This document shows, one piece after another, positions 1 to 64,000 of a DNA stretch of 64,000 nucleotides. A model generated the notes under the pieces. That model ran no database searches, was not told where the DNA came from, and saw only the letters and a list, made by a program, of their open reading frames with translations. The stretch is from contig NC_134026.1 in the NCBI RefSeq assembly GCF_964204645.1, forward strand, positions 11,307,950 through 11,371,949, in the 5' to 3' direction. This DNA is from Tubulanus polymorphus (taxonomy: Eukaryota > Animalia > Nemertea). Made by a program: the position numbers and the translations under genes. Every line of letters begins with the position of its first letter. Position 1 is the stretch's first letter.

Positions 1-88
1 AATGGAACTAGAAAGTTGTTTTCAAACATCTTCGTATAGATTTAACAAAGTTATGAAGAAGACAACATTTCCACAGGGATACGCCCAT

Positions 89-148
89 AATACCTCCGCT
101 CAAAATACCTCCGCCCAAAATCCCACACCCAGAATCCCTCCACCCAGA
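89..148. repeat. Four degenerate 15-bp tandem units (AATACCTCCGCTCAA-like)
   Basis: aatacctccgctcaa / aatacctccgcccaa / aatcccacacccaga / atccctccacccaga read directly; such arrays are common in DNA transposon subtermini. Confidence 0.6.
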
Positions 149-832
149 ATTTAAAAAAATGCTATAATTCTATCATTTAGATGCATAAAATACCACCAAT
201 ATCGACTATTATACATATATTGGATCATATACAATGTATTACGGTATAATATGGTACAATTTCTAGTGAATCCAGTTCACGTGTTGGAAATTAACTCCTC
301 TTTGATTTGTACAAACAACGAGATACTGGGATTGGAGTCCTAATACATATAAATTTAGATTAGGTTCCGAAAGGTTATATAAGTGAATATGCATTAAAAG
401 ATATACATTTCTCTCCGATCCATTCATATTTAAGTGTCTAATGATGGGAATGACTTTACATACAATATAACTACCAAGAGGATTTTTACCTGTTACCATG
501 AAATTCGAATGGTTTACAGTGGACTTAATATGAAACAAAGAGGTGGCTCACCAGCCTTAAAGTAGTCTATAATAATAGCTGGTGTATATTTGTCTATACA
601 GAGACTGTAATTGTATTTCATGAACAGGGAGGGCTAGTGAGTGAATGAACAACTAAATGAGTTAATTTTACTTTATATACATCTAAAAAACTATTCGCTT
701 TTTGACAAATCTTGGTTATATGAAATCCATTTACAGCTCAAAATCAATTTTGTGAAGTTCTGTTGACGCGATGTAGAGAGAATCCCACAATGATAATAAA
801 AAGTCCGACAAATGAAACTTCGAGATAGTAGT

Positions 833-879
833 TTATTTCAACGTTTCGACTATATCCTAATAGTCATCTTCAGGAATAA
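833..879 (-). ncRNA. Minimal type I hammerhead ribozyme in PLE pLTR
   Basis: Minus strand reads ttattcCTGAAGAt-gactat-taggat-atagtc-GAAAcgttgaaataa: CUGANGA and GAAA cores, 6-bp stem II, palindromic minimal stem III, as known for PLE hammerheads. Confidence 0.8.
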
Positions 880-1334
880 TGAGATACTACAAAAATTATG
901 AGATATATATACAATCCAGAGACAAAGAGACTAATTCAAGTAATCAGAGATGATACAAACTAAAGGAAAATTAACGTAGAAACAGTTACACGCTAGAATA
1001 GATTAAAGGGAAGCAAACCAAGGGGTAATTATAAACAACAATAGTGAGTATAAATATAAATTGAAACTTAAAATCAATAGTAAAGAGACAAACTAAGGGG
1101 CACTTAAATTAAAACAATGGAGTTAAATTAAAACAATTAAAACTTTAAACCTGAAAGCGGAGTTGCTAGTCATGTATTTCAGACCTCGCACAATTTTGAT
1201 TTCGCTAACGCTGAATTAATTTACCCTTGCAGCGATAAAACTAAAAGACATATTTTGGAATCTGCATTAATAATTGAAAATTCAAACAACGTTGTAAATC
1301 TTAACAATCTTAACATAATTTTTGTAGTATCTCA

Positions 1335-1381
1335 TTATTCCTGAAGATGACTATTAGGATATAGTCGAGACGTTGAAATAA
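1335..1381 (+). ncRNA. Hammerhead ribozyme copy with GAAA to GAGA core mutation (probably impaired)
   Basis: ttattcCTGAAGAtgactattaggatatagtcGAGAcgttgaaataa. Confidence 0.7.
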
Positions 1382-1446
1382 ACTACTATCTCGAAGTTTC
1401 ATTTTTCGGACTTTTTATCATCATTGTGGGATTCTCTCTACATCTT

Positions 1447-2533
1447 GGTGTTTGGGTCCGCTGGACCGTTAGAGGCTGGGCAACACAGCCAGTTCCACGA
1501 GGGTGTAGCAATATGTACACATTAGTATGTAGTTTAAATATCCACAGTAGAAATAAAACTGAATAAGTTGTATTTGGGTCCGTTAGAACGTTAGAGGCTG
1601 GGTGACGCATCCAGTTCACGAGGGTGTAGCAATGTAACAATTATATCATTCACAGTAGAAATAAAAACGAGTAATTCATATTGAGAATGTGAGGTACACA
1701 TTGTGTTGTTTCCTTTCTGTGAATCAGTTTCCGTTCCGCTCATGTATAGACACTCTCAGGACTCGATAAACAGCCGCTCGGACTGATGCTAAGGGCAGTC
1801 AATTTACTCCCGACGTGTCGTTTTATCAACGTAACGCTATATCAATATTCGAGAACCAAGGAATACCTGGTCGAATCAATACCGCCCGGCAGTCACAAAA
1901 AAATCGCTTCAGATCACATCAAATCGATAATTTTAAGAACCTCCTCAATCCAAACAGATTGAAATATAGACGTGGTTGATACATACGCTGACAGATGATC
2001 GGTGCGATTACCCTCGCAACACCAACGGACCCTGTTTTCACAGGACGGAAAGTACTCTCCACACGAGACGAGGAAAGCCCGTCCTACCTTTGCACAAATC
2101 TAACATCCATATCGGTTCTCACCACTACCCGCCACTGTAAGGCCTCGAAAGTGTTGTTGATACACACGCCATCTATCTGATTAGGCTATCAGTACTATTT
2201 GCAATGACTAGCAATATAACACACTCATACACCGACGCCTGTTTACTATATAAAAAAGAAACAACACAATGTGTACCTCACATTCTCAATATGAATTACT
2301 CGTTTTTATTTCTACTGTGAATGATATAATTGTTACATTGCTACACCCTCGTGAACTGGATGCGTCACCCAGCACCAGCCTCTAACGGTCTAACGAACCC
2401 AAATACAACTTATTCAGTTTTATTTCTACAAACTGTGGATATTTAAACTACATACTAATGTGTACATATTGCTACACCCTCGTGGAACTGGCTGTGTTGC
2501 CCAGCCTCTAACGGTCCAGCGGACCCAAACACC
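1447..2533. mobile_element. Non-autonomous foldback element with ~265-bp TIRs, each built of two ~120-bp subrepeats
   Basis: 1447-1712 (ggtgtttgggtccgctggacc...gtgttgtttc) is the reverse complement of 2258-2533; GG...CC ends; TTAA follows the right end; left flank abuts the PLE remnant. Confidence 0.85.
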
Positions 2534-2742
2534 TTAACACGGTTTATATAGGTTGAGTAGTTTCTGAGTAACTGCAGACACTAGTTTCACCCAAAAATCA
2601 TCTCAGTATTATAACATATGAAATGGCCTGTACTGAAAGGGTTAAACAACATATGAGCAGATATAGATATGTAAGGTATTCTCATTCTCAGGTGAGGAAC
2701 TACTTTCTCTTGCTATTGAATGAGCCTGGGTTTATGAAATAG

Positions 2743-2895
2743 AGTGACATTGGGGAAAATGACGTACGGTGACATTGTGACAGTGATATAGGGGACAGTG
2801 ACACAGGGTAACATTGGGGACAGTGACAAAGTGATGTAGGGGACTGTGACGTAGGGTGACATTGGGGACAGTGACATGGAGTGACGTTGGGGACA
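2743..2895. repeat. GTGAC / GTGACATTGGGGACA minisatellite
   Basis: Repeated gtgacattggggaca, gtgacgtaggg and gtgatgtagggga units. Confidence 0.8.
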
Positions 2896-4396
2896 AAGAC
2901 ATCTCCAGGACACACACTGTTAGAAAAAATCTTGTAAATTTACTAAAAAATCCTGGCAGCAAAGTTGACTAGCAAAAGTTGTAAAATTACATGCACTTGT
3001 AACCAGTACAATAACTTGTAATACTACAAGATTCAATTGTAGAAATACAACTTTTCCCAGTCAACTTTGCTGCCAGGAATTTTCAGTAAATTTACAAGAT
3101 TTGATTTCATTTCACAAGACAAATATGTAAAAACAATAACAACAGATTTTACATGTAACAATATAACATAGATGATTTATTCTTAGAAAATACTCCTAAA
3201 GTTTAAATTTGAATTAATTCTTCTACGAAACCAAAAAAGCTGTCATACATACTCAATGTATAAACAAACAAGTAACATTTCATGGTAGAACTTCAAATAT
3301 TTACATGTCCGTATTTCAGATTCTTGTTAGACATCAATGTCCCAAATTGGTTACTTTTAACACATGTACAGTGTAACCACGTCACAACCTTGTATGATTA
3401 CCCAATGTTTTAAGAAACACTGGTATAATGAACACTAGAAAATCCTGACAATCCTGCCTGACCAAAGAGAAAATTCACAAACCGCATATGAACTATTAAA
3501 TTCATTGTTCTGGGAGGTTTCGTTGCAACAAGATTTTCATTTAACAAGTTCTCATTACATTCAAAGATATTAAAAATCTTTATGTCATGATTTTAAAAAA
3601 ATAATTGTTTTGCCACTCTCTCAAATTATTTTAGCTTGCACAAGGAAAGACAAATTGAAAAACAGTTAACAAGTTCACTGCTGCCCAAAACGACTTAGTT
3701 AGACCAGCTTTCATCTATGTGACACAACTTAGTTTAGATTACTTGTACATGAACTTAATCTATATGTCCTTACATGTAATCATAGTTATAATCAATCGAA
3801 AATGATACGAATTAAGATCTACTTCACATGAATTAATGAAAAACGAGTGACTAAATTTAAGTCAAAACTTTTGACGCACTCATATCCACATTTTCAAAGA
3901 AAATTGTCAAAAATTTGAGCAGATGAATGTTTTGAACAATGATGTCAAAACATAATACAATCAAAAGAGATTTTATGAGAAAATAAAACTCTTTAACAGA
4001 GAAGAACAAGTTCAAAATTATCTAATACACATCATAGAATTTTAACCTGACTTAACTTAAAGCTCCTCTGGCATGGTTCTCACACTTACAAGAATTAAAA
4101 ATTCCCAAGTTTTTCCCTGTACTGTGGGAACCATGCTCTAGTGGAGTGTCAAGCGTCAGACGCGACGAAATCTAATATAAGAAATGAAAATCACATTCCA
4201 CACAAAACATTTCATAAACTTTTGAAACTCTTAACACCATATATAATAAAAGTTAGTATTTGATATTAAAACAAAAATCTTTAAACTTTAAAATCAAAAG
4301 ATTATGAATTCACTTGAATTCCGAGCATACAAGTGCATCAATTAATGGATGAGACCAGTTTCCTGCCATATTTTATATGCTTATATAAATGTACTA

Positions 4397-7300
4397 TTAA
4401 TTAATTATGCAAGGTTTACAAGTGGTTACTCTAAATGCCCCAATCTGAATCCATTTCCTTCAAGTCGTTCACGAGTCTAATTATCCTTGGGTCCACTGAA
4501 TACTTGCGTTTCTTCAACGATTTTGAACCTTTGTCAGGGTTTATATACATGACACACCTGTAAGAAAAAAAGGGTAAGTATCAACCTTTAATCTTTCTAA
4601 AAAATTGTCTCACCTCGGAGATTACAAGTCTGCAACTAATGCATAATAGCTTCATCGGGATAATGAGTCTCATAACTAAAGTGCTTGTAATCATATGAAA
4701 TCAATTTACTTATAAATATTTAGTACTTCTCATCTTAACACTTTTGACTTGAATTTTGGTCCTTTATAGTTCACCTTGGAATAGGGTATGACTGAATTTA
4801 ACAATGGGGAACTCGCAACGTGACACGCCGTAGGTCGTCAGTTGTCAAAATTAGTTTGCACCGAATAAATATAGTCGCAGGACTCATCAAATACTTTCAT
4901 TCTTCCAATGAGATATCGGTATAGTTTTCATTAAAATTGATTCATTTAAGAGTAAAGTTCATTCAGCCTTAATTAAAATGTAGAACTCTTAACGCAGAAG
5001 ACAAACTGTCTACTAGTGACACCTGGTGGATCCTTGCCTGCAAACATGGAATCCTTGATTGCCTTAGAGATCAATGCGGGTACCACTTTGATCTCTAATT
5101 CCCTAAAAACCCTATATCACTATTTTCATTCAATTTCATGAAATATGAAGGATTATACCTCTGAATAAATTCCAAAGTGGTCTTGCAGTTGTCATCATAT
5201 GCGAGATTAAAAACATAATGCACAGAAAACCATGCCTCTACAGCCTGTTGCCATGTACTTAAACACTCTATCAAAATTCTGCTTTCCACAGCAATAAGAA
5301 ACTCCGTTGATTCAAAGATATTTTCACCTGCAAGGAAAATTTCAGTGTGTATATGCAAAATATTAAAAATTCAAAATCTTATAGGCTAAAATATTATATC
5401 GCATTCCTCTATAACTTGCCAAATTGAATCTCTTATTCTATCTACCCAGATGATTTTTATTTCCGAAATCATGATAAATTGAGTTGCCTACTAGTGACCC
5501 AGTCGATAGTGAAGCGTGAAACAAGGTATCACATTTTTAGCCTTAATAGATTGAGTTCAGGCAAGCTTACGTGGTGCATGGTACACCACTGGTTCCTGAC
5601 AGTTGTTATGTATCCCTTGCGTAGCAAGTCGACCTAAGCTAGCCTTTAAAAGTTGCAGGGTTACGTAAGACTGCCATAAGAAAACAATAAGTACAAACAA
5701 TATGAAGTAAATATGTTTGTAATATGTACAAACAACATGAAAGAGCTGCAAAATAAAGTCACATGTCAATTTTTATACAGATAAGAATCACATTCAGAAC
5801 GAAAAACATTTCGAAAATGGTAAAGGAATGATGTGGTAGATTTTTCTTTTGTGAAATAAAATTTCCTCATCATCACATAAACAAATTTGATTAATCTTAC
5901 CTAGAGCAATAATTATTGCAGAATTTCCTAGATTTCTGATAGCGTTTCTCTCCTAAAAATAAAAAAATACAAGAAATATTCAATATCTATTTTTAACAAG
6001 TCAACAGTATGCCATTTTGATTCTGCTTATACATGTAATTTTTAGTCCAAATGAAGTTCAATCAAGAATATAATATCCCAGCAGCACGAATGGAATCTTT
6101 TTGAGGTAATAACAACATAGAGCAAAGTCTAGTTTTTCAAATTCACAACTTATGCTATCTGAAAATTTTGTGGAAATCATCGACAAAATGGCATAGTTTT
6201 TTATGTATGAACTGAGCCCAATCTACCCATTTCCAGCAATGTTATTCAGGAAAGATACAAGATTATTGTCATTTCACTTAAAATACATATAATTATACTT
6301 GATAGATACAGTGCAGAAGAACCCTTTTAAAATCAATACTTACACTAAAAACACGAAACACAAAATCGACATCTTCTTCGAAGTAGCTTACCAGAAGTGG
6401 CAAGAATCCAATTGTCAGCGCCTCTTTATTCCTTTTTTGTGCAATATGTTTATCCATTTCCGCCACCCAGCTGCTGCACTTAGCATTTTTACTCTTTCGC
6501 ATTATAAAATTATATAAACGACCTGCTTTGTTGTTGGCCATTATTGCTTCATCAAATAAGTCATGAATCGATAAATGCATAAGAGTATCAAAATGCGCCA
6601 TCAGATATTTGTATGTCATTAAATATGGCCATGCATTGCGGATTTCTGACAACGGCTCATGACTATTTATCATATGCCTTTGAGACGAGTATGTTAGACG
6701 CATGGCTTCGTCAATCTCTGCATTATATACACCTTTTATAAATTCACTTTTTAAAAACTCCTGTTTCATAACTTGTGAAACTGGCGTTTCACCTTCTGCA
6801 TGTCTAACTGACCAGTTGATACAACCGTAACTATCACGATTACTAGAAGAAACGCATGATGTTCCTTCAAGATCACCTCCTCCAACTCGTTTTTTCGAAG
6901 TGTACACGGTCGGTTTAGTACAGAGTCTCCTTTGATTAATAAGTCTCCACTGAATGCTAGATACGAGTGATTGTATACCGTTACCAATTGGCCTACCGCT
7001 TAAGTCGGTTTCCTTTAGACAAGGAAATTTCGAGGTTAATTTTCTAGCGACTCGTTCAATGCTTGATTTGGCTGTAGGAATCTTCTGATATACAATTTGG
7101 GCTGTAATGTTGCGGATTAATTCTTTCATGCCAGTGGAATTTGGTTTAGTATTACTTCGTAATAACTCCAGAGTTGAAGAATCAATCTTATCATAAGGAA
7201 TTTTGAAAACCTCCATTTCATCAGCTGAATCATCAAATTCACTTACAGTGAAAGACTGATTACTGGTAAATGAACTAGACGATTGAGAACTATTGGGAAA

Positions 7301-7531
7301 TTGAGTTTGTGGTGAATTTCTATTATAACATTGAAGTTTTGCAACGCCATTCAAAAGTGCCAGTCGTTGACCAATTGATAGTTTTAATTCTTTAACAATG
7401 TCCGGTTCCAACATTTTCAAACAGTCTTTTCTAGCCAAATCTTCGTGCAATAAAATTTCTTTCGTATTTTCAGTGATACCATTAGATATACACCACGCCT
7501 CAAAATCAAATTCAGTATCACGGTCATCCAT
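4397..7531 (-). CDS. EnSpm second protein with N-terminal SAM-like domain (SAMD3-like family); exons ~7531-6344, 5952-5901, 5327-5159, 4557-4397
   Basis: 412-aa ORF with SAM-like start (LKMLEPDIVKELKLSIGQRLALL); GT-AG splicing keeps frame into WFSVHYVFNLAY...LEFIQRCVMYINPDKGSK, a C-terminus I recognise from animal EnSpm second ORFs. Confidence 0.8.
5384..5542. mobile_element. Degenerate Harbinger-type MITE in an intron
   Basis: ggctaaaa... left end; right end gaaacaaggtatcacatttttagcc resembles the right end of the MITE at 41286-41506. Confidence 0.4.
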
Positions 7532-7734
7532 CTGTAAAATAAAGAACTAATTCATTTTAATGCAATTAATATCCTTACAAATGGAGGAACTGGGGTATTT
7601 CAGAATTTGGCTTGTCCCAAAAATGTTTGTGATCATGGCTACTATCTTTTTTATTTTTTAAATTCAATAGTCAGCAAACCAATAAATTCTTTTAAATCAG
7701 ACAAATGGATAAAATTGTTAAAAATCCACTAAAT

Positions 7735-7962
7735 CAGAGGCGTTTTTACGAGCATCCGATTTTTGCGATCGATTTCGTGAACGATTTGCGTCGATCGTGC
7801 GATCGCCAAATCGATCGTGGAGCGAGTTGTTCGATCGCAAAAATCGATCGGAAAATCGTGTTCGTAAAAACGCAGATCTTGAAATCGATCGCAAAAATCG
7901 GTGCTCGTAAATGCGTTTCTCCGATCGATCGCAAAAATCGGATGCTCGTTAAAACGCCTATG
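7735..7962. mobile_element. MITE rich in CGATCG palindromes, between the two EnSpm genes
   Basis: ~40-bp TIRs cagaggcgtttttacgagcatccgatttttgcgatcgat / atcgatcgcaaaaatcggatgctcgttaaaacgcctatg; AAT on both flanks. Confidence 0.85.
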
Positions 7963-7985
7963 AATTTCAGTTACCTCTATCTAAT

Positions 7986-10664
7986 CTATGCAGATTCCTG
8001 AATGGCATGTTTAAGAGCGACATACTTTTTTCCATCAAATGGGTAAGTGACCAATGGCTGATAATCAATTAAACTTTGAATATCCATACACAGGAAACTA
8101 TTTGGAATATAACTAAGCTCATATAATCCAAGATTGGGATCATGTTCTCCTACCAGACATTCAACAATTAACAGTATTTTCTTTTCAAACATTAAACACT
8201 GCACAATTCGACCAAATTCTGCTTCCGCAATTCTGTACTTTATCATAACTAACAATCCCTTACTATATACAATACTATTGTAACATACTCGATCAGAAAT
8301 GGAAGCATGAGGTGGAATATTTTGACCAGTTTGTTGCTCAAAGATTTCAATGCAGCCCCTAATGCTATCATTATAGAGTTCCCTACTGAACGGTATAGAT
8401 TTTTCTAAATAAGTCTCAACAGGGAACAAAGAACCTTTCATTAGATAAGCTTGGAATAGTTCATGTCGTTCAGTCAGAGACTTAGTTATGTTAATAAAAT
8501 TCTGGATCTGCCTCACTGCTGTTTTGAAATATTTGTGCTTTTGCTCAAAACGCATAGCCCAAACGCGCATTAAAGGCCCAAAGCAACGGATAAGATACGG
8601 ATAATGGAAGAGAAAGTGGTGTTTCGGTCGAAGGGTAGTTATGGTATTAACAATCTGTAAATATTCATCTATGATAGTCTGTAAGTAATTCAGTTGATAT
8701 TCCATTATTACAGGAGCACAAATATATTCTACAATTCTACGCAACAATATTACCATTTCCCATAATTGATCATCCTTAACCACCTTAGAGCCAATCAAAT
8801 AAGGTAGATTTCGCAAGAGGCACCATGTTTGTACAGCATGCCCACCAACTTTTTCTTTTTTGCTGTCTACAATAGATGGTCTGTCAGCAGCATCATAACT
8901 TTGAAAAGCAAATTTTTTGATCGTATTGTTGAGGTAATCGTATGTAAACCATTTCTTAGTTTTGATCATGTGAGAGAACACTTTTGCTAGATCGTAAGTA
9001 ACAACTCCTTCAAAAAGGTCGTGACCCAAACAAGGTGGAAGCCTTGGTTCACACACATGAAAGTTTGGTAGATTATTAAATATGCTATTCTTTTTTACAC
9101 CCTGGTGATGAGTAGCTTCTGGCATATCTTTAAGAGTTTCAAGTGAAGAATCATAGCTTAAAGGGGTACGGAGCATGGCATGATGTTTGTTTTCTAGAAG
9201 ATCAGCTCTGGTAATTAAGCAATATCTACAGATGTATTCACCACTAAAGTTTTCTAAAAACCCTCCAATGGCGTGGCTGCCAAGGTTGTCACCTGTGATA
9301 TTTACTACAGCTCCAAAAATCTTCCCATCCCTATAACTGATGCCATTTGTTCCCAGGTCTTTTAAATCATTCACTAAAACACTGAGAACATTATCAAATC
9401 CAAACTCTTTTACATTCTTTTCAGTACACAAGAGCACTAATTGCATAGGATCTATCTTAGAACGATGGTGAGGCAAGAAATTTGCTAAGTTGAAATAAAC
9501 TGCTAAAATTTTGTGCTTGGTCTTTGCACTCCCTAATGGATTAACTACTTCAAATGAATCCTGATATAAGATAATCTTTAGGGAGACTTGCAAACGTTGG
9601 AATAGCTCAATGTTTTTGTAAACACTTCCATCAAATATATCTCTATAAGTTTCATTGATTGACTGATGATAATTTTCCAACTGATCAACCACAGTCCTAT
9701 CACTGAGCATGGCAGATAATTTGTCTTTGATTGGAACATAATGGCAAAATTGTTCTTTGTTATTTGAATTCACACCTAACCGAATTGATACTGGTTCAAC
9801 ATAATTAAAATTTTCTTTGAAATATCTTTTTCTTTTGTAAGTACTTTTAAGCTCCGATTTAAGAGGTTTAAAACAGTCCGCACTTGCCAAGGTCTCAACA
9901 ACAGTTTCTATGGTGTCATTTGGAATATTATGACTTGCAAGATTCAACTTTAAATCATGTCTTAATTTTTGGTTATGCAGATTACCAAAATCATTGAATG
10001 AATCTACAATGACTTGAATAACTGATTCAGGCAAATGATGTTTTGCTTGAAGACGGAGTAACAATAAAGCAAAATGGTCAAGAAATTGTTGATCCTCTAC
10101 ATCTACATCTAAATCTATTTCATCATTATCTTCTAAGTCATACACACAATCTTCATTTAACTGATCATTAACATCTATTTGCCTATCATTTTCTCGTATT
10201 CCAAAGGGATCTGGTTCAGCTTGAAGATAAACAGCAGCTATTTCTTCCTGTGCCCAATTTACATGATATCGTGAAATATGTGAGGTAAATGATGATAATT
10301 TATTGTACTTAAAAGTGCAGTTCGCGAATGGGCAATTTACTTCTCTACCTTCTCTTATATGTTTCTTCAAGTGACTAACAAGTTCAAGTACATCTATACA
10401 ATTTTGTTCGCAGAAATCGAAAGAGCATATGAGCCTATCTCTTTCACTTCGATCAACACATGACAGTTTAACTCTCCTTCTATACTCAAGGTGATTGGTT
10501 GATACATGACTATTGAAAGTTGAATAGTTTCTAAATTCCTGAGAACAGCCTGGTACACCACACGGAAAGAGTAAATTAGGGACATTCCTATGAAGCCTAT
10601 AATGTTGGACATATCTCTTCAACGAGGCAGACGTGTATGCACATTCTTTACACTGATATCGCAT
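7986..10664 (-). CDS. EnSpm/CACTA DDE transposase with N-terminal C2H2 zinc fingers
   Basis: Uninterrupted ~890-aa ORF (ATG at 10664, just after a splice acceptor); C2H2 fingers; YQDSFEVVNPLG, GDNLGSHAIGGF, CRYC, HDLFEG, PKHHFLFHY, WAMRFEQKH motifs. Confidence 0.9.
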   Translation of the reverse strand: MRYQCKECAYTSASLKRYVQHYRLHRNVPNLLFPCGVPGCSQEFRNYSTFNSHVSTNHLEYRRRVKLSCVDRSERDRLICSFDFCEQNCIDVLELVSHLKKHIREGREVNCPFANCTFKYNKLSSFTSHISRYHVNWAQEEIAAVYLQAEPDPFGIRENDRQIDVNDQLNEDCVYDLEDNDEIDLDVDVEDQQFLDHFALLLLRLQAKHHLPESVIQVIVDSFNDFGNLHNQKLRHDLKLNLASHNIPNDTIETVVETLASADCFKPLKSELKSTYKRKRYFKENFNYVEPVSIRLGVNSNNKEQFCHYVPIKDKLSAMLSDRTVVDQLENYHQSINETYRDIFDGSVYKNIELFQRLQVSLKIILYQDSFEVVNPLGSAKTKHKILAVYFNLANFLPHHRSKIDPMQLVLLCTEKNVKEFGFDNVLSVLVNDLKDLGTNGISYRDGKIFGAVVNITGDNLGSHAIGGFLENFSGEYICRYCLITRADLLENKHHAMLRTPLSYDSSLETLKDMPEATHHQGVKKNSIFNNLPNFHVCEPRLPPCLGHDLFEGVVTYDLAKVFSHMIKTKKWFTYDYLNNTIKKFAFQSYDAADRPSIVDSKKEKVGGHAVQTWCLLRNLPYLIGSKVVKDDQLWEMVILLRRIVEYICAPVIMEYQLNYLQTIIDEYLQIVNTITTLRPKHHFLFHYPYLIRCFGPLMRVWAMRFEQKHKYFKTAVRQIQNFINITKSLTERHELFQAYLMKGSLFPVETYLEKSIPFSRELYNDSIRGCIEIFEQQTGQNIPPHASISDRVCYNSIVYSKGLLVMIKYRIAEAEFGRIVQCLMFEKKILLIVECLVGEHDPNLGLYELSYIPNSFLCMDIQSLIDYQPLVTYPFDGKKYVALKHAIQESA

Positions 10665-10740
10665 GGGAAAACTGAAAAAATTAATCAAAACTTAGTAAGA
10701 TTCTCCACTAAGGCACTAGATAAAATATGATCGTCTTCAT

Positions 10741-11010
10741 AAGCTAGGGGTCCAGGGACACCATGTCCACTCAGGAAATGGTTTGAAATGCCGAACAAAC
10801 AGAAAATTTCAATATTCAATGCCCCATGCATTGATGGTTGGACCATGACATATGCCTACAAGTTCTACAAGGACTAATGACCTTGAAACTCAACATATAC
10901 AACATGTCATAAGCTACAACTTTGTAATTGATTGTGGTTAGAAAATATTCATAGGTACCAATATAAATAGGCAAATTGTATATAATTCAATATTCAACGC
11001 CCCCTGGTGT
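10741..11010 (-). mobile_element. Partial HINE/DINE-like Helentron repeat inside the EnSpm leader intron
   Basis: ctaggggtccagggacaccatg... matches the end of the family at 30661-31917. Confidence 0.7.
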
Positions 11011-11288
11011 GGTGGCGAGAGAGTAGAGTTGGTGGTAGCCACGGCAATTTTTTGGGCCTCATTCTTTCACAAGAACTGTTTTATCAAATATATAGAGAAT
11101 TCAACTAAACTTGTTATCACAACATAGGCCTACATCATATACTTACACTGAGGTTGCTCGATCTATCCTTATTTAATCCAAACGAATGCTAATTCGATCC
11201 ACTTCACGTTTCCACTTCCACGCTTACCACGCTTTCCAACAGGTGTTTATTCAACGACAGTAGCGAGAGTAAGGTTACTCACTGTGAT

Positions 11289-11371
11289 GTTCGAGTCCCG
11301 TAAATAGACATTCAATATCATTACGTTCGAATCCCAAAATTCATTCAGTATCGTTGTGAGGTTCGAATCCC
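11289..11371 (+). promoter_or_regulatory. Three Pol III B-box-like motifs at exact 36-bp spacing
   Basis: GTTCGAGTCC (11289), GTTCGAATCC (11325), GTTCGAATCC (11361). Confidence 0.55.
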
Positions 11372-12623
11372 ATGATTAATTCACCGATGTATATTAATCA
11401 ATTACACTACAATCTTTTTTAAATACCCTCTGTGGCTTTGTATCAAACCATTAAAAATTATTTCTTAAGTAATGGCTCATGGTACCTTAGCCAACACTTG
11501 GCCTGTAATCAGTAATGTAACATTACAAGGATTTCTTGTAGATTTACAGAGAATAACAGCATAAACTGTAATTGTCAAATACTATTTTGTAAATTGACAG
11601 CGTGATTGTAAATTTTACATAAATTATGTACATTACAAGATATCTTGTTACAATTTTGCTGTAAAATTGCAGTTATTTTTAACAGTGCATGGCAAGGGAT
11701 ATGAATTTTTTCCAGACCCCAAACTAGGTGCTTTGCAGCTTGTCTTCGTAAATGTTATGATAAATTCAGGTAAAAAATTCTTCGAGGAATTTTCGTTGTA
11801 AAGATGAAGGTCGAATTCCAGACTTGAAAATATCGTCATATCCAGGAAGTTGCACGGAGTCCGGATGCGGTTTAATAAAAAAAATACTGATCGTCCCTGA
11901 ATGTAAATTCACCCGAATCCTCGTTCGGTCTGCTGCTGTAGTTCCCCTATAAAAGATAAAATGTCAATTACTTATTGATGGTATCGCAGCGTTAAATAAA
12001 ATGACAGCCCAAAATAACAGCATGGCGAAGCTGTTAAATGTTTGACTGTAGTGAATTTCAACCACAATAATAACCTTTAATTTGGTCTTCTAGACAACTT
12101 TTCACAACTCTGTGAATGTAGCGTACAGACGTGGCAGGTCCTTGTGACGAATGTCTTGATATTTTCTGTTGAAATGATGACACTGGGCAAGTTCAGTTAT
12201 CATTGTCGAAGATGTTTAATAATTTGTGTGGGCAATGGACTTTCTAAGGCCCCGGTGACTAGTAAATTGTTTCTAAATATAAGCGCCACTGCATTTTGCT
12301 GACGGCATCGCCGTATCAGCCCGGCTGCCCTCATTGATAATAATAGGTTACATATTTTATTAAACAAAGAAGGAATTTGATTTGGGGAAATACATTCCTC
12401 GAGAAATATAGCTTTCCGCGGCTTGCATTTGCTGGAGTGGAATTACATCAGAAATGGATAATATATTGTCGGATTTCTTTATGTTGTGTATCATCGCCTT
12501 ACCAAAAGTATGCAGTTACGCAGCGATCACGATAGGTAGAACACAATATCCGTGTTGACGCGATGAGGAGAGAATCCCACAATGATAATAAAAAGTCCGA
12601 AAATGAAACTTCGAGATAGTAGT

Positions 12624-12670
12624 TTATTTCAACGTTTCGACTATATCCTAATAGTCATCTTCAGGAATAA
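12624..12670 (-). ncRNA. Minimal hammerhead ribozyme in PLE pLTR
   Basis: Same intact CTGAAGA...GAAAcgtt core as 833-879. Confidence 0.8.
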
Positions 12671-12983
12671 TGAGATACTACAGAAATTATGAGATATATA
12701 TACAATCCAGAGACAAAGTGACTAATTCAAGTAATCAGAGATGATACAAACTTACTAAAGGAAAATTAACGTAGAAACAGTTACACGCTAAAATAGATTA
12801 AAGGGAAGCAAACTAAGGGGTGATTATAAACAACAATAGTGAGTATAAATATAAATTAAACTTAAAGTCAGTAGTAAAAAGAAAGACAAACTAGGGGGCA
12901 CTTAAATTAAAACAAAGGTGAATACAAGTTAAGTCAGAGACGAAATTGATGAGAGAACAAATAACAAATAATCAAAGGGGAAA

Positions 12984-14660
12984 TCAAGTGTTGAGTTTAA
13001 CCAGTTTACAGAGGAATTTTGATATAAGTTTATTATGGGGTGAAAAACCATTGTTAAGGTTTACAACGTTGTTCGAATTTTCAATAATTAATGCAGATTC
13101 CAAAATATGTCTTCTAGTTTTATCGCTGCAAGGGTAAATTAATTCAGCATTAGCAAAATCAAAATTGTGTGAAGTCTGAAAAACATCGCTCTCAGCAACT
13201 CCGCTTTCAGGTTTAAAGTTTTTTACATCTAATTTATGCTCTTTTATGCGTTGATTAAGATTCCGACCTGTTTCTCCTATATATACTTTGTCGCAAACTT
13301 TACAAGGTATTTTATAAATTCAACAGTTTAGGGATTCGGTTTTCGGTTTGTTGTTAATCAATATGTTACTAAGTTTATTATTGTATTTAAAGATAAGTTG
13401 TTTATTTAGTGACCGAAGAGAAACTTTAGAATTCTCGAGGAAAGGTACATACGGTACAATGATAGGCTGTTTATCGGTAGCCAACGTAGGAGTTCTAAGG
13501 TTGTTATTTCTAAAATGCGTAGTACGAGCTTTAAGTAGAGCTTTTTTCAATAGGAAATCGGGGTAGGCAAGTTTTTTGAGAGATTGGTAAATATGGTGAA
13601 TTTCATCGGGTAGAAATGAGGGGTCGCAAATTCTCAAAGCGCGAAGAAATAATCCTTGAGCTAAACCGAGTTTAATATCCGGAGAAGTAAAAGAGAAGTA
13701 ATGGAGGTAGGATTCAGCGTTGGTAGGTTTCCTATAAACCGCGAATTTCAAAAAGGATCCACAGTTAAAAATCAAAACATCCAGAAAAGGTATTTTACTA
13801 TTAGATTCCCATTCATACGTAAAAGCCAGAGACGGGTAAAGGGAGTTTAAATATATAAGAAAGTTATCAACATTGAAGTCAAAGGGAACCAAAGCCAGAA
13901 CATCGTCAACATATCTGAGCCAGATTTTAGGGTGAATATCAGTGTAAAGTCGCAATATTTCAGATTCAACATGTTCTAGGAATAAATTAGCTAGAATAGG
14001 ACTAAGAGGATTTCCCATAGCGATACCGAATGTCTGTTCGTAAAAACAATTGTTGAATTCAAAAAAGGAGTCCGTCGTACAAATAGAGATAAGGTCGATG
14101 ATACAATCCGTAGGAATGCCGAAGTTAATGTTAAGTGGTGGTAATCTGCGTTTTAAGAAATCAAGAGTAGGTCCAAGAGGAACATTGGTAAAAAGGGAAG
14201 TAACATCAAATGATATAAATTTGTCGTTGCCAGGGATAATATTCTTAATACGTTCAAGTAAGTGTTGATTATGGCGAAGGTGCGACGGAGAGAACGAACC
14301 GAGCACCGGAGATAACTGTTTCGCGAGAAATTTAGATAACCGGTATGTAGGAGAATTACAATTGGAGACTATAGGGCGCAGTGGAACATTATCTTTATGA
14401 ATTTTAGGCAATCCATAGATATATGGTAAAGAGGGAAGACGTGAATGGAACTTATTCAGAGTTTCTTTAGCGGAGGGGAAACGTTTAATAATATCCGAAA
14501 GACTTCTGTTGAAATTAGCTTGCATACGAGGAAGAGGATTCGATTTAAGTTTCTTATAAACACCAGGATTATCCAAGAGAGATTGCATTTTAACATTATA
14601 ATTATCCAGATCTAAAATCACAATCTTGCCACCTTTATCAGCCTTAGATATTTTAATAGT
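12984..14660 (-). pseudogene. PLE reverse transcriptase fused to GIY-YIG endonuclease; one in-frame stop
   Basis: KADKG, YGLPKIHK...PLRPIVS, SFDVTSLFTNVP, GIAMGNPLSP, RYVDD; the frame continues past TGA (13320-13322) as IYKIPCKVCDKVYIGETGRNLNQRIKEH. Confidence 0.9.
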
Positions 14661-14811
14661 CTTTACGCAGCGAGCCGTAATTCCCCAACGAGCCGTCCAT
14701 TGACGATGACATGTGTACGTCACCGTTCTGTTTTTTGTTTTCTTCTGAAATATGACAATAAACGTAATTATTTATGCATAGCATTACGACTATAAAGACC
14801 ATTACAGGTAT

Positions 14812-15195
14812 CAAGGGGTCCAGGGACACCATGCCCACTTGGGAAGTGGTTTCAAATGCTCATCATTGTTACATTTTCAATATTCAACGCACCCTGGTGA
14901 GTATACAAAAAAACAAATACCTTGAAACTCACCACAAATATAGAACATTTTATGAGCTACAACATTGCAGTGAATTGTGGAAAAAATATGCCTAGGTACC
15001 AATATAATATATAAATACTAAGTTAGTCTACTATTTTACTATTCAAAGCCCCCTTGTGACCATACACAAAAACCAATTTACAAATTTACAAACAAGCGCT
15101 ACAAATTTGCAATTGATCGTGGTAAATATGCATAGATACCAATATAATATGGAGAACTAATTTGTCGTACTTTTCAACGCTCCCTGCAGACCATA
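14812..15195 (-). mobile_element. Partial HINE/DINE-like Helentron repeat
   Basis: ggggtccagggacaccatgcccacttgggaagtgg plus 2-3 internal subrepeats, as in 30661-31917. Confidence 0.75.
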
Positions 15196-15423
15196 GAGGC
15201 CCACGGGCATTATACCTTCATGACGCAATAGAAGAAATATAGCTGCATAGCAGCGATAACGGGTTTCTGCCTAATTGGTTCTTATGTCGAACTGGGAAGC
15301 GTACGAAGATTCGAAGATTTCATCGAAATAATTCTAGCCCATAACATATGACTATTGCCAAGAAGCGCAACCTGGGTCAACATTATGCTGGATATGTGGA
15401 TATTAGGTGTCCATTTTTCAAAG

Positions 15424-16145
15424 CATCGAAGCAATACAGTCCAACTTGTTTATGTCTCAGATGGAGCGCGCGCGGCAGGGCCGTCATTATATTGCTGACT
15501 CATCCAAATTACACTTACACAGCACAAGGTTTTTCAGTGTGTAAACTCCGTCGAATTCGGCATTATAGGACAGTGAGGAATTGAATTTTAGCCACCTGAG
15601 CCTTTGGCTTGATTCGAGCAAAAGACCTTAAATGACTTCACAGAATTTGATTATGAGTCTAGGATTTTCTAAATATTTGAAGAATGCTTTCTCTGGTTTT
15701 GAGATCATTTAAAATTCACTCCTGAATACATTAGTAAAAAATTAGTCAAATGGATTCTTATTTTATTGAAAGAAATTCTACTGAACACAGATTTTGAAAT
15801 GAATTATGGGTCGATTGATTCAGACGAAATAATTACAGCTAAATCAACTGACGATCAACAAGGTGGAGTTTTCATTCATCTTCGGATAATCTGTCTACCC
15901 CTGATGATACAAGCATTTTGGCGACATCTTTTGAAACCTCAACGCTTTATCTGCGTGCGTCAATTAGTCAGCCACAGTCGATTTTCATGCCATCTGACCT
16001 CTTTCCACCTGTAATGAAGCAATCTAATGTAAGAAGTACTCAGTTATGTAATATAATAGAGGAGTGAAAGAGAGTATAATAAATATTTAAATCGTGCGTT
16101 TGTCATGAAACATCTATTACTACTGTCTCGCAGAGCATAGACACC
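15424..16145 (+). repeat. Unclassified dispersed repeat, copy 1
   Basis: Colinear similarity with 25591-26261 from catcgaagcaatacagtc to gagcatagacacc. Confidence 0.8.
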
Positions 16146-16990
16146 CACCGTTAAGCCTTAAATGCAAATTCAGGTGCAAATTGTAAAACTAACAATAAAA
16201 GGTTGATATCAGAAGCAATATAATAGGGGTGGGTTCAGGGAAACCATGTCCAAGTGATAAAAACATTCAGTAATTATCTATTTTCAAATTAGACTGCAGC
16301 GCGTTTGAGGAAGTAAATCTTGAATATATGCAATTGCTTTTCTATAGATTAAGGAAGCTAAAATTCCATGCACCATTTGGTTAAAGTGATCATGACCCAA
16401 TATATGATTTAAAAAGCGAGTGCAGGAAGAAAATTAACAATAAACTATGCCAGGAAATTCAAACAAGAATTAGACATATAAATATGGATAACTAAACGAA
16501 CAATAAATGATGTTTTTCGGATTTCTAAATCAGATTTATAGTCCAAGGCATCAGGTTTACTGTTTACACAAAAGACACATAAATGCATAAAATCTTGACA
16601 CCTTTACAAGGAATGATATTCCTTCATTACCTTGATAGGAGAAACTGTATTGTGAAACTGTATCTAAATGTACAAATTTTCCAAACTCTTCATGAAATAT
16701 AACTACTGGTATATTCTTATATCGGTAACTCCATTTTTTCTTTTATCATTATTAGACAGATTTGATGCATTTTAGAAGTGACGCCCTATTAAGTGCACAT
16801 CCATTACGTACATGTAAACACAACAAAGAAGATAGAAGATTGATAGCGGTTGATGGACTACCGTGCAGATCAGTTTTTGAGTGATGATAGATAACAAATT
16901 ATAACATGATACATTTCATACCACACACTTTTACCTTAAAAATCACCAAATCTGGAATTGATTGAAAATATTAATTATCCTAACTAAGAG

Positions 16991-19676
16991 TTATAGCAAA
17001 TTTTGTAGCCTGAAACATACAAGAAATATATAGACGATTTATATATGAGGCTTTGAACTTACTCATTGTATCTGTCTGGAAGGAAATGGTTCACCAGAAT
17101 ACAGATCATATCCGTAATTTTTTTATCTTTATGCTTTTGGAGGTATGAATATTTAAATATCTTATTCTGCCTTTCAATCCCATTGTTAGTGTTGACACTG
17201 GCCAGAAATCGATCTTGGCGAAAAGCATCTACCCACCTCTGTAATTTGTAGAGAATAAACATTAAACTAGGGGGCTCAGGAACATCATGCCCACTTGGGG
17301 AGTGGTTTGAAATGCTAAAAAATCTGACAATTTCAATATTCAACACCCCATGGTGACCGTACCATGGTGACCATACACTAAAACAAATGACCTTGAACTC
17401 ACCAAAATCATAGAAAATGTCATGAGCTATAATTCTGCAATTGATTTTGGCGAACAACAATGGCTACCAGTCGGCCACCTTGGTTCTGACCGGGCCAGTT
17501 TTTTGGGCTGAACATGTGTCTAGGGTTGTTACACGTGTAACCAAAATATCAAGACAATCCATTGAAGTGTCCTCAAAACTTCCCAAAATAACTGGATTCC
17601 GGCTACGGACAAAAGGTGGATGTAAAGCGAACGCAATAGGCCACTGGGACATAAGTCCCAAATGTACTAAAAATTAGTACATGTAAAAGTTTTTTCTATA
17701 TAGTCGATAAATCCAAGAATGTACCTTCGCGTGTTTTAACCAGTACGTTTGAAAGTATTTCTGCAGTTTGGAGTTCTTGTTCCAAACTTCACTCTCTTTG
17801 AATTCTGCAAGGCGTTTTTCATATGTTTCCACATCAATAGAACAAGCAATTCTCCGCATAAAAGCTAAAACAGTAGCCTTATTTTCGGTCACCATATTTT
17901 CCTTCTTCGACGTCCACCTTTCCCACGCTTGCTCGCGATGGAAATCGCATATAAAAACCATACATCCTAAGTGAATACATCAGTAAAAGTAATATAAGCA
18001 TAATAAAAAATAAACATGTGGGTGCAGTACATGAGTGGAAATCAGAACGACATCTTACCGGGAAAAACTTCTTCAACTGCCTGTATTTCCTCTTCACAGT
18101 AATCCGACATGAAGTATGTGGGTGAAAAAGAAGGATTCCACTCTTTCAACATTTTGAGAGCATTAATGATGCTCTCTTTGCTTTCATTTTCAGTAATGAA
18201 TGTTCCGACAACGATGTAGTTGACATTGGTTTTTACCACCAAGAAGAATAGTGGCAAAGCATACTTTGTGGTGCGATATGTCGCATCGAGCAACACAAGC
18301 TCATTTCCATATCTTAGTAGTAGGCGTTTTTGCCACGCTGTTTGGTGTACAAAAAGAAATGGAATATGTTCACCATCATCGTTGGAAGAAGCCATTTGTA
18401 GAAAAAGGTTGTCGTCAGAATTCTTTTCCCATTCACTTAATTTTAATTTGAGGTTTTCCTGGTCGAGTTTTGACAACCTATAATCTGTTCGGAATTTATT
18501 TACATGGGTGCGGATTTGCTGTAATGTAGGGAAAAAACGTCGATTTGTCTTCTCGGGTGGCTTTTGTCCAGCAAACAACACTTGATTAACTAGAAAACGT
18601 AAATGGCGCTTGACCTCATTACTATCCGTTATACCTTCTTCTACGAGCTCGCGTATATTACTCACAAGACGTTTGTCAATTACCTGGGCCATGCCTCCAC
18701 TCTGAAGATGAATAAACAATGGATAACGGATGTATGTCACATACCTCATTGTAGGGAACCACAAAAGCAAAATATGAAATTCATATACAGTACCACATAC
18801 CTCGCCAGTGACATGGTTTTTGTGTTCATCATCCTTAGGAAATCTTACATATATCCTACGTTCAGGGTTTCTTATCAACCCATTGGCTCTTAACTTTGCA
18901 GACCGCGTCACCATTTTAGATTTTGTGCATTTACCATCAATCTAGAATTGAGAAAAGAGAATTGATTAGGAAAGGCTGTACTAGTAGTAATGTAATCCAT
19001 GAAAATCAGACTCACGATACCTCATAACCAGGAAATTTAATTATTTCTCTGAGATGTATTTGAGCAGGACACCCGAGTTTCTTAGTATTCTGGATATGCA
19101 TTTTTCTTTTTACAAATGCATGATCTGACTTCAAAGCATGCTGAAATGAAACAAATGACACTAAAATAGGCGACCAAAATTTATCAATTAACAACTATGG
19201 ACTAAACTCACTTCTTGATTTTCATGATATCTCTGTTTAAAGGATACTTTCATATCTTTGCCATGTTGACAATCCATGAGTAATGTCCCACCAACAATAA
19301 ATGGTGTTCCATCATATTCAAGGCCAAGGGGCAATTTGCCATTCATAGAATCCTGCCAGAGTATCTTATGGTTTCCTGCGCTTGGATCTACAATACAGGA
19401 TCCCAAGAGATTTAGCAGTTTAGGTGCATGTGACAAAAATAGGCTGACTTACTTTTTCGCTGTAGTCCGTTGTACTTGTAGTTGTACTGTAGTAGGCCTA
19501 TGGCTATAAAACAGTTAAAAACCACGGTCCACGATGATACACGTACCTGTTCGACCAAAATTTGCTGTCTGCCTGACTTTGCAAAACTTTGTTAAGCTTT
19601 GTATCTCATATTCGCTGATAACATCAAGTACTCTTTCGAGAGATTTATAGTATCCGAAACGTTCGACATTCGACAT
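16991..19676 (-). CDS. Spliced MULE-type DDE transposase gene with N-terminal CaRF/ALS2CR8-like domain (~8 exons)
   Basis: Exon pieces DCQHGKD, TKKLGCPAQIHLREIIKFPGY (CaRF-like), LDATYRTTKYALPLFFLVVKTN, FMSDYCEEE, CDFHREQAW, NTNNGIERQN; GT-AG boundaries; element ends not confidently located; last exon uncertain. Confidence 0.8.
17264..17673 (-). mobile_element. Short complete HINE/DINE-like element inside a MULE gene intron
   Basis: Both termini of the 30661-31917 family are present (aaactagggg...gcccacttggg; gggacataagtcccaaatgtactaaaaa). Confidence 0.8.
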
Positions 19677-20932
19677 CGTTACAACCGCGAACTGAACTTT
19701 ACTTCCGCGTACGTCACGGTTTGTTTACTTCCGGTATATTCAGAACATGCGCAGTGCGAACCTAACTGTGGCCGGTAGAAAAAATCGCTTACCAAGATTT
19801 AAAGATTTCTTGTCGCAAATCTCAATGTTCAGTGAAATGGCGGTGCGCAGTGGGAGACCCCTTTTGCGCGTAATCTCAAACTCAAGCGGGCACAGATCAG
19901 TCGTCAGGAATGATATTCGAAACATTTTAACGCAGGCTTAAACTGCAAATAACCCTATTTAACCTCTGTGAAAATTGGAAATATAGTTTTAAGAGATACT
20001 TAGATATTTTAAAATTAATAATATTGCGATTTCTTTTACGCACGGTTAAGATATGCGGTCCTTGGTTTCACATCGTCACTGTTCTCAATTGTTGCGTTCA
20101 AAAATTCCAAGAAACGCCAGCAAATATCTGCATTTCATTTCCTTTAAAATGGTGTATAAATTAATTTCATCGAGCAAGGGGCTGCAGAACTATATGATAT
20201 TCAATCTAAACTTATGTTTTAGAAATGAGCGCAAATCATCGAAACAATGGGGACCCTGAGGGACCGCCACAAAATGGCGCCTAGAAACTGGAAACGTCTT
20301 TATTATCAACGTGCATCTGAATATGTAATAGTCCTTGGTAACTTTCCGTTGCAGAGGGCATAGAAAAGATTTTGAAATTATTTAACTAAAATATTAATTT
20401 TATTTATGAAAAATAAACTATTATGGTCAGTACAAATTGTAAATGCCTAGTGTATTTTTAAGAACAAGCTTACATATCTTACAGAATACATCACATACAT
20501 CTGAATTTTATAAGTGATGGGTAAAAATCAACGTGTGACAGAAAAAAATGTAGTTAATTATGTAACAATATCGAAATATGTGCTCTCTTCTTAACAAATG
20601 GAGTGATACTCAATTAATCACATGGTCTGTATTAATAGATAGAACATACAAGTTGGATATTTATAAGTCGAAACATGTGAACAGATACCAAACATGAATA
20701 AACTTGTTTTACAAAACAAGAAAGTACATTTTGAACTTTTGAATGGTCGAATCCCATTTATTCACAGTAACCTGTGATTTGGGGATTTTCGGAGCCATCC
20801 TTCTTGATGACGTCACTAACAAGTGGTCACGGCCGTACGCGTGCACTCATTTCTTTGAAAATCTAGCGAGCGGTGCCCGCACGCTTATCCGCGGAGCGGG
20901 ACCACGTGACTATATATATATATATACAAACG

Positions 20933-23238
20933 AACTAAGCGCGCTGATCATCACGAACGTTACAAGAAATATCGCAACAGGTTGAATCGATTGCTTAAAG
21001 CTGCGCAGAAACAGCACTTCGCACGAGCATTAATTGTTGCGAAACATGACCTGAAAAAAACTTGGTCGATTCTAAACCAAGTTATCGGTAGCCCTAAAGA
21101 TAGAAATATATGCCCACAATTTAGAGACATAAATGGTGTAGACCTTGACCCTTCAGATGTAGCCAATTAATTCAATACTTTCTTTATTAACGTTGGTAGA
21201 AACTTAGCGGACAAAATTCCAACAACGGAAATCTCTCCCCTATCATACCTCCAACCCGATTCTTCAAATAACCTGTTCCTAGACCCAATTATTCAGGACA
21301 TTTTATATATTGTCAATAATTTGGATGCTAGTAAAGGTACTGGGCCTGAAGATATAAAACCTAAAATTGCTAAGTCTGCCATCTCTGAAATAATGGAACC
21401 ATTACTATACATCTTCAATAAGTCATATTCAACGGGGATAGTTCCCGACGCTCTTAAGATCGCCAAAGTTACCCCAATTCATAAAGGCGGTGATAAAAAT
21501 GAAATCACTAACTACAGACCTATATCAGTCCTTTCGTTCTTTTCTAAAATCCTAGAAAAAATTACCTACGCCCGTATAATATCCTTTGTTGATGATCATC
21601 ATATCCTTAACCCTCATCAATATGGCTTTAGGAAAAATTTATCTACGGAACTTGCACTGCTTGACTTTACAGATCATATCTCGAAACTGGTTGAAAATGG
21701 CCAATTCTCAATAAGTATTTTCATTGATTTATCGAAAGCTTTCGATACAATCGACCACTCAATTTTGATCCAAAAACTACACAGATTAGGCATAAGAGGC
21801 TTACCGAATGATTGGATTTAAAGTTATTTATCAAATCGTAAACAATATGTAGACTACAACAAATCTCCTTCCAGTTATCAGTCCATCTCGCACAGTGTCC
21901 CACAAGGTTCTATTCTTGGACCATTACTTTTTCTTTTGTATGTAAATGACATAATACATGTTTCTAAGTTATTCAAGTTTATACTGTTAACTGACGACAC
22001 GACCATTTCTTGTAACAACAAAGATCCTATAGAATTAATTCGTGCCGTAAACCGCGAACTGATAAAACTATCTACGTGGTTTAGAGCAAACAAACTCTCG
22101 TTGAATGTAAAGAAAACAAGCTACATGAAGTTTGGCAATTTTAGATTACCAGACAATACAGAAATCAGTATAGACAATCAACCTGTTGCTCATTCGTGCA
22201 CCAACAAATTTCTTGGTATGATTTTTGATGAAAACCTAAACTGGTCATCACATACTGCCTATACATCTGCCAAAGTTTCACGTGCTATTGGTTTATTGTT
22301 CAAAGCCCACAAATGTCTACCCCAGCCCATTTTGCCCACACTTTATAATTCCTTAGTTTTACCATATTTCCAATACTGCAACATTGTCTGGGGACGTACA
22401 TATCCAATCCGTCTACATCATCTTAGCATTCTACAGAAACGGGCTTTACGACTTGTATATAATGTACCTTACCTAGCACATTCGAGTCCACTCTTCAAAC
22501 TAGGCAATCACCTTAAATTAACTGACATCAATAAGCTCCAAACAGCAAGCTTCATTTTCAAGCTGACGTGCAACAAGGTACCTAATACCCTACGACATAT
22601 TCTTTCATATAGGTCTGGTCAGCAACATCATATTCTACGAAATGCCAATAATTTAAATATACCGCAACATCGCACCACTAAACGCTCGTTCTCTATTAGT
22701 ATAGCAGGCCCAAAGCTCTGGAATTCTTTACCAATCAACATCCGAAATAGTTCATCTCTTTATAGTTTCAAGCACAATCTCACGAAGCAACTCATTAATT
22801 AACCTATTAATCAACATCTAAAATCTTGAGCAAACCAAAATACTATAAATGTGTAGAAATTTATTTTATGCAGAAATGCTTATCTTTTTAGGGATCTTAT
22901 CTCATTCGTCGAAATGGGAGGACTTTTCTATTCTTCTTAAATTATCCCGTTAATCAATAACAGTCTACCATCAATTAATCCCATGACTAGTTTATGCTAT
23001 AACATAGAATCTTGCATCCTTCTCATTATCCAAATAGTATCATTTCATCATTCTCAATCGTTCCTTCTTTTCATAATTGCATTTTTTTGTTATTTGCTCC
23101 AGGGCCTCGGCTTGACAAGCACTTAATGATTTCCGAGGTCCTGATGATTTTCATGCATTATACATAAACATTTTGTAACAATTATGTAATTATATTTGTA
23201 TCATGATAATCTTCAAATAAATCAAATCAAATCAATAT
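20933..23238 (+). mobile_element. 5'-truncated CR1/L2-type LINE, RT disrupted, (ATCAA)n tail
   Basis: NYRPISVL, QYGFR, FIDLSKAFDTIDH, VPQGSILGPLLF, LTDDT, KFLG, GPKLWNSLP; aataaatcaaatcaaatcaa tail at ~23216-23235. Confidence 0.9.
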
Positions 23239-23624
23239 CAAACGCTGCGCCCCGCCCCCTTCGCGCTGAGAACTCGTGTTTACGGGCCTTAAACACTAGC
23301 ACTGAGTGTTGCTTATTCTCAGACCTTATAGAAATATCTTATTCACAGTCAGCAGAGACAGGTTCTAAAGATCATAGAGTGCATCCTCGCTTGCTAGGGG
23401 TCCAGTATCACTCCCGAACTCGCTTCCACCAGCCCCCTGGCCTCACGAAGCGTGATTTCATTACTGGCGCTGTTGCGCATGACGTCATATATCGATTTGC
23501 AAAATACTTCCTTGTTCGATAAAACGTTCGCTGATTGGTCCATTTAACGGGAAACCCAACAAAAGTCTACTGTCGGTTCGTTACAAGCGCTGTGATTGGT
23601 ACGACCGGATTCTGGTCGGCTAGT

Positions 23625-23700
23625 AACGACTCCAACGACTCGTGAGGTCAAGGCGTTCGGGGAACAGCTTTAGCGTAGTGGGTTCGAATCCCTTGACGGG
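23625..23700 (+). other. tRNA-derived SINE-head-like sequence
   Basis: B-box GGTTCGAATCC at ~23681 with T-arm-like flanks (gggttcgaatccc); no complete cloverleaf. Confidence 0.35.
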
Positions 23701-24419
23701 TGAAGATGCATAGAGTGCATCGCTGGAGGGTTTCCGATCCATATAATTGAATTTGAATTGGTGCGGTGGCGCTCTCAATACTGAAGTTTTTGTCATTCCG
23801 AATTTTTCAGTCGGCGACGGACGTTTATCGTTGTAAGTGATGTAATATGTAAAAGTTTTCAGGGAAACCTATCTCAATTTGTTTTTAGCGATGCAGCGGA
23901 ACTAATAAGGAACATTTTGATATATAACATGACCATAGTACACTATCCCTGATGGAATAATAAGCTGCACTCGACAAACTCGTTCCCGTGCATTTTTATC
24001 TCTGTTTCAGCACACGGCCCCTCTACCATCAATCCCTAACCCCTGTTCGACGAACTTTGGGCGTTTTCCTTTGAAATATAAGCCTAATTGTAAAAGAAAA
24101 GCATTAATCTAAGTTAATGCTGCATCTTTATCATGAAACCTAAGAAAGATTATTCTATTATTTAGGCCTATTCAAATTTTCTGTCCACTACCACGTGAAA
24201 AAAAGACCCAGTCAAAATTGTGCATCACGCTTTGACGAAGAAATTTGTTCTAGGCTATAAATTTTACTACTCAAACGAATCTTTTTCTAAAAAAGCCGTT
24301 TTTAGTTTGATGCAAAATGTCAAATTCAATTTTTTTCTGAACCATTATGCCCCTTTCATCATAACATTATTTATCCTATTTCAAGATCTTAGGCCTACAA
24401 GTAGAGAGAGGGCCTACGT

Positions 24420-24965
24420 TGGGTTCAAATCGAAATTTTTTTAAAGATTTATTTTATTTAATTCCAGGTTTTCACTGTAGATCATTAAAGACATGTGGCG
24501 TTCTGGGAGTTCATAGTTGTTTGATAATCCATCATTTGTAAGTGTAAGGCTATTTGAGGGATTCGAAACCGACATTTTTTAAGTTTTGTAGCTTTATTAT
24601 GTTTAATTCCAGATGTTTATCATGACACGGTTCATTTTGGGGGTTTGCCAGCGTGTTGGTATGCTGTCGGTAGAAGTAGTTTGATAATTCGTTTCATGTA
24701 AGTAAACAGCTTTTTGAAGGATTCGAAACCAAAATCAATATTGTGAATTTTTTAGTTGTATTTTTTTTTAATTCTAGGTGTTTATCAAGAATAGGACATG
24801 ATTCATTTTGGGAGTTTGTCTGCGAGTTTGTATACTGTCAAATGAAGTTTCTTCGTCAATTTGTCGTATGTAAGTATCAATCTATAGGTTACATATTAGG
24901 GGTTCGATACAGAAATTTGGTGAATTCCTCGGATTTATTTTAATTTATTCCAGGGTGTTATCAGA
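24420..24965. repeat. Degenerate ~140-180-bp tandem repeat, about 4 units
   Basis: Recurring gg(g/a)ttcgaaacc...ttaattccag...tttatca...ttcattttggg. Confidence 0.6.
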
Positions 24966-25590
24966 AAAATATGTATTTCATAGGTTGGTCTTTGGTTGAA
25001 AACTAAAAATGGATGATAGTTCTAATTTTGATGTTGATTCACATGACCAATCTAGTAAGTATGGCTCACTCGTCTTTTAGAATAAGAGACCTATTGCATT
25101 AATCCTTCAATTCAAGTTGCTATACAACCTTTTATACAGATATTAACCTTATCCATATAAACATTTTTTTGCCATTAGCCATAAAATTCAGTAAAACTTT
25201 TCCCGTCCAGATTTTGAAACATCATTTGACTCAATTTTTCCTCCTAGAAAATTGCTTTAGCTCATTCCAATGTTCGCAGTAAAAGTGAATTGTAGCATGT
25301 ATGATTCCCATCCATCAATGTTGTCTTGTTTCGTATTTTCAGCGAAAATCATCTCGAAAAAGTCTGACGTCGAGGCAGATGGGGGCCAGAAAAAGAAATA
25401 TTCTTGGGAAATATTTAAAGACGCATGGCAAACACACTTATTGTTCACTTTTTTCCTATCCTTATTTTGAAATTGAAGTATTGTAACAAACTATTGATTT
25501 ATTTCTGTTGATCAACGGAACTAGTTTTGTTGTTTTCTTTCTTAATTTACATTTGATTTGGATGGTCATCTTGCGTAGGAGTCAGTTTGT

Positions 25591-26261
25591 CATCGAAGCA
25601 ATACAGTCTAACTTGTTGACGTCTCAGATGCAGCGGGGCACGGCGGTCATTATATTGTGGACTTATCCAAATTACACTTACACAGCCCAACGTGTTTCAG
25701 TGTGTAAACTCTGTCGTACTGGGCATTATAAGACAGTGAGGAATTGAGTTTTAGCCACCTGAGCCCTCGGCTTGATTCGAGCAGAAAGACCTTAACTGAC
25801 TTCACAGAATTTGATTATGAGTCAAGGATTTTCTAAATTTCTGAATGCTTTCTCTGGTTTTTAAGATCAATTCAAATTCAATCTTCAATACATAAAAATT
25901 AGTCAAATAAATTTCTATTTTATTGAAAGAAATTCTACTGAAGACATATTTTGAAATGAAGGATATATCCAGGCAAATAATTACAGCAAAATCAACTGAT
26001 GATCATCAAGGTGAAGTTTGCATTCATCGTCGGCTAATTTGTCTACCCCTGATGATTGAAGCATTTTGGTTACTCGCGCCAATTAGTCAGCCACAGTCGA
26101 TTTTCATGCCATCTGACCTCTTTCCATCTATAATTTAGCAATCAAATGTAAGAATTACTTAGTTAAGGAGCGAAATAATATATAGATATCTTAGGAGACT
26201 AATTTAAATCATGAGTTTGTTTTGAAAATCTATTACTACAGTCTCGTAGAGCATAGACACC
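25591..26261 (+). repeat. Unclassified dispersed repeat, copy 2
   Basis: See 15424-16145. Confidence 0.8.
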
Positions 26262-26459
26262 AAGCCACGTGGCATTGGCATTTTAAGGGCTATTCAGTTT
26301 ACTCCAAAACAAGTCGATGATTAACATTAAAAAAAGCTTCATATCAAGGGTATGTCCATGAATTATCATCCCATAAGCCTAATAACAATGAATCCAATTC
26401 TGCATGTACGTTAGCACGACTGATTACTAATCCAAATATTGCATTACAAATTTTGCATT

Positions 26460-26617
26460 TTCGTTTTAACGTGGCAATAAAACGAAAAAGTTCTTTTATC
26501 GTGCGATAAAACGACTTTTTCTCGTTTTATTGCGCAATAAAACGACTTTTAGACGTCTGTAAAAAAAATTTGCGCCATTTGTGATTTTTTTTTACATGGC
26601 CCGAATCAGCCACCATA
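26460..26617. repeat. Palindromic subrepeats (CGTTTTATTGCGCAATAAAACG), probably a DNA-transposon end that truncates Polinton A
   Basis: Three ~30-bp units; Polinton homology stops abruptly at ~26618. Confidence 0.5.
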
Positions 26618-26619
26618 GA

Positions 26620-26853
26620 TTTCATTGTATCTAATTCATTATAAGTTAAATTTTTACCAATAAAAGTTTAACATTTCCCAAACGCAATTAATATTTCTAA
26701 TTGATGTTTGCAATAAAGATAATATTCATAATTATTATTTGCTGTAATATCATTTGAAGCACCATTATCTGGAGTTGATTTTGTTTCTGTTATACCTAAA
26801 TCATCCACACTTTTTTCAATTGGAACATCACTATTTTTAGATTTTATATTCAT
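26620..26853 (-). pseudogene. Copy A homolog of the 200-aa ORF at 47718 (truncated)
   Basis: IEKSVDDLGI...YEYYLYCKHQLEILIAFGKC. Confidence 0.75.
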
Positions 26854-26889
26854 TTCACCACCCTTTTATATAAAAGAAAAATTAGTTCT

Positions 26890-27165
26890 GTTGATGCAAC
26901 TAGAATTTAACTAGAATCTAACTAAAGATATTTTAGATTAACAAGCTAGTTGAAATATGATAATTTTCATATATTTCTTATCAAATTTTATTTTAATTAT
27001 GTTTCAACTACCAACAACTAAAATTTAACTAGAATGTAACTGAAAATATACTAGATTAACAAGCTAGATGAATTAATTTTTCATTTATTTCTTGTTGCAA
27101 CTACCAACAACAAAAATATAACTAGAATGTAACTGAAGATATAATAGATTAACAAGCTAGTTGAG
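26890..27165. repeat. Three ~100-bp direct repeats upstream of the 200-aa-family gene
   Basis: aactagaat(g/c)taact(g/a)aa(g/a)atat...tagattaacaagctag three times. Confidence 0.7.
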
Positions 27166-27169
27166 TTTA

Positions 27170-27767
27170 AACAAATTCATATTCAAATGGGTGTTGTAAT
27201 CGAAATAATAATTTTGATCATTTAATAATTCATCCATATATTCATTATGTAAGTCATGTGGAATAATATCATTTTCCTTAGCCGCATTTTCATTGATTTA
27301 CTATCTTAGTTATAGAATAAAACTAAAAATCTTATGTTCTCTCTAAAATCTTTTACAATAGAATTATATTTTTGATTTAGAACCCACGTTGTAATGCCAA
27401 AATGTCTACCAGAGAAAGCTAGGTAACATAATAAACTTTCTCTAACTTTTGAATCATGTAAATTGGCACAATTATCTATAATAAATAATGTATTAGAACA
27501 TTTATAAATATCAATTGTTATTTTAATACAATTATCTAAATTTTCTATCACTGTTTTAGGGTATATTACAATAAATTTATTATTTCCGGTAATAGTTCTA
27601 TCATAAGTTTGATTGAATTCATATGTTGGACAGAATAATACTATATTAACAAAATAGTTTTTATGAACAGTTTCTAAGAAATTTGATAAAAAATAAGTTT
27701 TTCCACAATTCGTTACACCAGAAATTAACATATAATGAGGTTCAAATATAAATAATTCTTTATTCAT
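27170..27767 (-). pseudogene. Copy A A32/FtsK-like packaging ATPase
   Basis: Walker A GVTNCGKT, Walker B FIIDN, SGRHFGITTWVLNQKY. Confidence 0.85.
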
Positions 27768-27772
27768 TTATA

Positions 27773-28450
27773 TATTTCTTAATTTTAATTGATAGTATCC
27801 ATTCATCAAATTTATCCGGCCACCCAACCCATTTTACTAAAGAATAGTTTTTTTCTATTAACAGTTTTTGTTTCTAATACTCTTTCAATTTTATATTCTT
27901 GTTCTAGATTTTGAGTTGTTAAAATTAATTCTACTTCATAAAAATACCCATCAACTTCTTCACCATCCAAATCGTCTAATTTATAGACATAGGGTTTTGT
28001 TGTGAATATTTTCTTTATTTTATATATTTCTCCTGTAAAGTTACGATCGTATCCTTTATCAAATATGTAATACTTAGATATTTTAACATTTTGGCCAACC
28101 TTAAATTGAGGCTCACCAAAATCATCTACAAGAAATGCTCCGTATAAATTATTCCAAAAAATTTCAACGCTTTCAGCATCAATAAGTTTTCTAGCATCAA
28201 TAGGTTTCATTCCAATAGATGAATGGGAAGAATTATCATAACCTATTAATTTCGGTAAAATATCAACCGATTTATAGTATTATTTGCTGTGAAATATTTT
28301 GACATTCTTTTTCTGAATGTTCTATTCAATCGTTCAACAACTGCTGCTTTCTTATCTGATATTGTTGAAAAATATTTAACATTACGATAATCTAAGAGTC
28401 CATGAACAAATAAATTATCAAATTGTTTTCCATCATCAAATTGTATTTTT
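27773..28450 (-). pseudogene. Copy A rve integrase C-terminal half with chromodomain
   Basis: QFDDGKQF, AAVVERLNRT, FKVGQNVKISK, GYFYEVEL, YKIERVL. Confidence 0.85.
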
Positions 28451-28479
28451 TTTCTAGTTTTAGTGTGCCACCTGAAAGA

Positions 28480-29665
28480 AATTTTCTTTTAATTTTCAAA
28501 AATTTTCTCTTTTAACATTAAAATTATTAGTTTCAGCAACATAAATATTTATACATTCAAACATTCACTTCATTTCTATAAGTAATATTCTTATTAAAAT
28601 CTATTGCATATATATATCATATTTAATTAATCTATTATATTGGAAAGCTTTTAGAAAACTATCTACCATTTATATAATAAGAAAATTAATAATTAATTAA
28701 TTCTTTTAATAATTCATCTTGTTCTTCAATTGTAATATTACTATTTAAACTAATTATATATTAGATTTAATTTTTTCTTTATTACTTTTTATATTCACTT
28801 TGAGCTTATGCCAGTTAATACACTTGAACTTAAACCTAGAACGCCAATTGATATAGCAAAAGGTGTTAATGGTGCTAAAATATTGCTAAAATGTTATTAC
28901 AGAACTAATCGTAACTGAACCACTAATAATAAAATAACATATAATTTTACTATTTGAATATTTTTTCTTTTTAACTTTTGAACTATTTTCAAATTCTAAT
29001 AGTTGTTTTTCTAAATGTATTTTTAATTTTGTTTTATTTATATCATGAGGAATAATTTTAACACCATAAATTTTATCTTCCATTTATTAGAAAAAAATGA
29101 AACATAATTAATTTGTAAATTTATACGCTACAAAAATAACAACAACTGTTCCACCTAAAATCCAAATTATTTCATATTTTTGTTGTTCATTACTTGGTGT
29201 ATAAGTATTTGATAATTTAGGTGTGTACAAATGTAATTTTCACGATTTGTTACTGAGTTATTTAAACTTATAGCTTCATCGACAGATTGGAAATCTCGGT
29301 GTGAAAATTTCCGATTATATAATTCTTTGTTTACATTATCTATATAACTTTGTCTTTTTTCTCTTTATTCTTCATTAACTTTATAATATTTTTCTATTGC
29401 TAAATTATGTCTTTTTAACTCGGTTAATGAACCATCATTATCAATATGTTTAAATAAATATCCCCACCCGCGAAAGCTAAAGCGTTAACAATCGCTGTCC
29501 CTATAACAGAATTGCAGTCGGCATTTATTAGTAAAAAATTACACGTTATAAAATTGTCGTTTTGAAATGTAATATTTTTAATATTACATCATTAATATTA
29601 AATTTCATTTCTTGTTCACGTTTAAAACCAAAACAAGAACATATGCTCCGGCCAACAGTTATATT
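28480..29665 (-). pseudogene. Copy A cluster of small (mostly TM) gene remnants
   Basis: Homologs of the ORFs at 40579, 41181, 41849 and the start of 42291. Confidence 0.75.
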
Positions 29666-29956
29666 CATATTTATATAACAAAAAAACTCTTTACATCTTA
29701 TTGATAATTCACAACTTACAGGAAAATTATTCAAATCAATTAAATATCCATTATGATTTCTAGCATTTAATCTAAAATTATTAAACTGTTGAATACATGG
29801 TTTTAAATCAGATACGGCTAACTTATAATTTATTTGTGTTCCAAACTCTTTAACATTCTTCAATGATAAAATATTCAATAAACTAGAATTACATGTTGTA
29901 TCTTTAATTGCTTCAGATGTTTTTGTAGGATCAATTAAATTACAATGAATATAATA

Positions 29957-32520
29957 AAAGACCAATGGTCTTGTAGCTCACCTGACCATTAACTCATAGG
30001 CAGTTTAAAGACTAGTTATATCCCATGTCCAAAATGGATTACACGCTGGTCTTATTGCAAGGGCCGGGGCATGATGGGAAGAGGAAAATCGATATACACA
30101 TTGCCTTTCAAACCTTCAAAGGGGCGATCAAAATCAAACGGCAACTCTTGTTTTAATAACCATATTTATTTTCAGATAATAATATTCGCATCAAAAGATA
30201 GGATAGGAGCTAGGCCTAATCATATCAGAAGTTTTGTCTTAGAATATTGCTTGAAACGTGTTTTTTGAAAAAATCTATAATTCCTGATTCAGTGAGTCGA
30301 GGTGGTGACTCATTCTTGGGGTACCGGTATCTGTAAAACAATGCGTAAGATCAATAGAAATAAAGTGAAAATTAAATTGCTTTGAATTGAATTGCAATCA
30401 CAGTATAATACTAGATAAGAGGATTGATATCCTGTCCGTCGGTCCCGTACTAACATCTTGCTGTAGTAGACATTTTCGGGGCACTAAGGACCAATGACAA
30501 TCATTATTCATAGAATATCTTACCTTCATTGACCAGAAATAGCGTGTAAATACACGAGTGAATAAACCAGGAAATGTGGTAGTGTGCGGTGTCTAGTGTA
30601 CGGAGACGCATCGGGGCATTCACAAATATAATCAAAGAAACCGAAACTTTGATCAGTTGAAACAACTAGGGGTCCAGGGACACCATGCCCACTTGGGAAG
30701 TGGTTCCAAATGCTCAACAATCTAACAATTTCAATATTCAACGCCCCCTGGTGGCCATATACAAAAACCAATGGCCTTGAAACTCACCACTATCATAGAA
30801 CATGTCAGCAGCTACAATTTTGTAATTGATTGTGATAACAAAATATGCCTCATTACAAATTTAAAATGGAAATACTAAGTTATTCTACTATTCAACGCCC
30901 CCTGGTGACCATATTCAAAACCCAATGACCTCGAAACTCACCACAATCATAGAACATGTCACGAACTATAACTTTGTAATTGATCATGGTAACAAAATAT
31001 ACCTAGGTACCAATATAATAAGGAAATACTAAATTATTCTACAATTCAACGCCCCCTGGTGACCATATAGAATAACTAATGGCCTTAAAACTTGCCACAA
31101 TCATAGATGATGTCATGAGCTACAACTTTGCAATTGATTGTGGACAAAATATGCATTGATACGAATATAATATAGAAATACTAAGATATTGTATCATCCA
31201 ACGCCCCCTGGTGGCCATATACAAAAACGAATGACCTTGAAACTCTTCACAATCATAGAACACGTTATGAGCTACAAGTTTCTTACCGATTGTGGTAACA
31301 AAATACGCTTAGGTATCAATATAATGTGGAAAAAGATTTTCCCACCTACGAATGAGTACTGATAACACCAAGATGGCCGCCAATTGCATCATAATTGGCT
31401 GATCAAAAATACCTGTCTCAGGTATAAAACATCCCTTTTCAAAGAATACCCATCACAAATTGCAATGAGAAATGGCAAACCAGAAGGGAGCTACAGGACC
31501 AGAATTCAGGCCAAAATTGACATTTGTGGGCACTAAAAAAGGTCATAGGACGGTCATCTTGAGTCCGATCGACCCAATTTTCGTGATGCTGATGGGCCCT
31601 GGGGGGATTCACATATATCCGAAAGATCAAGGTAATTGATCAAAGCGTCTTCAAAATTTCCCTCAAAAAGTTCAAAAGTGTTGATTTTGGCGAACAACAA
31701 TGGCTGCCAGTCGGCCATCTTGATTCTGACAGGGCCAGTTTTTGGGCTGAAGATGTGCCTAGGGTAGATAGATACATGTTTAACCCAAATATCAAGACAT
31801 TACATTGAAGCGTCTTCAAAACTTTCCCAAAATAACTGTATCCCGTCTACGGACGGACGACGGACGAAAAGTGAACGCAATAGCCCGCTGGGACTTAAGT
31901 CCCAAGTGGGCTAAAAAGTCAACATTGCGACTAAAATATCATGAAATAAAATTTAACCTCGATCTCGATTGATTCGAATTAAAAATAACAATCCACCATT
32001 CGGCGAATTCTGTCCACATTTGAATTTCAAAAATGTTCCTAATAGGCTACCATATTTCTTGGATCTATCCAAGAAACGATAGTTCATAGGTCGAGCCACG
32101 TTATTAGAGAGTTAGGCGAGTCAGACCCCTGCGTTTAGGCCGGCCTGGAAGTAAATCTAGACGTTTACCAGCTAAAATTATGTGAAAATGTTTGAACAAC
32201 ACCCAAAACTTTATAGTACTAGCAGTCCGGGTCTATTATGATTTCAAAGAAACGCATGTATACAAAAATAACGGCAATTTGCTTCGATTTTGGTATATTT
32301 TCGATTATTCCACATAAACACGAGTTCAGAATTCTATAAAATTTTCAGATTGTAAAATAGATACTATATGACACCTCCGATAAAAAATCAGATCTCAGGA
32401 CCATCTAGATAAAAAGTGTGCCACCCATTTTACTGAAATTTTTCGCATAGGCAAATGCATTGGAAGCATGACGTCATCAGCTAGTGATAGCAAAAGCGAA
32501 CCATAGGTTCATCTTTTGCA
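29957..32520. mobile_element. Composite host-repeat insertion with Helentron-like hairpin ends, containing a nested HINE
   Basis: Higher-GC block; ends aagaccaatggtctt-gtagctcacctga and gcaaaagcgaaccataggttcatcttttgc. Confidence 0.55.
30661..31917 (-). mobile_element. Complete HINE/DINE-1-like non-autonomous Helentron with ~154-bp internal tandem array (about 4 units)
   Basis: Subterminal IRs gcccacttggg / cccaagtgggc, terminal hairpin tagcccgctgggacttaagtcccaagtgggcta, (GGAC)n microsatellite, A-run flanks; acgccccctgg at 30741, 30895, 31049, 31201. Confidence 0.85.
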
Positions 32521-32942
32521 TCATTAGTTAATCTTTATTTTATGAGAACTATCTCTTTTTCAAAAAATCTTATGTTAAATGCGGAATCACTACCTTATTT
32601 GTGCCATGCATTCTATTTATTTCCTGTGATAATGTAACTAAATTATACAACCCTGGTTTTAGATATAGATGAAACCGTTTTTTTGTATCCTGAATCATTA
32701 ACAATCTATGTTTAATAGTTTTATCCGATAGATTATAAAAAGAATAACATAAACTAATATTTACTAATTTTAAATCTACACAATTTCTAAATTCTCTATC
32801 TAGTTGTATAAATGAATTATGTGATTTATAATTCATAAGTCTTCTATAATCAACTTAAATTCTATATTATTTTAATTATATCATTTATTATTTTAAAAAA
32901 TTACCCCACAAAAATAATTTGAATAAAATTTATCCAAAATAA

Positions 32943-34364
32943 ATGGACGAGAAGATACAATGTGAAATTTGTGTTGAACTACATAGAAAACGTAATATGG
33001 CTAGGCATATGAAAAAACATGATAAAAATAAAAAAATAAAAATAGAAATAAAAATTAAAAAAAAAACCCCTAAAATAAACTGCCCAAATTGTAATAAAAT
33101 AATCTCAAGAAAATATTTTTAAAAACATTCAGGGAAATGTAAAATTAATAGTCGTTAATGTTGATAGTAACGAAAGTAATAATAATTCTGTTGAAGTTGA
33201 ACCTGAATTCATTTGGAAAGGACCTTTTCTATTTTATGACAAGAATAATATAAAGAATCATTTCTGTGAGCACTGTCGAATAAAATTTTGCCCTGAAAAT
33301 ATAGATGATTGGGAGAATCATGAATTTAATGATACACATATAAATAAAATTTCTAATAAATTTGAGCAGTATTCAATGAAAAAAAAAATATTTATTTGAA
33401 AAAAATAAAGTATGAGAAAACGTTATTAGATAATAAAGAAACACTTGAAAAGTTAGAAAAACACATTATTGTAAACATTGTACATTGATTATTACAACAA
33501 GTCATTCAAATCTACATGATAAAACAATAAAAATAAAGAAAACGTAAGTAAATACCACGAACTTAATGTACATCTATTGCCAAGGTATGATAGAAAAAAA
33601 TGTCCACAATGCATTCAAGAGCATTTTATACAAGAAGATTCTATGATATTTTGTATGTGGTTATCAAAAAAATTCATGGGGTGATGAAAAAACTAGATAT
33701 TTTCTTATAGAACCAAAATTAAAACATCTAAATGAAATTTTTTTTAAATATTTTCTATAGAAGATCATACTCCAGAATATAAGCAATGGCTTAAAAAATG
33801 GAAAATAATAGATAATAAAAATGGTGAAATAACTATGAAAGATATAATAAAAACATTTATCCCATCAACATGTAACACAAAAGAAAAGAAAATGTATTCA
33901 TATCTATTATTTAACGATTATTATAAAAAAACCTAAATTAACAAAAGAAGAAATGGAAAATATAAAAGAAACATTCACAAAATTATCTATTTTTTGTATT
34001 GATAATAAAATAACGGATTCAATTAATTATGAATTCTTTTTAGATAAGATTGTAGATTTATTAAATATCGATATCATTATTCCATATGATAAAATAACAA
34101 ACAAAAAGAAACAATTTGAAGGAGATGAAATGCAGAACAATATAGAACTTTTTTAAAATGAAAAAAAATGAAGTAGAACAACCTAAAGAAATTATAGAAA
34201 ACAATTAGATGAAAATTTTGATGAAAATGAAGAACACCTAATGAATGAAATTTATGAATATTTAATTGAAAGTGTTAATCATCAATATGAAATATAAATA
34301 TAAAACTTTTAGAAGATAATGAAGCCAATAGTGATTTCGAGTATGATGATATTGATCCATTTTA
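32943..34364 (+). pseudogene. Copy A accessory zinc-finger gene(s), fragmented
   Basis: TAAATG start; CEIC...HMKKH, CPNC...KH, CEHC...H motifs; acidic C-terminus like ORF 62487. Confidence 0.6.
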
Positions 34365-34369
34365 ATAAT

Positions 34370-34755
34370 ATAAATGATTGATAACCATAAGGTAATGTGT
34401 CACCCTGAAATATATCTTTTATCATCAAATGGATTTAAGCAACTTCATTAATGTACATATTGTGATTGATCTTAATTCATTTTATGTTTCATTACTATTG
34501 AGTTATATAAACACTGTATATAATCTTAAAATTATATATGTTTATCAACCACATGCTTTGTTATTCGTTTTAACTTTTTAGCTTCATGATCATTAGTTCT
34601 ATAACTATACATTTTACTTCTTATCCCAACAAATTCAATCATTCCATCACCTCCTAGTTCATCTTTAAATTTACCGGGCTGCTTTTTATTTTCGTTACTA
34701 AATAATTCATGATCTTTAGGATAATTGCTAAAGTCACAATGATGCTTTAAATCTT
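34370..34755 (-). pseudogene. Copy A polB C-terminus, cut by insertion of copy B
   Basis: DFSNYPKDHELFSNENKKQPGKFKDELGG...GIRSKMYSY...LNPFDDK. Confidence 0.85.
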
Positions 34756-35119
34756 AGTAATAGGAGTTTAGTTGTTCCAGATCAAAGGTCGAACGGTTGA
34801 GCTCATTAAAAACAAACTATTAAAAGTAATTTAAAACTATAATATATTTTCATAGCCGTGTGTATTTTATATTATAACTAAATATTTATTCTAAGATATT
34901 AATAATTTAAATTTTATAAGCTCCGCGACCAATTGATTTATTTACAATACACAAATTCATATAATCAAATATATTCAAATAATAATAATTATTCTATTAT
35001 TTAACTAAAATACACACGGCTATGAAAATATATTATAGTTTTAAATTACTTTTAATATTTTGTTTTTAATGAGCTCGACCATTCAACCTTTAACCTAGAA
35101 CAACTAAACCCCTATTACT
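34756..35119. repeat. Terminal palindrome of copy B (centre partly deleted)
   Basis: agtaataggagtttagttgttc ... gaacaactaaacccctattact; ~110-bp arms. Confidence 0.9.
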
Positions 35120-35392
35120 CTTAAAATATTTATATACATGAATAAAATATATAAGAATAACATATAAATTGATAGATTATTCAATATAAAAGTGTTAGTA
35201 AAAAAGTAACGAGTAATTAACGAGCTCTTATAGAATTGATAGATAGATATATTTTAAACATTATTTCAATATTCATAATTGTATGAGTTAGATTTTTAAA
35301 CATTAAAAGTGTTAGTAAAGTGTGATTGAAATAATTCATATTTAAATCATTGAACTTCTAAAATCAATTTTAAAAAAAAATTTAGTATTAAA

Positions 35393-38300
35393 ATGGAAGC
35401 AAATAAGTACTACTGTCCAACATGTAATATCAATATAGATAAATCCCAAAAAGCAAGACACAATAAAACTAAAACACATTTAGAGAATAAATTGAAATTA
35501 GAATATGAAGATGATATATTAGAAACTAAATTAGATGAATTAAAGAATGAAAAAGAAACATATAAATGTGATACCTGTAATCAATCATTCAGTGATAAAA
35601 GATATTATAAAGAACATTTAAATCTAAAAGTCATATTGGAAATATGAATAATGATATTTTAGGTGAAGATTATTTTGATAATGACAATGATAAGAAACAT
35701 AAGGCAATTAAAAGAATAAGAAATAAATTAAACAATAAAAGACCATACATGGAAGATGTAAGAAATTATATTAATTCATTAGATAATAAAAAAGATATAG
35801 AGATAACCGAAGCATTTAAAAGTGATATTGGCCCATCAGCTATTGAGTTTAAATTTCATAAAGGAAAAACATTAGAAGAAAATAAAAAACATTTAGAAAA
35901 TATTAAAAATATTATAAAAATAATTACAGATGTTGAATACCCTAAAATTAGTATATCTTCTAAAGTAAAGTTTATAAAATCTGAAGATAAACCAATATAT
36001 ACTATAAATTCTCATTCACAACATATTATATCTAAACAACATATAGATGATAAATTAGATAAATGTTATAATGAAGTAAAAACTAAAATAGAAGAGAAAT
36101 ATTTTGAAGGATCAGGTTTAATATTTGATGAAATAATATTTATGACTTTACATGTTTATAACACTAAATATAATAAGTTAACTAAATCAAAACCAATTGA
36201 TGAAAATAATGTATCATATTATAAAGAACCAGATATTGAAGCATGGAGTTATATTAAAATACCATTTAAAACTAATGCTGTAATAAATGTACAAAATTTT
36301 GATGATAAATGTTTTCTATGGGCTATAATTAGTTGCTTACATCCTGCAACTGATAATATTTGTAGATAAACTCATTATAAACCATTTGAAAATAATTATA
36401 AGATAGATAAGTATCCTGTCAGAATTAGAAACATCCCAAAAATAGAAAGAGATAATAATATAAAGATAAATGTGTTTGATTTACTCAAATTACCAAAAAC
36501 AAAAGGTAACAATATAAAACATTATACATTAGAACCTTTATATCTATCAAAAGATTATGATTCAAACGATGTTATAGATATATTATATTATGAGAATCAT
36601 TATATGTGGATTAAAAGAATTGATTTATTTTTTAAATCAGAAAATGATTTTGATAATAAAATATATCTATGTAGAAAATGTTTACATAAATTCAGAACTG
36701 AAAGTGCATTATTAAATCATAAACAATTATGTGAAAATCATGATTATTGTAAATTAGTTTTACCAAATGAAAAGGATAAAATATTAGAATTCAAAAAATA
36801 TGATTACAAAAATAAAGTACCATTTGCAATATATGGAGATTTTTAATCATTAAATAAGGAACTAACTGATCAAGATAGAAAAGAAATATATTATAAAAGA
36901 AAGAAATTAAATTCTAATGAAAATGATTTTTCATATGAACCACCAAAAACAAATACAATTAAAAAGATTCATCAATCAGCTGCAGCTTTCGGGTTATATA
37001 TAAAATCTGATTATCCAGAACTAATTGAAAGTGAATATTATGATTATAGAAATGAAAATGTTATCAATCATTTTTGTGACTTATTAATTGAATATGAAAT
37101 AGGATTTAGTAAATTATTGAATACAAACATAGAAATTATAATGACAGAAGAAGATAAAGAAGAATTTGTGTTCGCAGGCAAATGTTATTATTGTGAAAAG
37201 ATATTTAATTATAAAGATAAAAAAGTAAGAGACCATGATCATTTGAATGGAAAGTTTAGAGGTGCTGCGCATGAGAATTGTAACTTACAAGCTAAGAAAA
37301 TTAATTTTGTTCCAGTTATATTTCATAATCTATCAGGATATGATGCACATTTATTCATCAAACAGTTATGCCATAAAATAGAAGAAATCAATAATGAAAT
37401 AGAAAGATTAAATTCAAATAGATCAAAAGATAAAATGCCAACTTATAAATTTAAAATGTTAGCTAAAACATCTGAGAATTATATATCATTCCAATTTGGT
37501 TGCCTAAGATTTATAGATTCATATAGATTTTTTAATAGTTCATTAGATAACTTATCAAAATCATCAGTTGATGATGAATTAAAAATATTAAAACAACACT
37601 ACCCAAATAATGATGATTTTCAATTAATGAGATATAAAGGAGCAATTCCATATTCATTTTATAAATCACATGATGATTTCAATATAACTGAATTATTAAA
37701 AGAACAATTCTATGATGAATTAAAAAATGAATATGTTAAAGATGAAGTATATAATAGAACATTGAATATTTGGAATCATTTCAAAATAGAAAATCATGGA
37801 CAATTAGTAGATTTATATTTAAAATCAGATGTATTATTATTATCGGATATATTCGAAAGGTTTTGGAGATGTAAACCTAAAATATTCTAATATTGATCCA
37901 TGTCATTGTTATTCTAGTCCAGGCTTAACATGGGATTGTGGATTAAAATTTACAGATATAAAAATGGATTTGTTAACAAATATAGATCAATTATTATTTG
38001 AAAAATCTATAAGAGGAGGAGTCTCAGGTGTATTAGGCGATAGATATTTCAATGTAAATGATAACCCTGGATATAAGTTATTATATATAGATGCAAATAA
38101 TTTGTATGGTTGGGCAATGATGGAACCACAACCTTATGGAGTATTTGAAATAAGTGAAGTTTTACAACATGATAATAATGATAAATTTGATTGGAAGAAA
38201 AGAATCCTAGATATTGCAGATGATTCAGATACTGGTTACTTCTTTGTTGTAGACTTAGAATATCCTGAACATATTAAATTTAAATCTAGAAATCTAGCAT

Positions 38301-49753: not shown

Positions 49754-50365
49754 ATGAATAAAGATTTATCTATATTTGAATCGCATAATATGTTAGTTAC
49801 TGGTGTAACAAATTGTGGTAAAACACATTTCATATTAGATTTGTTAGAAACTATTTATAAGAATCATTTTGATAATATAATATTATTCTGTCCTACTTAT
49901 GAAATGAATAAAACATATAATAGAGATATAGTTAAGATGAAAAAGTTTATTATATTAAATCCTAAAACAGTAAAAGAAAATTTAGATAATTGTATAAAAA
50001 TAGCAATTGATACTTATAAAGGATCAAATACATTATTCATTGTAGATGATTGCGAAAATTTACATGATTCAAAAGTTAGAGAAAGTGAGTTATGTTATTT
50101 AGCTTTCTCTGGAAGACATTTCGGGATAACAACATGGGTTTTAAATCAAAAATATAATTCAATTGTTAAAGACTTTAGGGAGAATATAAGATTTCTAGTT
50201 TTATTTTATAACAAAGATAAAAACTCTATGCAACAATCATTGGAAGAAAATCAAATTATACCTACTGAATAACATGATGAATATATGAATAAATTAAAGA
50301 ATAATAAAGGTTCAAAATTATTACTGAGACTACAATTTCCCTATGAATATAAATTTATAAAATAA
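49754..50365 (+). pseudogene. A32/FtsK-like packaging ATPase (premature stop at ~50270)
   Basis: GVTNCGKT, FIVDD, SGRH, NQ motifs. Confidence 0.92.
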
Positions 50366-50398
50366 AATTTATAATTTGGAATATTATAGAAACTAATT

Positions 50399-50697
50399 TA
50401 TATATCTATGTACTAGACGTACGAGTAAGAAAGTAAGATTCTTACCTTTTAACTTTCTTGGCAGGAATCTTGGATTCTTACGTACGTCTAGTCCATAGAA
50501 ATATGAATTATTAAATGAAATATATAATAATGAATAAATCATATATCAAAACTATGTTTATAATTTATGTTTATAATTTATGTTTATAATTTATGTTATA
50601 ATTTATGTTTATAATTTATGTTTATAATTTATATTTCTTGGCAAGGATTCTTGGATTCTTACTTTCTTACTCATACGTCTAGTGCGTAGATATATAA
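50399..50697. repeat. Convergent intergenic region: ~42-bp inverted repeats around a (TTTATAATTTATG)n array
   Basis: tatatctatgtactagacgtacgagtaagaaagtaaga vs tcttactttcttactcatacgtctagtgcgtagatata; about six 13-bp units at 50555-50632. Confidence 0.8.
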
Positions 50698-50719
50698 ATA
50701 TTTTTATAGATATATAAAT

Positions 50720-51800
50720 AGTTTTATAATAATTATTCTAATTTTGTTTCTAATACATTTATAAAATCATCTTTGTTTATATCAAATTCATCAGAAGTCT
50801 TTGGCATATTTATTAATTCTATTTCATCCTTCATTCTACGTTCATCATCACTTAATCAAGCTTTTATTCTTAATTTTTCAAAGTAATCATTAGAATTATC
50901 ACCATCAAAATCAAATTCAAAATCATTTATTAAATTAAATAAATCTAGGTATCCATTATACGCTAACTTATATATTTGGTCAGGATTATCTTCTGCATAA
51001 GCTAATAATTTATCAAATAACAACTTAAAGAATATATGATATTGTTTAGTTTCAGGATTAAAATATTTGATATATTTCTTTGGTTCATCTAACAATGGTA
51101 ACATACCCACTTTTTTATAAACATTAATTAGATGTAATTTTGATTTATAACGAGTAATTTTATCAACAGGTTCAATTTCTTTATTACAATAATCACATAT
51201 TAATTCTTTTTCATTTTCTATGTGCCCCTTAGATTTTTTATGTTTAGAAAAATTACTTTTAGAAATATCTAAATTACAAATGTTACAATGTTTTTTAGAA
51301 TCATCAATTATTTCATTATCTGTTATATCATTATCATTAGTTTCAATTGGGTTAACATTATCTATTACATTATCTGTTATATTATCTATGGTATCATTAG
51401 TTTCAATTGGGTTAACATTATCTTTTATATTACTAACTGATATATTATTATCATTATTTTTCTTTTCTTTTTCTATATGTTTCTTTGATTTCTTATGTGA
51501 TGCCCAATTTTTATATGATATATATTTCTTACATACATCACAATATTTTGGATTATAATAATCTTTTTTTGATTCAATATCATATGTAGAGGGTATATTA
51601 TAAGATGTAGATGCTGTTACATCTTCTATTTTAGTTTCAATATTATTACTATCTTCTATTTTAGTTTCAATATTATCTTCTATTTTATATTCAATATCAT
51701 TCTTATCTTCTATTTTAGTTTCAATATTATTTTCTATGTTAGTTTCAATATTATCTTTTATTTTACTTATTCTATATTTGAATTGATTAAAGTAATCTCC
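50720..51800 (-). pseudogene. Copy C accessory multi-zinc-finger gene with IETKIED repeats
   Basis: CDVC...HKKSKKH, CNIC...HKKSKGH, CDYC; disrupted, start unclear. Confidence 0.65.
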
Positions 51801-51835
51801 AAAATACTTTATAAATTTTTATTAAAGTTAAAATT

Positions 51836-53070
51836 TTAATACATAACACTATTTAATTGAGAATTTACAATATTTAATTGCGCGTCAGATATAATATAAA
51901 TGTGCATTTTGAAATTTAGGCTTCCTTTTTCTTTGTCATGAATAATTGTATTCCATCTTTAGTGTTTTGTAATTTTTTTCCAGCACCATGTAATGAATTA
52001 TCCTCTGTCGTTCTAAAATCTAACCATAATGCATATATATTACCGGTATAATAATCAATTTGATCAATATTACAATTTTCAGATGATTTCACTTTCTCAT
52101 TCATAAAATGTTTTCTAATTTCTGGCCATTGATCAATCATTCTCATTCCTTGACAAAATATTTTATTTGCTATTCCTTCGATAGATATTTCTACTTTTGT
52201 TATTTCAGGATTATAATAATTATCAACATTTATTGCACCATTAGTATATGTTGCAATGGTAAAAATTATTAATATACCTTTAATAGATCTTCTTGGGAAG
52301 TTAATATTCTCATTAATAATTTCATCATTTTTAATATAAATTTATCAATATAATCATATAATAATGAAAATCCTTGATTGTATTTAGTTTGAATTATACT
52401 TGAAATATTTTCATCAGTTACTGTATCATATTCTAAACATATATTCGATAATTTATAACTCATATCTTTATTAACGCTAGATAATACAATTTCATTTACA
52501 GGAGCAAATGTTATTTCGAACATAACATCTTCTTGAATTGCGTATTTATATAAAGGTGCATTATTATTTATCAATTCAAAGTCTAATGGAATTTTATATT
52601 TGCTTCCATATATACTTTTTATCAATTTATCTATAGCATTAGTTAATATTGCATTATGTGCTTCTGATCTTAATTTATTTTGGTTTTTCCGATTGGATGC
52701 CTTGAAATATCATATTATTTCTATTTTCTTTAGTTAACCATAAATCTTTATAATGCATAAATAAATTATAATCATGTAATGAGAAAACTGTTTCTGGGCC
52801 AATCTTTATAGTTAATTTTTTAATCAAATATCTTCCAACATTATCAACAACATAATTATTATTATTACCGATTACTTTTATATCGGCTGATAAATAAATA
52901 CTATTTGGAACATAAAAAGTATTTTGTGTTAATCGAGGAATTCTAACATATAAAGTTTCATCAGGATTAATATTAGAAGGGTTATGAGTAATTATATGAT
53001 GTGATCTTTCTGCTTTAATAGCATTAGATATTCTATGATTCTTAGAAGGATTGATATAACTCCCACTCAT
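51836..53070 (-). pseudogene. Major capsid protein (double jelly-roll) of copy C, frameshifted
   Basis: ITHNPSNINPDETLYVRIP, KIPLDF, YKLSNICLEYDTV, YNPEITKV, ALWLDFRT, YIISDAQLNI: motifs I recognise from adintovirus-type MCPs. Confidence 0.8.
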
Positions 53071-53093
53071 TTATTTAACAAAAAATTAATTAT

Positions 53094-54579
53094 TTATTTT
53101 TGATCATGTTTACTTGATATTTTTTGATATCATGTTTACTAACCCAAAAATAATAGCACTTACAACTGTAATTAAAAATAAAATAATATGTTCAGCAGCA
53201 AAGTTAATAACGTTTCCTGCAGATTTCAATATAAAACCAACAATTGATGCAATAATTTCTGGTAAAGCTGCAGCAGATTTGTTAGATAGTTCCCATAAAT
53301 ATTTTGCTTATTTCTTTAAACCATCTTTAACTTTATCTTGTATAGAATTATTATCTGGAGGTTTATCTGGTTTATTGGGAGTAGGAGTAGATTTCAGTGA
53401 ATTCGATATAGCTAAACCTATTGTTGTAAATAACATAGTTACAGCTGTTAGAATTGAAAGAATTGTTATTCCTTCTAATTTAAATAACAATTTTATTCTA
53501 TCTTTCAATGATATTTCAGAATCTGGTTTCATCAACAAATCTTTAAAAATAACTTTGAATCTATTTATATTATAATCATATGATTTTAATAATAATTTAA
53601 TTTCTTCTTTTTGTAATTCTATGTTATATTCTAAATCATCTTTTTCTTTTTCTAAATACGCATTTCTTTTTTTAAATTCGATTTCTTCAATTACTTTATT
53701 ATCTCTGTCTAATTTTAGTTGTTCAGATTCTTTTCTTGATTTAAATAATTCATCTTCTAAAGTTCTAATTTTTAAATCTCTTATACTTTTATCATGCGCA
53801 ATTTTATCAGCTTCATTTCTTATACTAATAATTTCTCTTATTGCTTTATCAGAAAATATATCTAAATCTTTTAATTCTTGATCTGTTGCATCAAGTAATC
53901 CATTTGGTAAAAGTTTTTCAATTGGAACTTTATTTGATTTAAGTTTACTAGTTTTGGAAGTTATATTCTGTTCAGAAGTTGTTTCTGTTTCTAAATAATT
54001 TTTGATTGTTTCAAATAATTCATTAATTCTTTGTTTAAATACTCTTTTATTTTGATTTATTTCTTCTTGTGTTACATCTTCTATTTCATTACTATTTCTT
54101 ATTCTCTTAATTCTAGATAGTAATGAGTCAGACTTAAGCAAAGTTGATTTTGCTACTATTTTTTCTTCTTTTTTATTAGAGATATTAATATAATAATCCG
54201 ATTTATCTTTCTCACGATAATAAAATTCACCATCTAAAAACTTTAAATCTTGTACTAAAAGTCTGGCGCCTCTGGCATTTATATTATATCCAGATTCTAC
54301 AAATACATGTTTGAAATTATAAATACATTCATTATATTCTAAATTTTCCTTTAATAAACCTGGATTTTCATTTTCAATAGGTATTCTCGATCTAGTTCTT
54401 CTATCAAATTCATCTGAAGATGGGGCTTTAGTACCACTTTCTGCTAAATTAGAATTATATGCTGATTCATTACCATCATCAATATTAGTATCAGCAGTCA
54501 TATAATCATCATCAATATATCCTTCATTATTATTTCCCATTTCTCCAATTTCATAATCTTCTCCACCTTTTACATCCAT
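53094..54579 (-). pseudogene. GasderminX-like coiled-coil/membrane protein of copy C (stop at 53308)
   Basis: LKDRIKLLFKLEGITILSILTA...proline linker...KSAAALPEIIASIVGFILKSAG. Confidence 0.75.
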
Positions 54580-54600
54580 TTACAAAATAAAAAATTAAAA

Positions 54601-55920
54601 TTAAAAATATAATATTCCTCCGATTACAATTCCTATACAAGTTAAAGCTAATTTAGTATTTTCATGGGATTTATTATCATCATTTAGTTTAATTATATCA
54701 TGTTGAATAATATCAGTTTTAATATTTTCTGATGTATTGTAATCTTTTATTTTAGAATCATTATTTAATTTAATATTATTAGTTTTAGTTTCAGTTGATT
54801 GAATGTGTTTTTTATTTTTTTCACCTTCCATTAATTTTGGAGCAGTGATAATCTTTTTATTTATATCATTCAATCCAAATGAATTATTTATTGTCGCAGT
54901 TTTAATTAGATTATTATAACCAATTATATTTCCCATCTTTAATACTAAATCATTAGAAATAATGAATAGATTAGGGCCTATACAATAATTTAATCTAATA
55001 TGTGATTTATCTAAATAATTTTGATATCTTACAATGTTTTCTGGAATCGATCTATTTTTATCATTATGAATTGAATCTTCAAATAATACTTTGCATTGTT
55101 TCTGCGCATCGAATGAAGTGTTATCATTTCCAATTATTGGGGATCTTGTTTCAACTTGCGCACTTAAAATACATATCAAATAAGTTCTAATAGATTGATT
55201 TATTCTTTGTATACCAGCTTTAGTAAAACCTTCACTATTTTCTAAAATGAAATTAACCCAACCATTATTATTTTGTTGTTGTATATTATTATAATATTTT
55301 GGTAATTCATTCCAATTTAGTGTTCTTATATCTGAATTTGTCATTATTTTTCCAAATTCTTTAGTATACAATATTCCTAATCCACCCATTGTTCCAATTT
55401 TTGATCTAAAATCTTTATTTGAATTAATATTAAATTCATTACATATTTTATAAAACTTAGAAAAATTAATATTATTATTCAATTCTTTAAAATATTTTGA
55501 ACCTGGTAAAGGACATTCTAATTCATCTAATATTAATTTTATTTGAAAATAAGTATGAAATCTAAAAAGTGATAACATTAATGGTAAACTTGGTTTGTTT
55601 AAATGATCATTCCAACTAATTCCACATCCTGTTGTTGCACAATAAACAGCAAAATTTAATTGGTTCTGCCAATACTTCATATTAGATTTTAATAACCATT
55701 GTTTTGCCTCATTTAAATTTTTAAAATTAATTGTATACACATGAAATATATTTTCCATCTTTACATGAAAATTATTACTTTCAGTAACATAAATATATAA
55801 ATCAATTAATGAATCTAAAACTTAATTTCTATATGAAATATCTTTATTAAAATCTATTGCAGGAATATTATATTTTATTGATTTATTATATTGGAAAGCT
55901 TTTGGAAAACTATCTGCCAT
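54601..55920 (-). pseudogene. YWQNQLNFAVYCATTGCGIS-family protein of copy C
   Basis: 385-aa ORF plus frameshifted 5' part from TAAATG at 55920. Confidence 0.8.
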
Positions 55921-55936
55921 TTATATAACTAAAAAA

Positions 55937-57402
55937 TTAATAATTTATCAATTCTTTTAATAATTTATCTTGTTCTTCAACTGTTATATGGCCATTTAAA
56001 CTTATTATATAATCTAGTGTATTCTTTAATTTATTAATTTCTTTTATATTAGTTTTAATTTTTTCTTTATTACTTTTTATATTTAATTTTGAACTTATAC
56101 CAGTTAAAACACTTGAACTTAATCCTAATACACCAATTGATATAGCTAAAGGTGTTAATGGACTGAATATTGCTAGAAATGTTATTACAGAACTAATTGT
56201 AACCGAACCACTTATAATCAAATAATATATAATTTTACTTTTTAAATATTTTTTCTTTTTAACTTTAAATCATTTTCAAATTCTAATATTTGTTTTTCTA
56301 AATATATTTTCAATTTAGTTTTATTTATATCATGAGGAATAATATCAATATTATCAACTTTATCATCCATTTATTTAGCAAAAAAAATTACTAATTAGTA
56401 AACTTATAAGCAACAAATATAACAATAACTGTTCCACCTAAAATCCATATTATTTCATATTTCTTCTGTTCATTACTTGGGGTATAATAATCTGATAATT
56501 TAGGTTTGTATAGATGTAATTTTTCTTTTATTTGTTACTGCGTTATATAAACTCATTGCATCATCAACTGATTGAAAATCTCTATGTGAAATCTTCTGAT
56601 CATATAATTCCTTGTTAATATAATCCATATAGTTTTGTCTCTTTTCTCTAATTCTTCCGCTGCTTTATTTGTATTTCTCTAATGCTAAGTTATGTCTTTT
56701 TTGTTCTGTTAATGAACCATTTTTATCAATATGTTTAAATAAATAACCGCCACCAGTAAATGCTAAAGCGTTAACAATTGCCGATCCTATAATAGTTATA
56801 ACTGCAAAAGCCATTTATTTAGTAAAATAATTATGCATTTATATGGGAGGAATATATTTTTGTTTTTCTAAATAATCAATAGTTAAATTAGATAAAGTAA
56901 CTGCTAATGTTAATTTTAAAATATCATTTATATCAAATCTATCAACATTAACACTTCCCATTTTGAATACTTTTTTTAATACCATTGAATAACCAACAGT
57001 TCCAACTGATAGTAATGCTCCATTATATAATCCAGTTATTATCCACTTATTATCACTCATTTATTTATCAAAAAAATTACTATCATCAAAATATTTAGTT
57101 ACCTTATTTATGATTAATTCAACATTTATTTCATTACTACTTTTATGATTATCATATATTTTTGTTAATATGTTTTTAATATCATCAATCATTCCATCTT
57201 CATTTAATTCATAATATTCTAAAGGTGATTTAATTAAATCAATTACTTTTCCTATATTATAATTTTCTTTATTAATCATTGATGCATTGTTAAATGATTT
57301 ACTTTTTATATCAGTAATTACATCATTTAGTTCAATTCTTATTTCTTTACCATGTTTAAAATCAAACCCAAAACATATACTCGGTCCAACAGTTATATTC
57401 AT
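55937..57402 (-). CDS. Copy C cluster of four small genes (55937-56370, 56391-56814, 56839-57060, 57061-57402), some frameshifted
   Basis: Colinear with 40579-42274. Confidence 0.8.
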
Positions 57403-57419
57403 TTATATAGTGAAAAAAA

Positions 57420-58167
57420 TTACTCTTTACATCTTATAACTAATTCATAAATTACAGGGAAATTATTTAAATCAATTAAGTATCCATTATGATTTCTAAT
57501 TTCTAATCTAAAATTATTAAAACGAGGAATGCATGGTTTGAAATCACATTCTGTTAAATTATAATTTATTTGCGTTCCAAATTCTTTAACATTCTTCAAT
57601 GGTAAAATGTTTAGTAAACCAGAATTACAAGTTATATCTTTAGTTGCTTCGAATGTTTTTGTAGGATCGATTAAATTGCAATAAATATAAAAATGTGTGT
57701 AAGGTATTAAGTTTGGTGTAACAGCATCAATATTTGGAAGAATTCCTAATAGTTAAGCTATAGGTTTTTTTACCATAAATTTATGTTTTTCACTATTAGA
57801 CAACCTTATCTTTATTATATCAGAACTATTACTTTTTAAAAATCTAATACTAAACCCAGAACTACTACCTAATTTGTGCCAGGCTTTTCTATTAATTTCT
57901 TGTGCTAATGTATCAAAATTATATAACCCCGGTTTTAAATATATCTAGGACCATTCATTTTTACCTTAATCAAAAATTAAAAAGGCTCTATGTTCAATAG
58001 TTTTATCCGATATATTATAAAAAAGAATTACATAAACTTATATTTACTAATTTTAAATCAACACAATTCTTAAATTCTCTATCTAATTGAACTAATAAAT
58101 TATGTGATTTATAATTTGTAAGTTTTCTTGAATCAACAAATATTCTGTATTCTTTTAATTCCGCCAT
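57420..58167 (-). pseudogene. Copy C penton
   Basis: Homologous to 39807-40562, frameshifted, divergent centre. Confidence 0.8.
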
Positions 58168-58182
58168 TTATTTTTACATATT

Positions 58183-58536
58183 TTATTCGAAATCTATTTC
58201 ATGATGCCCTTTTTCATTCTTACCTTTGTATACGAAATAGAAATCACCAGAACATAATTCTTCTAGATCTTCACTTGATAATCTATGAAATCTATCCTGT
58301 AAATATGTTCTGAATTTATATGTATTTCCTTTTAATCCTTCATATTCTAAGTGTATAACTAATTTATCTCCATAGTTATTAGTAACTGTATCAATATTTG
58401 TAATTAAATATTTCTTATGAATTGTTAATTCTGTTAACTTTTTGAATTTATAATCTACAGATTTTACATTTTTTATATCTTTAATTCTATCTAGAAATAA
58501 TTTGTTGTTCTCACTGTGTGTTTGTTTACTCTCCAT
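58183..58536 (-). CDS. Copy C homolog of ORF 39439
   Basis: Near-identical 117-aa protein. Confidence 0.75.
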   Translation of the reverse strand: MESKQTHSENNKLFLDRIKDIKNVKSVDYKFKKLTELTIHKKYLITNIDTVTNNYGDKLVIHLEYEGLKGNTYKFRTYLQDRFHRLSSEDLEELCSGDFYFVYKGKNEKGHHEIDFE

Positions 58537-58564
58537 TTTAATAACATATTTTATTAAAATTTAA

Positions 58565-60011
58565 TTAACACGTTAGAATTCTTTTCATTATCTCGTTCTC
58601 TTTTGTTTCTTCTCTTTTAAATTTTAAGTACTCATCTAAATTACAACCATAAGCAACTGTATGAATTCCATCATCTAAAATATATCTTTTATCATCAAAT
58701 GGATTCAAACTAACCTTTTCAATTTCTTCAATAAACATTTCATGATCTTCAGATCTTAAACATCTCATCTTATGTTTTCTAACTTCTTCATTGAATATAC
58801 AATTGATGTAATCTTTGAAATGAATATTCTTTTCTACTACACTTTTGGTTATTCCTTTTAACTTTTTAGCTTCATGTTCTTCAGTTTTATATGAATACAT
58901 TTTAGATCTAATACCAATGAATTCAATCATTTCTTCACCGCCTAATTCATCTTTGAATTTACCAGGAACTTTTTTATTATCATTGCTAAACAATTCATGA
59001 TTTTTAGGATAATTACTGAAATCAAAATGATGTTTTAATGTTTTTAAATCATCAGTTATGTTATCAGTTTTTATCTTTAATATGTAAGAATCGGTATCAA
59101 AATATAATATTTCTATATGTTTTTCTCCAAAAAGTGGTTGTAATACATTATAATAGAATTCATACATTAGTAATTTTGATAATTCTAAAACTGACGCGCC
59201 AACATAGATTGGTTTATTAAATTTCATTGATGTTCTTCTCATCTTAACTGCAGCTAAATTTTCATCAAATATTCTGTTACCAATGAACTTAGGATATGAT
59301 TGTAAATGTCTAATTCTTTTACCATTACTAACTAACTCAATATCATTTCTATTTCTAATATTTTCACAAGTCTTACCATAGAATGCATTGTTCATTAGTT
59401 TGAAGAAATCTTTCTCAAAATCAGTTTTAGCTTCAGTTCTCTGTTTGGTATTAAAATCTATATTTTTCTAACCACTTAGATTGACTAAATGAAATATAAC
59501 TATGCACTTTTTTTAGGATCATTCCTTGTTTTAGATAAAACTTTAACATTCTATAATGTACTACATAATTATATTTATCTTCTTGAGTTACCATTAACTT
59601 TTCTGTATGAATATGATTTTCAGGTTTAATTCTTTTTTGATAATTTGATAATTCTTCATGAGTTACAGTTTTATGTTCTGACAGTATGCTTTTAATTGTG
59701 TTCTGTTTCTTATCATTATCTTTATCAAAATAATCTTCACCTAAAATATCATTATTCTTATTTCTAATATGACTTTTAGATTTTAAATGTTCATTATAAT
59801 ATCTTTTATCACTGAATGATTGATTACATGTATCACATTTGTATGTTTCTTTTTCATTCTTTAATTCATCTAATTTAGTTTCTAATATATCATCTTCATA
59901 TTCTAATTTCAATTTATTCTCTAAATGTGTTTTAGTTTTATTGTGTCTTGATTTTTGGGATTTATCTATATTGATATTACATGTTGGACAGTAGTACTTA
60001 TTTGCTTCCAT
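58565..60011 (-). pseudogene. polB: Copy C polB with ~2.6-kb internal deletion
   Basis: N-terminal Zn-finger part joined at ~59690 to EHKTVTHEEL; KLMNNAFYGK and YFDTDS retained. Confidence 0.92.
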
Positions 60012-60218
60012 TTTAATACTAAATTTTTTTTTTTAAATTGATTTTAGAAGTTCAATGATTTATATTATGTATTATTTCAATCAGACTTTACTAACACTTT
60101 TAATGTTTAAAAATCTAACTCACACAAATATGAATATTGAAATAATGTTGTAAATATATACTTTTATATTGAATAATCTGTCAATTTAAATGTTATTCAT
60201 GTACATGATTATTTTAAG

Positions 60219-60628
60219 AGTAATAGGGGTAATGGGCTTTCAGGTTAAAGGTTGAATGGTCGAGATCATTGAAAAAGAATATTAAAAGTAATTTAAAACT
60301 ATAATATATTTTCATAACCGTGTGTATTTCAGTTGAATAATAGAATAATAATTATTATTATAATATATTTGATTATATGAATTTGTGTACTGTAAATAAA
60401 TCAATTGGTCGTGGAGCGGAGCGGTAGCGAAGTGGAGCGACCAATTGATTTAATACAATATACATCTAAAATTCAAATTATTGATATCTTAGAATAAATA
60501 TTTAGTTATAATATAAAATGCACACGGTTATGAAAATATATTAAAGTTTTAAATTACTTTTAATGTTTTGTTTTTTAATGAGCTCGATCGTTCGACCTTT
60601 GGCCTGAAAGCCCATTACCCCTATTACT
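60219..60628. repeat. 410-bp terminal palindrome within TIR of copy C
   Basis: agtaataggggtaatgggctttcagg ... cctgaaagcccattacccctattact. Confidence 0.92.
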
Positions 60629-61175
60629 AGCATATAACATAGAATTACAAAAAGAAGAAATTAAATTATTATTAAAATCATATGATTATAATATTAATAG
60701 ATTAAAAGTTATTTTTAAAGATTTGTTGATAAAACCAAATTCTGAAATATAATTGAAAGATAGAATAAAATTATTATTTAAATTAGAAGGAATAACAATT
60801 CTTTCAATTCTAACAGCTGTAATTATGTTATTTACAACAATAGGTTTAGCTATATCAAATTCATTAAAATCTACTCCTACTCCCAATAAACCGGATAAAC
60901 CCCCGAATGATAATAATTCTATACAAGATAAAGTTAAGGATGGTTTAAAGAAATTAGCAAAATATTTATGGGAACTATCTAAAAAATCTGCTGCAGCATT
61001 GCCCGGAGTTATTGCATCAATTGTTGGTTTTATATTGAAATCTGCAGGAAACATTATTAACTTTGCGGCTGAACATATTATTTTATTTTTTAATTACAGT
61101 TGTAAGTGCTATTATTTTTGGGTTAGTGAATATGATATCAAAAGATATCAAGTAAACATGATAAAAAATAAATAA
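60629..61175 (+). pseudogene. GasderminX-like gene of copy B, C-part
   Basis: YNIELQKEEIKLL...KDRIKLLFKLEGITI...SAAALPGVIASIVG. Confidence 0.8.
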
Positions 61176-61195
61176 TTAAATTTTTTGTTAAATAA

Positions 61196-62454
61196 ATGAG
61201 TGGGAGTTATATCAATCCTTCTAAGAATCATAGAATATCTAATGCTATTATCTATTATCTATTATGCTATTATCTATGCTATCATATAATAACTCATAAC
61301 CCTTCTAATATTAATCCTGATGAAACTTTATATGTTTGAATTCCTCGATTAACACAAAATACTTTTTATGTTCCAAATAGTATTTATTTATCAGCCGATA
61401 TAAAAGTAACCGGTAATAATAATAATTATGTTGTCGATAATGTTGGAAGATATTTGATTAAAAAATTAACTATAAAGATTGGTCCAGAAACAGTTTTCTC
61501 ATTAGAAGATTATAATTTATTTGTGCATTATAAAGATTTATGGTTAACTAAAGAAAATAGAAATAATATGATATTTCAAGGAATCCAATCAGAAAACCAA
61601 AATAAATTAAGATCAGAAGCTAATAGCGCAATATTAACTAATGCTTTAGATAAATTGATAAAAAGTATATATGGAAGCAAATATAAAATTCCATTAGACT
61701 TTGAATTGATAAATAATAATGCACCTTTATATAAATACGCAATTCAAGATGTTATATTCGAAATAACATTTGCTCCTGTTAATGAAATTGTAATACCTAG
61801 CGTTAATAAAGATATGGGTTATAAATTATCGAATATATGTTTAGAATATGATACAGTAACTGATGAAAATATTTCAAGTATAATTCAAACTCAATACAAT
61901 CAAGGATTTTCATTATTATATGATTATATTGATAAATTCAAAACTGTAACTATTAATGCAAATGATGAAATAATTAATGAGAATATTAACTTCCCAAGAA
62001 GATCTATTAAAGGTATATTAATATTTTTTACCATTGCAACATATACTAATGGTGCAATAAATGTTGATAATTATTATAATCCTGAAATAACAAAAGTAGA
62101 AATAACTATCGAAGGAATAGCAAATAAAATATTTTGTCAAGGAATGAGAATGATAGATCAATGGCCAGAAATTAGAAAACATTTTATGAATGAAAAAGTG
62201 AAATCATCTGAAAATTGTAATATTAATCAAATTGATTATTATACAGGTAATAAATATGCATTATGGTTAGATTTTAGAACAACAGAGGATAATTCATTAC
62301 ATGGTTCTGGAAAAAACTACAGAACACTAAAGATGGAATACAATTATTCATGACAAAGAATAAAGGAATCAAAAATCTTAAAATGCACATTTATATTATA
62401 TCTGACGCGCAATTAAATATTGTAAATTCTCAATTAAATAGTGTTATGTATTAG
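61196..62454 (+). pseudogene. Major capsid protein of copy B, disrupted
   Basis: Near-identical to 51836-53070. Confidence 0.8.
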
Positions 62455-62486
62455 AATTTGAACTTTAATAAAAATTTATATAATAA

Positions 62487-63338
62487 ATGGAAGGAGGTAA
62501 AGTATATAACCATATTCCATACATCGATACACATGAAAATAATAATGGCTTATATTATGTAATACCTTGTAATATAGCTTTGATATTTGATCCTATTTTC
62601 AAAATTTATAAAACTAAACTAATAGAAATCGATAATAATAAAAGTGGTGTTGTTGATAATTTAAGTAATGTAATTGATAATAATGTAATACCTTCTACAT
62701 CTAATAATGTAATACCTTCTACATCTAATAATGTAATACCTTCTACATCTAATAATGTAATACCTTCTACATCTAATAATGAAATAATATTAAATATTAG
62801 TGAAAATAGGAATTATTGTGATTATTGTAAAAGTGAATTTTCAAACGCTCCATCAAATTGGAATAATCATATGAATACAAATTCACATATTATTAACGTA
62901 ATAGATCGTGTTGGTATAAGAGAATTTATAGAACGCCCATTTAATTATGTTACAAAGTTTGTTTCAAATAAAAAAGTAGATTTATATAAAGATTTATTAG
63001 GTGAATTTTTATCTAAGGAACCTAGTAATGATGAATTAGATTTACCTGCTGCTAAAAAAATATTAGAATCAAGCATTGTAAATACAATATTAAGGTCAAA
63101 CACTAAGAAAGATGACAATGAAAATATAGTTACAGGAAAGCGCATTGATAATAAAGATTCTATGAAACTGAAATCAGAAAATAAAGATATAGTTGAGATG
63201 ACTAATAAGTATATCAATAAACCAATTATTGATGAAGATATGGTAGAGAATTTGAACAAATTGTTAGGGTTTGATGATGAATTGGAGAGTGATGATGAAA
63301 GTGATTTAGAAAGTAATTATCTAACACTCAAAAAGTAA
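62487..63338 (+). CDS. Copy B accessory protein with NNVIPSTS x4 repeat and a C2H2-like finger
   Basis: 24-bp unit x4 at 62679-62774; CDYC...HMNTNSH; acidic tail. Confidence 0.7.
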   Translation: MEGGKVYNHIPYIDTHENNNGLYYVIPCNIALIFDPIFKIYKTKLIEIDNNKSGVVDNLSNVIDNNVIPSTSNNVIPSTSNNVIPSTSNNVIPSTSNNEIILNISENRNYCDYCKSEFSNAPSNWNNHMNTNSHIINVIDRVGIREFIERPFNYVTKFVSNKKVDLYKDLLGEFLSKEPSNDELDLPAAKKILESSIVNTILRSNTKKDDNENIVTGKRIDNKDSMKLKSENKDIVEMTNKYINKPIIDEDMVENLNKLLGFDDELESDDESDLESNYLTLKK

Positions 63339-63658
63339 TAAAGGTTGAAAATTGTATAAAATAATAGTAAATAAAAACCGGGGTTTTAAGTATTTATGTA
63401 TCTAATACGTATTTAATACGTATTATTTGAAAATACCTTAAATTATATTTTTTTTAAATTTATATTGAAACCTCAGTAATATTAAATAACCTTTATTATT
63501 TTCAAACTTATTCATATATTAGTTGAAAAAATAAAAATAAATTGGTTGCAAATTGTATGAATAATATTTATTTTAAAAAGGGAGTTTTAAGTATTAATGT
63601 ATTTAATACGTATCTAATACGTATTTAATACGTATTAGATACATAGATATATAAAGAG

Positions 63659-64000
63659 TTATTTTATAAATTTATATTCATATGGAAATTGAAACCTCAG
63701 TAATAATTTTGAACCTTTATTATTCTTTAATTTATTCATATATTCATCATATAATTCAGTAGGTATAATATCATTTTCTTCCAATGATTGTTGCATAGAT
63801 TTTTTAGATTTGTTATAAAATAAAACTAGAAATCTTATATTATCCCTAAAGTTTTTAACAATTGAATTATATTTTTGATTTAAAACCCATGTTGTTATCC
63901 CAAAATGTCTCCCAGAGAAAGCTAAATAACAAAACTCACTTTCTCTAACTTTTGAATCAAGTAAATTTGCACAATCATCTATAATGAATAATGTATTTGA
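63659..64000 (-). CDS. Copy B packaging ATPase, C-terminal part
   Basis: FIIDDCANL...SGRHFGITTWVLNQKYNSIVK...FPYEYKFIK. Confidence 0.9.
   Translation of the reverse strand, partial: SNTLFIIDDCANLLDSKVRESEFCYLAFSGRHFGITTWVLNQKYNSIVKNFRDNIRFLVLFYNKSKKSMQQSLEENDIIPTELYDEYMNKLKNNKGSKLLLRFQFPYEYKFIK

What the first reader, a model, noticed from the sequence alone, without database searches (positions are those of the whole stretch)
34756..35119. Both palindrome arms co-vary between Polinton copies
Seen: copy B has gtttagttgttc on the outer arm with gaacaactaaac on the inner arm, where copy C has gtaatgggcttt with aaagcccattac. B has cataGccgtg/cacggCtatg where C has cataAccgtg/cacggTtatg. Arm-specific differences (ggtcgaacgg vs ggttgaatgg) persist in both. 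Inference: pairing rather than sequence is conserved, through compensatory evolution or templated copying of one arm from the other.
Basis: partly seen in the sequence, partly recalled or inferred. Interest (0 to 1): 0.75.

Follow-up and report, generated by a model that had tools for sequence, protein, structure and literature searches.

The report
Self-copying hairpin ends of Polintons
Each end of this virus-like jumping DNA element (a Polinton) starts with a roughly 400-base mirror sequence whose two halves change together between lineages but keep a few fixed one-way differences, most likely because the end folds back during the element's replication and one half is copied from the other.

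Summary
Confirmed. 34756-35119 is the left end of a Polinton/Maverick (B). Both ends of a related element nested in it (C) carry the same imperfect palindrome, bounded by the terminal AGT motif on both arms. Eight base pairs differ between B and C on both arms (seven in one block); about twelve differences are one-armed. Raw reads show four more same-change variants on both arms. Relatives L007 (PolB 78-86% identical) and L111 (33-45%) have such palindromes with largely or wholly different arm sequence; L008 has one arm only. Fixed arm differences are polar (11 of 12 give G.T wobbles on the 3'-terminal strand). Host flanks join the outer arm in 2,415 reads and the inner arm in under 279, so there is no even flip/flop. 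Best reading (0.55): fold-back of the displaced strand with arm-to-arm templated copying, while selection keeps the outer arm as the working end. No replication intermediate was seen. A 2026 preprint reports 52-nt terminal palindromes in protist virophages/PLVs, and this scan earlier noted a hairpin near Giardia Polinton ends. New variant of a known kind.

The parts
34756..35119 (+). Terminal palindrome of Polinton B left end (364 bp); both arms begin with the terminal AGT motif
34756..34869 (+). Outer arm of B, next to the flank
   Evidence: 107 of 118 aligned positions match the inner arm
35006..35119 (-). Inner arm of B
34768..34777 (+). Co-varying block, outer copy (arm positions 13-22; 7 changes versus C)
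   Evidence: C matches outgroup L008 at 11 of 12 positions here, B at 6 of 12
35098..35107 (-). Co-varying block, inner copy
34787..34801 (+). Two tandem boxes at arm positions 32-46; include arm-specific sites 35 and 39; inferred end-recognition site
   Evidence: same distance from the terminus in B, C, L007 and L008; function inferred
34870..35005 (.). Unpaired centre of B; 46 bp shorter than in C, lacking one arm of C's second (tip) stem
35120..35392 (+). Rest of B's terminal repeat, up to the PolB start codon
   Evidence: aligns with both C ends
35393..39400 (+). B's PolB gene, broken into several frames, with an endonuclease VII-type insert
   Evidence: (PF02945, E 7.9e-06)
34405..34750 (-). 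PolB fragment of an older related element (A) that B interrupts
44519..44928 (+). Terminal palindrome of element C, left end (410 bp)
60219..60628 (-). Terminal palindrome of element C, right end (410 bp)
44521..45143 (+). Left terminal inverted repeat of C, 95.7% identical to 60003-60626
44513..44518 (+). Target-site duplication, left copy (5 of 6 identical to 60629-60634)
48672..49743 (+). C's rve/chromodomain-type integrase, broken
49754..50272 (+). C's A32-like packaging ATPase
   Evidence: PF04665, E 9.5e-12
61340..62353 (+). B's major capsid protein gene (double jelly-roll); C's copy lies at 51916-53070 on the minus strand
   Evidence: the 74%-identical homologue P0001 folds like iridovirus, PBCV-1 and mavirus capsid proteins, E down to 2e-15

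Best explanation
Each end of this Polinton family begins with a 364-410 bp imperfect palindrome whose arms co-vary between lineages and keep fixed one-way differences; it likely folds back on the strand whose 3' end is the terminus when that strand is single-stranded during replication, and one arm would then be copied from the other. Shown: the palindromes, the co-variation, the polarity of the fixed differences, and integration at the outer end. Inferred: (1) protein-primed strand-displacement replication exposes the 3'-terminal strand; (2) 3' trimming and re-extension on the inner arm homogenises the first 22-26 nt, and short template-switch or conversion tracts homogenise deeper sites; (3) selection keeps the outer-arm boxes for end recognition, while the inner copy drifts only to states that still pair (G.T wobble) and is not used as an end.
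For: 8 two-sided changes between B and C. The block is derived in B relative to outgroup L008 and is fixed in both arms. In raw reads of run X4, four columns show the same change on both arms at similar shares: 28% outer vs 34-35% inner, 35 vs 37-40%, 33 vs 26%, 26 vs 25%. Hundreds of reads leave the reference at matching depth in both arms (606 and 353), and their loose parts look alike by eye. L007 arms match each other at 76 of 85 positions but match C's outer arm at only 53 of 87. L111 (PolB 33-35% identical over its length) has a 129-bp AGT-bounded palindrome 150 nt before its PolB. Lineage-level transition differences give G.T on the 3'-terminal strand 11 times versus 1 (P 0.003, hand tally), and that strand folds more stably by 9-15 kcal/mol in B, C and L111. 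Flanks join the outer end in 1,829 + 586 reads; no loose end at the inner AGT reaches the listed minimum of 279. The single-armed L008 end carries outer-type boxes. Precedent for fold-back end repair: Streptomyces Tap (PMC5449611, passages).
Against: No replication intermediate or free end was seen (table 6 empty). The read variants are unphased, and only the best 40 of 164 and 40 of 106 rows were shown. In those rows at least eight polymorphic columns appear on one arm only. Read depth over outer positions 16-48 is about 3,700 versus about 2,000 on the inner arm, so many ends may lack a recognisable inner arm. L008, with an uninterrupted PolB gene, has none, so the hairpin is not required across the clade. 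Only 3 of 51 loci with at least 700 nt before PolB had a strong upstream palindrome. L007 folds equally well on both strands. End-inward recopying cannot by itself explain co-variation at positions 78, 101 and 105, which lie inside fixed mismatches. The polarity could partly be mutational (two fixed sites are CpG versus TpG).
Confidence: 0.55

Rival explanations
1. Hairpin-primed replication: the folded 3' end primes second-strand synthesis as in parvoviruses, and the closed end or dimer junction is resolved asymmetrically so that only one orientation is kept, possibly by the endonuclease VII-type domain in PolB.
For: The palindrome ends exactly at the terminus and the 3' end pairs to its last base. 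The model is proposed for virophage/PLV terminal palindromes (bioRxiv 10.64898/2026.07.28.741278, section 7). Parvovirus left ends have been reported as flip-only (PMC1185569, passages; that paper itself doubts it for LuIII). The nuclease-like domain is present.
Against: No high share of flipped ends. The nuclease domain is also in L008, which lacks the palindrome, and such inserts are read as intein/homing remnants (PMC11161782, passages). Hairpin transfer moves both arms intact, so it does not by itself spread a new mutation to both arms.
Confidence: 0.2
2. Host-side concerted evolution or a captured mini-element: the AGT...ACT unit is a small non-autonomous element or a terminal duplication fixed at both ends, and its arms are homogenised by inter-arm recombination or quasi-palindrome correction in chromosomal copies, with no role in replication.
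For: The unit looks like a complete mini-element with two ends. It is patchy among relatives. 36 reads switch between arms at or near paired columns, which fits rare conversion but also mapping or library fold-back artefacts.
Against: Inner ends seldom meet host flanks, so the unit does not move alone at a visible rate. Integrated copies gain one-arm differences rather than losing them (6 columns private to one C end). The polarity recurs in L007 and L111.
Confidence: 0.13
3. Pure compensatory evolution: independent mutations in each arm are selected one pair at a time to keep a structure needed for packaging or protein binding, as for the mismatched poxvirus hairpins.
For: Vaccinia hairpins depend on structure and mismatches rather than sequence (PMC8956199, abstract). 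Isolated co-varying pairs exist deep in the stem.
Against: The stem tolerates about 10% mismatches, so selection on one pair in 114 should be weak (inference). Seven changes in ten bases had to reach four copies per element, and whole arms are replaced between families.
Confidence: 0.12

Closest known systems
Polinton/Maverick terminal inverted repeats (PMC8097293 and PMC10748475, passages; Kapitonov and Jurka 2006, not held, recalled)
   Same: AGT...ACT ends, about 620-bp TIRs, 6-bp target duplication, PolB, rve integrase, ATPase, double jelly-roll capsid
   Different: Here the tip of each TIR is itself a 364-410 bp palindrome with a second, inverted copy of the terminal motif; neither paper's text holds 'hairpin', and 'palindrom' is absent from PMC10748475
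Terminal palindromes of Halocafeteria virophages and PLVs (bioRxiv 10.64898/2026.07.28.741278; section 7 read, figures and supplements not seen)
   Same: Palindromes inside the TIR and next to the target duplication; hairpin role proposed
   Different: 52 nt in the subtype shown, protist host, mostly in elements without pPolB; the section reports no co-variation, polarity or flip/flop test. Here 129-410 bp, in PolB-encoding Polintons
Streptomyces telomere fold-back and Tap repair (PMC5449611, passages)
   Same: Protein-primed linear end whose 3' strand folds back and is re-extended on its own palindrome
   Different: Bacterial, several short palindromes, repair of up to 4 nt, dedicated Tap primase; no integrase
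Parvovirus and poxvirus terminal hairpins (PMC1185569 passages; PMC8956199 abstract)
   Same: Long imperfect terminal palindromes with conserved mismatches
   Different: Those occur as flip/flop isomers (except some parvovirus left ends) and are closed or Rep-nicked; here one orientation dominates, and no Rep-like gene was seen among 26 ORFs scanned

Membership tests
Polinton/Maverick | Terminal inverted repeats with AG...CT ends | tested here: met
   C: 625 bp, 95.7% identical; ends AGT/ACT, with one substitution at the left tip
Polinton/Maverick | 6-bp target-site duplication | tested here: met
   5 of 6 identical around C, inside a gene of B; B's other end is outside the window
Polinton/Maverick | Retroviral-type (rve) integrase | tested here: met
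   PF00665 weak on a fragment; 37-47% to an rve/chromo integrase, E 4e-66
Polinton/Maverick | Family B DNA polymerase of the protein-primed type | tested here: inconclusive
   PolB motifs present and many homologues carry PF03175; no direct PF03175 or PDB polymerase hit for the closest relatives; terminal-protein domain not tested
Polinton/Maverick | A32-like packaging ATPase | tested here: met
   PF04665, E 9.5e-12
Polinton/Maverick | [quoted passage not shown] | tested here: met
   fold search on homologue P0001, mean pLDDT 67
Polinton/Maverick | Adenovirus-like protease and minor capsid protein | tested here: inconclusive
   no protease found by tblastn with three distant homologues or by motif scan; minor capsid not sought
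Flip/flop hairpin-ended replicons (parvovirus, poxvirus) | Two inverted-complement end isomers in about equal share | tested here: not met
   inner-type arm next to host flank in under 279 reads versus 2,415 at the outer end; integrated copies only
Flip/flop hairpin-ended replicons (parvovirus, poxvirus) | Covalently closed or hairpin-primed ends in replicating DNA | not testable with these tools
   no free form observed
Non-autonomous mini-element (MITE-like) | Moves alone, with its own target duplication at both ends | tested here: inconclusive
   inner-end flank junctions are below the listing threshold; rare solo copies are not excluded; no assembly held
Known structured RNA | Rfam match | tested here: not met
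   0 matches at E <= 1 in 34600-35500

The most novel reading that the evidence does not exclude
A clade of animal Polintons uses a two-armed end in which the inner arm is a built-in template or primer site for the 3' end, and a one-way wobble code (outer C, inner T) tells terminal protein and integrase which of two AGT ends is real. This would be a replication mode between protein priming and parvovirus-like hairpin priming, resolved without flip/flop, kept or re-invented across lineages whose polymerases are only one third identical.
Probability: 0.25. Interest if true: 0.8.

Novelty: new variant of a known kind. Interest (0 to 1): 0.5.

Why it matters
How Polintons copy their ends has been modelled but, to my knowledge (recalled), not shown. 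Ends are the only cis signals, and here natural variation marks which strand is predicted to fold, which bases are free and which are fixed in one arm only. That makes the choice between whole-genome panhandle, local fold-back and hairpin priming testable on short natural end fragments. It also extends terminal palindromes, just reported for protist virophages and PLVs mostly lacking pPolB, to PolB-encoding Polintons.

Tried and rejected
No whole genome is held for the window, so copies could not be phased. DNA-pattern scans for the arm found nothing in viral contigs or metagenome contigs. A capsid-alignment scan of viral contigs gave no relative. L111's host assembly holds only that one end. 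A loose scan for AGT-bounded palindromes found 3 in 115 loci, not above shuffles (0-3), so L007 and L111 rest on their self-alignment scores (193 and 76 bits) and their position before PolB; the third hit (L058) lies after PolB and was set aside. L085 and L103 show long TIRs without a strong tip palindrome. An assembly or amplification fold-back artefact was rejected: arms carry fixed differences in three ends, and reads cover the centre at 1,200-1,400 depth. The endonuclease VII-type domain was rejected as a marker of the palindrome. The bacterial promoter scan is irrelevant to a eukaryote. The '18 vs 2' binomial printed was a placeholder and is not used. The PDB sequence search with the PolB alignment gave no polymerase hit. 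Kapitonov and Jurka 2006 was not held.

Full report
Setting. The window is eukaryotic DNA (about 35% GC, with reverse-transcriptase and MULE genes). From about 26.6 kb it turns into a 21-26% GC block of three nested, related elements. Element A's PolB (minus strand) is cut at 34750 by the left end of B at 34756. A gene of B is cut at 44518|60629 by element C (44519-60628), which has 625-bp terminal inverted repeats (95.7% identical) and a 5-of-6 target duplication. The elements carry broken PolB genes with an endonuclease VII-type insert, an rve integrase, an A32-like ATPase and a double jelly-roll capsid gene, so they are Polintons/Mavericks; a protease was not found. The host is probably an animal, inferred from named homologues in insects, a clam and a hydrozoan; it was not identified.

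The observation. All three ends begin with a palindrome bounded by the terminal AGT motif on both arms: 364 bp in B and 410 bp in C. The arms are about 114 bp and 87-91% alike; C has a second stem at the tip, one arm of which B lacks. Between B and C, 8 of 101 tested pairs change on both sides, against 0-2 for slid partners. Seven lie in arm positions 13-22. The chance value is 2e-8 for independent sites and about 0.013 if the block is one event. About 12 differences are one-armed, and 6 more columns are private to one C end. Outgroup L008 matches C at 11 of 12 positions over the block and B at 6 of 12, so the block changed on B's lineage and reached both arms.

Population evidence. One raw-read run of the same species label (X4, about 12% read) shows a high-copy family: 2,266 reads leave the outer terminus into unrelated flanks (agreement 0.38). 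Four columns carry the same change on both arms at similar shares (columns 11, 16, 78, 105). At least eight other polymorphic columns appear on one arm only in the rows shown; 124 and 66 rows were hidden and reads are unphased. Hundreds of reads leave the reference near arm positions 38-57 on both arms, with loose parts that look alike by eye, which points to further subfamilies with replaced arms. Flank junctions number 1,829 + 586 at the outer end, while none at the inner AGT reaches the listed minimum of 279; flipped ends and solo palindromes are therefore at most about a tenth. Thirty-six reads switch arms at or near paired columns; these may be conversions, flips or artefacts. Depth is nearly twice as high on the outer as on the inner arm near the tip, which I cannot explain with certainty.

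Relatives. PolB scans fetched 115 loci. L007 (PolB 78-86% identical to window fragments) has a 257-bp AGT-bounded palindrome whose arms match each other at 76 of 85 positions and C's outer arm at 53 of 87. L004 begins inside one, showing the inner arm and tip. L111 (33-45%) has a 129-bp one, 150 nt before an uninterrupted PolB gene, with no ORF of 100 aa or more upstream. L008 (62-76%) has the terminal motif and boxes but no inner arm. Overall 3 of 51 loci with at least 700 nt before PolB had a strong palindrome there (L003, L007, L111); in most loci the element end could not be located, so this is not a prevalence.

What is fixed. The terminal motif and two boxes 32-46 nt from the end keep their spacing in B, C, L007 and L008. 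Fixed arm differences are mostly outer C against inner T. On the strand whose 3' end is the terminus these are G.T wobbles; on the other strand they are C.A mismatches. A hand tally of lineage-level transitions gives 11 versus 1 (P 0.003). The 3'-terminal strand folds better by 9-15 kcal/mol in B, C and L111 and equally in L007.

Mechanism. Shown: palindromes, co-variation, polarity, use of the outer end. Inferred: strand-displacement replication, expected for a Polinton polymerase (established for adenoviruses and phi29, recalled), leaves the 3'-terminal strand single; it folds; trimming and re-extension recopy the tip from the inner arm, as Tap does on Streptomyces telomeres (PMC5449611, passages); short conversion tracts account for deeper pairs; selection keeps the outer boxes and tolerates inner changes that still pair. 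I give this 0.55. Rivals are hairpin priming with asymmetric resolution (0.2), host-side conversion or a captured mini-element (0.13), and pure compensatory selection (0.12).

What is known. Nine paper searches were run, six of them on Polinton-type ends. Only one held paper has both 'Polinton' and 'terminal palindrom': a July 2026 preprint on Halocafeteria virophages and PLVs, of which I read matching passages and section 7. It reports terminal palindromes (52 nt in the subtype shown), mostly in elements without pPolB, and proposes hairpin priming; its figures and supplements were not seen and could bear on co-variation. Word searches within PMC10748475, PMC8097293, PMC8502044, PMC11296320 and PMC11161782 (passages only) showed no description of hairpin Polinton ends. 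Subscription papers, Repbase reports and Kapitonov and Jurka 2006 were not available. This scan's earlier notes describe a compensated hairpin just inside Giardia Polinton ends and concerted Helitron end palindromes; these are unchecked leads, not support.

Verdict. Real and more than chance; a new variant of a known kind. Interest 0.5: the feature type is in a preprint, but length, co-evolving arms, one-way wobbles and the lack of flip/flop in PolB-encoding Polintons make their end-replication model testable.

Noticed in passing
window 50396-50699: A weaker internal palindrome in element C (67% self-match) with a 13-nt tandem array in its loop, between the convergent ATPase and the ORF at 50856-51818; could be a relic end or a two-way terminator.
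   Followed up: partly
window 34750-34756 and 44513-60634: Two nested insertions of related Polintons into each other; self-targeting or a preference for AT-rich DNA was not tested.
   Followed up: no
window 45135 and 60011: C's terminal repeat ends at the start codon of the first gene on each side (an HNH-like ORF left, PolB right), so the repeat body likely holds their promoter.
   Followed up: no
L003 4657-4840: A branched palindrome with outward-facing AGTAGT motifs between divergent PolB and a small cysteine-rich ORF; could be a joined-end junction or an internal origin.
   Followed up: partly
window 59451-59690: C's PolB has lost about 2.6 kb of its middle yet C has matching ends and a target duplication, so it may have moved as a non-autonomous copy.
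   Followed up: no
window 44690-44740 and L007 310-335: The tip loops of C and L007 share a short pyrimidine-rich motif although their stems are unrelated.
   Followed up: no
L004, L007 versus window B: The small ORF that follows PolB in B (39439-39792) lies between the end and PolB in L004 and L007, so gene order next to the end is shuffled.
   Followed up: no
L105-L115: Polinton-type PolB genes sit in contigs of prokaryotic MAGs, probably eukaryotic contamination.
   Followed up: no
window 770-1444 and 1447-2533: Two host MITE-like elements with long inverted repeats (95-98%) and a 154-bp repeat family at 30684-31332.
   Followed up: no

Follow-up and report, generated by a model that had tools for sequence, protein, structure and literature searches.

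The window, a stretch of 64,000 nt from the genome of the nemertean Tubulanus polymorphus, carries at 27173-64000 three related AT-rich Polintons nested in one another, element 1 lying in a gene of element 2 and element 2 in the polymerase gene of element 3. Element 1 (44519-60628, 16.1 kb) is delimited by terminal inverted repeats (TIRs) and a target site duplication (TSD), and the gene of element 2 that it interrupts resumes at 60629. Its left (44519-45135) and right (60012-60628) TIRs measure about 615 nt, rather than the roughly 595 bp of the original prediction, and are 96% identical. The 6-bp duplication reads TGCATA on the left (44513-44518, forward strand) and AGCATA on the right (60629-60634, forward strand), a match at five of six positions. 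Host-side repeats at 770-2533, 13320-14588 and 18042-18914 comprise nested inverted repeats, a reverse transcriptase ORF and a MULE/SWIM-type transposase ORF.

The gene content of element 1 is that of a decayed Polinton. A split RVE integrase (48672-49569, forward strand) gives a weak match to the Pfam rve family (E 8e-4, below the curated cut-off), and an A32-like packaging ATPase (49754-50272, forward strand) matches PF04665 with an E-value of 1e-11. The split gene at 51916-53070 on the reverse strand, whose homologues are about 415 aa long, probably encodes the major capsid protein; this label is inferred, and one of 108 homologues carries PF16903. Its counterpart in element 2 lies at 61340-62353 (forward strand). 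A remnant of the protein-primed polymerase gene (pPolB) with a large internal deletion (58565-60032, reverse strand) starts right inside the right TIR. Element 2 retains a full-length pPolB (35611-39409, forward strand), interrupted by stops and frameshifts, with a terminal-protein-like domain, a vOTU domain and the polymerase, as judged from the fold of a close relative, and a domain search places an endonuclease VII-like insert within it (37144-37290, forward strand). Both copies in the window are broken; homologues of these polymerases carry PF03175. Among named relatives, the nearest belong to a bivalve, a hydrozoan and insects.

Element 1 is a Polinton: TIRs, a 6-bp TSD (5/6), an RVE integrase with a packaging ATPase and, judged by homologues and a modeled relative, a protein-primed PolB with terminal protein (TP) and vOTU are all present. 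It shares with the Polintons/Mavericks described so far, as far as the available text of the sources goes, TIRs of hundreds of bp, a 6-bp TSD and an AGT-type end motif, as well as a pPolB with nuclease insert, an RVE integrase, an A32 ATPase and a probable capsid gene (PMC8097293; bioRxiv 10.1101/2023.08.22.554363). Known Maverick end motifs include (AGT)2, (AG)3 and (AC)3A (PMC8097293); the ends in the window read AGTAAT, a variant of this motif, and relatives show the canonical AGTAGT and ACACACA. Imperfect inverted repeats also occur between genes, at 50342-50745 and 63385-63696, where a 13-bp tandem array lies between convergent genes adjoining the ATPase. The first of them has 13 G·T against 3 A·C pairs on the forward strand, and its polarity relative to the element looks inconsistent with that of the second copy.

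A pPolB relative matching the window segment at 68% (L022) was modeled in place of the broken copies (mean pLDDT 79.7). Its N-terminus is matched by PAD/little-finger domains of the Y family (Z 8.0) and by viral OTU domains (Z 7.7), both middling scores, and a Foldseek search with the TP-vOTU model returned no match at E<=0.001. In a 57-row alignment of the N-terminal region, the N, N, D and C residues of the vOTU motif are invariant and a Ser in a GSG loop is nearly so; in the model this Ser follows the second long helix and precedes the last strand. The same layout of TP and vOTU has been described for polinton pPolB in the accessible part of one preprint (bioRxiv 10.1101/2024.03.18.585575). 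The polymerase thus appears to keep a PRD1-type terminal-protein fold and a vOTU domain, and protein priming is probably retained. The polymerase of the distant element L185 holds an insert that, by its motifs, we take to be VSR-like, a label for which Pfam and PDB sequence searches gave no confirmation, and a related polymerase (P0120) holds an intein with a LAGLIDADG domain. VSR or HNH domains have been reported in other pPolB2 polymerases (bioRxiv 10.1101/2023.08.22.554363, available text).

What sets the ends in the window apart from described Polinton TIRs, besides AGTAAT in place of (AGT)2, is that the terminus is repeated inward as a strand-biased fold-back. The original prediction had located such fold-backs at 60219-60628, 44519-44928 and 34756-35119, and the coordinates of all three are borne out, as is the placement of the first two in the outer 410 bp of the element 1 TIRs. 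The third, at the left end of element 2, is 364 nt long, belongs to another family and has lost part of its tip. The 3'-terminal strand, on which the G·T pairs form, is the forward strand at the right end of element 1 and the reverse strand at its left end; the element 2 fold-back is likewise read on the reverse strand. At the right end, the inner arm (60219-60325, forward strand), an inverted second copy of the terminus, faces the outer arm (60520-60628, forward strand), whose 3' limit is exactly the element terminus, as seen both from pairing and from reads entering unrelated flanks at 60628/60629. About 107 near-perfect pairs are followed by some 80 looser ones (about 70% matched), an inner 11-pair stem and a purine-rich tip, with perfect pairing over the 26 nt at the 3'-OH end. 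The base of the hairpin falls exactly on the terminal nucleotide, both in the two window families and in the two complete distant elements that have TSDs.

At the tip (60402-60447, forward strand), the 11-pair stem encloses mini-hairpin motifs, GCGGAGC at 60416, GCGGTAGC at 60421 and GCGAAG at 60427, and is predicted to adopt a Y or rabbit-ear shape; the motif class is one treated in the available text of PMC13037366. An imperfect 3'-terminal hairpin with ears is a parvovirus-type feature, predicted here from the sequence. Six GCGN1-2AGC motifs occur within the three fold-backs, all on the 3'-terminal strand and none on the 5' strand. Elsewhere in the 27-64 kb Polinton region there are only two more, and the whole window has 15; 35% of reads have an exact GCGAAGC as the second ear. 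Such mini-hairpins are described as extraordinarily stable in DNA, far less so in RNA, resistant to nucleases and located at single-strand origins of phages (PMC13037366, in the portion available).

The pairing of the arms differs between the strands. Over the first 107 pairs on the 3'-terminal strand, the right end of element 1 has 9 G·T, no A·C and 2 other mismatches, the left end 9, 0 and 1, and the element 2 end 6, 1 and 1, in agreement with the claim that the remaining arm mismatches are mostly G·T. Distinct transition mismatches pooled by position over the three ends amount to 14 G·T against 1 A·C (14/15; one-sided p=0.0005). The five G·T mispairs first pointed out in a pair of 24-mers are confirmed at pairs 27, 28, 35, 39 and 41, although not all of them are a family trait: the pair 60259/60588 is private to this copy and Watson-Crick in 98% of reads. 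Likewise, the G·T pairs at 60271 and 60277 exist in the window copy, but about 90% of reads are Watson-Crick there. When both strands were folded, the 3'-terminal one was the more stable at all three ends, by 11-15 kcal/mol (-118.8 vs -104.1, -120.8 vs -108.3 and -106.2 vs -95.0 kcal/mol). None of 100 shuffled controls folded as well as the native end. Copy-private transitions are also mostly G·T, an excess that a mutational bias could explain.

A folded RNA would profit from the same asymmetry. An outward transcript pairing through G·U, be it a VA-like RNA or a source of small RNAs, is consistent with an RNA fold that also favors the 3'-terminal strand (-202 vs -165 kcal/mol). This reading is nevertheless highly improbable: the fold-back has no Rfam match and no tRNA-like gene detected by ARAGORN, its arms contain many T runs, its limit falls exactly at the DNA terminus, and the neighboring genes point inward. 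A DNA structure is favored over an RNA one because the mini-hairpin motifs have a much higher stability in DNA.

Raw reads from an independent 2026 run, about 12% of it, were mapped onto the window structure. They span the whole fold-back, and only 88 of 8512 mapped reads fit two places, so that an assembly artefact is unlikely and is rejected. At 60628/60629, 1825 and 585 reads enter unlike flanks (agreement 0.34-0.36); because they continue into such different sequences, the family must occupy many insertion sites. Read depth runs unbroken through 60219 into the inner TIR, and heterogeneous loose ends are listed at 60628/9 and not at 60219, which rejects a free-standing foldback or MITE insertion with its own TSD and unrelated flanks on both sides. 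Within the window family, then, none of the three outcomes held against the original prediction arose, namely loss of strand bias across copies, a mostly free-standing palindrome with its own TSDs, or an artefact of assembly.

The reads also show how the arms vary. Variant sites are those at >=12% of reads, 40 of 64 being listed, and the reads are unphased across the arms. Within these terms, facing positions carry matching variant shares at 60234/60613 (38%/35%) and 60321/60524 (25%/26%), the partners 60325/60520 move among T·G, T-A and C-G, and one-base insertions occur once per arm, at 60294 and 60546. The variants at 60603 and 60604 lead to G·T pairs, unless partners outside the listed sites change too. 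Variants at 60229, 60260, 60551, 60577 and 60579 have no visible partner change among the listed sites and could be breaks or hidden compensations. Depth differs by up to twofold between the outer arm (about 3300-3900) and the inner arm (about 1500-2100; 60590-60605 vs 60238-60253), so that in many ends of the genome the matching inner arm may be missing or replaced by another; this counts against the explanation preferred below. Large groups of loose ends lie at 60264 and 60572, some reads hold both arms within 150 bases, and further subfamilies with shorter or different hairpins may exist.

The orientation of the ends is fixed. At most two of four inner-arm changes diagnostic of a flipped end can reach 12% of reads, as only two T>C and three G>A variant sites remain outside those listed. 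Since the four sites cannot all reach this level, there is no 50:50 mixture, and flip/flop isomers of parvovirus type are not found among these reads. Strand switches at positions symmetric between the two arms occur in about 36 reads, which represent rare arm-to-arm recombination or a library artefact.

Of 107 pairs compared between elements 1 and 2, 86-87 are unchanged, 8 have changed on both sides with pairing kept, 9 have shifted between Watson-Crick and G·T through a change on one side, and 3-4 are broken. Over the first 30 nt, the arms within a family are 87-93% identical, against 67-73% to the arms of the other family. The T·G pairs at positions 28, 35 and 39 are common to both, the T always in the inner arm (60246, 60253 and 60257 at the right end of element 1). 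These data bear on a purely mechanical origin, in which template switching makes and homogenizes the arms, strand-biased deamination or repair that overlooks G·T supplies the wobbles, and the structure has no function. The strand-switching reads fit such a process, as do the mostly G·T private transitions, two conserved T's at former CpG-like sites, and the distant ends of AC type, which are near-perfect and free of bias. Simple homogenization is disfavored, however, because it would erase the shared T·G sites, yet three of them persist beside seven co-changed pairs. Furthermore, CpG decay in the host is strand-symmetric; the displaced 5' portion would stay single-stranded longest, predicting the opposite bias; and tip motifs and a bulge at pair 20 recur in very distant families. 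A functionless by-product is thus quite unlikely.

The search for self-complementarity was extended to other Polintons by scanning 156 polymerase loci plus targeted stretches, although most loci stop short of the element end; L001, L019 and L021, whose TIRs are cut by contig ends, were left out of scoring. Fold-backs of 111-186 nt were found at 12 ends of 10 distant elements. These ends begin AGTAGT, ACACAC or ACTACT, the first two being known Maverick end motifs in the available text of PMC8097293. The terminus side of single ends was assigned from the adjacent polymerase or inner-flank homology, and since the AC-type ends are related, the set comes to about four independent lineages. Two of the distant elements are complete, each with a fold-back at either end and flanks that resemble a TSD: L185 (15.1 kb) and L181/L182 (19.4 kb), the latter within an ATT microsatellite. 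The first 69 pairs of either end hairpin of L185 (291-15427) hold a single mismatch, a T·G at pair 29, and at L185:169-291 the insertion site of one Polinton lies 8 bases away from the fold-back end of a second.

Not every feature of the window ends travels with the fold-back. One distant relative, L151, whose polymerase is 35% identical to P0110, has the polarity of the window (4 G·T, 0 A·C; -42.2 vs -33.3 kcal/mol), but the strict stems of 11 distant ends hold 6 G·T against 5 A·C, and three lean the opposite way. The proposed wobble bias is therefore strong in the window family and this one relative only; it is weak elsewhere and not general across Polintons. The tip is more widespread: GCGAAGC or GCGAGC occurs on the 3' strand at 7/12 distant ends and on the 5' strand at 0/12, GCGAGC being presumably a tandem sheared G·A tip. 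Likewise, 7/12 ends have a one-base bulge at pair 20, the extra base belonging to the inner arm. All five fold-back loci with a capsid gene fall in the capsid clade of the window, across two polymerase types. The only complete element without a terminal fold-back, L059, has TIRs and no match to this clade; its TIRs (1-670, 14611-15052) contain TTAGGG telomere-like arrays.

Other routes to relatives yielded little. The TIR pattern had no matches in viral contigs, the window 18-mer had two, with no fold-back listed in either, and capsid queries found no relatives among viral contigs. The AGTAGT pattern was no commoner than the control in five genomes and yielded only two C9 ends, and twenty extra regions near PolB genes added one new fold-back end. 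Fifty-five loci in prokaryote genome records (L102-L156) hold Polinton polymerases, several with animal-like flanks, and are probably host contigs binned into metagenome-assembled genomes.

Covariation between families and recurrence in relatives support the claim that a single-stranded hairpin is under selection, and folding favors the 3'-terminal strand. Whatever its role, such a hairpin very probably forms on that strand and is maintained. For its function, adenovirus offers the starting point: TP-primed synthesis proceeds by strand displacement, and the displaced strand needs a duplex origin at its 3' end, provided by a panhandle. That duplex forms between two distant ITRs, whereas at the Polinton ends it could form locally. 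To our knowledge, the start of Polinton replication and the exit from the chromosome are modeled from adenovirus and have not been shown experimentally.

The preferred reading, whose chances we put slightly short of even, is that a local hairpin on the 3'-terminal strand stands in for the duplex (panhandle) origin when TP primes the second strand. Strand displacement from one end would free a full-length single strand, whose 3' end would fold immediately, being stabilized by G·T wobbles and G·A-closed loops; the 5' end, with the complementary A·C pairs and T/C loops, would fold worse. The 3' hairpin could then replace the long-range panhandle, rebuild a local duplex origin and cap the 3' end, and a TP-primed pPolB copying through it would regenerate the end in one orientation. 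In duplex DNA, the conserved imperfection 20-40 nt from the terminus may mark the inner copy as a non-origin, much like the bubble of parvoviruses. A paired, recessed 3'-OH is a natural primer, so that some block would have to operate under this scheme, a point that counts against it, and extension of the 3'-OH in vitro has been observed on Streptomyces fold-backs (PMC4513846, available text). The limited reach of the G·T bias, the small number of independent lineages, the mostly G·T private transitions and the TIRs of L059, which lack a fold-back, weigh against it as well.

That same paired 3' end, perfect over its 26 nt, underlies the self-priming mechanism of the original prediction, in which inward extension yields a hairpin-closed duplex to be resolved asymmetrically, as at the left ends of autonomous parvoviruses, the conserved mismatches or bulge perhaps serving as cutting sites for the nuclease domain of pPolB. 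The tip looks like the rabbit ears of parvoviruses, the endonuclease VII-like insert and the VSR or HNH domains of other pPolB2 would supply a nuclease, and hairpin priming has been proposed for Halocafeteria elements (bioRxiv 10.64898/2026.07.28.741278, available text). The paired end is indeed there, but as the main mechanism self-priming lost ground on account of the retained domains and the lack of flip/flop isomers. The second point is not decisive, because the left end of LuIII is also reported in one orientation only, and that of MVM uses an asymmetric bubble (PMC1185569, in the part available). Against the proposal, a nick at inner-arm pairs 20-40 would, by reasoning, give a flipped and shortened end; no Pfam match to a Rep/NS1-type (HUH) nickase was found among the 31 ORFs scanned, although a missing match is not proof; fold-backs accompany two polymerase types; and the Halocafeteria palindromes occur mostly in elements without pPolB (bioRxiv 10.64898/2026.07.28.741278, same portion). 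Given a polymerase that keeps its TP and vOTU domains, self-priming by itself is less probable than a local hairpin origin, and we regard it as unlikely.

The coincidence of hairpin base and terminus, together with the association of fold-backs with a capsid clade and not with a polymerase type, would also suit a signal for excision or integration. Here the hairpin would form on transiently single-stranded chromosomal DNA and show the integrase or a structure-specific nuclease exactly where the 3' boundary lies, by the strand-specific logic of IS200/IS605 ends and integron attC sites. RVE integrases do transfer the 3'-terminal strand, but they act on duplex ends, and neither an HUH nor a tyrosine recombinase was found among the ORFs scanned. 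A literature search on the attC analogy found no paper, and such a signal is very unlikely.

Returning to the local hairpin origin, its closest working analogy is the telomere of Streptomyces. The typical Tpg/Tap telomeres carry a terminal protein at the 5' end, and their 3' single strand is folded, with sheared G·A pairs closing its loops and its terminus folding back on an inner copy (PMC4513846, available text). They differ in being bacterial, with an internal origin, a dedicated Tap primase and several short palindromes; the analogy is functional, and no homology is shown. The left-end hairpins of the parvoviruses MVM and LuIII likewise are imperfect 3' hairpins with ears, reported in one orientation, in which a small asymmetry separates the active from the inactive origin (PMC1185569, available text). 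These are self-primed ssDNA viruses resolved by NS1, with neither TP nor integrase, and the Polinton ORFs scanned include no NS1-like gene.

The notion that hairpin ends had not been described for Polintons needs qualification. Terminal palindromes, with hairpin priming proposed, are published for related Halocafeteria elements, namely virophages of subtypes 1, 2, 5 and 6 and the PLV subtype 4, and there too the palindrome lies inside the TIR adjoining the TSD (bioRxiv 10.64898/2026.07.28.741278, available text). Those palindromes measure 52 nt in the subtype figured, were found with <=4 mismatches and sit mostly in non-pPolB elements of a protist host, and the word "wobble" does not appear in that text; the Polinton fold-backs are 110-410 nt long, lie in pPolB elements that retain TP, and pair strand-specifically. 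Among the nematode, vertebrate and adintovirus Polinton papers checked for terms, "hairpin" and "palindrom" are missing from the text available (including PMC8097293 and bioRxiv 10.1101/2023.08.22.554363), and PMC11296320 and PMC12747079 name hairpins only for poxvirus or giant-virus ends. The search of open papers turned up no account of strand-specific non-canonical pairing, of the covariation, of a fixed orientation or of a spread across animal Polintons that bear TP.

A broader picture is offered tentatively and is more doubtful than probable: a capsid-defined clade of animal Polintons may replicate via a single-stranded intermediate with a 3' hairpin telomere resembling those of parvoviruses and Streptomyces, in which wobbles, G·A mini-hairpins and the bulge would select the strand and silence the inner origin. 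The ends themselves are a concrete, conserved and strand-specific cis-element, testable with oligonucleotides and purified polymerase, and any Polinton library can be screened for their signatures (a fold-back reaching the last base, a GA tip on the 3' strand and a bulge near pair 20). Should they prove functional, they connect protein-primed elements to the strategies by which parvoviruses and linear bacterial replicons use hairpin ends, and such a hybrid of protein priming and hairpin ends, if true, would explain how the second strand is initiated and perhaps also why pPolB carries nuclease domains.
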